Assembly (NCBI GenBank): GCA_036443455.1
Contig: JAZFYI010000077.1
Span: forward strand, 1 to 53,523
Length of the DNA stretch: 53,523 bases
From: Gammaproteobacteria bacterium
Lineage (GTDB): Bacteria > Pseudomonadota > Gammaproteobacteria > Steroidobacterales > MnTg04
Direction of reading: 5' to 3'
Part shown: piece by piece, positions 1 through 53,523 of the stretch
Position numbering within the stretch: position 1 is the stretch's first letter
How the letters are laid out: every line of letters begins with the position of its first letter
Made by a program: the position numbers and the translations under genes
Notes under the pieces: model-generated
What the model saw: only the letters and a program-made list of their open reading frames with translations
Told to the model about the DNA's origin: nothing
Databases searched by the model: none

Positions 1-2
1 GT

Positions 3-164
3 CGTGCGCGCGACAAAGGAGCCTCAAACATATTCCTCAACTCAAATACGGTGCTTGCTCCTGCTATCGCTCTTTATCGCAAGCATGGGTTTAAAACAGT
101 GTCGGAAGGACCTCATGCGGAGTACGCCCGCTGCAACATCGTGATGGAATTGCGCTGGAAGTGA
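3..164 (+). CDS. GNAT family N-acetyltransferase, C-terminal fragment (5' end outside window)
   Basis: The frame is open from the window edge. It translates to ...LAPAIALYRKHGFKTVSEGPHAEYARCNIVMELRWK*, which carries the typical GNAT C-terminal A..LY.K.GF motif. Stop TGA at 162-164. Confidence 0.6.
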   Translation, partial: RARDKGASNIFLNSNTVLAPAIALYRKHGFKTVSEGPHAEYARCNIVMELRWK

Positions 165-241
165 CGCTCCAAAAGACGGCGAGCGCGGGAGTGGCGCCCT
201 CTAACAATACGTTCAACACGGACGCCGAACCCAGATTGACA

Positions 242-541
242 ATGATCACTATCGATGATGCCATGGCCCTGGTCCGATCCGAAATCTCGAAGGAGAATCC
301 GTACGAGCCCGATTTAGTGTTAGAGATTCTTGAATCAGAAACGCTCGAAAAAGAATGGGGATGGATTTTCTTCTATGAATCCGCCGATTACATTCGTATT
401 GAAGATGAGAAATACGCGATTGCTGGCAATGCCCCCTTCATCGTTAATAAGACTTCCGGAGAATTGGTAGTAACCGGAACGGCCTGGCTGATCGAAAAGT
501 ACATTGAAGACTATGAAACACGATTACTCAGCGGCGCATAA
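242..541 (+). CDS. YrhB / immunity protein 35 family protein
   Basis: ATG at 242 (MITIDDAMALV...). The segment AIAGNAPFIVNKTSGELVVTGTA..IEKYIEDYE parallels E. coli YrhB (LAGNAPFIIDKDSGEI..GTA..EEYLQDYE, recalled from memory). The ORF-track GTG start at 161 only adds a low-complexity extension that overlaps the GNAT stop. Confidence 0.75.
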   Translation: MITIDDAMALVRSEISKENPYEPDLVLEILESETLEKEWGWIFFYESADYIRIEDEKYAIAGNAPFIVNKTSGELVVTGTAWLIEKYIEDYETRLLSGA

Positions 542-658
542 CCAATCGCTGCACTTGCTCCTGACTATCTGTCACGCCTCTTGCATACGCAGCAACCGCG
601 TCAGATACTGGGCGCGAGTTATCTAAAACGTTAAAGTGGCATTGATCGAGGTTTGCTG

Positions 659-931
659 ATGGGGAAACCGAGAAACACAACTCAGCTTCAGTCTCTTCCG
701 AGCATTGGCCCGAGCTTGGCGCAGGATCTCAAGGATTTGGGGTTTTGTGTTCCAGCTGATCTGCGCGGCCAGGATCCAGAGCAGTTGTTTGCCGACCTTT
801 GCGAACTCCGCGACCAGAGGATCGATCGATGTGTTCTATAGTCATTCAGGTGTGCGGCACACTCGGTGACTTCGAACGACGGTGATCCGGAGCTGGCGAA
901 GTGGTGGAATTGGAAGGATAAGGCACTCTAA
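659..931 (+). pseudogene. Helix-hairpin-helix (Cdd1 'pathogenicity locus'-like) protein gene interrupted by an in-frame TAG at 839-841
   Basis: The ORF reads ...LQSLPSIGPSLAQDLKDLGF..DPEQLFADLCELRDQRIDRCVL, then TAG. The same frame continues as SFRCAAHSVTSNDGDPELAKWWNWKDKAL to TAA at 929-931. As I recall, homologues read DRCVLY.FRCA...DPEL.KWWNWKD, so the TAG sits where a Tyr codon (TAY) is expected. Confidence 0.55.
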
Positions 932-952
932 TTAACTGTCAAAGGAGCAAAA

Positions 953-1594
953 ATGAACAGGCGAAATTTTCTTAGGCATGGAGTAATCGGTGGAGCGGCA
1001 GGTCTGTTTGCGAGTTCTGCATATGCGGGCTATTTGCCAGCGTTGAACCCCACTCCACCAGAAACTGAAGGCCCTTTCTATCCCGTATTAGCTCAGAAAG
1101 ATAAGGACTTTGATCTGACTCGGGTAGAGGGCAAACAGGGAGTGGCTAAAGGGACGTCTATCATTATCCAGGGGCAGGTTCTGGATACGGATGGCAATCC
1201 AGTTGAGGATGTCACGGTTGACTTGTGGCAAGCGAATGCAGCTGGAAAGTACAGGCATCCGCATGACTCAAACGATGCTCCGTTGGACCCTAACTTTCAA
1301 GGGTGGGCAATCGTGCCAAGTGGAAAAGAAGGAAAGTTTCGTTTCAAGACCGTCAGACCCGGAGCTTATCCGGCATCTGTTACATGGACAAGACCACCAC
1401 ATATACATTTTAAAATCAGCAAGAGAGGGTACATTGAACTCATAACGCAAATGTATTTTCCTGGACATGAATTTAACGATTCAGATCTTTTGTTAAGACG
1501 AAAGAGCAATGAAGAAAGAAAACTTATGATTGCTTCAAGAATAGAAAATAGACCGGGGGTTTATGCTTACAATATCGTTTTGCAAAAAGCATAA
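953..1594 (+). CDS. Intradiol ring-cleavage dioxygenase family protein with Tat signal (protocatechuate 3,4-dioxygenase beta-like)
   Basis: The N-terminus MNRRNFLRHGVIGGAAGLFASSAYA is a twin-arginine signal. Dioxygenase_C-type motifs are present: TEGPFYP, VDLWQANAAGKYRHP, RPPHIHFKI. A GGAG-type ribosome-binding site (aaaggagc) lies upstream. Confidence 0.8.
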   Translation: MNRRNFLRHGVIGGAAGLFASSAYAGYLPALNPTPPETEGPFYPVLAQKDKDFDLTRVEGKQGVAKGTSIIIQGQVLDTDGNPVEDVTVDLWQANAAGKYRHPHDSNDAPLDPNFQGWAIVPSGKEGKFRFKTVRPGAYPASVTWTRPPHIHFKISKRGYIELITQMYFPGHEFNDSDLLLRRKSNEERKLMIASRIENRPGVYAYNIVLQKA

Positions 1595-1649
1595 GCACCA
1601 ACCGCGCCGGTAATCTGAGGAGTTAGCAGTCACGCAGGGGCATCAAACT

Positions 1650-2009
1650 ATGAAAGTTCTCGCAATCCGTTTTTGTTCTGTCACCGCCGAGGCAGAGCCA
1701 CTCGCCAAGTTTCTCGATGGATTGGGTATGCCTCGAAAAGACCTCGGAGAATGTGACACCGATTCAGACGCGTTTACGGGTGCGATCTTCCCGGCCGCAG
1801 ATAGCTGGATCGAGATTTGGCCTGAAGGCCCCGGCATGCCCGCTGGAATCATGCTCCAAATAGTGGTTGACGATGCAGATGCTTTTGCGGCACACGCGAA
1901 AACAAATGGCCTTGATCCTCAGGGGCCGACGGACGCACATGGCGAGCGCATTTATTACCTGCAGGCGCCATCTGGTCTCCAAATTTCGTTTCAGTCAAGC
2001 TTGGCGTAG
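1650..2009 (+). CDS. VOC (glyoxalase/bleomycin-resistance/dioxygenase) family protein
   Basis: 119 aa in a single beta-alpha-beta-beta-beta-type arrangement (MKVLAIRFCSV...IEIWPEG...IMLQIVVDDADAFAAHAK..G...GPTDAHGERIYYLQAPSGLQISF), typical of small glyoxalase-like proteins. Confidence 0.55.
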   Translation: MKVLAIRFCSVTAEAEPLAKFLDGLGMPRKDLGECDTDSDAFTGAIFPAADSWIEIWPEGPGMPAGIMLQIVVDDADAFAAHAKTNGLDPQGPTDAHGERIYYLQAPSGLQISFQSSLA

Positions 2010-2054
2010 TGTCGCTGCGAGTACCCGCGGAGGAAGCGCTTCGAGAATGAGGTA

Positions 2055-2495
2055 ATGCCCATGCTGGATATCACGAACGTCAATCACATTGGCATCAGAA
2101 TTGGCGACAAAACCCGATCCATAGATTTTTACTCTGTTTTAGGGTTTGAGCTTGTCGATGACGTAGGGTTTGAATCCGGGCACCCAGTCATAATGAAGCA
2201 CCCAAGTGGCGTAGTGCTCAACCTTCTCGGCCCAGCCGATGTTCCTGGGGACATTAACATCCTGATGGATGTCGACGAAAAACATACTGGAATTACGCAT
2301 GTTGCATTGACAGTTGGTTCCCTCTCCCAAGCGAAGGAATTTGTATCTGAGCATGACATCCAAATTACGGGATCGTTTAGCTTCGGAAATATGTCAGCCA
2401 TATTCATTCGGGATCCGGATCGAAACGTAATCGAATTGGATGCGTATAATGCGACTACTCCTTGCGAAGATGACGGGTATACACATCATCCATAA
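2055..2495 (+). CDS. VOC family protein (glyoxalase I-like)
   Basis: VNHIGIRIGDKTRSIDFYSVLGFELV...GITHVALTVGSLSQAKEFV..H.I......F....AIFIRDPDRNVIEL follows the classical glyoxalase/VOC pattern. The start could instead be the ATG at 2061. Confidence 0.75.
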   Translation: MPMLDITNVNHIGIRIGDKTRSIDFYSVLGFELVDDVGFESGHPVIMKHPSGVVLNLLGPADVPGDINILMDVDEKHTGITHVALTVGSLSQAKEFVSEHDIQITGSFSFGNMSAIFIRDPDRNVIELDAYNATTPCEDDGYTHHP

Positions 2496-2613
2496 CAGCG
2501 CAAATGTGCTACCTAACCAGCCACTGCAGCAGTCACTTGGCCAGGGCATTGAGCTGCCATCCTGCCGTTATTGTTTTTCCTGGCTGGGATGTGACCGCTG
2601 AGTCGGCGGGGTC

Positions 2614-3864
2614 TTAGCCGATAACCTGGATCACCGTGTGAATCAGCAGGCCGACCATGCCGCCGACCAATGTTCCGTTGATGCGGATAAACTGCAAATC
2701 CCGGCCAACCTGGATCTCGATCCGTTGTGAGGTCGCCTCGGCATCCCAGCGCTTGACTGTGTCGCTGATCACGGCCGATATCTCGTGCCGATAATGGCCT
2801 ACGACATACAAAACCACATCGCTGATCCAGTCGTTGACCTGCTCCTGCATTTCCGGGCTATGCAATAACGCCTCGCCAAACTGCATGATGCCCGCTTCAA
2901 TTTTTCTTCGTATACGGGAATCCGGATCCGCCGACTCGCGCGAAAGATAAACGCTGATTTCATTCCAGATATCGAAAAAGTACTGCTGGATCTCCGGGTG
3001 GTTGAGCAATTCGTCCTTCAGGCGTTCGCCCCTCGCGATTACTTCGGGGTCATTTTTCAGTGCGTCCAGAAACTTGCTCACCTCACGGTTGAAATTCTGC
3101 CTGGCTTCATTTTCAGCATCCTCACCTACCCGTTCGAGCAACTCCTCGAACTCGGTGACCAGCTTGTCGTAGATCTCCTGATCGACGAATTTGGGCAGCC
3201 ACCATGGACTGCGTTTCTTGATTCTTGCGCGTATCCGGTCCTTGTTCTGCTCCAGTTGCCGTCGCGCAACCGCAGTCAGCGCGCTCACTAATTCCTGGTG
3301 GTGATCGCCGGCGGTCAGCAAGTCCAGCGATCGCCCCACCAGCGGCGTAATCTGGATCTGGCGCATCGTCAACTGGAGGTTTTCCCTGAGGAAGTGTCTT
3401 AGTGCCGTGCTATCGAATACATCCAGGAACCAGCGCGCAAAGGCGCCGGCATCGCCGGCGACCCGTCGCGCGTTGTCCGCCTGGCTCATCCAGCCGCCGA
3501 GTCTCTTGGCAAAGTCGATACCCCTGATCCTGGGCTGCAAGGCGTCTTCGACAAGAAAATTATCGCGCACAAAAGCGGCCAGACTTTCTCCGATCTCGTC
3601 TTTTCGCCGGGCAATAATTGCGGTATGGGGAATAGGAATGCCCATCGGGTGTCGAAACAACGCGGTTACCGCGAACCAGTCCGCCAGCGCGCCGATCATC
3701 GCCGCCTCGGCGAATGCGCTGACATAGGAAAGCCAGGAGTAACTTTCCTGGGCTTTATGCGCCATCACAAACACAACTGCCATCAACAACAACATTCCCG
3801 TCGCCAGGCGTTTCATCGCGTTGAGTCTGCGTATTTTTTCCTGTTCTACCTGGGCGAGCTGCAT
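2614..3864 (-). CDS. DUF445 family membrane protein (YjiN-like)
   Basis: Start taken at the internal ATG 3864 (MQLAQVEQEKIRRLNAMKRLATGMLLLMAVVFV...), which avoids overlap with hemE. It has an N-terminal TM region with GALADWFAVTALFRHP.G.PIPHTAII, and the C-terminus reads INGTLVGG.VGL.IH, as in DUF445. Confidence 0.7.
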   Translation of the reverse strand: MQLAQVEQEKIRRLNAMKRLATGMLLLMAVVFVMAHKAQESYSWLSYVSAFAEAAMIGALADWFAVTALFRHPMGIPIPHTAIIARRKDEIGESLAAFVRDNFLVEDALQPRIRGIDFAKRLGGWMSQADNARRVAGDAGAFARWFLDVFDSTALRHFLRENLQLTMRQIQITPLVGRSLDLLTAGDHHQELVSALTAVARRQLEQNKDRIRARIKKRSPWWLPKFVDQEIYDKLVTEFEELLERVGEDAENEARQNFNREVSKFLDALKNDPEVIARGERLKDELLNHPEIQQYFFDIWNEISVYLSRESADPDSRIRRKIEAGIMQFGEALLHSPEMQEQVNDWISDVVLYVVGHYRHEISAVISDTVKRWDAEATSQRIEIQVGRDLQFIRINGTLVGGMVGLLIHTVIQVIG

Positions 3865-3884
3865 TCGCCGTCTCCACGGCCCGT

Positions 3885-4964
3885 TTACCGGGCAGCGGCC
3901 TCCTGGTGCCACGTCGGACTGAGATCATGGACGGCGCTGACCATTGCCGCCACATTGGCCGGGTCCACTTCCGGGTGAATCCCATGACCGAGATTGAAAA
4001 CATGGCCCGTCCCATGACCATAGCTGGCCAATACTTTTTCAACTTCCTTGCGGATCACTGCAGGGCCCGCATAAAGAATCGAGGGGTCCAGGTTGCCTTG
4101 CAGGGCGACCCGGTCGCCGGTCAGTTTACGGGCATCGGCAAGATCGGTGGTCCAGTCGACGCCCAGGGCGTCACAGCCGGTATCCACCATGTCAGCCAGG
4201 CGGCTGCCCGCACCTTTGGTAAACAGGATTACCGGTATGGTCTGGCCGTCTTTTTCGCGCACCAGGCTTTCGCATATCCGTTGCATATAGCGCAGCGAAA
4301 ACTCCTTGTATGCGGCCGGGCTCAATGTCCCTCCCCAGGTATCAAAGACCATGACGGCCTGAACGCCGGCATCGATTTGTGCGTTCAGATAATCGATCGT
4401 GGCGCTGGTCAGTTTTTCCATCAACTTGTGCAGCATGGCCGGTTGCTCGTAAAGCATGCCCTTGATGCGGGGAAAATTCTTGCTGCTACCACCTTCGACC
4501 GCGTAGGTTGCGACCGTCCACGGGCTGCCGGCAAAGCCGATCAACGGAACCTGGCCGTCGAGCTCTTCGCGAATAACCCGGATGGCCTGCATCACGTAGC
4601 CGAGATCTTGTTCCGGGTCCGGTACGACGAGTTTCTTGATATCGGCCGCCGTGCGCACAGGCCGTTCGAACCTGGGGCCTTCGCCAGCCTCAAAATACAA
4701 ACCCAGACCCATTGCATCCGGCACCGTCAATATATCGGAAAACAATATTGCCGCATCCAATGGAAATCGTCGCAGCGGCTGCACGGTGACCTTGCAGGCG
4801 AGCTCGGGGTTCCGGCACAAGTCCATGAATCCCCCGGCCGCCTTTCTGATCTCCCGGTACTCCGGCAAATAACGACCTGCCTGGCGCATAAACCAGACCG
4901 GGGTCCGCTCCACCGGCTTGCGGAGCAAGGCTCTCAGTAACAAGTCATTTTTCAATTGGCTCAT
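3885..4964 (-). CDS. hemE: Uroporphyrinogen decarboxylase
   Basis: [40 protein letters not shown]... shows full-length similarity to HemE, including the RQAGRY and FDTWGG motifs. Confidence 0.95.
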
Positions 4965-4978
4965 CGCACGAAACCCTG

Positions 4979-5692
4979 TCAGGCCGCCACAAAACTCTTG
5001 GCGATGCTTTCCTGGATGCTCTCGGCAGCGGCTCGCGGGTTGTCCGCGTCGCGTATGGGGCGACCAATAACGATATAGTCCGCGCCATTGGCAAAAGCCT
5101 GTTCTACACTGACCACCCGTTTCTGGTCATCCGCCGGGCGATTGTCAAGCGGACGAATGCCTGGAACGACAACCAACAGCCGCTGGTCGATGAATTCTCT
5201 GAGCCGTGGCGCTTCAAGGCCTGATGAAACCACGCCATCGCAGCCGGCCTCGAGCGCTCTGCGCGCCCTCGATAGCACCAGGTCCTCAACATCGCAGCTA
5301 AATCCCAGGTCATCCAGATCACCACGATCGAGGCTGGTCAACACCGTGACGCCAAGGATTTTGACATCTCCCTTGGCCTCGGCCGCGGCCTCCATGATCG
5401 ACTGGTTCCCATGTACCGTCGTAAAAGTAATACCGCGGTTGTTCAGGCGCCGGACGGCTGCGGCCACCGTTGCCGGGACGTCAAAAAACTTGAGATCGAC
5501 GAAAACCTGTTTGTCCCGCGCCACCAGCCAGTCCAGCAACTCGAAATAACCGCCCGCCATCATCAGCTCAAGACCGAGCTTGTAAAACTTCACCGAGTCG
5601 CCCAATTCGATTGCCAGCGAGCGTGCCCGTTCGGCGTCGGGAACATCCATCGCAAATATCAGCCGCTGTTCGGGGGGAATTCCGTCACTCAT
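4979..5692 (-). CDS. pyrF: Orotidine 5'-phosphate decarboxylase
   Basis: Start at ATG 5692 ([17 protein letters not shown]...). Motifs [21 protein letters not shown] and DYIVIGRPI are present. Confidence 0.9.
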
Positions 5693-5756
5693 GAAAAGGT
5701 CTGTTCCTGCTGCTAAAAATCCGGCGCATTGTATCACCTCACCCGCTTACCGGGTT

Positions 5757-6245
5757 TCATGAAATCCAGCTCGCGCTGCTGGCCTCCTTCCAGGTATCTC
5801 CGTCCTTCTCGTAAAGCACGACAAATCCACCGCCGCTGAGATACACGACATTCGAATCCTTCGCCTTCGCCCACATGCTGTGCACGCGGATACTGGCGGT
5901 GTCGCTGTCCGGAAAACTCAGTTCAGAAACATAAATAAACAGGAAGTCGCCATCCCGGTCCGCCCGGGTCTCGATTTGCGCCTGGCTCAGTACCACGATT
6001 TCGACCCCGGCGAGCCTCGGCTTCCATTCGGCCGGCAGATTCCGGTCGGACAGTATCACCTTCCGCGGATCCGCAAGCAGGCCGTGATCGGGAATTTTCT
6101 TCTCGATCAATGCGCGCTCCATGGCCAGGTCGAGAATCTGCGTCTCCCGGGAATCGGCCGGCGCCGCCTGGAGCTCAGGCGATCGCTGTTCCTGGCACGC
6201 AGTAATCATCAGCGCAGCGAGAACAATTCCACAGGTCTTTCTCAT
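5757..6245 (-). CDS. Hypothetical lipoprotein
   Basis: MRKTCGIVLAALMITAC carries a lipobox. No domain recognised. It overlaps the dgt stop by 4 nt, which suggests the two genes are co-transcribed. Confidence 0.55.
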   Translation of the reverse strand: MRKTCGIVLAALMITACQEQRSPELQAAPADSRETQILDLAMERALIEKKIPDHGLLADPRKVILSDRNLPAEWKPRLAGVEIVVLSQAQIETRADRDGDFLFIYVSELSFPDSDTASIRVHSMWAKAKDSNVVYLSGGGFVVLYEKDGDTWKEASSASWIS

Positions 6246-7408
6246 CGTTCATCTCCCGGCTCAATCAGCCGCTGGTATTCACCGAGCGCAAACCGGTCCG
6301 TCATCCCGGCGATATAGTCCGCGACCGCTCGCGCGCGTGTCTCCTCCGCAGCGCCTTCGCTAACGGGCCCAAACCGATCAGACAGCAAATCCGGTCGCGA
6401 CATGTAGCATGAAAACAGGCTGCGCATGATGCGATCCGCTTTATCGGTCATTCGCCTCACCCGTTCATGACTGTACAACGTCTGGCGCAAAAAGCGCTTC
6501 AATTCGCGATGCGCCTTGCCGACCCCTGCGCTCATATCCAGCATCGATTTTCCGTGCCGGCGAACATCGTCTATAGACGCCGGCGACACACGATCGAGTT
6601 CCCTGCGGGTGTTTTCGATCAGGTCGCAGACCACATGGTTGATCATGCAGCGAACGGTTTCGTGAATGACCGTTCGCTCGATCAGCTCAGGATACTTTGC
6701 CACCACTTCCTGGTAACAGGTGTTGAATATTTCGAGTTCGCATAGTTGCTCGATACTGATCATCCCGGCCCTCAACCCGTCATCGACATCGTGGTTGTTA
6801 TAGGCAATTTCGTCCGCGAGATTGGCCAGTTGCGCCTCCAGGCCGGGCTGTTGCCTGTTGAGAAACCGCTCTCCCAGCTCGCCGAGCTCCCGGGCGTTGC
6901 GCCTGGAGCAGTGTTTGAGTATTCCTTCCCGGGTTTCAAAACACAGGTTCAGCCCGGGAAACTCGGCGTATTTTTCCTCCAGCTTGTCCACGACGCGCAG
7001 CGACTGCAGGTTGTGCTCGAACCCGCCATGCTCCTGCATACAATCGTTCAGCGCTTCCTGTCCGGCGTGGCCAAAGGGCGTGTGTCCGAGGTCGTGCGCC
7101 AGACATATCGCCTCGGTCAGATGCTCATTGAGCCCCAGGGCAACGGCGACGGAGCGGCCGATCTGGGACACCTCTAGTGAATGCGTCAGGCGCGTGCGGT
7201 ACATATCGCCTTCGTGATTGACGAACACCTGGGTCTTGTACATCAGGCGCCTGAAAGCGCCACAGTGAATTATGCGGTCGCGGTCACGTTGAAATTCCGA
7301 GCGCGGATGAGCCGGCGGTTCCGGGTACAAACGGCCGCGGCTTTCGTCATCATGGGCTGCCCATGGCGCGAGCACAGACCCGGAAGCCAGGCTCGGCATC
7401 AGCGACAA
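6242..7408 (-). CDS. dgt: dGTP triphosphohydrolase-like HD-domain protein
   Basis: FQRDRDRIIHC.AFRRL..KTQVF......YRTRLTHSLEV.QI.R and HDLGHTPFGH.G are HD/dGTPase family signatures. Confidence 0.85.
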   Translation of the reverse strand: MSLMPSLASGSVLAPWAAHDDESRGRLYPEPPAHPRSEFQRDRDRIIHCGAFRRLMYKTQVFVNHEGDMYRTRLTHSLEVSQIGRSVAVALGLNEHLTEAICLAHDLGHTPFGHAGQEALNDCMQEHGGFEHNLQSLRVVDKLEEKYAEFPGLNLCFETREGILKHCSRRNARELGELGERFLNRQQPGLEAQLANLADEIAYNNHDVDDGLRAGMISIEQLCELEIFNTCYQEVVAKYPELIERTVIHETVRCMINHVVCDLIENTRRELDRVSPASIDDVRRHGKSMLDMSAGVGKAHRELKRFLRQTLYSHERVRRMTDKADRIMRSLFSCYMSRPDLLSDRFGPVSEGAAEETRARAVADYIAGMTDRFALGEYQRLIEPGDER

Positions 7409-8472
7409 TACTCGCGCATCACAGATTCGGGCAAGGCGGGATCAAAACTGTCGCAAAGCACGACGCTGCCCGGTTCTTCGGGCAAAACCAGCGTCAGCTT
7501 TCCGGATAAAACCTTTTTGTCCATGGTCATTTTTTCTGCCAGCTTGCCCGGATCCAGCCCTTCGACACAGGTCGGCAGCCCGCACTGCTCGTTGAGACTA
7601 CGGATTCGCTGGACCAGTTCCGCGTCTGCCAGGCCCATACGCACGGCTACCTCGGCCGCCAGCAGCAAGCCCACCGCCACCGCCTCGCCATGCAAATACC
7701 GATAATCCGACTCGGCCTCGATCGCGTGGGCAAAACTATGACCGAGATTCAATAAGGCGCGTGATCCGGATTCTTTTTCGTCCGCCGCCACGATTCGAGC
7801 CTTGATCTGGCAGGTCGTTTCTATCGCGTGGGTCAACGCTTGCCGATCGCGCAGCAGCACGTCGCCGGCGTGACTTTCGAGCCAGCCAAAAAAAGCTTCG
7901 TCCGCGATCAGCGCTGATTTCACAATCTCGGCCATCCCGGCTCTCATCTGCCGGTCATCGAGCGTATCCAGCGTCGCGACATCGGCAACCACGCCGATCG
8001 GCTGGTGAAAAGCACCGACCAGGTTTTTTCCACCGGCGTGGTTGATCGCAGTCTTGCCACCGATCGCTGCATCTGCCTGGGCAAGCAAGGTGGTCGGACA
8101 AATAATATGGGCGATGCCTCGCTGGTAACAGGCAGCGGCAAAACCCGCGATATCCGAAACGACGCCACCGCCCAGCGATACGATCGTGGCGTCCCGATGC
8201 ATACCCGAATCAACCAGTCGATCCAGCAGCAGCGAAAAATATTCCAGGTTCTTGAATCGCTCACCATCGGGGAGCTCATATTTAGAGATCTCAAACGCCC
8301 CCAGCGCTTTCTCCACGGCAGCCGCGTGCAGAGGGCCGACGGTTTCGTTGCTAACCAGGAAAACCTGCTTCCCCGGTACCATGCCCGCGAGCAGAGCTGA
8401 GTCACTGAGCAGGCGGCGCCCAATATGGACGGGGTAGGAACCGCTGGCCACATTGACCGTCACTGTTTTCAC
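7399..8472 (-). CDS. aroB: 3-dehydroquinate synthase
   Basis: Full-length AroB similarity (GGGVV.D..GF.AA.YQRG, LNLGH.FAHA.E). Confidence 0.95.
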   Translation of the reverse strand: MKTVTVNVASGSYPVHIGRRLLSDSALLAGMVPGKQVFLVSNETVGPLHAAAVEKALGAFEISKYELPDGERFKNLEYFSLLLDRLVDSGMHRDATIVSLGGGVVSDIAGFAAACYQRGIAHIICPTTLLAQADAAIGGKTAINHAGGKNLVGAFHQPIGVVADVATLDTLDDRQMRAGMAEIVKSALIADEAFFGWLESHAGDVLLRDRQALTHAIETTCQIKARIVAADEKESGSRALLNLGHSFAHAIEAESDYRYLHGEAVAVGLLLAAEVAVRMGLADAELVQRIRSLNEQCGLPTCVEGLDPGKLAEKMTMDKKVLSGKLTLVLPEEPGSVVLCDSFDPALPESVMREYCR

Positions 8473-8479
8473 TGCCGCA

Positions 8480-9025
8480 TCACCTGTCGCCCTTGACCCA
8501 GTTTACGATTTCAGCGGCAACCGCCGGTACTTTCCGGCCATTCGTATTGATTGTCAGATCGGCTATATTCTCGTACATCGGCTCTCTTTGCCCGGCGAGT
8601 TTCGCCAGCGCTTTTTCGGGGCTGTCGTCATCCAGCAAGGGCCTGTTGGCAACCAGCCTGGTACGCCTGAGCTGTTGCGTGACACTCACGCGCAGATAAA
8701 CCACTCGTCCCCTTTGCGACAGCCTGCTCCTGTTCTGCGGATCGAGCACCGCACCACCGCCGGTGGCCAATACGATGGATGGCAGTTGCGTCAGCCGGTC
8801 GATCGCCTCCGCCTCGCGCTGGCGAAAACCGCTTTCTCCTTCTTTTTCGAATATGAATCCAATATCGACGCCGGTCTGTTTCTGTATCTCGAGATCGGTA
8901 TCGTAAAACGGCACACCCAGTGCCTTGCCGAGCCGCCGCCCGACCGCGGTTTTTCCGGCGCCCATCGGGCCAACCAGGAATATGCTCGCGCGACTGCTTT
9001 TTTCGTCGCCTGGACTCATTGCCAC
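8480..9025 (-). CDS. aroK: Shikimate kinase
   Basis: IFLVGPMGAGKT..GR.LA..L...F.D.D..IE..TG is the P-loop shikimate kinase pattern. Confidence 0.95.
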   Translation of the reverse strand: MAMSPGDEKSSRASIFLVGPMGAGKTAVGRRLGKALGVPFYDTDLEIQKQTGVDIGFIFEKEGESGFRQREAEAIDRLTQLPSIVLATGGGAVLDPQNRSRLSQRGRVVYLRVSVTQQLRRTRLVANRPLLDDDSPEKALAKLAGQREPMYENIADLTINTNGRKVPAVAAEIVNWVKGDR

Positions 9026-9120
9026 AGCTTAACCGGCCAAAGCCGTATCCCGCCACCCGGACACGATCGAACAACGGGCAATTTTCACCAGCGATTGGCC
9101 TGGCCGTCACTATTTCTCAT

Positions 9121-10425
9121 TCAAAAACTGTAGCGAGCACGCGCAAAAATATTGCTGTTGTCCTCGAGTTGCCCAAAAAACGTGTATGGCTTGCTGCCGC
9201 CAAACAGGTTGGCGCCGCCGATGAAACTCCAGGCATCGTTCATCCGGTAACGGACCTGGGGCCGCAGGTGGTAATCACTGTCACTCGGGGAGACGAACAC
9301 AAACAGCGAATGCTGCCACCGGTCACGCGCATCGTGGTAGTTCAGGCGCGTGGTCAGCAAAGTACGCAGTTGCTCTGCCTCAAACTGCGGGGTGAGCGAG
9401 TTTTGCAACAAGCGTCCATGGTGCGATGTCCACTCGCCATATAGCTGCAAGCCAAGGCTCAGGCGGGCAACCAGCTCCCTTTCATAACCGAGCAACAAGC
9501 GCAGTTGTGAGTTGGGCAACAGCGGATCGTCACCCGAGCGATCGTCCCGGCTATCGTAAAAGGCAAATTCGAAGTTGGCGATACCCCCCCATGCCGGCCG
9601 GCGCAGGCTCGCACCATAGACGCTGAGCCTGGGGAAAAACAGCGTCTGCTGCGCAGTGACGCCCAGCGGCTGTTTCCAGAAACCGAAATAGACATAGGCC
9701 GCATATTCGACAGAGTTGGCCGTCTTGTACAAACGCGCGGCGAGCTCGCCATTGCCCAGGCTGCGCCCGGGCTTTTGCGCAACCAGCGGTGGATCGGGGG
9801 CAACGATGCCGCCTGCGAAAGCCGAGAAAAATGAGAATCGCTTGCCGTTCAGGAATCTATCGTCGGCGAAGACCGGTGTCCAGGCCAGGTCTATATTGAT
9901 AGCCTTGCCGAACACGCTGGCACGCACGGTGTTTGACGGCGCTTTCAGGTACTCATCATCACGACCGGTAAAAAAGGAAACGAAATCCTTTGGAAACAGG
10001 TCATTCAGGAACAGGAAGTCGCCGGTACCCCAGGTCAGCACCTGCCGGCCAATCTTGATATCCACGTTGGCGGCTGGCGCAAACACCAACGCCAGCTCAC
10101 GAACATTGGCATCCAGCGCAGCTTCTACATCGTCAGCATAAATATCGGCTTTTAGCGCCAGCGACCACCGCTCACGGACAAGCTCCGTCTCGCCGCGAAA
10201 CCTGGTTTCGGCCAGAGTCGTACGCCGTCCAACGGCAGAATCGCTCTGCAAACGGCTCCCGAAACCCGCCTCGACAAAGCCATGGAATGGCATGTCCTCC
10301 ACTGTTTCCTCGCCCCAGTCGTCATCCCAATCGTCTTCGACGACGCCCTGGTCCTCGGCGAGCAGCGCGGGCGAGAAAAACAACAGCAGTACGATCAGGC
10401 GCAATTTCAAGCCGCTAGCCCGCAT
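9121..10425 (-). CDS. Putative outer-membrane beta-barrel protein (alginate-export/DUF1302-like porin)
   Basis: It has a signal peptide (MRASGLKLRLIVLLLFFSPALLA), an acidic linker, a KIGRQVLTWGTGDF motif, alternating beta-strand patterning and a C-terminal ...ARARYSF beta-signal. Confidence 0.65.
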   Translation of the reverse strand: MRASGLKLRLIVLLLFFSPALLAEDQGVVEDDWDDDWGEETVEDMPFHGFVEAGFGSRLQSDSAVGRRTTLAETRFRGETELVRERWSLALKADIYADDVEAALDANVRELALVFAPAANVDIKIGRQVLTWGTGDFLFLNDLFPKDFVSFFTGRDDEYLKAPSNTVRASVFGKAINIDLAWTPVFADDRFLNGKRFSFFSAFAGGIVAPDPPLVAQKPGRSLGNGELAARLYKTANSVEYAAYVYFGFWKQPLGVTAQQTLFFPRLSVYGASLRRPAWGGIANFEFAFYDSRDDRSGDDPLLPNSQLRLLLGYERELVARLSLGLQLYGEWTSHHGRLLQNSLTPQFEAEQLRTLLTTRLNYHDARDRWQHSLFVFVSPSDSDYHLRPQVRYRMNDAWSFIGGANLFGGSKPYTFFGQLEDNSNIFARARYSF

Positions 10426-10673
10426 ACTTCACCAAGGATCGCGGATTCTGGGTGAGGGCTCGGGCGGCTGAGGGCGGGTCTGGAGCGAAACCCATAGCGG
10501 TGGCTATGGGTTGAGTGAAGACCAAGCTCAGGCGTCCGAGAACCAGCCAGGGCCGCGATAGGTGGCCGCCGGCGCACAGACTGTAATCATCCATCAACGG
10601 ACCGATGCCTCATAATACCTGTACGTTCCTTACCTTAATTCCGGCGGCTACCGCCTTGGTGAAATATGCGGGC
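10418..10673 (-). repeat. 20-bp inverted repeats (19/20) flanking 216 bp and closing a three-way junction; the left arm covers the SD and ATG of the OMP gene
   Basis: 10418-10437 GCCCGCATACTTCACCAAGG pairs with 10654-10673 CCTTGGTGAAATATGCGGGC. Nested helices are 10438-10444/10553-10559 (7 bp) and 10561-10572/10641-10652 (12 bp). An internal hairpin lies at 10489-10512. Confidence 0.6.
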
Positions 10674-10695
10674 CAACTCCATGCAATGGCTGTGG

Positions 10696-11508
10696 CTATC
10701 CGGATGGCCGTTTCAGCCATTGGCGTGGCGGATTACGCAGCGAGCGTTCGCTGAAAACCTCCTGGGGCAGTCCCAGGTCAAAGTGGCTATAACGAAATTC
10801 CAGCAGCGTATGGCCACCGCCTTGCAAATCGTCCATTTTCGAACGAATGACCGTTGGATGCCCCTGGATCGATTTGACTTCGAGAACTTCCATACGCCGG
10901 TAAATTTCGCCGATCTCGTTGATATATTCGATTTTCATTGGCAGAAAGGTCTGCTTGTCCACCCACACGGTGTAGCTTTTGAATTCTACCGTGGCCGGAT
11001 TTTTTGGCGTGTTCTCCAGCACGTAGGACTGAGCGTCGCTGCCTGTCAGCACGTGGTGATCGTCATTCGGATTACGTCCGGAAACGTCTTCGTAAAAAAA
11101 ATGCGCGCCGACAAAACTGGTCCGCTTGTCGCCGGCCGATATACGTTTCACCAGGTCCAGGCCCGGCAGGTACAGCCAGCGATCGTCATCGCCGTCGATG
11201 TGCTTTGCCACCTGGAAAACCATGCCGCGCACATCGGCAGGGCGGCTGAAGAACACCATGAAATCCTGATCGCCGCCGTCTTCGCGGTCACGCCTGAGAA
11301 TCGTAAATTGCCGCAGTTGTTCACGGCCCTGCCCATCCCTGATTCGCATACGTGCGTCGCTGCGCCCATCGTCGCCGGCATAATAGGCGGCAAGATTGGC
11401 TCGCCGGATAATTTCAGCCGCATCGGTGAGATCCGCCGCAAGGGAAAATACGGGTACTCCCAGCAGCGCCAGCGCCAGGCTTGCAGCGAGTCCAGCTTGC
11501 ATATTCAA
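10696..11508 (-). CDS. Outer-membrane lipoprotein-sorting (LolA-like) protein
   Basis: It has a signal peptide (MNMQAGLAASLALALLGVPVFSLA). ...RMRIRDGQGREQLRQFTILRRD......DQDFMVFFSRPADVRGMVFQV...DDDRWLYLPGL..VKRIS is typical of the LolA-like family that accompanies COG1033 RND exporters. Confidence 0.7.
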   Translation of the reverse strand: MNMQAGLAASLALALLGVPVFSLAADLTDAAEIIRRANLAAYYAGDDGRSDARMRIRDGQGREQLRQFTILRRDREDGGDQDFMVFFSRPADVRGMVFQVAKHIDGDDDRWLYLPGLDLVKRISAGDKRTSFVGAHFFYEDVSGRNPNDDHHVLTGSDAQSYVLENTPKNPATVEFKSYTVWVDKQTFLPMKIEYINEIGEIYRRMEVLEVKSIQGHPTVIRSKMDDLQGGGHTLLEFRYSHFDLGLPQEVFSERSLRNPPRQWLKRPSG

Positions 11509-14108
11509 CCTCCTGAGTGCGATTGCTTTGCACCAACGGAACAGTGTGACTCGGGCAACAAGCGGCCGCGCAGGATGCTTAACATCGCCGGCAGCAAAAC
11601 CAGGGTGACGATCGCCGACACGGCCATGATTCCCGCCAGGAATGCGCCGACCGTTACATACGGCAGCAACGGCGCGAGCAGCAGCGGCGTAAAGCCGATG
11701 GCGACGACAACGGTGTTGCGCGTGATCGCCCGTGCCGGCTCTTCGAACATTCGCTTCATCGTCGATGCAAACGAACCGGTTTCGCGGTGAATTGCCCGTG
11801 CGCGCTCGAGGAAGTGAATCGCGAAATCCACCGACAAGCCAAGGGTCAGCGCCGAAAGCACGGCGATCGGCATGTCATAGTCCTTGCCGATCCAGCCGAT
11901 CAGGCCATAAATCAGCGTGATCGTGATAGTCAGCGGCAACATGGCGAGCACGCCGTAGAAAAACGATCGAAACAGTACGATCATCATGATCAGCACCACG
12001 ACGAAAGCGCCCAGCAGGCTTTTGGCCATGCCCGCCACCATCGCGTCCTGCCAGACGACATTGATATAGGTCTTGCCGGCCCATCTCCTGCTCAGCTCCG
12101 CTGGCAACGGGTGGTCTGCCAGGTATGCATCGAGCTGCGCCATCACCTCGCTCATGTCCTGGTTATCGCCGCTGCGCAATTGCAGCCAGATAACCGCGGA
12201 GCGGTAATCCGGCGTGACCATGTGCCAAAGGTCGTGCGGGCGATGGGAGGACTGATAGACCAGCAGAGTCTGGGCGATCCCGGCCGTAGTGGCCGGGATC
12301 GCAAAATCCGCCGCCATGCCGCTGTGCAATTCGCGGTTGACGGTCTTGAGCAAATCCGGCAGCGCGTTGGTCTTGCCTACATGAGCACTGTCGGCAAGCA
12401 CCCGCTGCAGGGTTTCGAGCAGCCGCACGGCCTCGGGTTGCTGGAAATACTTCGCCTGGCTTTGCGCGGCCTCGGCAGACGCAAGCAAGTCTTCAAGATA
12501 AGGAATTTCGGCGTCGCCGGCATCGAACAATGCATCGTCCAGCCCCGTGATCATGGCATCCAGCTGCTCACCAGGATCGTCCAAACCAGTCCTGGCCGCC
12601 GCATCCCACCCGATGGCATCCAGATCCACCCCATCGAGCCGTGCGCGAGCGAGAATTTTCTCTGCTTGCCCTGAAAACCGTCGGTAAGCATCCTGCCCGT
12701 GCTGCCGCAGCACCAGGAACGCATCGTAGGTGCCGGCAAAATGGCGGTTAAGCGCTTCATCTGCAACCCGGATGCGGTGATCCGACTTGAACCAGTTTAC
12801 CGGGTTGTCGTTGATCTGGATTCGGCTTACCCCGAGGATGCTTAGCCCGAAAACAACTGCAAAGGTAACCATCAGCTTCATGGCATTGGCCGTCGAAAAC
12901 CGGCCAAGCGTTGGCAACAGGCGCGATAACATACCGGGCTTATCCTCCGCCCGGGATGATTTTTGCAACGCTCTTAGCTGGGCCGGGCTCATGCACACGA
13001 CGTAGGCAGGGACAAAAACGATGGTCAGCAGAAACGCGAGCATGATGCCAAAGCCCACGAAAATGCCAAAAACCTGCACGGGTGGAATCGGCGTTATCGC
13101 CAGCGACAGGAACCCTATGGTCGAGGTAACCGAGGTAAACAACATGGGCCGGAACAAGTGGCTGACGACTTGCCGGATCGTCACCCCGACATCGTCACCC
13201 TCCTGAAAAGTGTCAGCGAACTCCGACAGGATGTGAACTGAATCCACCACCGCGATAGGCATCAGGAAAATCGGGATCATCGAACTCATGATGTGGACGG
13301 TATAGCCCATCCCGATCATCAGGCCCATGGCGCAGATGACGGTCGCCATCGCAACGATCATCGGCGCTACCACCAGCGCGGCGTTGCGGAAGAAAAACCA
13401 CATCAGGAGGAAAATAGCCAGCCCCGCCAGCGGCGCCGATATTCCCATCTGGACGAACATTTCGTAGCCGAAGGTGTCCTCGGCCACCGGCAGACCGGTA
13501 ATGTGGTAACTGTCGGTTGCGCCGCTCCCGGCGAGCGACCGCTCGATAATCTGATCGATCTCGCGGGAGATCCGGTAGCTTTGGTCCTTGCTGACAATCG
13601 GCACATAAATCGCAGCCGCCTTGCCATCGCCGGACACCAGTGTATTCATCAGCAAGGGCAAACGTTCCACCGCCGCACGTATCGCCAGCGCCTGCTTCCC
13701 GGTCTGCGGTGCCTCGTGCATCAGCCATTCGAAACTGATCGCGCCCGCACCATCCTGGCTGACATTATCGACCACCGACAGTGACATCAGGTCATGGCGC
13801 ACTACCCCATCGATCTTGAGGATCTCCTGACTGACGCGATGGATCGCCGCCAGCGAACGGACGTTGTAAATGCCCTCCGGATCGTCATCGTTGACCGCGC
13901 CAACCACGATCGCGTCGGCAAGACCGAACTCTTTCTTGGTTTGGTTGTGAAATGCGCGATCGGGCTGCCCCTCCGGGAGCATGTTCTCGGGGTCTGTATC
14001 GATCCTGATCGATGGAATCTGCAGGCCCAGCCCCAGCGTCAAAAGGGCGACAAACAGATAGATCGTCCGGGGTCTCGAGGTGGCCAGATTGGCAATCCTG
14101 TGAGTCAT
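11505..14108 (-). CDS. RND-superfamily exporter (MMPL/COG1033 type, two 6-TM bundles)
   Basis: 867 aa. The N-terminal TM is followed by ...IRIDTDPENMLP. There are two hydrophobic blocks with large soluble loops. It overlaps the downstream LolA-like gene by 4 nt. Confidence 0.85.
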   Translation of the reverse strand: MTHRIANLATSRPRTIYLFVALLTLGLGLQIPSIRIDTDPENMLPEGQPDRAFHNQTKKEFGLADAIVVGAVNDDDPEGIYNVRSLAAIHRVSQEILKIDGVVRHDLMSLSVVDNVSQDGAGAISFEWLMHEAPQTGKQALAIRAAVERLPLLMNTLVSGDGKAAAIYVPIVSKDQSYRISREIDQIIERSLAGSGATDSYHITGLPVAEDTFGYEMFVQMGISAPLAGLAIFLLMWFFFRNAALVVAPMIVAMATVICAMGLMIGMGYTVHIMSSMIPIFLMPIAVVDSVHILSEFADTFQEGDDVGVTIRQVVSHLFRPMLFTSVTSTIGFLSLAITPIPPVQVFGIFVGFGIMLAFLLTIVFVPAYVVCMSPAQLRALQKSSRAEDKPGMLSRLLPTLGRFSTANAMKLMVTFAVVFGLSILGVSRIQINDNPVNWFKSDHRIRVADEALNRHFAGTYDAFLVLRQHGQDAYRRFSGQAEKILARARLDGVDLDAIGWDAAARTGLDDPGEQLDAMITGLDDALFDAGDAEIPYLEDLLASAEAAQSQAKYFQQPEAVRLLETLQRVLADSAHVGKTNALPDLLKTVNRELHSGMAADFAIPATTAGIAQTLLVYQSSHRPHDLWHMVTPDYRSAVIWLQLRSGDNQDMSEVMAQLDAYLADHPLPAELSRRWAGKTYINVVWQDAMVAGMAKSLLGAFVVVLIMMIVLFRSFFYGVLAMLPLTITITLIYGLIGWIGKDYDMPIAVLSALTLGLSVDFAIHFLERARAIHRETGSFASTMKRMFEEPARAITRNTVVVAIGFTPLLLAPLLPYVTVGAFLAGIMAVSAIVTLVLLPAMLSILRGRLLPESHCSVGAKQSHSGG

Positions 14109-14131
14109 CGCCGGCAGCGGGCTGAGCCCGG

Positions 14132-15019
14132 CTAAAACCGGTCCAGCGGAAGTTTGAGATAACGGGTACCGTCGTCTTCAGGTTCCGGCAATGCGCCCGC
14201 GCGGATATTGACCTGGATCGATGGAAGAATCAGCGCCGGCATATTGAGCCGGGCGTCCCTGGTGTTGCGCATCTTTACAAACTGGTCGACGCTGCTGGAC
14301 TCGTTGACATGAATATTGTGTTTTTTCTGCTCTCCGATCGTGGTCATGCAACTCTGTTCACGGCCGGCCGGTGGATAATCATGGCAAAGATACAGGCGCG
14401 TTTCGTCTGGCAATTCATAAATCCTCTGGATGGACCGGTAGAGGAGGCGGGCATCGCCCCCGGGGAAATCGCAGCGCGCAGTGCCGAAGTCCGGCATGAA
14501 CATCGTGTCGCCAACAAAAGCGGCATCGCCGAACACATAAGTCACGCTGTCGTTGGTATGTCCGGGTGTGTGCATGACCCGGCCAGGGACGCTTCCGATC
14601 CGGATCTCCTCGTTGTCACGGAACAAATGGTCAAACTGGCTCCCGTCCGGCCGGAAATGGTCAGCAAGGTTGAAAACTTTCGCAAAGGTTTTCTGTACCG
14701 TCGTGATTCCCTCACCAATTCCTATTTTTGCACCGAGCTTGCCGCGCAGGTACATAGCGGCGCTCAGGTGATCGGCATGCGCATGAGTCTCGAGGATCCA
14801 CTCCGCCTGGTACTCGTTTTCGTCCAGCCAGGCGATGAGACGATCAGCCGATTCGGTACCGGTACGACCGGACCTGCAATCGAAATCGAGCACTGAATCG
14901 ATAATGGCGGCCTGTCGCGAATCGGGGTCAGCCGCCACATGGCTGATTGTCGATGTCGCCTGGTGGAAAAAGCTTGCTACCTGAATCTGCATTTTCGCCG
15001 CCTGTGCGTCCTGGTCCAC
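14132..15019 (-). CDS. MBL-fold metallo-hydrolase, persulfide-dioxygenase/glyoxalase II-like
   Basis: ETHAHADHLSAA (HxHxDH), HTPGHT and FPGGDARLLYRSIQRI..LPDETRLYLCHDY are present. The GTG start at 15019 has GGGAGAG upstream. An alternative ATG lies at 14992 (MQIQVASFF...). Confidence 0.8.
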   Translation of the reverse strand: MDQDAQAAKMQIQVASFFHQATSTISHVAADPDSRQAAIIDSVLDFDCRSGRTGTESADRLIAWLDENEYQAEWILETHAHADHLSAAMYLRGKLGAKIGIGEGITTVQKTFAKVFNLADHFRPDGSQFDHLFRDNEEIRIGSVPGRVMHTPGHTNDSVTYVFGDAAFVGDTMFMPDFGTARCDFPGGDARLLYRSIQRIYELPDETRLYLCHDYPPAGREQSCMTTIGEQKKHNIHVNESSSVDQFVKMRNTRDARLNMPALILPSIQVNIRAGALPEPEDDGTRYLKLPLDRF

Positions 15020-15093
15020 TTCTGGCAGACTCTCCCTGGCATGGAAAACTGCCCCAGCTTACCAGTTTGTCGGACTTTGGCCCGCCAGGCCAC

Positions 15094-15121
15094 AAAAAAA
15101 GCCTCCCGCGATGCGGAAGGC
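15094..15121 (-). terminator. Rho-independent terminator downstream of pilQ
   Basis: The minus-strand RNA reads GCCUUCCGC-AUC-GCGGGAGGC (9-bp stem with one G:U) followed by UUUUUUU (plus-strand A-run 15094-15100). Confidence 0.65.
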
Positions 15122-15149
15122 TTTTATTGTCGATCTGTGATTCCGGAAA

Positions 15150-17318
15150 TCAGTAGGCGCTGCTACCGTCTCGAAGAATCTTCGGCGTGATAAATATCAG
15201 CAACTCCGATTTGTTGGATTCGTTTACCGTTGACTTGAACAGGCGACCGATGATCGGGATATCCCCAAGAATCGGCACCTGGTTGATCACTTCGCGGTTT
15301 TCGGTCTCGTATATACCACCAAGAACAACGGTCTCGCCATCGTTGACCAGGACCTGCGTTATCACCTCGCGAGTATCGATACTCGGGACAAATCCGCCGG
15401 TCGCGCTGGCCACGCTTTCACCCACGCTGTCCTGGTTAACCTGGAGATCCATGATAATCCGGTCATCAGGGGTGATCTGCGGTGTTACCAGCAGTCTCAA
15501 TACAGCTTTCTTGAACTGGGTCGTTGTCGCGCCACTGGACGATGATTCCTGGAAGGGAATCTCGACACCTTGTTCGATGCTGGCTTGCTTCTGATTGGCG
15601 GTTACTACGCGCGGCGTGGAAATGATTTCGCCGCGTCCTTCCGCCTGCAACGCGGATAACTCGAGATCGACAATAAAATCGTTGTCCAGGATTGCCAGCG
15701 CCACTTTGCCAGCCGGGTTGATGACCGGCAGATTGACATTAAAGCGATCGGTGATCGACGGCGCTTCAACCGGGAAGGGTTGCCCGGTGTTCTGGATATT
15801 ATCCAGCGCGGAATCGACTATCGTTCCGGAACCCGATGCGCTGCCTGTGGTCGTAAACAGACCGCCACTGCCAAAATCGTCTACATAGGTCACGCCAAAG
15901 CGTGCGCCCAGTTCCTTGCTGTAGTCGTCATTAACGGTGACGATGCGCGCTTCGATCAAAACCTGGCGAATCGGAATATCGAGTATCGCCACCATTCTTC
16001 GAATGTCGGCTAACCGTTCCTCGGTATCCTGCACCAGCAAGGTGTTGGTTCTCGCGTCTACCGCAACGCTGCCACGCTCCGAGAGCAGGGAATTCTCGGC
16101 GCTGGATCTCATCAGTTCAGCAAGATCGTTGGCCTTGGCATAGTTGACCTGTACGAATTCCGCACGCAGCGGTTCAAGCTCCTGGCGCTGTGCGTAGGTT
16201 TCCAGTTCCTGGCGTTCGCGCGCGGCGATCTCGTCCGCCGGCGCAATCAGGATCACGTTGCCCTGTTGACGCATATCCAGGCCCTTGGTGCGCAATACGA
16301 TATCCAGCGCCTGGTCCCACGGAACATTCTGCAAACGCAGCGTAACGCTGCCTGCTACGGTGTCGCTGACCACCATGTTCAGGCCGCTTGTATCGGCGAG
16401 CAACTGCAGCACCGCACGGGTTTCGATGTCCTGGAAGTTCAGCGACATACGCTCGCCGACATATTCTTTTTCAATCTCGGGAGTAAAAGCCTTGTCTTTT
16501 TCGGGAGCCTTGCTGATCTCGACGGTAAAGACGTTGTCAGACTGGTAGGCCACTTCTTCGAAATCACCCATGGCGGCAATAATCAGCCTCGTGTTGTTGC
16601 CGACTCTGAGCGTATCCACCGATGAAACCGGCGTTGCGAAATCCATCACGTCCATGCGACGGAGCAGACTGTCAGGCAGGCTGGCGCCTTGAAAATCGAC
16701 CAGGACCAGGTTGCCTTGCTGACGCAAATCTATAGCTGTGCTGGGGTCGCTCAGGGTCACCATAATGCGACCCGCACCATCCGGGCTACGACGAAAATCG
16801 ATACTTTCAATTCTGGCCGCACTCCGCGACTGGCTGCCTGGTCTTGAACTGCCGGCAAAACTTGCGGCCTGGCCCGCGCTTCCTGCAACGCCGAGAAGAA
16901 TGACAATACTGTTGCCGGAAACGCGTGTCTCGTATGGCACGAGTACATCCATATTCAGGACGACCCGGGTGCGACCGCCGGCTTCGGCGGTGACCACGGA
17001 ATTGAGCGGTCCGATCCCAACATTGGTGCGCCGCCGGTCCATATTCAGGCTGGTGCCCGGCAGATCCAGTGCAATACGCGCCGGGTCGTTGATCGTAAAG
17101 CTTAGCGGCTCGGGCGCGGCGCCACTCAGTCGCAGCTCAAGCTGCACTTGCTGGCCAGGCAAAGTAACAACCTTGATATCTTCCAGCTGAATAGTGCTTT
17201 GCGCCGCTGCAGGCAGAGCCAACAAACAGACCAGCGCGGCACCTATCCATTTGCCAACGTAGCGTCCCAATCCATTGCCACCGTGTAAATCACGTCCTGG
17301 CAGATTCATGAACTTCAT
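15150..17318 (-). CDS. pilQ: Type IV pilus secretin PilQ
   Basis: N-terminal AMIN repeats are followed by a secretin domain (...PILGDIPIIGRLF....N....ELLIFITPKI). Confidence 0.95.
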   Translation of the reverse strand: MKFMNLPGRDLHGGNGLGRYVGKWIGAALVCLLALPAAAQSTIQLEDIKVVTLPGQQVQLELRLSGAAPEPLSFTINDPARIALDLPGTSLNMDRRRTNVGIGPLNSVVTAEAGGRTRVVLNMDVLVPYETRVSGNSIVILLGVAGSAGQAASFAGSSRPGSQSRSAARIESIDFRRSPDGAGRIMVTLSDPSTAIDLRQQGNLVLVDFQGASLPDSLLRRMDVMDFATPVSSVDTLRVGNNTRLIIAAMGDFEEVAYQSDNVFTVEISKAPEKDKAFTPEIEKEYVGERMSLNFQDIETRAVLQLLADTSGLNMVVSDTVAGSVTLRLQNVPWDQALDIVLRTKGLDMRQQGNVILIAPADEIAARERQELETYAQRQELEPLRAEFVQVNYAKANDLAELMRSSAENSLLSERGSVAVDARTNTLLVQDTEERLADIRRMVAILDIPIRQVLIEARIVTVNDDYSKELGARFGVTYVDDFGSGGLFTTTGSASGSGTIVDSALDNIQNTGQPFPVEAPSITDRFNVNLPVINPAGKVALAILDNDFIVDLELSALQAEGRGEIISTPRVVTANQKQASIEQGVEIPFQESSSSGATTTQFKKAVLRLLVTPQITPDDRIIMDLQVNQDSVGESVASATGGFVPSIDTREVITQVLVNDGETVVLGGIYETENREVINQVPILGDIPIIGRLFKSTVNESNKSELLIFITPKILRDGSSAY

Positions 17319-17338
17319 TTCTGTCTCTCCCTGTATTC

Positions 17339-17866
17339 TCAGTCACTCAGCGCCACGGCAGCGGGCCTTTCGATATAGCCGCCGAGACCATCTGAAATGA
17401 TTTCAAGCAATTCGATTTCAACATCGTTAATGATCTTGATTTGCCCATCGTTCTGGCCAATGTAGTCGCCAACGACCACCCGGTGAACAAGGCCGTTACT
17501 GGTTTGCAAAAGACCATACATCGTTCCGCCCAATTCGAGCGTGCCAACCATATTCATGGTATCCAGCGAAAACTGCTCCAGAAATTCTCTGCTGCGGCTT
17601 ACATCCGGACCGATCGCAGAACCGGCCGCATTGCGGACCAGCACCACGGGCGTATCCGGCGCAAACGGCGATCGCTTGTCATCCGCCTCGTACAAAAAAG
17701 TGTCATAAGGCTTGATCTGCGGGAGCGGCTTGATTCGGCCACCGGGCTCGGCCAGGGTCTTTTTGACAAAGGCGTCCAGATCGGCTGTACCACCGGTGCA
17801 ACCAGCCAGCAACCCGAAAGCGGCGATAACCACGAGCATGAAGCATGTACGCATACCTGTATTCAT
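17339..17866 (-). CDS. pilP: Type IV pilus assembly lipoprotein PilP
   Basis: Lipobox LLAGC, a PilP-like C-terminal beta domain and its position between pilO and pilQ. Confidence 0.85.
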   Translation of the reverse strand: MNTGMRTCFMLVVIAAFGLLAGCTGGTADLDAFVKKTLAEPGGRIKPLPQIKPYDTFLYEADDKRSPFAPDTPVVLVRNAAGSAIGPDVSRSREFLEQFSLDTMNMVGTLELGGTMYGLLQTSNGLVHRVVVGDYIGQNDGQIKIINDVEIELLEIISDGLGGYIERPAAVALSD

Positions 17867-17871
17867 GGTGA

Positions 17872-18468
17872 TCAGGACTCCTCTTCCAGGTAGCGGTAGG
17901 TCTTGGCGGTCACATCGAGCACCAGGTTGTTTCCGCCCGTATTTTTTTCAGGCTGAATCAATACGTCGTGCAAAGTGACGATTCGCGGTAAGGCCGCAAT
18001 ACCGCTGACAAACTGCGCGAGATCGTGATAGCTGCCTTGCAGGCGGATCTTGATCGGCAGTTCCGCATAGAAATCCTTCTTGATTTCGCTGCTGGGCTGA
18101 AAAAGTCTCTCCTCGAGACCGGCAGCCAGACCTGTCTGGGAAATATCGACGAGCAGGCTGGGGACTTCGGTCCGGCTCGGTAACTGCCGCAGCATTGCGC
18201 CGAAAGAAACTTCCATTTCCTTGAGCTGCGCTTTGTAGGCATCGAGATTTGCCGCGCGGCGCTGCTTGGCCACGAAGGTCGCCTTGTGCTCGATTTCCTT
18301 CGCCTCGGCCTCTTTGAGCAATTCCGCTTTGGTTCGGTATACAAAATAATAGGAACCGCCGATGCTGACTGCGACAAAAATAATCGCGATCAATACGCCC
18401 CTGAACAATAACGGCCAACGACCGATATCGTTGGTATCGAGGCTTTGCAGCTGTTCTATGATATTCAT
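17872..18468 (-). CDS. pilO: Type IV pilus assembly protein PilO
   Basis: DIGRWP......I..I.....G..Y plus a coiled coil. Synteny supports the call. Confidence 0.9.
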   Translation of the reverse strand: MNIIEQLQSLDTNDIGRWPLLFRGVLIAIIFVAVSIGGSYYFVYRTKAELLKEAEAKEIEHKATFVAKQRRAANLDAYKAQLKEMEVSFGAMLRQLPSRTEVPSLLVDISQTGLAAGLEERLFQPSSEIKKDFYAELPIKIRLQGSYHDLAQFVSGIAALPRIVTLHDVLIQPEKNTGGNNLVLDVTAKTYRYLEEES

Positions 18469-19046
18469 AAGCTACCAGCCTCCTCCAGTCCGTCGTCCTC
18501 ATCTTCAGACGAAACCTGCCGTGCCGTCAGCCCGAATTCGGCTTTCTTCTGCGGTCCGACTTCAACAGTTTCAATAACCTGCAGACCGGGATTCTCCAGC
18601 CACTCCGAAACATCAATATTTCTCATATAAGCGGAAACCCGGGTCGTTGACTCGGCCACGCCCTTGATTTCCAGGCGCCGGTTGCTCTGCTTCAATGAAG
18701 TCAGATAAACGCCATCGGGCAATGTGTGGACCAATTCATCAAACAGGTGCACAACTTCCGGTCTGCTCTTTTGCAGGCGCTCGATAATTTCCATGCGGGC
18801 GAGCAGACGCTCTTTTTGTCTTTCCAGACCCTTGATCTCTTCGATTTTCTCGTCGAGCAGGGCAATTTCCCGGGTCAGGATATCGTTTCGCTCATTCTGG
18901 TAGCGGATAAAGCGATCGAAGGTCCAGCTGACCAGCATGATTGTGACGATGCCGATCAGCACGGCGCCGGCTGACGCAACCAGAAAATTCTGCTGGCGTT
19001 CTTTACGCTGATCTTCGCGCCAGGGCAGTAGATTAATTCTTGGCAT
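18465..19046 (-). CDS. pilN: Type IV pilus assembly protein PilN
   Basis: The MPRINLLPWRE start is characteristic of PilN. It has an acidic C-terminal tail. Confidence 0.9.
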   Translation of the reverse strand: MPRINLLPWREDQRKERQQNFLVASAGAVLIGIVTIMLVSWTFDRFIRYQNERNDILTREIALLDEKIEEIKGLERQKERLLARMEIIERLQKSRPEVVHLFDELVHTLPDGVYLTSLKQSNRRLEIKGVAESTTRVSAYMRNIDVSEWLENPGLQVIETVEVGPQKKAEFGLTARQVSSEDEDDGLEEAGSL

Positions 19047-19047
19047 C

Positions 19048-20109
19048 TTAGTCGAAGCTCCTCAACGCCAGCCCGCAAGCCGTAAGCAACGCGGTTGAAT
19101 CCTTGACCACGCCCAGCGATTTCGCCCGTGAAGATAATTTCATCTGACCGAGCGGATCGCCGATTTCGGCAGGAATACCCACTCGCGAAGCGATCACGTC
19201 GGCCACCCCCGGGATATTGGCGCAACCGCCGCAAACCAGTATCGATTCAGGCTGCTCGCGGCCGCTGCCGGAAGCAAGGAAAAACTGCAGGGAGCGGCTG
19301 ACCTGCAAAGACATTTCGTCCATAAAAGGATCGAGCACTTCCGGCTGGAAATTGGATGGCAGGCCGCCTTCCTTCTTGGCCCGTCCCGCTTCTTCCAGGC
19401 TCAGGCCGTAGGTTCTCATGATTTCCTCGGTCAGTTGCTGCCCGCCGAAGGCGAAGTCACGGGTATAAATGACCCGCAGGTCCCGCAAAATACTGAAGGT
19501 CGTGCTGCTGGCGCCAAAGTCTACAACGGCGATCGTATGATCCATGCCGCCGTCCGCCATTTGATGGGTCAATAGCTGACATGAATTTTCCAGCGCGAAT
19601 GCCTCGACATCGACAACCCTGGCAACGAGTCCAGCGGCTTCGACCGCTGCCTGGCGCTGCTCTACGTTTTCGTTGCGCGTAGCGACCAGCAATATATCCA
19701 GCATTTCAGGGTCCTTGGCCGATTCGCCCTGAATCTCGAAATCGAATGAAACCTCTTCCATCGGGAACGGTATGTACTGATCGGCCTGCAGTTCGACCTG
19801 GCCCTCCATCTCCGAGTCGTTCAGCGAACGCGGCATCTGGATCAACTTGGTGACCGCCGCATCGCCTGAAATTGCGATCGCACATTCCTTGTTTGAGGTT
19901 CCGGAGCGCTTGACCGCCCGGCGAATGGCCTCGCCGACCGCCTGGGCGTCGACTATCGCCTTTTCGCTGACCGCGTTATTGGGGGTAGGCTCGGCGGCAT
20001 AGGAATCTACCTTGTAGTTGCCGCTGGAACCGGACAATTCGATCAGCTTTACCGAGGATGTCGTGATATCCAGACCCAGTAGTGGCTTGTTTTTTCTGCC
20101 AAAAAACAC
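19048..20109 (-). CDS. pilM: Type IV pilus assembly ATPase-like protein PilM
   Basis: Actin-like PilM fold (LGLDI.TSSVKL.EL...). GTG start at 20109 with AAGGAAAAG upstream. Confidence 0.95.
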   Translation of the reverse strand: MFFGRKNKPLLGLDITTSSVKLIELSGSSGNYKVDSYAAEPTPNNAVSEKAIVDAQAVGEAIRRAVKRSGTSNKECAIAISGDAAVTKLIQMPRSLNDSEMEGQVELQADQYIPFPMEEVSFDFEIQGESAKDPEMLDILLVATRNENVEQRQAAVEAAGLVARVVDVEAFALENSCQLLTHQMADGGMDHTIAVVDFGASSTTFSILRDLRVIYTRDFAFGGQQLTEEIMRTYGLSLEEAGRAKKEGGLPSNFQPEVLDPFMDEMSLQVSRSLQFFLASGSGREQPESILVCGGCANIPGVADVIASRVGIPAEIGDPLGQMKLSSRAKSLGVVKDSTALLTACGLALRSFD

Positions 20110-20572
20110 AGCTTTTCCTTTTTAGCTCCGTTACTTGCAGGTCGAAGATAGACCAGCACATTAAGTTATGCAACTGGCAGTATCCTAGTGCATCCGTCGC
20201 CGTTCTAACGTGACTTTGCTCACATTATGACAAAGACCGTATCGCGCCCATCCGGCCGGTCCCCTGATGCTTGCTGCGGTATACTCCCGCCTCGGTCAGG
20301 GTCGGCCGCCCACCGAACAATCGGCTGGTGTCGTTCAAAAAAGTACGCCCAGTTACTGGCCTGGAACGAATGAGTCCTTAGAAAATGCCGGGCGGCCTGG
20401 TAGAAGTCGGAGAAAACTCGCTGATTCCTGACCGGCAACCCCGCTGTCTTAGGCTGATTCCTTTAGACCGGTGGCTTTGCGTCCCCACCTTTCGGTGAGT
20501 TTGCCTGCATTATGCGGCCTTAATATGCATAATCACGCTTTATAAAGCAAGGACTTAAGCCAGTTACCTAGC

Positions 20573-23179
20573 ATGAAACTTTACCAACGAATTCTTTTTC
20601 TGGGGACCAGTGCGGCGCTCGTCGGTAGCTTCGTTTTCCTGATGGCCGGGGTCTCCGCTTACCTGTACCTGGCGCCCGGTCTTCCGGACGTCAATTCTCT
20701 GCGCGATGTGCGTCTCCAGGTGCCGCTGCGGGTCTACAGCCGGGATGGCCGGCTGATATCCCAGCTCGGCGCCCAGCGGCGCATCCCGGTAGCCTTTCAA
20801 GACATTCCACAGGACATGGTCAACGCGTTCCTGGCAGCAGAAGACGATCGTTTTTTCGAGCACCCCGGCGTCGACTACCAGGGCCTGGTGCGTGCAACGA
20901 TGATGCTGGCATTGACCGGCGAAAGACGACAGGGCGGCGGCACGATCACGATGCAACTCGCGAGAAACTTTTTTCTCACCCGTGAAAGAACGTACATCAG
21001 GAAGCTGAAAGAGATATTCCTGGCGCTGCGTATCGAACGCGAACTCAACAAACAGGAAATTCTCACTCTCTATCTCAATAAAATTTTTCTTGGGCAACGA
21101 GCATATGGTGTCGGTGCCGCTTCCGAGGTGTATTTTGGCAAGGCTTTGAAGGACCTGCGGCTGGCCGAAATCGCGACCATAGCCGGACTGCCAAAAGCGC
21201 CTTCATCCGATAACCCGGTCAGCAGCCCGGAGCGCGCCGGCAGAAGACGCGCCTATGTACTGCGGCGCATGCTCGAAGTCGGTTACATCGAGCAAGACGA
21301 AGCCGAGGCGGCGGCGGCCATACCGATCGAGTCCCGCATCCACGGCCCGGCCGTCGAAGTGGAAGCGCCTTATGTCGCGGAGATGGTGCGCAGCGAATTG
21401 CTCGCACGCAATCTGCCCGATATATATACGGCCGGCTATCGGGTCACGACCAGTATTGACAGCCGGCTGCAACAGGCGGCTGTTATCGCCCTGCGCCAGG
21501 CGCTGCTGGAATACGATGCACGCCATGGTTTTCGCGGACCGGAGGACCGGCTCACTCTGTTCGACGATACGAACATCGAAGACCAGGCCGGGCAACTCGA
21601 AGACCCCGGACCCGCCATAGTCCCGTTGCCTCGAATCGAGGACGATGCGAGGTTGGCGCTGGAACCGGAAGCCGAGCAACTGGCCTGGGCTGCCGCGCTG
21701 GAGACCTATCCCGAATTCGGCGACCTGGCGGTCGCCCTGGTGCTGGCCACAGAGGAACGCCAGGCGGAAGTCTTCGTCAGAAATCATGGCGTGCTTAGCT
21801 TGCCGTGGCAGGCGATGTCATGGGCCAGACCTTATATAAACGACGAACAGCGTGGCGACCCGCCGGAAACGGCTGCCGACATCATGGCGCCGGGCGATGT
21901 GATTCGCCTGGTCAGGGTCGTCGAGGGTTGGCGGCTGACAGGCATTCCGAAGGTCCAGGGTGCGATTACCGCCATGGATCCACAGGACGGCGCGATCGTC
22001 GCGCTGTCAGGCGGCTTTGATTTTTTTGCCAGCAAATACAACCGGGCGGCACAGGCGAAACGGCAGCCTGGCTCTTCGTTCAAACCCTTTATTTATTCCG
22101 CGGCCCTGGACAAAGACTACACCCCGGCGACGATCATCAACGATGCGCCGGTCGTTTTTGACGACGACACGCTTGAGCAAACCTGGAGGCCAAAAAACTA
22201 CAGTGGCAAATTTTTTGGGCCGACGCGGATGCGCGAAGCGCTGGTCAAATCACGCAACCTGGTTTCGATCCGAATACTGGCCGATATCGGCATTTCCTAC
22301 GCGGTGCGCTACCTGGCCCGCTTTGATTTCCCAAGAAGCGCATTGTCGCGCGATCTCTCACTGGCGCTGGGCAGCGCTACGCTGACCCCATTGCAGATGG
22401 TGAGCGCGTACTCGGTTTTTGCGAATGGTGGTTTTGCAACCCAGCCCTATCTCATCCAGCGTATAGACGATGCGAGCGGCGTAACGATTTACCAGGCGGA
22501 GCCACCACTGGCGTGTTTCGAGTGCGAGCAAAGCTGGAATCGGCAACGGGCGGACCTCGAGCGGGCTGCTGAACTGTCTGATCCATCGTCACCGCAGGCC
22601 GATGACCCGGATCTCGAGGAAACGGAGATCGACCTGGATGAGCTGCCACAGGATCCTTTGCTTTACCTGGACCCGTCGCTGGCGGCTGTCCGGGTTGTAG
22701 AGGCCCGCAATGCCTACCTGATTGCCGACATGATGAGGGACGTCATCAGGCGCGGAACCGGTCGTCGCGCCCTGGCCCTTGGACGGCGGGATTTGTCCGG
22801 TAAGACCGGCACGACCAACGATGGGGTCGACGTCTGGTTCAGCGGTTATAACTCCCGGCTGGTCGCCACCACCTGGGTCGGCTTCGATAATCCACGACCG
22901 CTGGGAACCGGCGAGGAAGGCAGCCGGACGGCCTTGCCGATGTGGATAGACTTTATGCGGGTCGCGTTGCAGGGGATGCCGGACAGCAGGCTGCCCGTGC
23001 CGGACGGCCTGATTACCGTACGTATTTCTCCGGAAACCGGCTGTCTTACCGGCACCGATGATCGATCTGCGATATTTGAAATCCTGCCACGCGAAAAAAT
23101 CCCCGCTTGCGAGCCCGGCAACATCGAACCGAACTATGACGAGGACGAGGAAAAACCCGACGAGGAGGATCTGTTCTAA
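20573..23179 (+). CDS. mrcA: Penicillin-binding protein 1A (bifunctional transglycosylase/transpeptidase)
   Basis: The glycosyltransferase motifs (EDDRFFEHPGVD, GGGTITMQLARN, RKLKE) and the transpeptidase motifs (SSFKP, SRN, KTGTTND) are both present. Confidence 0.95.
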   Translation: MKLYQRILFLGTSAALVGSFVFLMAGVSAYLYLAPGLPDVNSLRDVRLQVPLRVYSRDGRLISQLGAQRRIPVAFQDIPQDMVNAFLAAEDDRFFEHPGVDYQGLVRATMMLALTGERRQGGGTITMQLARNFFLTRERTYIRKLKEIFLALRIERELNKQEILTLYLNKIFLGQRAYGVGAASEVYFGKALKDLRLAEIATIAGLPKAPSSDNPVSSPERAGRRRAYVLRRMLEVGYIEQDEAEAAAAIPIESRIHGPAVEVEAPYVAEMVRSELLARNLPDIYTAGYRVTTSIDSRLQQAAVIALRQALLEYDARHGFRGPEDRLTLFDDTNIEDQAGQLEDPGPAIVPLPRIEDDARLALEPEAEQLAWAAALETYPEFGDLAVALVLATEERQAEVFVRNHGVLSLPWQAMSWARPYINDEQRGDPPETAADIMAPGDVIRLVRVVEGWRLTGIPKVQGAITAMDPQDGAIVALSGGFDFFASKYNRAAQAKRQPGSSFKPFIYSAALDKDYTPATIINDAPVVFDDDTLEQTWRPKNYSGKFFGPTRMREALVKSRNLVSIRILADIGISYAVRYLARFDFPRSALSRDLSLALGSATLTPLQMVSAYSVFANGGFATQPYLIQRIDDASGVTIYQAEPPLACFECEQSWNRQRADLERAAELSDPSSPQADDPDLEETEIDLDELPQDPLLYLDPSLAAVRVVEARNAYLIADMMRDVIRRGTGRRALALGRRDLSGKTGTTNDGVDVWFSGYNSRLVATTWVGFDNPRPLGTGEEGSRTALPMWIDFMRVALQGMPDSRLPVPDGLITVRISPETGCLTGTDDRSAIFEILPREKIPACEPGNIEPNYDEDEEKPDEEDLF

Positions 23180-23260
23180 ATGGCGTCGCAGGCTTGAACT
23201 TGCGCTGGCTGCCATTCACGATTAACAATCAGCGCATCCGCAAACCCCGGAGTAGCCCCC

Positions 23261-23872
23261 ATGGCCCGGCGCCAAACTCGCAACGATAATCTTCGCCTGG
23301 TACTGGCCCGGGAGTCGGCACGCATCATGGCGGAGCACGGTATCGATGATTTCCTGCTGGCCAAACGCAAAGCCGCTGAACGCCTCGGCGTAACCGAACG
23401 CGCGGCATTGCCGGGAAACCAGGAAATAGAGAGCGCGCTGAGCGAACACCTGCGACTCTTTGCCGGCCAGACTCATGTACATCATCTGCGGCACTTGCGC
23501 GAGCTTGCGCTTGGCACGATGCGGAATTTCGATCAGTTCCAGCCTAAGCTTGCCGGCGCCGTGCTCAATGGAACGGCGACTCCGCACTCCGATATTACCC
23601 TGCACCTGTTTGCCGACCCGGCCGAGTTGGTTGCCATGCAGTTGATGGCGCTGAATGTTCCCTATGCCATCGGCGAGCGTCATATCCGCTTTGCCGACCG
23701 CACCGAGGGATACCCGGTTTACGGTTTTGAACAAGACGAGGTGCAGATCGAGATGACAGTATTTCCGGCTATCCTGTTGCGCCAGGCGCCAAAATCACCG
23801 GTGGACGGAAAATCCATGCGCCGGGCGGGAATAATCGAACTGCAGAACCTGATCGAAACCTGCCAGGCCTGA
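23261..23872 (+). CDS. Conserved hypothetical protein; possible divergent Pol-beta-type nucleotidyltransferase fold
   Basis: 203 aa with coding-like composition. GAVLNGTATPHSDITLHLF resembles the NTase G[SA]-x(9-13)-D-h-[DE] motif, but Thr replaces the second acidic residue. No confident family assignment. Confidence 0.45.
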   Translation: MARRQTRNDNLRLVLARESARIMAEHGIDDFLLAKRKAAERLGVTERAALPGNQEIESALSEHLRLFAGQTHVHHLRHLRELALGTMRNFDQFQPKLAGAVLNGTATPHSDITLHLFADPAELVAMQLMALNVPYAIGERHIRFADRTEGYPVYGFEQDEVQIEMTVFPAILLRQAPKSPVDGKSMRRAGIIELQNLIETCQA

Positions 23873-23901
23873 AGAACCGATTCCGACCGGCCCGGGAAGC
23901 A

Positions 23902-25203
23902 TCAGGTGCGCTTGCCCAGTGGCGTCACGTCGCGTTTGTCAGCGCCGACATAAAGCTGCCTTGGCCGGCCGATCTTCGCGCCAGGATCGGCGATCATCTC
24001 CTGCCAATGAGCCACCCAGCCGACCGTGCGGGCGATCGCAAACATCACGGTAAACATCGACCTGGGAATGCCGAGCGCCCGGTAGATAATGCCCGAGTAG
24101 AAGTCTACGTTCGGATAAAGTTTCTTCTCGACAAAGTACTCGTCTTGCAACGCCACCTCTTCGAGTTTCAGCGCCAGATCGAAAAACGGCGTATCGACAC
24201 CATCCATGTTGCCAAGCACTTTATGCGCCATTTCCCTGATCAGGGTCGCTCTTGGATCGAAGTTTTTATAGACCCGGTGACCGAATCCCATCATCCGGAA
24301 GGGGTCGTCACGGTCCTTGGCCTTGGCGATGTATTTGGGGATATTTTCGACGCTGCCGATTTCCTCGAGCATATTCAGAACCGACTCGTTGGCACCGCCA
24401 TGAGCCGGTCCCCAAAGCGCCGAAATCCCCGCGGCAATCGCCGCATACGGGTTGGTACCGGAACTGCCCGCCAGGCGCACCGTTGCGGTGCTGCAGTTTT
24501 GCTCGTGATCCGCATGCAGTATGAACAGCAGATCGAGCGCTTCTGTCATGACCGGGTCAACCTGGTGTGTCTCGCAAGGAACCGCAAAAAACATATTGAC
24601 CAGGTTGCTGCAATAATTCAGATCATTGCGTGGGTAGATGAATGGCTGCCCTCGCGAGTGCTTGTAAGCGGCCGCGGCGATGGTCGGAATCTTGGCAATG
24701 ATCCGGTGGGCGAAAATATTCCGGTGCCGGGGATTATCGATATCCATGCTGTCGTGGTAAAAAGCCGCCATCGAACCCACGACACCGGACACCATTGCCA
24801 TCGGATGTGCGTCATAGTGGAAGCCATCGATAAACCGCAGCAGGCTCTCGTGCACCATCGTGTGACGGCTTATGGAATAAACGAAGTCGTCGAGTTGTTG
24901 CTGATTGGGCAGGTCACCGTAAAGCAGCAGATAGGAAACCTCCAGGAAACTGCATTTGGCGGCAAGCTGGTCCACCGGGTAACCGCGATACAGTAAAATG
25001 CCTTTTTCGCCATCGATAAAGGTAATCTTGCTCTCGCAGGAGGCGGTCGCGACAAATCCCGGGTCAAAAGTAAAAACGCCTGCTTGCTTGTACAAAGAAG
25101 CAATACTGACAACATCAGGACCTATGGTTCCCGCCTTGGCCTCCAACTCCAGACCGTCCTTGTCTATGCCGGGGCCGGTAAGCCTATAACCTCTGTCACT
25201 CAT
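23902..25203 (-). CDS. gltA: Citrate synthase (type II)
   Basis: Full-length GltA similarity (...HADHEQN.ST..VR...S...NP.A..A.G...LWGP.HGGANE..., [12 protein letters not shown]). Confidence 0.95.
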
Positions 25204-25476
25204 ATGGACTCCTGTCTAGTTGTGGGGCTGCCGGCGCCCCCCTGAATGCCGTCACAACCCGAACCGGCGAAAAAATACCGCATTGAAAATGCCACCAAGA
25301 AAAACCGTGCAACAGCGGCCGCGCGCCAGCGCGGACCGGCGAGCGCAGCGGGCGAACTGCTTGCACGTACGATGTTTCGATAACAGCAGCCAACTATTTA
25401 TTATAGGGCAGTGCGGCCTTGCCTGACCAGCATGGGCCCGGCTGCGGAAACATGAAAACGGGGCGCGCGGCCAGCG

Positions 25477-25501
25477 AAAAAAACGGGCGCCGTGGCGCCC
25501 G
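25477..25501 (-). terminator. Rho-independent terminator downstream of rpmE
   Basis: The minus-strand RNA reads CGGGCGC-CACG-GCGCCCG followed by UUUUUUU. Confidence 0.8.
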
Positions 25502-25525
25502 TCTTGCAAATGCTCGATCGAGGGC

Positions 25526-25729
25526 TTAGCCCATTCCGTACTTACGACGGAATTTATCGACACGACCACCGCTATCGATGATCTTCTGTTTGCCGGTGTA
25601 AAACGGGTGACATTTCGAACACACCTCTATGTGCAGTTCACCCGGCATTGTCGAACGGGTCGAAAAGGTATTGCCGCAACTGCAGGTTACGTTCATTTCA
25701 TTGTATTCAGGATGGATATCGGCCTTCAT
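25526..25729 (-). CDS. rpmE: 50S ribosomal protein L31 (Zn-ribbon type A)
   Basis: MKADIHPEY....V.CSCGN.F.TRST......[23 protein letters not shown]. Confidence 0.97.
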
Positions 25730-25954
25730 GGCGAAACCTCTGTCAAACGCCCCAGGCTCTAGCCTGGCGCCGGAAAAAACGGGCTGTGCAGTGTACTTAG
25801 CGCCGACCGCCTTGGCAAGGCTCTCAGCACCGGTTTCCCGGAGCCCGGTGACCCGATAGACCTTTTCCTCTGAAATTCAGAGCCTTAGACATAACGGCAG
25901 AGAGAAATCTTTAACTTTTTCACTTTACTCGGCAGTTCTAAAAAGAATTCTGCC

Positions 25955-25989
25955 TTATCCACAAAATCTGTGCATAACTTTGTGGATGA
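25955..25989. promoter_or_regulatory. Triple DnaA-box module (I on plus, II and III on minus)
   Basis: Box I is TTATCCACA at 25955-25963 (plus strand, perfect). Box II is TGTGCATAA at 25969-25977, which reads TTATGCACA on the minus strand (perfect TTATNCACA). Box III is TGTGGATGA at 25981-25989, which reads TCATCCACA on the minus strand (1 mismatch). The spacers are 5 and 3 bp. Confidence 0.55.
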
Positions 25990-26148
25990 ATTGTTGCTGC
26001 AGGCGATTTAAGGGCCAAAAAAAGCCTTTCCAATCAAATTGGCGAATTCTTAACCATTTATTTTTTATCCTTTATATTCAATAGCTTACAATTTTGTCTC
26101 GCAAATCCGTGTTCTCTGATTCACGACAAACGGGCATTGCCGGGACAA

Positions 26149-26168
26149 ATCTCCACAAGTGTGCATAA
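26149..26168. promoter_or_regulatory. Second opposed DnaA-box pair
   Basis: ATCTCCACA at 26149-26157 (plus strand, 2 mismatches) is followed by a 2-bp spacer and then TGTGCATAA at 26160-26168, which reads TTATGCACA on the minus strand (perfect). This repeats the motif TCCACAA..TGTGCATAAnTT seen at 25959-25981. Confidence 0.4.
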
Positions 26169-26226
26169 GTTACGCGGTGCAGCATGAAACCTGCCCCTTT
26201 TTTGGCCAAGCCAGGCGCAAGAAATC

Positions 26227-27435
26227 CTATAAAAAACCGTGGCTTTCACCGTTTCCGGTCCCGGGCTGCCGGCCATTTTCCCGGCCATCGGGCAGGAAAA
26301 TAGCGACCAGGTTATCGCGAAAATTCAAACCGGCCTCACTGGGGCGGCAGTGAGATCCGCTGATCAGCAGCAGACCCTGGTCGACCGCGTCGTCCAACGC
26401 CGGTGCGCAAAATGCGCGCGCAAGCCCGGTCCTCTCCCAGAGCAAGTCCAGCGAAAATCCATGCTCAAGGCGCAAGGCGTTGAGCATGAACTCAAACAGC
26501 TTTTCCTCCGCAGTCAGAATTCGAGTTCCCTCGATCGGATCGGCGGCGGCCATATAGTCTGCCGGGTGACGCAAGCGCCAGTCCCGTCTCACCCCGCTGC
26601 CACCGCTGAGCTTGCCATGGGCACCCGCCCCAAGGCCCAGGTAATCGGCGAAGGTCCAGTAATTGAGATTGTGGAGGCAGCGCCGGCCATCCTGCGCGAA
26701 GGCAGAAACCTCATAGTGCTCAAAAGCTGCTTCGGCCAGCTTGTCCTGGCACTGTTGCTGCATTTCCCAGCACAGGTCGTGGCCGGGGAGTTCGGGTGGT
26801 TTGGCGGCGAACAGGGTGTTTGGCTCCAGCGTCAGCTGGTAGTGAGAAATGTGGGCAGGCGCCAGGCCGATCGCCTGTGCCAGGTCATCCACGGCCTGAC
26901 CCGTCGACTGGCCCGGCAGACCGTACATCAGGTCCAGGTTGAAATTCTCCAGCCCTGCCTTTTCCAGTTCGCGCACAGAACTGATCGTCTCGGCCGCACG
27001 ATGGATCCGGCCCAGGGCTTGCAGTTTTTCGTCGTCAAAACTCTGCGCCCCCAGCGACACACGGTTGATTCCGGCTGCCCGGTAGTCTGCAAACGCGCCA
27101 CGCTCTATGGTCCCGGGATTCGCCTCCAGCGTAATCTCGATATCCGGCTCCAAAGGCAGCAAGCGGTTCACCTGGTCCAGGAACTTCGCAAGCCCGCTGG
27201 CGGAAAACAAGCTGGGTGTGCCTCCGCCAAAAAATATACTTTGCAGCGGCCGGCCGCCGAGTTCACACACGCTATGTTGCAGATCCCTGGTCAGCGATGC
27301 CAGGTAAGCCTGCTCGGGCAGGCCGCCCTTTAATGCGTGGGAATTGAAGTCACAATATGGGCATTTGCTGATACACCAGGGCAAATGCACATACAGCGAT
27401 AACGGCGGTAGTGTTTCCACTAGCGTGCCATCCAT
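26227..27435 (-). CDS. hemW: Radical SAM family heme chaperone HemW (HemN-like)
   Basis: Start at ATG 27435 (MDGTLVETLPPLSLYVHLPWCISKCPYCDFNS), with the CxxxCxxC radical-SAM motif and an HemN_C-like C-terminus. The upstream ORF extension overlaps rdgB and is not needed. Confidence 0.85.
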   Translation of the reverse strand: MDGTLVETLPPLSLYVHLPWCISKCPYCDFNSHALKGGLPEQAYLASLTRDLQHSVCELGGRPLQSIFFGGGTPSLFSASGLAKFLDQVNRLLPLEPDIEITLEANPGTIERGAFADYRAAGINRVSLGAQSFDDEKLQALGRIHRAAETISSVRELEKAGLENFNLDLMYGLPGQSTGQAVDDLAQAIGLAPAHISHYQLTLEPNTLFAAKPPELPGHDLCWEMQQQCQDKLAEAAFEHYEVSAFAQDGRRCLHNLNYWTFADYLGLGAGAHGKLSGGSGVRRDWRLRHPADYMAAADPIEGTRILTAEEKLFEFMLNALRLEHGFSLDLLWERTGLARAFCAPALDDAVDQGLLLISGSHCRPSEAGLNFRDNLVAIFLPDGRENGRQPGTGNGESHGFL

Positions 27436-28022
27436 GCGGGAAGCTGCCTGGCCAGCATCGCCAATGCCTGCCCCCGGTGGCTGATGCGGTTTTTTTCCTC
27501 CGCGCTCAGCTCCGCCGACGTGCATCGCATACCGGCCACTGCAAAGAGCGGATCGTAACCGAAACCGTTTTCGCCCCTGGGCTGGTCAACTATCCTGCCC
27601 TCCCAGTCGGCATGGCAAATTAACGGCACCGGGTCATCCGGGTGGCGCAGCAAGACGACAACGCATTGAAACCTGGCTGTACGATTTTCATCGGGGATTC
27701 CGGCCAGCCTCGACAATAACAGGCGGTTGTTGGCCTGGTCGTCTCGCTCATCCCCGGCATACCTCGCCGAATAGATGCCCGGCGCACCGTTCAACGCGTC
27801 GACCTCCAGACCCGAGTCGTCGGCCAGGGCCGGCAAACCACAGTACCTGGCTGCGTTCCTGGCCTTGAGGATAGCGTTTTCGACAAAACTGAGCCCGGAT
27901 TCCTCGATCTCCGGTACCGCAAACTCAGACTGGGGCACGACCTCTATACCCATTGGCCTGACGATTTCCAGGATCTCGGCGAGTTTGCCCCGGTTACCGG
28001 TCGCCAGCACCATTTTTGCCAC
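27420..28022 (-). CDS. rdgB: dITP/XTP pyrophosphatase (non-canonical purine NTP pyrophosphatase)
   Basis: LATGN.GK..E......G.E......E.G.SF.ENA..KA......GLPALADDSGL.VDAL.GAPGIYSARYAG...FGYDP.F. Confidence 0.9.
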   Translation of the reverse strand: MAKMVLATGNRGKLAEILEIVRPMGIEVVPQSEFAVPEIEESGLSFVENAILKARNAARYCGLPALADDSGLEVDALNGAPGIYSARYAGDERDDQANNRLLLSRLAGIPDENRTARFQCVVVLLRHPDDPVPLICHADWEGRIVDQPRGENGFGYDPLFAVAGMRCTSAELSAEEKNRISHRGQALAMLARQLPAWMAR

Positions 28023-28025
28023 GGC

Positions 28026-28748
28026 CTACCCCGTCTGACGCAAAGACTTCGCCTGCAGCGACAGCACGTTCTTGATGCCGCCTGTCGCGAGGTCAAGCAA
28101 ACTATCCAGCTCGCCGCGCCGAAAAGCGTGGCCTTCGGCGGTGCCCTGTACTTCGATGAACGCGCCGGCTTCGTTCATCACAATATTCATATCGGTTTCG
28201 GCATCTGAATCTTCTTCATAGTCCAGATCCAGTATGGGTTCGCCCCGATAAATGCCCACCGAGGTCGCAGCCACCTGGCCATGCAGCGGGTTGCGTTCAA
28301 GATTTTCATTTCTCATCAGCCAGTCAACCGCATCTGCCAGCGCCACGTACGCGCCACTGATCGCCGTGGTGCGGGTCCCGCCATCGGCCTGCAGCACATC
28401 GCAGTCGATCGTGATCGTCCTTTCGCCGATCGCGCCCAGATCCATGACGGCGCGCAGTGATCGCCCGATCAACCGCTGAATCTCCAGGGTCCGGCCGCTC
28501 TGTTTCCCGCGGACGGCTTCCCTGCCATTGCGGGTATGGGTTGCCCTGGGCAACAAACCATACTCAGCGGTCAACCAACCCTTACCCGATCCACGCAGCC
28601 AGGGCGGGATCCGGTTATCGATGCTGACCGTGCACAGAACTTTCGTAGCGCCACATTCGGCCAGCACCGAACCTTCCGCGTGGCAGGTAAAGCTGCGGGT
28701 AAACCTGAGCTCACGCATTTCATCGTTGGCTCGACCACTCGGTCGCAT
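28026..28748 (-). CDS. rph: Ribonuclease PH
   Basis: Start [18 protein letters not shown]... It is collinear with E. coli RNase PH (GSVL.E.G.TKVLCT, LPR.TH.R..RE...[27 protein letters not shown]). Confidence 0.95.
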
Positions 28749-28788
28749 CGTCTTGCTCCTAGCCCGGATCATTCATGAATAAGCCGGG

Positions 28789-29541
28789 CTAGCCCGAATC
28801 GCCGTTTGGTCCGACTCGCAGGACAGCCACCGTGGTGTTGTCACTCCAGGGAGCACAGGCATCGATAGCGGCATAAGACAAAGCTTCCAGGCAGGCTGCG
28901 AGGCTACCCTCATCGGGCTGGTAAAACGCAGCGATCTCCTCATCGCTGGCCCCGCCCCACAATCCATCCGAACAAGCCAGGATTATGTCGCCGTTTTCCA
29001 GCACGGCCGGAACGGACATGCCGACCTCCGGTAGTGCAGAATCGCCGCCCAGGCAACACTCGACATAATTACGCAAGGGATGACTCAGAATTTCTTCTTC
29101 CGTTATCAGACCGTCCTGCAGCAGCACTTCGACATGGCTATGGTCGCGCGTGCGCGCCAGCACCCGGCCTTCCCGCAGATGATAAACACGGCTGTCGCCT
29201 ACATGCGCCCACAAGGCACTGTCCTGCTGGACCAGACAGAGCGCACAGGTCGCGCGCGGCCGATCCTCTGCGTGCATGCTTTCACCAAGATTAACGACGG
29301 CAGCATGGGCCTTCGATATGCATCGATCCAGAAACTCGCCGCCATTCTCCATGGGAAAAGATTGCTCCTCGAACTCACGGACGATGGTATCGACCGCGGT
29401 CTGCGCAGCCAGCTCCCCTTGCGCGTGTCCACCCATGCCATCGACAACGACCAGCAAGATAGCCCCACCCGATTTCGCGATGGCTCCCCTGTCCTGGTTA
29501 TCGTCCCGGTCTCCGATCAGGCTTATTTCAACAGTTTCCAT
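28789..29541 (-). CDS. PP2C-family Ser/Thr protein phosphatase
   Basis: GDRDDNQDR, VVVDGMGGHAQGELAA, SDGLWG and DN.TV.VLRV are present. Start placed at ATG 29541 (METVEISL..., GGGAG 3 nt upstream, giving 250 aa). In-frame ATGs at 29700 and 29763 would add a domain-less N-terminus. Confidence 0.75.
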   Translation of the reverse strand: METVEISLIGDRDDNQDRGAIAKSGGAILLVVVDGMGGHAQGELAAQTAVDTIVREFEEQSFPMENGGEFLDRCISKAHAAVVNLGESMHAEDRPRATCALCLVQQDSALWAHVGDSRVYHLREGRVLARTRDHSHVEVLLQDGLITEEEILSHPLRNYVECCLGGDSALPEVGMSVPAVLENGDIILACSDGLWGGASDEEIAAFYQPDEGSLAACLEALSYAAIDACAPWSDNTTVAVLRVGPNGDSG

Positions 29542-29762
29542 GGGCTCCCAACTGGATTTTCCGATCAGCCGCCTGCCTGTCTCCAGGCAGCCGGCGCCTG
29601 TATTGTGCTTCGCCAAGCTGGCGATTTCTTCATCTGATAAACTTGCGTCGTTTGCTGCTCCCGTTTCCGATCGGGAGAAAACTGAAAAACGATCAGGCAT
29701 TGTAAACGGCTGGCCAGACAAAGGTAAGATCGGGAAAAACCTGATACAAGGAAAATCAGGCA

Positions 29763-30629
29763 ATGATACGCAGCATGACCGGCTATGCCCGGCTTGAGCG
29801 CACCACAGAATACGGGACCCTGAGCTGGGAATTGCGCTCGGTCAATCATCGTTATCTCGACCTGGGATTTCGCCTGCCCGATGAGTTTCGCAGCATGGAG
29901 CCGGCGTTCAGGACCCAGGTCTCGGCAGTGCTCAAGCGCGGCAAGATAGAATGCGGGCTCAGACTGACCGCCTTGCCCGGGACAGCGAGCCCGTTGGCCA
30001 TCAATATGCAGGTACTGGATCAGTTGCTGGCCCACACCAGCGAAATCGCGGAAAAACTGCCCGCGGCGGCCGCGCCAAACCCGCTGGAAGTCTTGCGCTG
30101 GCCCGGATTGCTCGGTGAGCCGGAAAAAGATCCCGAGCCTGCGCAAAAAGCGGCAACCGCGCTCCTCGGCGAGACGCTGGCCCAACTCTCGCAGAACCGG
30201 GCGTCGGAAGGCGAGCGCATTCGCGAGATGCTGATTACGCGGTGCAAAACCATGGACGAAATCGTTCGCTTCGTGCGCGGGAAAATGCCTGATGTCATGA
30301 GTAATCTGCGTCAACGGCTGCGTGACCGTATTGCGCAGCTTACCGAGGAAGTCGATAACGAGCGCATCGAAATAGAGCTGGCGGTGCTCGCGCAAAAGTT
30401 TGATGTAGACGAGGAAATGGATCGGCTCAGCAGTCATTTGACCGAAGTGCGCAGTACCATCGACCGCAATGACCCGATCGGGCGCCGGCTGGATTTCCTG
30501 ATGCAGGAGCTAAACCGGGAAGCAAACACCCTGAGTTCCAAATCGCAGGACACGGAGGTCACGCGCGCAGCCGTCGAGCTCAAGGTCCTGATCGAGCAGA
30601 TGCGCGAACAAATCCAGAACATAGAATGA
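29763..30629 (+). CDS. yicC: YicC family stress-induced protein
   Basis: MIRSMTGYAR......G...WELRSVNHRYLD...R.P is present, and the C-terminus reads GRRLDFL.QE.NREANTL.SKS. Confidence 0.85.
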   Translation: MIRSMTGYARLERTTEYGTLSWELRSVNHRYLDLGFRLPDEFRSMEPAFRTQVSAVLKRGKIECGLRLTALPGTASPLAINMQVLDQLLAHTSEIAEKLPAAAAPNPLEVLRWPGLLGEPEKDPEPAQKAATALLGETLAQLSQNRASEGERIREMLITRCKTMDEIVRFVRGKMPDVMSNLRQRLRDRIAQLTEEVDNERIEIELAVLAQKFDVDEEMDRLSSHLTEVRSTIDRNDPIGRRLDFLMQELNREANTLSSKSQDTEVTRAAVELKVLIEQMREQIQNIE

Positions 30630-31252
30630 ATACTGAAAATATCGGCCGCTTGTTTGTCGTTGCGGCTCCGTCGGGCGCCGGCAAAACAAGCCTTCTGCGC
30701 GCGATATTGAAACAGGTTCCGAATACGGTATTTTCGATTTCCTACACGACCCGGGAAAAACGCCAGCAGGAGCAGGATGGCGTCGATTATCGCTTCGTCT
30801 CGCACAACGAGTTCCAGCAGATGATCAGCGAAGGTTGCTTCCTGGAGTACGCCAGGGTTTTCGACCATTACTATGGGACGGCCGGCAAAGAGGTAGCTTC
30901 GCTGCGCCTGCAAAAACTCGATGTGATACTCGAAATAGACTGGCAGGGCGCAAGGCAGGTCAGGGAGAGAATACCTGACAGTGAGAGTATTTTCATACTC
31001 CCTCCAACTCGCCAGGCGCTGGAATCTCGCTTGCGGGGTCGCAGCACAGACAGCGATGAGGTGATCGAGAGACGGCTGGCCGATTCTGTTGCGGATATGG
31101 GCCATTGGGATGAATTCGATTACCTGGTCATCAATGACGATTTCGATGCCGGGGTAAAAGAACTGCGGGAAATAATTTCGGGTAATGGCAGTCAGTTTCG
31201 CAAGAACCGGCCAGAGGTTAAGGCGCTTATCGACAAATTGCTCGCAGGCTAG
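30626..31252 (+). CDS. gmk: Guanylate kinase
   Basis: APSGAGKTSL..A.L........S.S.TTR..R..E..G.DY.FV are P-loop and GMP-binding motifs. Confidence 0.95.
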   Translation: MNTENIGRLFVVAAPSGAGKTSLLRAILKQVPNTVFSISYTTREKRQQEQDGVDYRFVSHNEFQQMISEGCFLEYARVFDHYYGTAGKEVASLRLQKLDVILEIDWQGARQVRERIPDSESIFILPPTRQALESRLRGRSTDSDEVIERRLADSVADMGHWDEFDYLVINDDFDAGVKELREIISGNGSQFRKNRPEVKALIDKLLAG

Positions 31253-31322
31253 CGCTGCCCTTGCGTTTTCTAGTAGACTGAAAGGCCGCTTTTTAGCGAC
31301 GCAACGTTTTTAGAGGACCCTG

Positions 31323-31598
31323 ATGGCAAGGATTACGGTTGAGGATTGTCTCAAGAATGTAGATAACATGTTTGATCTGGTACTGATTGCATCCGCCAGG
31401 GCCAGGCGGCTGGCCAATGGTGCGGAAGCCTCCCTGGAATGGGAAAACGACAAGCCCACGGTGATGGCCCTGCGCGAAATCGCGGCCGGTCACGTAGGCC
31501 CCGAAATCCTGGATGAGCTGGATCAGCAGGACGAAGATCTGCTCGCGGAAATTACCGCCGACGAATCTGCCCCGCCCCCGACCATCATGGGGGCCTGA
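31323..31598 (+). CDS. rpoZ: DNA-directed RNA polymerase subunit omega
   Basis: [21 protein letters not shown]. Confidence 0.95.
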
Positions 31599-31620
31599 AC
31601 CCGAACGTCAAGCCGCTGAC

Positions 31621-33771
31621 ATGGATTACGCCGCTTCTATTCTTGGCCGACTACCCAAGGGGAAGCGTGCGACAGGGGTTAACCAGCTCCTGACCAGGCT
31701 CGAGGGGTATATGAGCCCCGCGGCTATCGATAACATCATGGAAGCATACCGGTTTGGCGCTTCTGCTCACGAAGGGCAGAAGCGGGTGTCCGGCGCCCCC
31801 TATATCAGTCACCCGGTCGCAGTTGCCACCATACTCGCAGAGCAGCGTATGGATGCGCAGACGATAATCGCCGCGATTTTGCATGACGTTATCGAAGACA
31901 CTGCCACGGAAAAAGCTCAGCTCGAGGAGCAGTTTGGCGAGGAGGTCGCCGACCTGGTCGATGGGGTCAGCAAGCTGGATCAGCTTCAGTTTCACAGCAG
32001 GCAACAGGCCCAGGCCGAAAGTTTCCGAAAAATGCTGCTGGCGATGGCCGAGGATATCCGGGTCATCATGATCAAGCTGGCGGATCGAACTCACAACATG
32101 CGCACGCTGGGCTCCATGCCGCCGGTGAAGCGGCGCCGGATTGCCCGGGAAACCCTCGATATCTATGCGCCGATTGCCAATCGCCTCGGCATCAACAGCA
32201 TCAGGCTGGAACTCGAGGATCTCGGGTTTCGCAGCCTGTACCCGTACCGCTATCGCGTCATCGAAAAAACGCTCAAGAAAGCGCTGAGCAATCACAAACA
32301 GCTGGTCAAGAAAATATCGCAGCGCTTATCGGATGCGCTGGACGAGCTGAAAATAATTGCCGATGTCGGCGGCCGCGAAAAACATATGTACAGCATCTAT
32401 CGCAAGATGCGGCACAAGGGGCGGCCGCTGAGTGAAATTGTCGACATGTTCGGATTCAGAATTATTGTGGACGATATCGATACTTGCTACCGGGTACTCG
32501 GGATGGTGCATCGACTGTACAAACCCATGCCGGGTCGTTTCAAAGACTACATCGCAATTCCAAGAATCAACGGATACCAGTCCCTGCACACGACCCTGTT
32601 CGGCCCGGACGGCATCCCTTTGGAAGTCCAGATTCGAACCTTAGACATGGACCGGGTGGCTGAGTCGGGGATCGCCGCTCACTGGCTGTACAAATCGGAC
32701 GATTCCAGCAATGAATCCGCAAATGCGAGCACCCGCGAGTGGCTGGCACGGTTGGTGGAACTAGACCACGGCGCCGATTCCGAGGAGTTTCTCGAAAACG
32801 TCAGGGTCGATCTGTTCCCCGACAAGGTTTATGTCTTTACCCCGCGTGGCGATATCATGCGTCTGCCGATGGGTTCTACGACTGTCGATTTTGCCTACGC
32901 CGTGCATACCGATGTCGGCAACCGTTGCGTGGCGGCGAAGGTCGACCGACGGATGGTGCCGCTGCGCACGCCACTGTTAAACGGTCAGACCGTCGAAATC
33001 ATCACGGCCAAGGGCGCCCGGCCCAACCCGGCCTGGGTCAACTTCGTTGCGACCGCAAAAGCTCGCAGTGCGATCAGGCAATATTTGAAAAACCTGAGAC
33101 GGGGTGAAGCGATCGATCTGGGCAAGCGTCTGCTGAGTCATGCCATGGGCGAGTTCGATAAGAAAATTCGCAATGCATCGACCCGGGAAATGAAGGTGTT
33201 GCTGGGGGAATTGAACCTGTCTGACCAGAAGTCCCTGTATGAGGAAATCGGCCTCGGCAAGCACCTGGCGCCACTCATTGCCAGGCGGCTGGTCGGACAC
33301 GCGGACGGAAACGCGAAAAAAGACCCTGCGCCGCTGGCCATTGAAGGCACCGAGGGCGTAGTGGTCAGTTACGCGCGTTGCTGCTACCCGGTGCCGGGCG
33401 ATTCGATCATCGGCTTTCTCAGTTCGGGCAAGGGTATCGTCATTCACCGCGACACCTGCGGCAACCTGACCGAATACCGGAAACAGCCGGACAAGTGGAT
33501 CTCGGTAAACTGGAAAGAAAATGTCCAGCGACAGTCGATGGTCGAACTGCGCGCCGATGTGAACAACAAGACCGGTGTGCTGGCCGCTGTCGCAGCGAAT
33601 ATCGCGGAAACGCACAGTAATATAGACTCGGTATCGGTTGTCGAAAGGGACGAACACACCGTTACCCTGATTTTTCATTTACAGGTACGCGACCGTGTGC
33701 AACTGGCCCAGGTGATGCGCAGTATCCGCGGCATGCCCGATGTAATCAGCGTCAGCCGCAGCTGCGCCTGA
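31621..33771 (+). CDS. spoT: Bifunctional (p)ppGpp synthetase/hydrolase
   Basis: Start at ATG 31621, after the rpoZ stop. It contains the HD hydrolase motif (HP..VA.IL...[14 protein letters not shown]), a RelA/SpoT synthetase domain, and TGS and ACT-like C-terminal domains. Confidence 0.9.
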
Positions 33772-33817
33772 GACCCCACGGCCGAACGGCCGGCCCACAC
33801 CAATGCAAGGAAGACGC

Positions 33818-34198
33818 ATGGAACGCAAATCTATCGCTACGAGCAACGCACCGGCAGCCATAGGCCCCTACTCACAGGCTATCCGCAGCGGCGACACGGT
33901 TTACCTGTCCGGACAGGTGCCCCTGGTGCCGGAAACCATGAAAATGCTGGATGGCGATATCGAGGCGTGTATACACCAGGTATTCAAAAACCTCGAAGCC
34001 GTATGTGAGGCCGCGGGCGGCTCACTGGACGATATCGTAAAACTCAATGTGTTTCTGACCGATCTTGGCTGTTTCGACAGCGTCAACAAGATCATGGCCA
34101 CCTATTTCAGCGAACCGTACCCGGCCCGCGCCGCCATCGGGGTCGCCGCGCTGCCAAAAGGCGCGGAAGTCGAAATGGACGCCATCCTGGTACTGTGA
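33818..34198 (+). CDS. ridA: RidA/YjgF family reactive-intermediate deaminase
   Basis: ATG 33818 with AAGGAAG upstream. [11 protein letters not shown]......VY.SGQ.P and [17 protein letters not shown]. are present. Confidence 0.9.
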
Positions 34199-34210
34199 AC
34201 CGCAGGGAAC

Positions 34211-36292
34211 GTGGCCAATAAACCCATTGATCTGACATCCGTGCAACGGCTGCATGGCGTTGGCCCGCATCTCGCCGCCCGCCTGGAAAAACTGGGCATC
34301 CGCTCTGTGCAGGATTTGCTGTTTCTGCTGCCGCTGCGCTACGAGGATCGCACGCAAATTGTTCCCATCGGAGGTTTGCGCCCGGGCCAACGCGCCGTTG
34401 TGGAAGGTGAAATCCAGCTAACCGAGGTGGTCTATCGGGGTCGCAGGAACCTGCTTTGCCGAATCAGCGATGGCACCGGCGGCCTGACCCTGCGGTTTTT
34501 TCACTTTTCGAGAGCCCAGCAGGATGGCCTCGCCCGCGGCAAGCGCATCCGCTGTTTTGGCGAGACGCGGCCAGGCACGGGCGGCCTGCAGATGATCCAT
34601 CCCGAGTATCGACTGCTCGGTGACACCGATTTGGCGATCGATGACACGCTGACCCCGGTTTATCCGGGCACCGAAGGGCTGCAGCAGGGCAGGTTGAGAA
34701 ACCTGGCCAGGCAGGCGCTGGGCCTGGTCGCCGCCGGTGAACTCGAGGAATGGCTGCCCGCCCGAATTCTGGAGGCGATGAAATTTCCCGGTTTGCTGGC
34801 GGCGCTGACCCTGCTTCATCAACCGCCGGCCGATACCGATTTGCAGTCGATGCAACAGGGGAGACACCCGGCGCAGCGGAGGATGGCGTTTGAAGAACTA
34901 CTGGCACAGCATCTGAGCCTGCGCAGATTGCGTCGTAAAATCCGCAGCGAACCGGCGGCGGCGCTGGTGGACCCGGGAACGGCGGTTGCCGATTTCATTG
35001 CCTCCTTGTCCTACACGCTCACGGGCGCACAGCGACGGGTCATTGCGGAACTGCTCGAGGACCTGGCAAAAGAAAAGCCGATGATGCGCCTGGTGCAGGG
35101 CGATGTCGGATCGGGCAAGACCGTGGTCGCCGCGGTGGCGACCGTCTGTGCCGCTGCCTGCGGCAGGCAGTCCGCGATCATGGCGCCAACCGAACTGCTC
35201 GCCGAACAGCACGCCGAAAACTTTCGCCAGTGGCTCGAACCCATGGGGCTGGAAACCGGGCTGCTGACCGGCAGGATCAAGGGCAAGACACGACAACAAT
35301 TGCTGGCAAGAATAGCGGACGGCCAGGTGCGAATCGTCGTGGGCACCCACGCCCTTTTTCAGGAAAGCGTCGCCTTCGATCGCCTTGCGCTGATCGTTGT
35401 CGATGAACAGCATCGCTTCGGCGTACATCAACGGCTCGCGCTAAGGGAAAAAGGCGGCCGCGAGGGCCATTGCCCGCACCAGTTGATCATGACCGCCACC
35501 CCCATACCCAGGACCCTGGCGATGACGGCCTATGCCGATCTCGATGTATCGGTGATCGACGAATTACCGCCCGGGCGCAGACCGGTGACCACGGTTGCCA
35601 TGCCCGAGTCGAGGCGGCACGAGTTGCTGAGCAGTATCCGGGACGCATGTTTGTCCGGCCGCCAGGCGTACTGGGTATGCCCCCTGATCGAGGAATCCGA
35701 TGTGCTGAACTACGAGGCGGCGGAGAAAACGGCCACGATGCTGGCGGAGGCGTTGCCCGAATTGTCGCTCGGCCTGGTTCACGGGCGTATGAAATCGAAG
35801 GACAAGCATCGGGTGATGCAGGCTTTCAAAAAAGGCGAGCTTCACCTGTTGGTTGCGACGACGGTCATCGAAGTCGGAGTCGATGTCCCGAACGCCAGCA
35901 TGATGATCATCGAAAATGCAGAGCGCATGGGGCTGGCGCAACTGCATCAGTTGCGCGGCAGGGTCGGCAGGGGCAGCGAGCAAAGCAGTTGCCTGCTGCT
36001 GTACAAACCCCCGCTGACCGCTTTGGCAAGACAGCGCCTCGCGGTACTTCGGCAAACCAGTGACGGGTTCAAAGTCGCCCAGGCCGATCTCGATCTGCGC
36101 GGACCGGGCGAATTGCTGGGCACGCGGCAGACCGGGTTGATGCAGATGCGCATCGCCGACCTGATGCGCGATGCCGACCTGTTGCCCGAGGTACACAAGA
36201 CAGCGACATTCATGCTGAAGGAACACCCGGTTGCGGTCGATGGCCTGATTCGCCGCTGGGTTGGCGAAGCCGATCGCTTTGGCAAGGTCTGA
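34211..36292 (+). CDS. recG: ATP-dependent DNA helicase RecG
   Basis: A wedge domain is followed by the SF2 helicase motifs (GDVGSGKT, DEQHRFGV, MTATPIPRTL, QLHQLRGRVGRG). Confidence 0.95.
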   Translation: MANKPIDLTSVQRLHGVGPHLAARLEKLGIRSVQDLLFLLPLRYEDRTQIVPIGGLRPGQRAVVEGEIQLTEVVYRGRRNLLCRISDGTGGLTLRFFHFSRAQQDGLARGKRIRCFGETRPGTGGLQMIHPEYRLLGDTDLAIDDTLTPVYPGTEGLQQGRLRNLARQALGLVAAGELEEWLPARILEAMKFPGLLAALTLLHQPPADTDLQSMQQGRHPAQRRMAFEELLAQHLSLRRLRRKIRSEPAAALVDPGTAVADFIASLSYTLTGAQRRVIAELLEDLAKEKPMMRLVQGDVGSGKTVVAAVATVCAAACGRQSAIMAPTELLAEQHAENFRQWLEPMGLETGLLTGRIKGKTRQQLLARIADGQVRIVVGTHALFQESVAFDRLALIVVDEQHRFGVHQRLALREKGGREGHCPHQLIMTATPIPRTLAMTAYADLDVSVIDELPPGRRPVTTVAMPESRRHELLSSIRDACLSGRQAYWVCPLIEESDVLNYEAAEKTATMLAEALPELSLGLVHGRMKSKDKHRVMQAFKKGELHLLVATTVIEVGVDVPNASMMIIENAERMGLAQLHQLRGRVGRGSEQSSCLLLYKPPLTALARQRLAVLRQTSDGFKVAQADLDLRGPGELLGTRQTGLMQMRIADLMRDADLLPEVHKTATFMLKEHPVAVDGLIRRWVGEADRFGKV

Positions 36293-36379
36293 AACAGCAA
36301 CGGATAATGGCAAAGGCGGTATGCTCAGGATGGCCGCTCGACTTACAATACGGAACCGGCAGTCGAAACGGACTAACTA

Positions 36380-36946
36380 ATGGACAGGGATCCGGCAAAC
36401 AAAATCTCGGTACCTGATTACGAAGCCTCACAATGGTTGCAGGCCGGGGAATTTCCCATGGACCAGGTACCGACGGGGCTGCGGCGCTGGCTCGATTCCG
36501 GCGGCATGCTGACGCGGCGGATGAAAAAATGTTGCGGACCGAGCTTTCGCCTGCGCCTGCTCGAGCAAAGAGCGGCGACGGCAAACGAGCTAAACGGCGG
36601 CGGCCTGTGCCGCGAGGTTTCGCTCGAATGCGGACCATTGCGCACGATTTTCGCCCGCAGCCTGATTCCCTCGATCACCTTGACGGCTCATCCGTGGCTT
36701 GAGCAACTCGCGGAGAACCCGCTCGGCGAGACGCTGGCGGAAAAACCCAACATGAAACGCAGTGGATTCAGTTACGCGATCGTCAGCCCGGGTCAGCCGC
36801 TGTATGCGGCCGCGTTGCCACCCGGTGCGGAAACCCCGCCGGTCCTGTATACGCGGCGCTCCGAATTTCGCCTGGACGACAACCCGCTGTGGGTGTGTGA
36901 AGTGTTCCTGCCGGCGATCTGCCTTTGCCAGGAAAGCCGCGGCTGA
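36380..36946 (+). CDS. ubiC: Chorismate pyruvate-lyase
   Basis: Its position immediately upstream of ubiA, overlapping it, supports the call. The pattern ...L..WL...G.LT.R........F.L.LL.Q and ...R.V.L.....P...ARS..P is UbiC-like. The start is uncertain. Confidence 0.65.
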   Translation: MDRDPANKISVPDYEASQWLQAGEFPMDQVPTGLRRWLDSGGMLTRRMKKCCGPSFRLRLLEQRAATANELNGGGLCREVSLECGPLRTIFARSLIPSITLTAHPWLEQLAENPLGETLAEKPNMKRSGFSYAIVSPGQPLYAAALPPGAETPPVLYTRRSEFRLDDNPLWVCEVFLPAICLCQESRG

Positions 36947-37854
36947 TGAGTACGCCGCTGACGAGGCTGAAGCAGATCCAGTGGCGGTGGTGGCTGGCCC
37001 AGCTCAGGGAGTACGCATTGTTGATGCGGCTCGACAAGCCCATCGGCACCTTGCTTTTGCTGTGGCCCGCCATGTGGGCGTTATGGCTCGCAGGTGAAGG
37101 CCGGCCCGATCCAAGGATTTTCGTCATTTTCGTAGGCGGTGTTTTCCTGATGCGCTCGGCAGGTTGCGTCATCAATGATTTTGCAGACCGAAAAGTGGAC
37201 CCGCACGTTGCGAGAACCAAGAACCGCCCACTGGCGGCGGGCCGGGTCAGCCCGCAGGAGGCGCTGATGCTCGCGGGCGGCCTCGCACTGGTGGCGCTCG
37301 GCCTGGTGCTGATGCTCGACCAGCAGGCGTTGATGTGGGCGGTGCCGGCCGCGGCCATTGCCGGCGCCTATCCGTTCCTGAAGCGCTATACGAATTTTCC
37401 GCAATTCTATCTCGGGGTCGCTTTTTCGTGGAGCATACCGATGGCGTACGCCGCACAGACGGGCGGGGTAACGCGGATCACCTGGTTGCTTTTCATCGCC
37501 AACCTTTCCTGGGTCGTCGCATACGACACGCAATACGCAATGGTCGACAAGAAAGACGATCTGCGCATCGGCGTCAAATCGACGGCGATCGCTTTTGGCG
37601 ATCTCGACCGGCTCTGGATCGGCGTATTCCAGGGCTTGTGCCTGCTCACTTTGTACCTGGTTGGCAAGGGCACAGGCCTGGGGGGCTGGTTCAATCTTGG
37701 CCTCGTTGCCGCCGGGCTGATGTTTGCATGGCAACAATTTCTGACGCGGCGTCGCGAGCCCGACGCCTGTTTCCAGGCATTTCTACACAACCGTTATGTC
37801 GGCGCCGCCGTCTTCGGTGGGCTCATTCTGCATTACACCTTCATACCCATCTGA
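36946..37854 (+). CDS. ubiA: 4-hydroxybenzoate polyprenyltransferase
   Basis: The ATG at 36946 overlaps the ubiC TGA (TGATG). LMRLDKPIGT.LLLWP..WAL, the NDxxDrxxD motif (NDFADRKVD) and YDT.YAM.D..DD..IGVKSTAI are present. Confidence 0.92.
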   Translation: MSTPLTRLKQIQWRWWLAQLREYALLMRLDKPIGTLLLLWPAMWALWLAGEGRPDPRIFVIFVGGVFLMRSAGCVINDFADRKVDPHVARTKNRPLAAGRVSPQEALMLAGGLALVALGLVLMLDQQALMWAVPAAAIAGAYPFLKRYTNFPQFYLGVAFSWSIPMAYAAQTGGVTRITWLLFIANLSWVVAYDTQYAMVDKKDDLRIGVKSTAIAFGDLDRLWIGVFQGLCLLTLYLVGKGTGLGGWFNLGLVAAGLMFAWQQFLTRRREPDACFQAFLHNRYVGAAVFGGLILHYTFIPI

Positions 37855-37878
37855 CCCGGTTTCTCGTGGCTTACTTCC

Positions 37879-38157
37879 TTAACCCCGGGATTTTTTTATT
37901 GCGGCGCGCGCTTCTTTGGCCAACTCATAACAACGCTCGTGCTCGTCGGCCAGTTGCATGGCTTTTGCCGCGCTCAGCAAGCCGACTGCCTTGGCAAGGC
38001 TGAGGGTGCCACCGACGCCTGCCGCCTCGGCCAGGTCCAGTTCCGCCCAGCCGCGGGATAGCTCTTCCGGGCAGGTCTCGGTGTACGGCCTGTACCCGGT
38101 GCAGCCGGCCAGGAAACCGCAACACAGCAGGGCAAGACGGGTTTTTTTGCTCAGCAT
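37879..38157 (-). CDS. Small hypothetical lipoprotein
   Basis: MLSKKTRLALLCCGFLAGC carries a lipobox and is followed by a helical Ala-rich domain. No family recognised. Confidence 0.4.
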   Translation of the reverse strand: MLSKKTRLALLCCGFLAGCTGYRPYTETCPEELSRGWAELDLAEAAGVGGTLSLAKAVGLLSAAKAMQLADEHERCYELAKEARAAIKKSRG

Positions 38158-38215
38158 CGAAAGTCTCAATTAATAGCAACGCCACAGGGGCAATCATTAT
38201 TACCGTATTTCGAAC

Positions 38216-39802
38216 TCACGGCATCTCCGTCAACGCACCGGGATTCAGCTCCCGTACGAGCCCGGTTGTGATGCGGGCCGCCTGGGCGAATATCGATAGC
38301 TGTGGATTGGCACCGACGCTGGTTGGAAAAACGGAACCATCGACAACCGTCAGGTTCTCGAGTTGATGGTGCCTGCCGCTGGCCGCAATCACCGATGCGC
38401 GCGGATTCGCTCCCATGCCACACCCGCCCATCAGGTGTGCGCTAAACAAGGCTGCCTGGTAACGCGCCAGCGGTAAACGGTCAATCTGTGCCTTGACGCC
38501 ATCGAGGCTGGTATCGAATTCGCCGCCGAGATGACCGGGCATCACTGCGCGCGCGCCGGCGGCAAACTGAATCTCGGCCATCGCGTGCCAGGCCCGTCGT
38601 ACACCATCCCACAGGTGGTCGTTGAGCGGGTAATCGAGGATACCCCGGCCATCGCCCTGGAGCTGTACTTCGCCACCGGGACTTTGTTCATCGAAGCCAT
38701 CGCGTTGCAGCGCAAGCAATGCATTGAGCCTCGGCAAATCCTGCATGCCCGCCGCAAGCTTCCGGCCGTGCCAGCCCAGGATGCCGGCAGCCAGCCCCGG
38801 GTGGATCGGCGGCACCTCGAGTTTGAACCCGGCCGGACCCTCGGCGCCGTCAGGCCACTGATAATGATCGCTGTATATGCTTTGCGGCGCACCATAGTAC
38901 CCATCCACCGCCGTCGGCATGCGGGCAAGGCTGGTGCTGGTCGGATGCAAAAAGCTGCGCTTGCCGAGCACGCGGTAAGGATCGGGCGCGTTGGAACGCA
39001 TCAGCAGCGCCGGGCTGTGGATCGCTCCGCCGGCGAGCAAATAATTTTTCGCACGAATCCGCAGCGTCACGCCGGTCGGATTGATGCTTTTCGCATCCAG
39101 CGCCTGGGCCATCAGCGCCTCGACCCGGTCGCGCCGGATTTCCAGCTTCCACGCGCGGGTTCGGACATAGAGGCTGGCGCCATATTCGAGCGCGCCGGGA
39201 ATCGTCGTCACCAGCATCGACTGCTTGGCGTCCAGCGGGCAACCCATGCCGCAATAGCCGAGGTTGGCGCAGCCGCTGACATTACGGGGAATGACCGCCC
39301 ATTGCAGACCGAGCCTTGCACACCCCGATCTGAGCACATCGTTATTGGCATTGGGCGCAACGTCCCAGGGTTTGATATTGAATCTGTGCTCCGCCCAGTC
39401 GAACCACGTCGCCAGCTTTTCTGCCGATACTTCCGCCAAACCGAAACGATTTACCCAGTACCCGAGGGTCTGGTCGGGGGTACGCAGGCTGGTGGTCCAG
39501 TTGACGGTGGTGCCGCCGCCGACTGCCCGTCCGCGGAGGATTGCGATGCTGTGGTCGGCGGTTGCCAGGTTAGCGCCTTCAGCATAGAGGCGGTTATATG
39601 CCCGCTGCTCCTGCATATCGAAGTCCCGGCCGAGCTGCAGCGGGCCGGTCTCGAGCATGATGACCCGCAGGCCGGATTTGGCCATTAACTCGGCGGCCAC
39701 GCCACCGCCCGCACCGGTGCCCACGATGACCACATCCGCCTCGAGCCGTTGATCGGTCTGCAGCCGCGTGCCATCGACCACATGATGATGTGCGGCGATC
39801 AT
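38216..39802 (-). CDS. GMC family FAD-dependent oxidoreductase
   Basis: The N-terminal Rossmann motif DVVIVGTGAGGG is present. The C-terminus has ...HLMGGCGMG and VVDGSVFPTS.G.NP, typical of GMC enzymes. Confidence 0.85.
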   Translation of the reverse strand: MIAAHHHVVDGTRLQTDQRLEADVVIVGTGAGGGVAAELMAKSGLRVIMLETGPLQLGRDFDMQEQRAYNRLYAEGANLATADHSIAILRGRAVGGGTTVNWTTSLRTPDQTLGYWVNRFGLAEVSAEKLATWFDWAEHRFNIKPWDVAPNANNDVLRSGCARLGLQWAVIPRNVSGCANLGYCGMGCPLDAKQSMLVTTIPGALEYGASLYVRTRAWKLEIRRDRVEALMAQALDAKSINPTGVTLRIRAKNYLLAGGAIHSPALLMRSNAPDPYRVLGKRSFLHPTSTSLARMPTAVDGYYGAPQSIYSDHYQWPDGAEGPAGFKLEVPPIHPGLAAGILGWHGRKLAAGMQDLPRLNALLALQRDGFDEQSPGGEVQLQGDGRGILDYPLNDHLWDGVRRAWHAMAEIQFAAGARAVMPGHLGGEFDTSLDGVKAQIDRLPLARYQAALFSAHLMGGCGMGANPRASVIAASGRHHQLENLTVVDGSVFPTSVGANPQLSIFAQAARITTGLVRELNPGALTEMP

Positions 39803-39805
39803 CGA

Positions 39806-40393
39806 TCAAGCCTCGTGTATGGCACTTTTTCCGGCCGCCCATGAAGGCGGCCCCGGGTAACCGGACTGCCGGTAATTCGCCGGCAGTGCAAACCAGTTGG
39901 TCGCCAGCAGCCGGGTCAGCGTGCGGTATGCCAGGTTGAAGCGGCCGACCGACGATTTTCTCCAGTTATGCAAAAAGGCATCGATCTCTGCATCAGTTGC
40001 CTCGTGCAGCGGTTTCCAAAGACCGGTCAGCAGCCAGCGCGTGATCCGATAATCCAGCGCGGCCAGCAGGCGCGCCAACTGCTCGCGGCTGGCGCCGCTC
40101 AAACTGGAAACGCTGGTTGACACAGCCGCCAACAGGTTGTCCAGGCTGTCTTTCCTCGCGGCTGGCTGCGCCGGCAACAGCCCCTGCAGGATGGCCGGCG
40201 CCAGCATACGCAGCACTCGGATTTCGGCGTTGGCCAACGGAACTCTCAGGACGTTGGCCGAACTGCACGCGGATACGACACCACCGGTTCCCGCCAGCCA
40301 CGCGACGCCCGCCAGCCCGCCCAGAAACCGTCTTCGTTGCGGATCGAAGGATCGGATTTCCCGCGAATCCTGCTCGCTGATATCCCAATTCAT
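39806..40393 (-). CDS. Tat-signal small subunit (gluconate 2-dehydrogenase subunit 3-like) partner of the GMC oxidoreductase
   Basis: ATG 40393. It has the twin-arginine motif QRRRFLGGLAGVAWLAGTGG and lies 4 nt upstream of the GMC gene. Confidence 0.6.
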   Translation of the reverse strand: MNWDISEQDSREIRSFDPQRRRFLGGLAGVAWLAGTGGVVSACSSANVLRVPLANAEIRVLRMLAPAILQGLLPAQPAARKDSLDNLLAAVSTSVSSLSGASREQLARLLAALDYRITRWLLTGLWKPLHEATDAEIDAFLHNWRKSSVGRFNLAYRTLTRLLATNWFALPANYRQSGYPGPPSWAAGKSAIHEA

Positions 40394-40431
40394 CAGCGCA
40401 AAATAACGCCGGCCGGTTGCGGCCGCAAGCC

Positions 40432-41163
40432 TCAGGCCCGGGCCAGGCACCACACCAGCACCTGCCCGGTGCCCTGGCTTTTGAAAGTACGGGCAAGTTC
40501 GGCGCAGGTGCTGCCGGTCGTCATGACATCGTCGATGATAACGATGCGCTCCGGAACCGTTTTGCCGCGCAGCGCAAATGCTTTTTGCACATTTTTATGC
40601 CGCTCTTCGGCGCGCATTGCGCTTTGCGCCGCGGTATCGCGAACCCGACCGCACAACTCGCTGCGAATGGCCAGCGGATGGATCAGGCCAATCGTTCGCG
40701 CCAGCTCGGTGGCCTGGTTGAAGCCACGTTGCCACCACCGCCGTCGATGCAACGGAACCGGCACGACGATCGGCGGTGCGGTCCGGGCGGCGGCCATCGA
40801 GATCGGCCGCCGGATGCCGTTGAGATGGTGAGCCAGCAACCTCCCCAGGACGCGGCCCATCGCCAGGTTTGCACCGAACTTGAATTGCTGAATCATTTTG
40901 TCGATCGGCCAGGCGTAGCGATACGGGGCGATAACCCGTTCGAATGGCGGCGGGGTTTTCTGGCAGGCCCCGCAAATCATCCCATCGCCAGCCGCCGGCC
41001 GAGCGCAAACTGCACAAGCATCGGTCAAGCGCGGTAAATCGCGATAGCATCCGGCGCACAAATCCAGCACCGCTGCCGCCAGGCCGGGGCCATCGCAAAG
41101 GACGCACCTGGGCTTCAATAAAACGGCTTGCACGCGCAGCAGCTTGCGCGATATTACTGACAT
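40432..41163 (-). CDS. comF: ComF family protein (phosphoribosyltransferase domain)
   Basis: N-terminal Cys pairs (CVLCDG...CAGC, CAVC...CGAC) are followed by the PRT motif VIIDDVMTTGST. Start taken at ATG 41163. Confidence 0.75.
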   Translation of the reverse strand: MSVISRKLLRVQAVLLKPRCVLCDGPGLAAAVLDLCAGCYRDLPRLTDACAVCARPAAGDGMICGACQKTPPPFERVIAPYRYAWPIDKMIQQFKFGANLAMGRVLGRLLAHHLNGIRRPISMAAARTAPPIVVPVPLHRRRWWQRGFNQATELARTIGLIHPLAIRSELCGRVRDTAAQSAMRAEERHKNVQKAFALRGKTVPERIVIIDDVMTTGSTCAELARTFKSQGTGQVLVWCLARA

Positions 41164-41414
41164 TCGATGCACCCGCCCAACCGATCTCCAATGACCACGA
41201 TGAGTATGTGGATCGCGCGCGGACGCCGACAGGGTCATATCCGCGCCGACTCGCTAGATAATTCGGCAACAGGGTCTGAAAACCCAAAGGCAGGCGCCCA
41301 TGCCGCCGGCAATCTGCGCTGCCGCTTACCGGAGCGGCCTGAGCAAGTGTAGAAACACGGGCCGTGAACGGTGAATAATAGACAGACCATGCCAAACGAC
41401 GCTTACCAGGAATA

Positions 41415-42296
41415 ATGAACGACCGCCAGGACCGGTTTTTCCATCCGGACGCCACCCGGGTCAGACAGGCTTTCAATCGGTCTGCCAACAGCTATGACCA
41501 GGCGGCGGTTCTCGAACTAGAGGTCATGGAACGCCTGCTGCAAAGGCTGGACCTGGTGCGCCTGGAACCGGAACTGATCCTGGACGCCGGCGCCGGCACT
41601 GGCAGGGCAATCCCGAGTCTCAGACGCCGCTATCCTGCGAGTCGCATACTCGCGGTCGATTTCGCCGAGCAAATGGTCGCTGCCGCGCCACCGTCGATCG
41701 ATGGCCAGCACGCAATCTGCGCCGACCTGGCGCGGCTGCCGTTGCCCGATGACAGCGTAGACCTGGTGTTTTGCAGCCTGGCTTTGCCCTGGATAGCCGA
41801 TATAGACCGGGTGTTCGGCGAATTCTACCGTGTGCTGAAACCACATGGCCTGGTCAGCTTCAGCAGTTATGGTCCGGATACCTTGTATGAACTGTTCCAG
41901 GCCTGGTCGGAGACAGACCCTGAGCGGCGCTTCCTGGAATTTCCCGATATGCATAATATCGGTGACGCACTGGTCCACAGCGGGCTGGCGGAGCCCGTCA
42001 TGGACGCGGAACATTTTACGCTCACTTACGACAGCGTGCGAAAATTGCTCGATGACCTGATCGACACCGGTGCACAAAATGTGATCCAGGGCACAATGCC
42101 GAAACTGGCGAGCGGGCAAAATGTCGGTGCACTGGCGGATGCCTACGAGTGTTTTCGGCACCAGGGCAAACTCCCCGCCACTTATGAAGTGGTCTACGGG
42201 CACGCCTGGGGGCCGATCGAGAAAAGAGCGCGGCCGGCGGGTCCGGGTGAGTTCCGAATTCCCGCCAGTGGCATCGGTCTGCGAAAAAAGGTCTGA
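41415..42296 (+). CDS. bioC: Malonyl-[ACP] O-methyltransferase
   Basis: F.R.A.SYD..A.L..EV..RLL.RLD, the SAM motif LDAGAGTG and its position upstream of bioD support the call. Confidence 0.85.
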   Translation: MNDRQDRFFHPDATRVRQAFNRSANSYDQAAVLELEVMERLLQRLDLVRLEPELILDAGAGTGRAIPSLRRRYPASRILAVDFAEQMVAAAPPSIDGQHAICADLARLPLPDDSVDLVFCSLALPWIADIDRVFGEFYRVLKPHGLVSFSSYGPDTLYELFQAWSETDPERRFLEFPDMHNIGDALVHSGLAEPVMDAEHFTLTYDSVRKLLDDLIDTGAQNVIQGTMPKLASGQNVGALADAYECFRHQGKLPATYEVVYGHAWGPIEKRARPAGPGEFRIPASGIGLRKKV

Positions 42297-42301
42297 ATTC
42301 A

Positions 42302-42988
42302 ATGAGTCGAGGACTGTTCATTACCGGGACGGATATCGGTGTCGGCAAGACCCTGATCACCAGCGCCCTGCTCCAGGCATTGGGGGCCGAAGGGCATACC
42401 ACGCTGGCGATGAAACCGGTTGCGACGGGTTGCTGGCAGACGGCGGACGGTCTGCGGAGCGAAGACGCGGAAGAATTGATCGCGGCGATGAACCAGGATG
42501 CGAGCTACCGGGAAGTGAACCCGGTGGCGCTGGAAACGACCGCCGAACCGATCGTCTCGGCCATACAGAACCGGGTCAATTTCACGACCGACGAATTAGC
42601 GGCCCAGGCGGTTAGCCTGGCCAGGAGAGCCGACTGGCTGCTGATCGAAGGACCCGGGGGCGTACAGACCCCGATCACCGGCAAGGACACGACGGCGGAT
42701 CTGGCTCTCGCGATCGGCTTTCCGGTCGTGCTGATCGTCGGTCTGCGGGTCGGCTGCCTCAATCACGCCACTTTGAGCGTTGAATTGCTGCAACAGAAAG
42801 GGCTTCGGATCGCCGGCTGGATCGGCAACGAGCATGACGGTGCAATGGCCGAACTCGAACCCACTGTACACAAGCTGGAGAAACAAATACCAGCGGATTG
42901 CCTCGCGATCATACGCTGGCAACCCCGCCTGGACCGGCAACGACTGGCCAGGCAACTGCACCCGGCGGCAAGAAAAATCAGCCGTTGA
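42302..42988 (+). CDS. bioD: Dethiobiotin synthase
   Basis: FITGTDIGVGKT P-loop, .KPVA.G and LIEG.GG are present. Confidence 0.92.
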   Translation: MSRGLFITGTDIGVGKTLITSALLQALGAEGHTTLAMKPVATGCWQTADGLRSEDAEELIAAMNQDASYREVNPVALETTAEPIVSAIQNRVNFTTDELAAQAVSLARRADWLLIEGPGGVQTPITGKDTTADLALAIGFPVVLIVGLRVGCLNHATLSVELLQQKGLRIAGWIGNEHDGAMAELEPTVHKLEKQIPADCLAIIRWQPRLDRQRLARQLHPAARKISR

Positions 42989-43044
42989 TAAAGGGAAACT
43001 GATGGTTTCGCCTGAAACCTGTAATGCGTCCGATCGGGTGCGGG

Positions 43045-43070
43045 TCCGTGTGCCGCCGGCACGGTTTTCT
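43045..43070 (+). terminator. Candidate intrinsic terminator after bioD
   Basis: CCGTG(tg)CC-GCC-GGCACGG is followed by TTTTCTT. The stem is imperfect (2-nt bulge). Confidence 0.4.
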
Positions 43071-43235
43071 TGCACCCAAAATAGGCATCAAGTAGCATAA
43101 GCGCGCCTTGGTCATGAGCCGCTCCTGACCTATAAACCAAGAAAATCCGCGGCGCGGGTACTGGTAATCCAAAGCGGGAATCGGTCCCGGTGAATACCTC
43201 GGCATAAAAATCAGAAACATAGGGAGTTGGGATTG

Positions 43236-44387
43236 ATGACCAACAGTTCTGGATTCCGCCTGGCCGGAAAAATTACGACGCTTCTTGGTCTGATGATTAT
43301 CGCGCCGACCGCTTTTGCCGACATGGTGCTGAACCTCAGACGCGGCGTTACCGACATCAGTCAGACCGTTTATGAGCTGCACATGCTGATCCTCTGGGTG
43401 TGCGTGGTTATCGCCATCGTCGTGTTTGGCATAATGATCGTATCCATTGTCCTGCACCGGCGTTCGCGCGGAGCCGAGGCGGCCGGCTTCTCGCACAGTA
43501 CGAAGGCGGAGCTGATCTGGACGATTATCCCGGTCATTATCCTGATCTGGATGGCCGTGCCGGCCGCAAAAACCCTGGTGGTCATGGAAGATTTTCGCGA
43601 CTCCGAGATGACGATCAAGGTTACCGGTTACCAGTGGAAATGGCATTACTCGTACCTGGGAACGGAAGTCGATTTCTTCAGCACGCTGGCCAGATCGAGC
43701 AACATAGCCCGCCAGCTCCGCTCGGGCGTCGATCCTTTCTCGGTTGAAAACTATTTGCTGGACGTAGACAAGCCGCTGGTTGTTCCTGTCGATACCAAGA
43801 TTCGATTGCTGATCACATCGAACGATGTGATTCATGCCTGGTGGATGCCGAGCTTCGCCGTCAAAAAAGACGCCATCCCGGGATTCATCAACGAGGTCTG
43901 GTTCAAGGCCAATGAAACCGGCACCTTTAGGGGGCAGTGCGCCGAGCTTTGCGGGAGGGGTCATGGTTTCATGCCGATCGTTGTCGATGTATTGAGCCGG
44001 CAGGATTACGCAGCCTGGATCGACGCCAAAGGCAGAGGCGAGACCGTTGCCATGGTTGATTCGACGGCGGCCGCGGAAGCACCGGCGGCAGCCAGGGAAT
44101 TGAGCGGTGAGGAACTGTACAACATCAGTTGCGGCGCCTGCCATCAGGCCAATGGCCAGGGTCTGCCGCCGACATTCCCGAGCCTGGTCGACAGCGCGAT
44201 GGTCGATGGCCCGATCGCGGAACATATCGATATCGTGATGAACGGTCGCGTCGGCACAGCCATGGTCGGATTTTCGACCCAACTCAGCGATGCAGAGCTG
44301 GCCGCCATCATTAGCTATGAACGCAACGCCTGGGGGCTGAACAGCGGTGATACCGTACAAGCCTCGGATATCGCAGCAGCAAGATAA
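43236..44387 (+). CDS. coxB: Cytochrome c oxidase subunit II with C-terminal cytochrome c domain
   Basis: ATG 43236 with AGGGAG 9 nt upstream. The CuA site is HAWWMPSF...CAELCG.GH..M, and the C-terminus carries the heme c motif CGACHQ. Confidence 0.92.
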   Translation: MTNSSGFRLAGKITTLLGLMIIAPTAFADMVLNLRRGVTDISQTVYELHMLILWVCVVIAIVVFGIMIVSIVLHRRSRGAEAAGFSHSTKAELIWTIIPVIILIWMAVPAAKTLVVMEDFRDSEMTIKVTGYQWKWHYSYLGTEVDFFSTLARSSNIARQLRSGVDPFSVENYLLDVDKPLVVPVDTKIRLLITSNDVIHAWWMPSFAVKKDAIPGFINEVWFKANETGTFRGQCAELCGRGHGFMPIVVDVLSRQDYAAWIDAKGRGETVAMVDSTAAAEAPAAARELSGEELYNISCGACHQANGQGLPPTFPSLVDSAMVDGPIAEHIDIVMNGRVGTAMVGFSTQLSDAELAAIISYERNAWGLNSGDTVQASDIAAAR

Positions 44388-44392
44388 AATAA

Positions 44393-46003
44393 ATGGAGAA
44401 CAGTATGGGCCCTGAGTACGAGGCCACGGCCGATCAGTATCAAGCAGACGATCACGATCACCACGGTGCACCGAGCGGTATCAAGCGCTGGCTTTTTTCA
44501 ACCAACCACAAAGACATCGGGACCATGTACCTGGTGTTTTCCCTGCTGATGTTTTTTGTCGGCGGAACCATGATCATGATCGTCCGGGCCGAACTGTTCC
44601 AGCCTGGCCTGCAGTTTGTCGATCCCGCGTTTTTTAACCAGATGACCACGATGCATGCGCTGGTCATGGTTTTTGGCGCGATAATGCCGGCATTCGTGGG
44701 CCTGGCCAACTGGATGATACCGATGATGGTCGGCGCCCCCGACATGGCGCTGCCGAGAATGAACAACTGGAGCTTCTGGCTGCTCCCGGTCGGCTTTACC
44801 TTCCTGCTCGCGACGTTGATTATGCCCGGCGGTGCGCCCGCGGCTGGCTGGACCATGTACCCGCCGCTGGTCTTGCAGACCGGTGACGCGTTCCCGTTCC
44901 TGGTGTTTGCCGTTCACATACTCGGTGCGTCCTCGATCATGGGCGCGATCAACATTATCGTGACCATCATGAATATGCGGGCGCCGACGATGACGCTGCT
45001 GAAGATGCCCTTGTTCGTCTGGACCTGGTTTATTACCGCTTTCCTGTTGCTGGCTGCGATGCCAGTTTTTGCGGGCGCGGTAACCATGCTGCTGTTCGAC
45101 CAGTTCTTTGGCTCCCATTTCTTCAATGCCGCGGGCGGCGGCGACCCGGTGATGTTCCAGCACATTTTCTGGTTCTTCGGACATCCCGAGGTCTACATCA
45201 TGATCCTGCCGGCCTTCGGGATCGTTTCGGAAATCATTCCGACCTTTGCCCGTAAACCGCTGTTTGGCTATAACTCGATGGTCTACGCTACCGCCAGCAT
45301 TGCCGTCCTGTCGTTTATCGTCTGGGCGCATCATATGTTCACAGTTGGCATGCCGCTGGCCGGCGAACTGTTTTTCATGTTTTCCACGATGCTGATTGCG
45401 GTGCCTACCGGCGTCAAAGTTTTTAACTGGATAGCAACCATGTGGCGGGGTTCGATGACCTTTGAAACGCCGATGCTGTTTTCGCTGGCGTTCGTGTTCC
45501 TGTTTACGATCGGCGGCTTTTCCGGCCTGATGCTGGCCATTACGCCGGTCGATTTCCAGTATCACGACACTTATTTCGTCGTGGCCCACTTCCATTACGT
45601 GCTGGTACCGGGCTCGTTGTTCGGCATCATGGCGGGGGTCTACTACTGGCTGCCAAAGTGGACCGGTCATATCGTTAACGAAAAGCTCGCCAAGACGCAT
45701 TTCTGGTTGTCGGCGATCTTTGTCAACATTACGTTCTTCCCGCAGCATTTCCTGGGTCTTGCCGGGATGCCGAGACGAATCCCCGACTATTCGACCCAGT
45801 TTGCCGATTTCAACATGATGTCTTCGCTCGGCGCGTTTGGTTTCGGGCTGTCGCAACTGCTGTTCGTTTACATCGTTTACCAGGCCGTCAAGGGCGGTGA
45901 AAAGGCGAGCGGCGAGGTCTGGGACAACCCAAAGGGCCTGGAATGGACCGTGCCCTCACCGGCGCCGCATCACACATTCGAAACCGCACCCGAGGTGAGG
46001 TGA
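44393..46003 (+). CDS. ctaD: Cytochrome c oxidase subunit I
   Basis: WLFSTNHKDIGT.YL, GHPEVYI and the conserved 12-TM core are present. Confidence 0.97.
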   Translation: MENSMGPEYEATADQYQADDHDHHGAPSGIKRWLFSTNHKDIGTMYLVFSLLMFFVGGTMIMIVRAELFQPGLQFVDPAFFNQMTTMHALVMVFGAIMPAFVGLANWMIPMMVGAPDMALPRMNNWSFWLLPVGFTFLLATLIMPGGAPAAGWTMYPPLVLQTGDAFPFLVFAVHILGASSIMGAINIIVTIMNMRAPTMTLLKMPLFVWTWFITAFLLLAAMPVFAGAVTMLLFDQFFGSHFFNAAGGGDPVMFQHIFWFFGHPEVYIMILPAFGIVSEIIPTFARKPLFGYNSMVYATASIAVLSFIVWAHHMFTVGMPLAGELFFMFSTMLIAVPTGVKVFNWIATMWRGSMTFETPMLFSLAFVFLFTIGGFSGLMLAITPVDFQYHDTYFVVAHFHYVLVPGSLFGIMAGVYYWLPKWTGHIVNEKLAKTHFWLSAIFVNITFFPQHFLGLAGMPRRIPDYSTQFADFNMMSSLGAFGFGLSQLLFVYIVYQAVKGGEKASGEVWDNPKGLEWTVPSPAPHHTFETAPEVR

Positions 46004-46015
46004 GCCTGCCGCAAC

Positions 46016-46132
46016 ATGGATTCCCCTGATTCAAAAAAAAAGATCCACGTGACAGCAATTATACTGGGCCTGGTAGCGGCAGGATTTTATGTGTTGATTA
46101 TTGTTGCAACCGGGCTTAGGTCGGCGGGATGA
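46016..46132 (+). CDS. Small single-TM protein (38 aa), likely cytochrome oxidase small assembly protein
   Basis: Not in the ORF track because it is under 60 aa. It translates to [38 protein letters not shown], a basic N-terminus followed by one TM helix. Its TGA overlaps the ctaG ATG (ATGA at 46129-46132), and it lies between ctaD and ctaG. Confidence 0.6.
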
Positions 46133-46692
46133 GCAAGCGAAAACACCTCGCGAATTTCAGCCTGACCACGCAGTTGTTTGCGCTGGTCGTGGCCATGTTC
46201 GGTTTTGGTTTTGCGCTGGTTCCACTGTACGACGTTTTTTGCCAGCTTCTCGGCATCGGCGGAAAAACCGCGGCACAAGCCACCGCAGTCGTGGAAGCGC
46301 CTGATTTGAACCGCGAAATCGTCGTCGAATTTGTTACCACCGTCAACGAGGGCGCTCCCTGGGAGTTTCGCGCCGAACGTGCGGAAATGCGGGTTCACCC
46401 GGGCAAGCTTTACCAGGCGACTTTCTTTGCCCGTAATCTGACCGGCCAGCCGCTGGTTGGCCAGGCAGTGCCGAGCGTCGCGCCCGGTCAAGTGGCGAAG
46501 TACTTCAGAAAGACGGAGTGCTTTTGCTTCGAGCAACAGAGTTTTTTCGCCAATGAAGGCCGCGACATGCCGGTTGTATTTATCCTGGATCCGGAAATTC
46601 CACGACATATAGACCGGATCACCTTGTCTTATACATTTTTTGCCATAGAAAACCTGGCGGGCACAGTCACCAGCAATCCGCCCGGGATTTGA
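46129..46692 (+). CDS. ctaG: Cytochrome c oxidase assembly protein CtaG/Cox11
   Basis: VPLY..FC...G.GG and the CFCF motif (TECFCFEQQ) are present. Confidence 0.92.
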
Positions 46693-46709
46693 AACGGGGA
46701 TTAGCGTTT

Positions 46710-47576
46710 ATGGATCACACACACGATAAGTATTACATCCCTCACGGCAGCCATTGGCCGATCGTCGGCAGTTTCGCGCTGTTTGTGATGCTGGGCGGCT
46801 TCGCCGTCTACCTGAACGGCGCTGCAATCGGCGGCACGGCGTCGCTGTTTGGCCTGGCGGTACTGGTTGTGATGATGGCCGGCTGGTTTGGCAACGTAAT
46901 TACCGAAAGCATGGCGGGTTATTACAACCCCCAGGTGGACAAGTCCTTCCGCATGGGAATGATGTGGTTCATTTTTTCCGAAGTCATGTTCTTCGCCGCA
47001 TTTTTCGGGGCCTTGTTCTATGCCCGGCAACTGGCGATCCCCTGGCTCGGTGGCGAAGGAACCAAGTTCATGACCAACCTGATGCTCTGGCCGGGCTTCG
47101 AGGCGCTGTGGCCGAGCAACGGGCCGGCGCATGCAGGCGGTGAATTCGAAACGATGGCCGCGACGGGCCTGCCGGCAATCAACACCGCAATACTCCTGAG
47201 CAGCAGCGTCACCATTACCATCGCCCATCACGCGTTGAAAAACGGCAACCGCCTGCAGCTGAATCTCGGTGTGCTGGTGACGGTAATCCTGGGTTTTAGC
47301 TTTATTTATTTACAAGCCACGGAGTACATGCACGCCTATAGCGAACTCAACCTGAAACTCAGCACCGGAATCTATGGCTCGACGTTTTTTGTGCTGACCG
47401 GCTTCCACGGCCTGCATGTCACGGTAGGTGCAATATTCCTGACCGTGATCTGGTTTCGCATCTTGCGTGGCCATTTCACACCGCAGAAACATTTCGCCTT
47501 CGAGGCTGCCTCATGGTACTGGCATTTCGTCGATGTCGTTTGGCTGTGCCTGTACTTTTTCGTCTACTGGCTGTAG
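46710..47576 (+). CDS. ctaE: Cytochrome c oxidase subunit III
   Basis: ATG 46710 (MDHTHDKYYIPHGSHWPIVGS...). FF.LTGFHGLHV..G and WYWHFVDVVW are present. Confidence 0.95.
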   Translation: MDHTHDKYYIPHGSHWPIVGSFALFVMLGGFAVYLNGAAIGGTASLFGLAVLVVMMAGWFGNVITESMAGYYNPQVDKSFRMGMMWFIFSEVMFFAAFFGALFYARQLAIPWLGGEGTKFMTNLMLWPGFEALWPSNGPAHAGGEFETMAATGLPAINTAILLSSSVTITIAHHALKNGNRLQLNLGVLVTVILGFSFIYLQATEYMHAYSELNLKLSTGIYGSTFFVLTGFHGLHVTVGAIFLTVIWFRILRGHFTPQKHFAFEAASWYWHFVDVVWLCLYFFVYWL

Positions 47577-47593
47577 GCGACGGACAAAAGACC

Positions 47594-47625
47594 GGGGCGC
47601 CGTGGCCGCACGGCGCCCCTTTTTA
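47594..47625. terminator. Bidirectional intrinsic terminator between convergent ctaE and the DUF2909 gene
   Basis: GGGGCGCCGTG-GCCG-CACGGCGCCCC forms a perfect 11-bp stem. It is preceded by AAAAG and followed by TTTTTATTT. Confidence 0.75.
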
Positions 47626-47655
47626 TTTGATCGCCGTACGCTCCGGGCGCCGGTC

Positions 47656-47862
47656 TTATTGAGGAAGAATGCCGTGTGGCTGGATCAGACCGAAATACCA
47701 GGCGACCATGAGCAAGACAAACAATCCGACCGACATTCCGATTCGCCAGGTCAGCATCCGGACGACCCGATCCGTTTTTCCATCATCGCTGACCAGGTAA
47801 CGCAGTGCTGAGCCCAGGCTGATGAGGATGGCCAGCAGGATTAACAAGGCTAAAAGGCGCAT
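47656..47862 (-). CDS. Twin-transmembrane-helix small protein (DUF2909)
   Basis: 68 aa with two TM helices and a basic loop. This is the usual location of the family within proteobacterial cox clusters. Confidence 0.7.
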   Translation of the reverse strand: MRLLALLILLAILISLGSALRYLVSDDGKTDRVVRMLTWRIGMSVGLFVLLMVAWYFGLIQPHGILPQ

Positions 47863-47895
47863 GATGATTTACGGCGAGCCTCCGGTCGGACAAGT

Positions 47896-48660
47896 GTGAA
47901 ACTACAGTATATCGTGACCAGGAAAAAAAGCAGGGCTGAAAATACCGTCTGGTTGATTCCTTCAGCCGCGGCAGTCGTATGCTTCGTGCTATTTGCCGAC
48001 CTGGGACGATGGCAGTTGGAACGCGCACAGGAAAAAGACGCTTTGTTCGCCAGTTTCGAGCAACCGCAGCCGATGGCGGCGGCGTTGGGCCTGGCCAATC
48101 ATGACAACGCAGAGAAAAACCGCTACCAGCATAGAAAAGTTTACGGCCATTACGATAGCGCCCATCAATTCCTGCTCGATAACATGGTCCATGAAGGGCG
48201 CGTGGGTTTCCAGGTGCTGACGCCACTGATCCTGCCCGACCAGCGTCGGGCCCTGCTGATCAACCGTGGCTGGATTCCGCTCGCCGGCACGCGACAGGAT
48301 CTGCCATCGGTGGCAGTCGAGACCGGCTTGCGGCAACTGACGGGCCGCATCGACCGGCTGCCCAGAGCCGGATTTCGACCGGGACCCGGGGTCACCATGG
48401 ACCAGCGTGGCTGGCCGCGACTGGCCCTGTTCCCGACATCGGGCGAGCTCGAGGATGTGCTCGATTACCCCTTGTTCGGTTTTGTTTTGTTGCTGGACCA
48501 AGGCGAGCCCGATGGCTACCTGCGGCAATGGAGGCCAACGGTAATGAATGCCAACCGGCACCGTGGCTACGCTTTGCAGTGGTTCGCCATGGCCGCAACA
48601 ATATTGATCCTCTTCACGGTACTGTCCTGGAAATACTGGACACGGAGACCGCAACAATGA
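47896..48660 (+). CDS. SURF1 family cytochrome oxidase biogenesis protein
   Basis: LG.WQL.R...K, V.G.Y......LLDN....GR.G..VLTP and INRGW.P are present, with a C-terminal TM helix. Confidence 0.85.
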   Translation: MKLQYIVTRKKSRAENTVWLIPSAAAVVCFVLFADLGRWQLERAQEKDALFASFEQPQPMAAALGLANHDNAEKNRYQHRKVYGHYDSAHQFLLDNMVHEGRVGFQVLTPLILPDQRRALLINRGWIPLAGTRQDLPSVAVETGLRQLTGRIDRLPRAGFRPGPGVTMDQRGWPRLALFPTSGELEDVLDYPLFGFVLLLDQGEPDGYLRQWRPTVMNANRHRGYALQWFAMAATILILFTVLSWKYWTRRPQQ

Positions 48661-49286
48661 ATGCAGCAATTCCGCGCCGCACCGGGCGGACAAAACGCAG
48701 GATGGTGCCGCTGGTCGGCATGCTCTTCCTCGGCCCATTGCTGGTCGCTGCGCTAGTCTACTACGGCGGTGCAGGCTGGCGGCCGGCCGGCAACGTCGCC
48801 CAGGGAATGCTGTTCGACCCGGTGGAAAAACTGCCGGACAGCGCGCTGCGGGGCTTCGATGGAAGCAGCCTTGGCAAAGAGGCGCTGGATGGCCTCTGGA
48901 TACTGGTTTATCTGAGCCGGGGTCCTTGCGAAATCGAATGCCGGAAAAGCCTGTATGACACCCGCCAGATACGGGTGTTGCTGGGACAAAAGGACCGGCG
49001 CGTCCGCCGTCTCCTGATCGCCGGGGCGCCGCCGCCTGATTCCGCCTATCTCAGCGAGTATCATCCCGATCTGGTGGTCGCGACCGCAGCGAGCGCCGGC
49101 AGTGATTTCATCCAGGCCTTTGCCCGGGACCGGCAGCGTCTGGGTGACGAAGATATCCTGCGGCTGGACCGCGTATACATCGTGGACCCGCTGGGAAACC
49201 TGGTGATGGCCTACGAGTCAGGTTTTGACGCAAAGGGCCTGCTAAAAGATTTGCGCCGCCTGTTGCGCCTGTCGAGCATCGGTTAA
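48657..49286 (+). CDS. Membrane-anchored thioredoxin-fold/SCO-like protein with CxxxC
   Basis: The ATG at 48657 overlaps the SURF1 TGA (ATGA). It has an N-terminal TM helix. WILVYLSRGPCEIEC is a CxxxC motif, and VYIVDPLGNLVMAY resembles the SCO1/SenC IYL.DP.G.L pattern. Confidence 0.55.
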   Translation: MNAAIPRRTGRTKRRMVPLVGMLFLGPLLVAALVYYGGAGWRPAGNVAQGMLFDPVEKLPDSALRGFDGSSLGKEALDGLWILVYLSRGPCEIECRKSLYDTRQIRVLLGQKDRRVRRLLIAGAPPPDSAYLSEYHPDLVVATAASAGSDFIQAFARDRQRLGDEDILRLDRVYIVDPLGNLVMAYESGFDAKGLLKDLRRLLRLSSIG

Positions 49287-49308
49287 CCTGCCTGTCACCC
49301 GGAGATCA

Positions 49309-50370
49309 ATGGATATGGCGAAGCGCGCGCCAGCGAAAAAATATTACCGGCACCGCGGACCCAGCGCCGAGCTGATTCGTTTCAAAAAACTGGCCCTGTT
49401 GGCAACATTCCTGGCCTTGGTCGTCGTCGTGCTGGGCGCCTACACGCGCTTGTCGGATGCGGGCCTCGGTTGCCCTGACTGGCCCGGATGTTATGGCCGG
49501 ATCAGTGTACCGGCCACAGCCTCCGATATCTCGAGCGCACAGCAGGCCTTTCCCGACCGGCCGCTCGAGCAGGCCAAGGCCTGGATTGAAATGGTTCATC
49601 GGTATTTGGCCGGCACCCTGGGCCTGTTGGTGGCGGCGCTCGCGCTACTGGCATTGCTCAATCGCAAGGAAAAAAAACAGCCCGTACTGTTGCCGGTTCT
49701 GCTGGTGCCGCTGATTGTTTCCCAGGCCTTGCTGGGTATGTGGACGGTCACCTTGCTGCTCAAACCGGTCATCGTCGTGGCTCACCTGCTGGGGGGCATG
49801 GCGACCCTGGCGTTGCTGTGGTGGCTGGCGATGACGCCGGCGCGCGAGCAGACCGAAGCCGGCAATTCCCTGCTGGCGAAAGCGTCACTGCTGGCGCTGC
49901 TGTTGTTGAGCGCGCAGATTGCCCTGGGTGGCTGGACCAGCAGCAATTATGCGGCATTGGCCTGCCCCGATTTCCCGACTTGCCAGGATGCCTGGTGGCC
50001 GGAGACGGATTTCTATAGTGGTTTCGATTTACACCACCCGCTCGATGCGGAACTGGGCAGCGACTATGCAGGCGGCGTGCTCGAACATCCGGCCCGCGTT
50101 GCCATACACCTGAGCCACCGCATCGGCGCATTGATCGTCGTGGCCGTCAATCTGATGCTGGGCTTTTTGTTGTTCAGCCGTAGCGAAAATAATGCAGTCG
50201 CACAGTCGGGTATCGCATTGATAAGCATAACCGCGATCCAGGTTGCTATCGGGATTGCCATCGTCAGGTTTGGCCTGCCGCTGCCGCTCGCAACGGCGCA
50301 TAACGGCATGGCTGCCTTGTTGCTGCTCAGCCTGCTGACCACCAACCGGTTGCTGAGGCTGAAAATATGA
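49309..50370 (+). CDS. ctaA: Heme A synthase (COX15/CtaA)
   Basis: [14 protein letters not shown]......G and multiple TM helices with conserved His residues are present. Confidence 0.9.
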
Positions 50371-51224
50371 CCCTGCTGACCGAATACTTTGAGCTGACCA
50401 AACCGAAGGTCGTCGGCCTGATCGTGTTCACGGCGATCGTCGGCATGTTCCTGGCGGTCCCCGGTATGCCGCCGTGGCAAGCCATCGTATTCGGTACGCT
50501 GGGCATCGGGCTCGCGGCGGCCTCAGCGGCGGCGATCAACCATGTGCTCGACGCGCGTATCGATGCCGAGATGAAACGCACGCGGCATCGTCCCTTGCCG
50601 ACCGGTCACCTCAGCGAAAAACAGGCGACCGTTTTCGCCGTGCTGCTGGGCCTGCTCTCGATGCTGATCCTGGTACTCGCGGTAAATCCCCTGACTGCGC
50701 TGATGACTTTCATTTCGCTCATCGGTTACGCATTTGTCTATACCGTTTACCTGAAGCGCGCGACTCCGCAAAACATTGTCATCGGCGGCGCGGCCGGCGC
50801 GGCTCCGCCGGTGCTCGGATGGATGGCGGTGACCAATACGATCGACCCGAATGCCCTGTTGCTGTTCCTGATTATTTTCACCTGGACACCGCCGCATTTC
50901 TGGGCTCTTGCCATTGCGCGCAAGGATGAATACGCCAAGGTAAATATCCCGATGATGCCGGTGGTCTACGGCGTGAAATTTACCCGGCTGCAAATTCTTC
51001 TGTATACGATCCTGCTGTTCATCGTTTGCCTGCTGCCTTATTTCACCGGCATGTCCGGCCTGTTTTACCTGTTTGGCGCGGTCATGCTCGGCGGTGGATT
51101 CCTGTACTATGCCATCGCAATGATGACCCAGGATAAACCGGAACTGCCCATGCAGACTTTTGCCTACTCGGTCAATTACCTGGTGGCTTTGTTCGCCTTT
51201 CTCCTGGTTGACCATTACCTGTAG
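50367..51224 (+). CDS. cyoE: Protoheme IX farnesyltransferase (heme O synthase)
   Basis: [11 protein letters not shown]...D..ID..M.RT..RP and [10 protein letters not shown] are present. It overlaps ctaA by 4 nt. Confidence 0.95.
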
Positions 51225-51257
51225 CCTGTAGCCTTCCAGTTGTTACAATTCGCGACG

Positions 51258-53408
51258 ATGGATGTTTCCCCGATACTCGATCCCCTGAATGAAGCCCAGC
51301 GCGAGGCGGTAAGCACCGAGCAACAGGCGATGCTGGTATTGGCCGGCGCCGGCAGCGGGAAAACCCGGGTACTGGTCCATCGGATCGCCTGGCTGGTCGA
51401 GGTCGAGAAAGTCGCGCCGCGCAGTATCCTGGCGGTCACATTTACCAACAAGGCGGCCAGTGAAATGCGCGGCCGTATCGAAGCATTGCTCGGTCGACCC
51501 GCGACGGCCATGTGGGTCGGCACTTTCCATGGTCTGGCTCACCGGATTCTCCGGCAACACTGGCGGGAGGCCGAACTGCCGCAGACGTTCCAGATACTGG
51601 ATTCCGACGATCAACTGCGGCTGATCCGCCGCATGTTCAAAAACATGGGTGTCGATGAGACGCGCTGGATACCCCGGGAATTGCAATGGTTTATCAACGC
51701 GCAAAAAGACGAGGGTATCCGGCCGGCTCACATGGAAGATCGTGACGACGGCAACCGCCGTCAGATGATCAGGCATTATGCCGCCTACCAGGAGATTTGC
51801 GATAACAGCGGTGTCGTCGATTTCGCGGAACTCTTGTTGCGCGCCCACGAGTTGTGGTTAAAAAATGCCGAGCTGCTGGCGCACTACCGGAATCGTTTTT
51901 CGCACCTGCTGGTTGACGAATTTCAGGATACCAACACGATCCAGTATGCCTGGCTCAGGTTGCTGGCTGGCGAAACCGGTATCCCGTTTGCGGTCGGTGA
52001 CGACGATCAGTCGATTTATGGCTGGCGCGGCGCAAAGGTCGAAAACCTGTTCCAGTTTCAAAAGCATTACCCGAACGCCCTGCTGGTGCGCCTGGAGCAG
52101 AATTACCGCTCTACCGGCACCATACTCAAAGCCGCCAACGCGCTGATTGCCAACAACAGCGGCCGGCTGGGGAAAAACCTGTGGACTGAAGGTGCGGATG
52201 GCGATGCCATCAGGGTCTATGAAGGTTTTAACGAACGCGACGAAGCGGATTTTGTGCTGGGCCGGGTCAAAGACTGGATGGACAAAGGCAATCTGCGTTC
52301 GGAGCTGGCCATACTTTACCGCTCCAATGCCCAGTCAAGAATTTTCGAAGAAGCTTTTATGAATGCCGGCATCCCGTACCGGGTCTATGGCGGCTTGCGC
52401 TTCTTCGAGCGCCAGGAGATCAAGGATGCGCTGGCTTACCTGCGGTTGATCGCGAACCGCGACGACGACGGCTCATTTGAACGGGTCGTGAATCTGCCGC
52501 CACGCGGCATCGGCGCGAGGAGTATGGAAACGATCAGGCAGCATGCGCGCGCCAACGCCACATCGCTGTGGCAATCGGCGTCAAGCCTGGCGGGCGGCCA
52601 GTTGAGCAACCGGGCGGCGTCCGCGGTACGGAAATTTCTGGCGCTGATCGAAGACCTGGCTGGCGAGACTTCGAACCTGGAACTGTATGAGCGAGTCGAC
52701 GCCGTGATCCAGCGCAGCGGTCTGATCGAACACTATCGCAAGGAAAAGGGCGAGCGTGGCGAAGCCCGGATCGAAAACCTCGAAGAACTGGTTTCGGCGG
52801 CCCGCGGATATGAGCCAAACGATGAAATGGACATGGCGCCGATGGACGCCTTTCTCGCTCATGCGGCGCTGGAGTCCGGAGAAAACCAGGGCAACGCCTG
52901 GGAAGACTGCGTGCAACTGATGACCCTGCACAGCGCCAAGGGCCTGGAATTTCCAGTGGTTTTCCTGTGTGGGCTCGAAGACGGGTTGTTCCCGCATCAG
53001 CGATCGCTCGGCGATGCAGGCGGTCTCGAGGAGGAACGGCGGCTTTGTTATGTCGGGATGACGCGGGCGATGCGGCATCTGTACCTGACTTATGCAGGCC
53101 AGCGACGCCTGCATGGAATGGATAATTACCGCCATGCGTCGAGGTTTCTCAGCGAGATCCCGCGCGAATACACCGAGGAGGTTCGCAGCGGTTTTTCGGT
53201 CCGGCGTCCGCTCATGGGAGCCCGTTTCTCGGTGCCGGAAGAGACGGATGGCATGCGGCTCGGCCAGCAGGTACGGCACGATCGTTTTGGCGCCGGCGTG
53301 GTCATGGCCTGTGAGGGGCAGGGTGCGCACGCACGGGTCCAGGTAAATTTTGAATCTACCGGCACAAAATGGCTGGTTCTTGCTTATGCCGGCCTGGAAC
53401 TGATGTAG
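51258..53408 (+). CDS. uvrD: DNA helicase II (UvrD)
   Basis: ATG 51258 (MDVSPILDPLNEAQREAV). SF1 motifs are present: AGAGSGKT, VDEFQDTN, YRSN, LMT.H.AKGLEF, EEERRL.YVG.TRA. The C-terminal Tudor-like tail reads G..V.H..FG.G.V. Confidence 0.93.
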   Translation: MDVSPILDPLNEAQREAVSTEQQAMLVLAGAGSGKTRVLVHRIAWLVEVEKVAPRSILAVTFTNKAASEMRGRIEALLGRPATAMWVGTFHGLAHRILRQHWREAELPQTFQILDSDDQLRLIRRMFKNMGVDETRWIPRELQWFINAQKDEGIRPAHMEDRDDGNRRQMIRHYAAYQEICDNSGVVDFAELLLRAHELWLKNAELLAHYRNRFSHLLVDEFQDTNTIQYAWLRLLAGETGIPFAVGDDDQSIYGWRGAKVENLFQFQKHYPNALLVRLEQNYRSTGTILKAANALIANNSGRLGKNLWTEGADGDAIRVYEGFNERDEADFVLGRVKDWMDKGNLRSELAILYRSNAQSRIFEEAFMNAGIPYRVYGGLRFFERQEIKDALAYLRLIANRDDDGSFERVVNLPPRGIGARSMETIRQHARANATSLWQSASSLAGGQLSNRAASAVRKFLALIEDLAGETSNLELYERVDAVIQRSGLIEHYRKEKGERGEARIENLEELVSAARGYEPNDEMDMAPMDAFLAHAALESGENQGNAWEDCVQLMTLHSAKGLEFPVVFLCGLEDGLFPHQRSLGDAGGLEEERRLCYVGMTRAMRHLYLTYAGQRRLHGMDNYRHASRFLSEIPREYTEEVRSGFSVRRPLMGARFSVPEETDGMRLGQQVRHDRFGAGVVMACEGQGAHARVQVNFESTGTKWLVLAYAGLELM

Positions 53409-53451
53409 AATGCGCCGCGGGTAAGCGCGAAAAGCAACAAAAGGCGCTGAC

Positions 53452-53523
53452 ATGAAAATCATTATTCTCGGCGCGGGACAGGTAGGGCGCACGGCGGCCT
53501 ACCACTTGGCCAAGGAAGAGGCG
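53452..53523 (+). CDS. trkA: Trk system K+ uptake protein TrkA, N-terminal fragment (runs off window)
   Basis: MKIIILGAGQVGRTAAYHLAKEEA is the NAD-binding GxGxxG start typical of TrkA. Only 24 codons are visible. Confidence 0.5.
   Translation, partial: MKIIILGAGQVGRTAAYHLAKEEA

Follow-up and report, generated by a model that had tools for sequence, protein, structure and literature searches.

A gap of 270 nt separates the genes for a LolA-like protein and an outer-membrane protein (OMP) in the RND cluster of the window, that is, the whole stretch of gammaproteobacterial DNA analysed here (53,523 nucleotides), as was confirmed by the LolA-like stop codon at 10696-10698 and the annotated OMP ATG at 10425. 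The gap is nearly filled by a 256-bp structured element at 10418-10673, which raises the question of whether this element evolved to control the OMP gene or reached the operon by other means. A previous sequence-only reading proposed a cis-regulatory RNA, an invertible promoter switch and, as its least favoured option, a MITE-like insertion. It was this last option that was borne out by empty sites in relatives, 127 further loci with the same end sequence, TA/YTAR flanks and full-length copies at unrelated loci. The segment 10418-10673 is very probably a 256-bp non-autonomous transposable element (MITE) with 20-bp terminal inverted repeats (TIRs), inserted at a TA in the 23-nt spacer between the LolA-like and DUF1302 OMP genes; it is an ordinary kind of mobile DNA and not a purpose-built regulatory RNA.

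The element is bounded by a left TIR at 10418..10437 on the plus strand (GCCCGCATACTTCACCAAGG) and a right TIR at 10654..10673 on the minus strand (GCCCGCATATTTCACCAAGG, read on that strand), which form an inverted repeat with 19 of 20 positions complementary. By our own arithmetic, the chance expectation for such a repeat within about 300 nt is roughly 2.5e-6; its extension to 37 nt is weak, the added part matching at about 10 of 17 positions, which is the chance level. The single mismatch (10427/10664) is C:A in plus sense and G:U in minus sense, just as it had been described, and the operon-sense RNA is predicted to form a 20-bp perfect-plus-wobble duplex. The internal repeats and the hairpin that had been reported are likewise all present. 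A long imperfect hairpin domain (10438..10559, plus strand) rises from a base helix at 10438-10444 / 10553-10559 (7/7 paired) to an apex hairpin at 10489-10512 (arms 10489-10498 / 10503-10512, 10/10), which holds the family-invariant palindrome CATAGC-N4-GCTATG. A right internal domain (10561..10652, plus strand) is closed by a 12-bp helix (10561-10572 / 10641-10652, 11/12) around a variable, AT-richer loop whose sequence is poorly conserved among copies, and the direct repeat GGNTGAGGGC occurs at 10450 and 10466. As expected of a MITE, the element is small and carries neither a transposase nor other coding capacity, with no meaningful ORF inside its 256 bp and only spurious overlapping ORFs of at most 60 aa. 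Both BLAST and a TIR search allowing three mismatches found this copy only in the 53.5-kb window. A 19/20 match between 10666-10685 and 34251-34270 sits inside recG and was treated as chance.

Alignment with close relatives shows the window to carry a clean 256-bp insertion at a TA. Locus L001 is collinear with the window over 7.3 kb at 94-97% nucleotide identity, and locus L003 encodes a LolA-like protein 97% identical to that of the window; at the position of the element, both have only a 23-nt spacer, which holds a native GGAG Shine-Dalgarno (SD) sequence, TA and a native ATG. Their junction is ...GGAGT-TA-GCAGC-ATGAAA..., with a single TA, and that of the window, in minus sense, is GGAGT-TG-(256 bp)-TA-GCGGC-TTGAAA. 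The element is likewise absent from locus L002 (81%). Both an empty site in a relative and a target-site duplication, which are hallmarks of a MITE, are thus found: the left copy of the duplicated dinucleotide is the TA at 10416..10417, and alignment to the empty sites places a degenerate right copy at 10674..10675, where the relatives have TA. This right-hand copy reads CA in the window, which calls for the assumption of one substitution. The insertion is considered recent because the element is absent at about 95% nucleotide identity.

The OMP gene (9121..10425, minus strand; Pfam DUF1302) is intact and is called from a transposon-borne ATG, and the cistron upstream of the insertion is the LolA-like gene (10696..11508, minus strand; PF17131), whose orthologues are 97%, 88% and 81% identical. 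On the minus strand, the left TIR presents an outward-facing GGTGA (10433-10429), a 3-nt spacer and an ATG (10425-10423), after which the arm holds only 5 nt (CGGGC) and not 7 nt of the OMP gene, as had been stated. Judging from the empty sites, this GGTGA and ATG are part of the transposon's terminal repeat and not of the ancestral OMP start region. The claim that the outer stem buries the ribosome-binding site and start codon therefore holds for the predicted start and fails for a start belonging to the OMP gene itself, the buried one being carried by the transposon. The native SD (GGAG, 10677..10680, minus strand) has ended up beyond the element, at a distance of about 265 nt upstream from the ancestral start codon position (10408..10410, minus strand), which is ATG in relatives and TTG here. 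This TTG (10410-10408) lies 15 nt, or five codons, downstream of the repeat-borne ATG and in frame with it, and the BLASTP alignment of the OMP begins at window residue 6, the counterpart of residue 1 in the L001 orthologue; the two proteins are 98% identical, with 28 synonymous and 8 non-synonymous codon differences.

In the proposed mechanism, the insertion would have come between the native GGAG and the native start codon, with the latter since changed to TTG, and the operon mRNA would now carry a very stable 256-nt structure. The sole remaining SD-like start would be the in-frame GGTGA-N3-ATG of the terminal repeat, sequestered in the 20-bp stem, and initiation at its ATG would add MRASG to the OMP signal peptide. 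Because the native SD is split from the start and the remaining SD-like start is sequestered in the stem, OMP translation is probably lowered, or uncoupled from the upstream cistron. Additionally, by analogy with the Correia elements of Neisseria, the long duplex is a plausible RNase III substrate. In the family as a whole, no enrichment of terminal-repeat ATGs in frame with downstream genes was found (frame 0, 31 cases; frame 1, 36; frame 2, 5), frame 2 being depleted because GGC-TAG and GGC-TAA create a stop; use of the repeat-borne ATG at this locus is therefore without statistical support.

Searches of other genomes show that the element shares both its ends and its interior with a multi-copy family that is spread over many Gammaproteobacteria. 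The exact 20-mer of the left end (GCCCGCATAYTTCACCAAGG) was matched at 57 loci in genome_contigs, where about 2 would be expected by chance according to our own arithmetic, and at 70 loci in metagenome_contigs, giving the 127 other loci. These loci come from many Gammaproteobacteria; their ends bound non-coding elements, and in most complete cases the partner repeat is 100-342 bp distant. Several genomes have many copies, including nine loci in one Alteromonadaceae MAG, six in Ca. Azophilus and five in Thioalkalivibrio denitrificans, and some copies are located at contig ends, as expected of repeats that break assemblies. The interior is 88% identical to that of the window element at locus L049, 87% at L044, 86% at L107, 80% at L023 and 72% at L004, and loci L116 and L013 have internal homologues with indels. 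At least seven full-length internal homologues have unrelated genes around them and occur in either orientation to these neighbours (between maf and rng, between era and recO, inside an ABC transporter operon and upstream of cutA-dsbD), which is the dispersal by which a MITE is recognised. In the plasmid collection, the whole-element query had no match and a 36-nt end probe gave chance matches only (E of at least 1), and the terminal repeat was not found in viral_contigs. In the JGI metagenomes, the terminal-repeat pattern was matched and the subfamily-specific internal pattern was not. A full-text literature search with the terminal-repeat sequence returned no paper. This MITE family is apparently undescribed; it is widespread in marine, saline and sediment Gammaproteobacteria, and its ends and core are unusually well conserved.

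Over 203 ends, the flank was T in 86%, A in 83% and a purine in 92% (G 65%, A 27%), TAG being found at 105 and TAA at 42 of these ends, and TA flanked 96 of 135 exact terminal repeats. This composition shows the family to target YTAR, mostly CTAG, and, as read from the flanks, to duplicate TA. TA insertion, a 2-bp TA duplication and the CTAG/NTAN preference, all characteristic of IS630/Tc1-mariner elements, are found by flank composition; the IS427-group elements of the IS5 family likewise duplicate TA in CTAG, and because of this shared habit the assignment to IS630 is non-exclusive. IS630 itself is described as duplicating TA and preferring TA within CTAG (PMC2170065 and the title of Tenzen and Ohtsubo 1991, cited there). 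A parent IS was sought among the ORFs inward of solo ends, long-range end pairs and contig-end sequence, which yielded housekeeping genes, solo ends and further MITEs only; the 1.75-kb end pair at locus L033 encloses an ordinary 445-aa gene. Neither the fetched loci nor the plasmid collection yielded an autonomous parent IS, or a transposase, with matching ends, and the transposase family is therefore deduced from the TA/YTAR target only. A trans-supplied DDE transposase of the IS630/Tc1-mariner type would bind the terminal repeats and move the element by cut-and-paste, with an IS5/IS427-type enzyme of the same TA/CTAG habit as a possible alternative.

The closed three-helix junction that had been described was recovered by the minimum-free-energy fold on both strands. 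The minus-sense RNA folds at -143.3 kcal/mol (z -6.7) and the plus-sense RNA at -156.2 kcal/mol (z -8.5), and none of 100 shuffled sequences folded equally well on either strand. Covariation of the helices, which the sequence-only reading had suggested looking for in homologous sequences, was found among the dispersed copies: 94.9% of the cells of the family alignment are paired, and in 17 of 72 pairs both partners have changed, where shuffles gave 5.1 +/- 1.7 and sliding the partners no more than 5, although these counts are inflated by related copies and the alignment between subfamilies is uncertain. Compensatory changes affect 10 of the 28 pairs of helix 2, in the long hairpin domain (eight subfamily copies), and 5 of the 11 pairs of helix 6, in the right internal domain. 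Many double changes have left the long hairpin of the subfamilies in place: UA (20 copies) alternates with GC (14) at columns 96/155, and GC (20) with CG (15) at columns 99/152. The three-way fold with compensatory changes is a family trait. With respect to strand, the consensus of the family reaches a lower folding energy when read antisense to the OMP operon (-81.9 vs -62.4 kcal/mol), and the inner helices favour the plus sense of the window (35 G:U vs 8 A:C cells, much of this signal coming from inherited positions). In the outer stem, transitions point clearly to neither strand if the unpaired first base is included.

Like the element, bacterial MITEs already described carry terminal repeats, duplicate their target, end in TA and form long stable stem-loops (PMC2229807). 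The Correia or NEMIS elements of Neisseria are likewise small and non-coding; at each terminus they have a TA, which represents the target duplication, and their terminal repeats measure about 24 bp. They lie beside or between genes with which they are co-transcribed (PMC2229807), as is predicted for the window element. Their transcript forms a long end-to-end hairpin, for which RNase III cleavage and altered expression of neighbouring genes have been proposed (PMC2229807). However, they have no sequence similarity to the window element and are simple hairpins of 107-155 bp with an IHF site and promoter-like ends, whereas the window element has 256 bp, a three-way junction, an invariant CATAGC-N4-GCTATG apex and a home in environmental Gammaproteobacteria. 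RUP, the repeat unit of pneumococcus, is also a MITE that inserts at TA, and its movement is attributed to the trans-acting transposase of an IS630-family element, IS630-Spn1 (PMC2229807), but it is 107 bp long with 9-bp terminal repeats that match a known IS, while no parent IS of the window family was found in the fetched loci and plasmids. IS630 and ISY100, of the Tc1-mariner superfamily, share with the element TIRs, cut-and-paste insertion into TA and the 2-bp TA duplication (PMC2170065); unlike it, they are autonomous, 1.0-1.2 kb long and transposase-encoding, the window element having no ORF. ERIC and the Caulobacter CIR elements likewise are repeats that lie between genes and are transcribed; their core inverted repeat is conserved, as is, phylogenetically, their secondary structure, and the CIR folds are multi-arm rather than single hairpins (PMC2229807). 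They differ from the window element in sequence, hosts and terminal repeats, those of ERIC being about 7 bp, and the CIR carry a GANTC methylation motif, which the window element lacks.

That a riboswitch, RNA thermometer or processing site evolved here to gate OMP translation was suggested by the very stable fold, with its outer stem covering the predicted SD and ATG, and could draw on the helices preserved by compensatory changes among homologous copies. Such an origin is nevertheless very improbable: the element is missing from the same operon in relatives whose LolA-like proteins are 81-97% identical, its homologues lie in unrelated loci in both orientations and are accompanied by TA target duplications, and the consensus fold and the G:U cells favour the strand antisense to the operon. 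A curated cis-regulatory RNA would offer a family match and conservation at the orthologous position, and here the orthologous positions are empty. An Rfam scan of the region at a permissive E-value gave nothing reaching the gathering score (best element-overlapping matches, E 1.1-5.5) and no match at 12 other loci with copies, in keeping with the earlier remark that no known RNA family was recognisable. The 20-bp inverted repeats around a segment of roughly 216 bp upstream of a surface protein gene also recall an invertible promoter switch between recombinase-recognised repeats. In fact, the supposed promoter-bearing segment proved to contain no sigma-70-like promoter in a promoter scan, which returned one weak terminator-like site and otherwise neither terminator nor promoter, and the TATTAT at 10617-10612 lacks a usable -35 and shows no more than loose conservation. 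Neither recombinase nor transposase was detected among 19 window ORFs scanned against Pfam, as had been anticipated. Close relatives lack the element, and more than 120 unrelated loci have the same ends, flanked by TA; the repeats are ends of a transposon, bordered by a target-site duplication, and not recombinase sites retained among relatives, and inversion is a next to negligible explanation.

Among the readings that accept a MITE, it is possible, if doubtful, that the insertion has been exapted, so that the repeat-borne GGTGA-N3-ATG is the working OMP start and the 20-bp stem or its cleavage by RNase III determines how much OMP is made, whatever the output of the RND and LolA-like cistrons. 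The displaced native SD, the decay of the native ATG to TTG and the in-frame repeat-borne ATG are consistent with this, as is the ability of GGUGA to pair with UCACC of the 16S rRNA 3' tail, where the 3-nt spacer would correspond to a GGAGG spacing of roughly 6 nt. Other copies likewise bring the repeat-borne ATG into frame right where rng, recO and an ABC ATPase gene begin, and for Correia elements an action through RNase III has been reported (PMC2229807). On the other hand, the in-frame arrangement has a prior of one in three and is not enriched family-wide, TTG remains a usable start codon, and the intact OMP gene, which might be taken as a sign of function, says little on selection after insertion because the insertion is recent. 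It is quite unlikely that the MITE carries a functional structured RNA or protein-binding DNA module, such as a small RNA, a host-factor site or a transposition enhancer. Its apex palindrome is invariant in 35 copies of several subfamilies with differing flanks, its long hairpin has been kept through the double changes described above, and its G:U and A:C cells are asymmetric between strands. Yet the covariation counts and the between-subfamily alignment have the weaknesses already given, hairpin-templated repair of quasi-palindromes can mimic compensation, bacterial MITEs as a rule have structured interiors (PMC2229807), and both orientations relative to transcription occur. A broader proposal, which we regard as unlikely, is that the whole MITE family is adapted to operons and gene 5' ends, with a portable start that rescues destroyed native starts and a fold and apex that serve as a functional RNA or DNA module. 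Each terminal repeat does present an outward-facing, correctly spaced GGTGA-N3 and ATG, followed by an open CGG-GCT-A... frame across the TA. In other genomes, insertions have apparently destroyed the native starts of rng, recO, guaA and an ABC ATPase gene as well. The module might then be no filler but, for example, a signal for processing or insulation, or a site for a host factor.

For the window itself, the very probable identification of a MITE means that the apparent regulatory structure is a mobile-element scar and that two annotations, the OMP start at 10425 and a 374-aa ORF antisense to the LolA-like gene, both stem from transposon-end ATGs. The latter is spurious, begins at an outward-facing ATG of the right TIR (10666-10668, plus strand) and has no Pfam match. 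Genomes with this MITE family can likewise be expected to have N-termini of the MRA(S/N/K)... type that are mis-extended or newly created, and assemblies that break at the repeats. No new class of mechanism is opened by this MITE. It does provide a clean, datable case of a MITE between the SD and the start codon in an envelope-transport operon, with the empty site kept in relatives, and therefore a convenient natural experiment for polarity and translational coupling.

The gap under study (10426-10695, 270 nt) is found within a minus-strand operon, between the genes for a LolA-like protein (PF17131; 10696-11508) and a DUF1302 outer-membrane protein (OMP; 9121-10425). Upstream of this pair, on the same strand, lie genes for the PilQ secretin (15150-17318), a metallo-beta-lactamase-fold (MBL) protein (14132-15019) and an RND/MMPL transporter (11505-14108), and downstream lie aroK (8480-9025) and aroB (7399-8472). 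The remaining scanned genes of the window are housekeeping ones (hemE, pilM, PBP1A, gltA, hemN, spoT, recG and uvrD), and none of the 19 window ORFs scanned against Pfam encodes a transposase or recombinase. The MBL/RND(MMPL)/LolA-like/DUF1302 cassette (9121-15019), also present in a relative's contig (L001), separates pilQ from aroK-aroB, which are usually neighbours in Gammaproteobacteria; another relative (L002) has the same RND-LolA-OMP-aroK block, but there an ArsR-type HTH gene takes the place of pilQ and the MBL gene ahead of it. The cassette may itself be an old insertion.

Re-reading of the sequence at 10418-10673 bore out the earlier description of this 256-bp element, and all of the repeats were recovered by a repeat finder: an outer terminal inverted repeat (TIR; 10418-10437/10654-10673, 19/20 complementary), a 7-bp helix (10438-10444/10553-10559), a 12-bp helix (10561-10572/10641-10652, 11/12), a perfect 10-bp hairpin (10489-10512) and a short direct repeat with copies at 10450 and 10466. 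The predicted closed three-way junction was also reproduced, with both strands of 10400-10700 folding into it. The operon-sense (minus) RNA reached -143.3 kcal/mol (z -6.7) and the plus-sense RNA -156.2 kcal/mol (z -8.5), with no shuffle matching native stability on either strand; the stronger predicted fold is thus antisense to the operon. The element matched no family in an Rfam scan, and an ORF check found no coding capacity inside it.

The origin of the element became apparent from three relatives' contigs (L001, L002 and L003), located through proteins related to the LolA-like product. In L001, the order pilQ-MBL-RND-LolA-OMP-aroK-aroB is the same as in the window, and the two sequences are collinear, the stretches flanking the element being 94.0% and 96.9% identical at the nucleotide level; however, the LolA-OMP spacer in L001 is only 23 nt long. 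It is equally short in L003, whose LolA-like protein is 97% identical, and in L002 (81% identical) the two genes overlap at the element's position. In operon sense, the relatives read TAG(stop)...CCTGGAGT-TA-GCAGC-ATGAAATTGCGC, whereas the window reads ...CATGGAGT-TG-[GCCCGCATATTTCACCAAGG ... CCTTGGTGAAGTATGCGGGC]-TA-GCGGC-TTGAAATTGCGC. Therefore, the 256 bp were inserted at a TA that had separated the native GGAG Shine-Dalgarno (SD) sequence from the native ATG. TA flanks the element on both sides, one copy now reading TG through mutation (plus-strand CA, 10674-10675). The native OMP ATG has become TTG in the window (10410-10408), and the ATG chosen by ORF callers (10425-10423) lies within the TIR of the insert, in frame and five codons upstream. 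The OMP is otherwise intact, with 421/430 residues identical to L001 in an alignment beginning at window residue 6, and 28 synonymous and 8 non-synonymous codon differences.

The TIR is widely dispersed. Exact scans for GCCCGCATAYTTCACCAAGG returned 57 loci in a one-genome-per-species collection (596 Gb), where by our arithmetic chance would account for about 2, as well as 70 in JGI metagenome contigs and none in viral contigs. The hosts are overwhelmingly Gammaproteobacteria, including Thioalkalivibrio denitrificans, T. sulfidiphilus and Ca. Azophilus, together with MAGs of Wenzhouxiangellaceae, Lysobacterales, Arenicellales, Pseudomonadales and Alteromonadaceae, and single genomes carry 5-9 or more matching loci. 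Many matches fall at contig ends with another copy lying inward, which is the usual sign of an assembly-breaking repeat. A real partial copy was also found in an alphaproteobacterial Shimia MAG (L050 288-465, nhmmer E 9e-20), suggesting horizontal transfer or bin contamination; the exact-end matches in Fimivivens, Hyphomicrobiales and Nanoarchaeia (L029, L042 and L059) are without TA flanks and look like chance. In most complete cases, an inverted partner repeat is found 100-342 bp away, defining size classes of about 126, 134, 163, 177-179, 244 (the commonest), 250-259 and 331-342 bp. TA directly adjoins the TIR on its outer side at 96 of 135 exact ends; across 203 ends with up to 3 mismatches, the successive outward positions are T (86%), A (83%) and then G (65%) or A (27%). 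Therefore, the target is YTAR, mostly CTAG, with TA duplication. IS630/Tc1-mariner elements have been described as behaving in this way: TA is both the insertion site of ISY100 and IS630 and the sequence that they duplicate, and IS630 favours TA within CTAG (PMC2170065).

Several copies are homologous to the element over its full length, interior included, namely L049 2071-2327 (257 bp, 88%), L044 6279-6535 (257 bp, 87%), L107 10098-10355 (258 bp, 86% over the aligned part), L023 784-1033 (250 bp, 80%) and L004 6804-7060 (257 bp, 72%). Another carries a 75-nt GC-rich nested insertion at 124-198 (L116 54-386), and another has lost the apex hairpin through an internal deletion of about 71 nt (L013 446-633); additional partial or diverged copies occur in L084, L050, L048, L079 and L061. 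Their gene neighbours vary: maf and rng (L044), era and recO (L107), substrate-binding protein and ABC ATPase genes (L004), the upstream region of cutA-dsbD (L023), and genes for a DinG-like helicase and a 1908-aa protein (L049). In six cases, the window included, the element lies antisense to the flanking transcription units, and in two it lies sense. An end-to-end, albeit weaker, alignment of the subfamily profile was also obtained with the 244-bp class and others; the size classes are therefore diverged relatives and not unrelated cargo carried by common ends. No Rfam family overlapped other copies in a scan of 12 loci carrying them.

Other arrangements were also observed. In Ca. Azophilus (OZ244830.1), two or more 244-bp members follow one another head to tail with a single TA common to both (L020 5102-5345 and 5348-5591), and a further end at 5594 suggests a longer array. 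Solo ends (about 24 nt, GCCCGCATATTTCACCAAGGCGGA) that give way to unrelated sequence (L083, L087, L089, L111, L121 and L128), as well as a half-element of about 70 nt directly 5' of an enolase gene (L061 1108-1177), look like decayed or truncated copies. In T. denitrificans, inverted family ends 1.75 kb apart (L033 701-2453) enclose an ordinary 445-aa gene and no transposase, which is a composite-transposon-like arrangement of two miniature non-autonomous transposons (MITEs). A 41-nt insertion adjoins the left end of the L078 copy. Within the window, the element's right end and flank (10666-10685) match 34251-34270, inside the recG ORF (34211-36292), at 19/20 positions (ATGCGGGCCAAC[T/G]CCATGCA; blastn-short E 0.003), probably by chance because no second TIR is found there.

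Stable stem-loop folds are the rule among bacterial MITEs (PMC2229807), and the fold of this family is conserved. RNAalifold on an 8-sequence subfamily alignment returned the same outer stem, long left hairpin with apex hairpin, and right helix, with 94.9% of cells paired on the consensus structure. Among few and mutually related copies, 17/72 pairs were changed on both sides, versus 5.1 +/- 1.7 in column shuffles (0/500 as high as observed) and no more than 5 when partners were slid by 1-3 columns, although hairpin-templated repair can mimic such compensatory changes. These pairs belong to the inner helices (10/28 in helix 2 and 5/11 in helix 6); the TIR stem varied on one side only, one repeat per copy being fixed by the search used to find the copies. 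Across 35 copies from several subfamilies, whose mutual alignment is uncertain, the long hairpin is preserved through many double changes. Its apex, CATAGC-N4-GCTATG (window 10492-10509; A3 columns about 118-133), is invariant in 35/35 copies while the surrounding sequence differs, and could constitute a protein-binding site or structural signal. The consensus fold is better in window plus sense (-81.9 versus -62.4 kcal/mol), where the inner helices hold 35 G:U versus 8 A:C cells, an excess that is partly inherited rather than independent.

The sequence-only reading had favoured a dedicated regulatory RNA or an inverton and had listed a MITE-like insertion third. Both favoured readings are contradicted by the empty sites in relatives and by the dispersed family; moreover, no sigma-70-like promoter was detected within the element, which the inverton idea had taken as a promoter-bearing segment. 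The third reading was right. The element is non-coding, bounded by 20-bp TIRs and a TA duplication and absent from close relatives, and it belongs to a family with many copies in many genomes; in these respects it behaves like a TA-targeting bacterial MITE. We infer that an IS630-type DDE transposase supplied in trans mobilises it; IS5/IS427-type enzymes share the CTAG/TA habit, and a search of the family loci examined and of the plasmid collection recovered no parent IS. RUP/IS630-Spn1 is the closest known system in behaviour and Correia/NEMIS the closest in predicted RNA consequences, while ERIC and CIR offer parallels for the conserved fold; however, none of them has sequence in common with the element, and a literature search for the TIR sequence found no paper containing it.

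As regards OMP translation, the insertion would have uncoupled the OMP cistron from its native SD and given the polycistronic mRNA a very stable 256-nt structure. The remaining SD-like start would be GGUGA (10433-10429) followed, after a 3-nt spacer, by AUG (10425-10423). GGUGA is complementary to UCACC in the 16S rRNA tail, and the spacer corresponds to one of about 6 nt behind a GGAGG. As had been proposed, this entire start is predicted to be buried within the 20-bp outer stem, but it is carried by a transposon. Its use would extend the signal peptide (MRASGLKLRLIVLLLFFSPALLA/EDQ), which remains plausible, by MRASG, and the TTG at 10410 is without an SD. On these grounds, reduced or uncoupled OMP translation would be expected. 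The duplex might possibly also be cleaved by RNase III, as proposed for Neisseria Correia elements (PMC2229807).

In other genomes, the TIR-borne ATG is likewise in frame and called as the start of rng (L044 6279-6298, where the element seems to lie inside the first codons), recO (L107 10098-10117), an ABC ATPase gene (L004 7041-7060), guaA, accC, proC and lpxB (the last four in L054, L005, L018 and L025), seeding N-termini of the MRA(N/S/K/R)... type. There is no family-wide enrichment of the ATG frame: among ORFs of at least 100 codons from the repeat, 31 use it and 36 use frame +1, frame +2 being low (5 ORFs) only because GGC-TAG or GGC-TAA forms a stop. The right-TIR ATG also opens a 374-aa plus-strand ORF (10666-11790), which overlaps the LolA-like and RND genes in antisense; it has no Pfam match and is apparently an artefact created by the transposon end. 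The value of the element lies in these annotation artefacts that it generates, in the unusually conserved ends and apex of its MITE family, and in the clean before/after pair that the window and its relatives provide for studying polarity.
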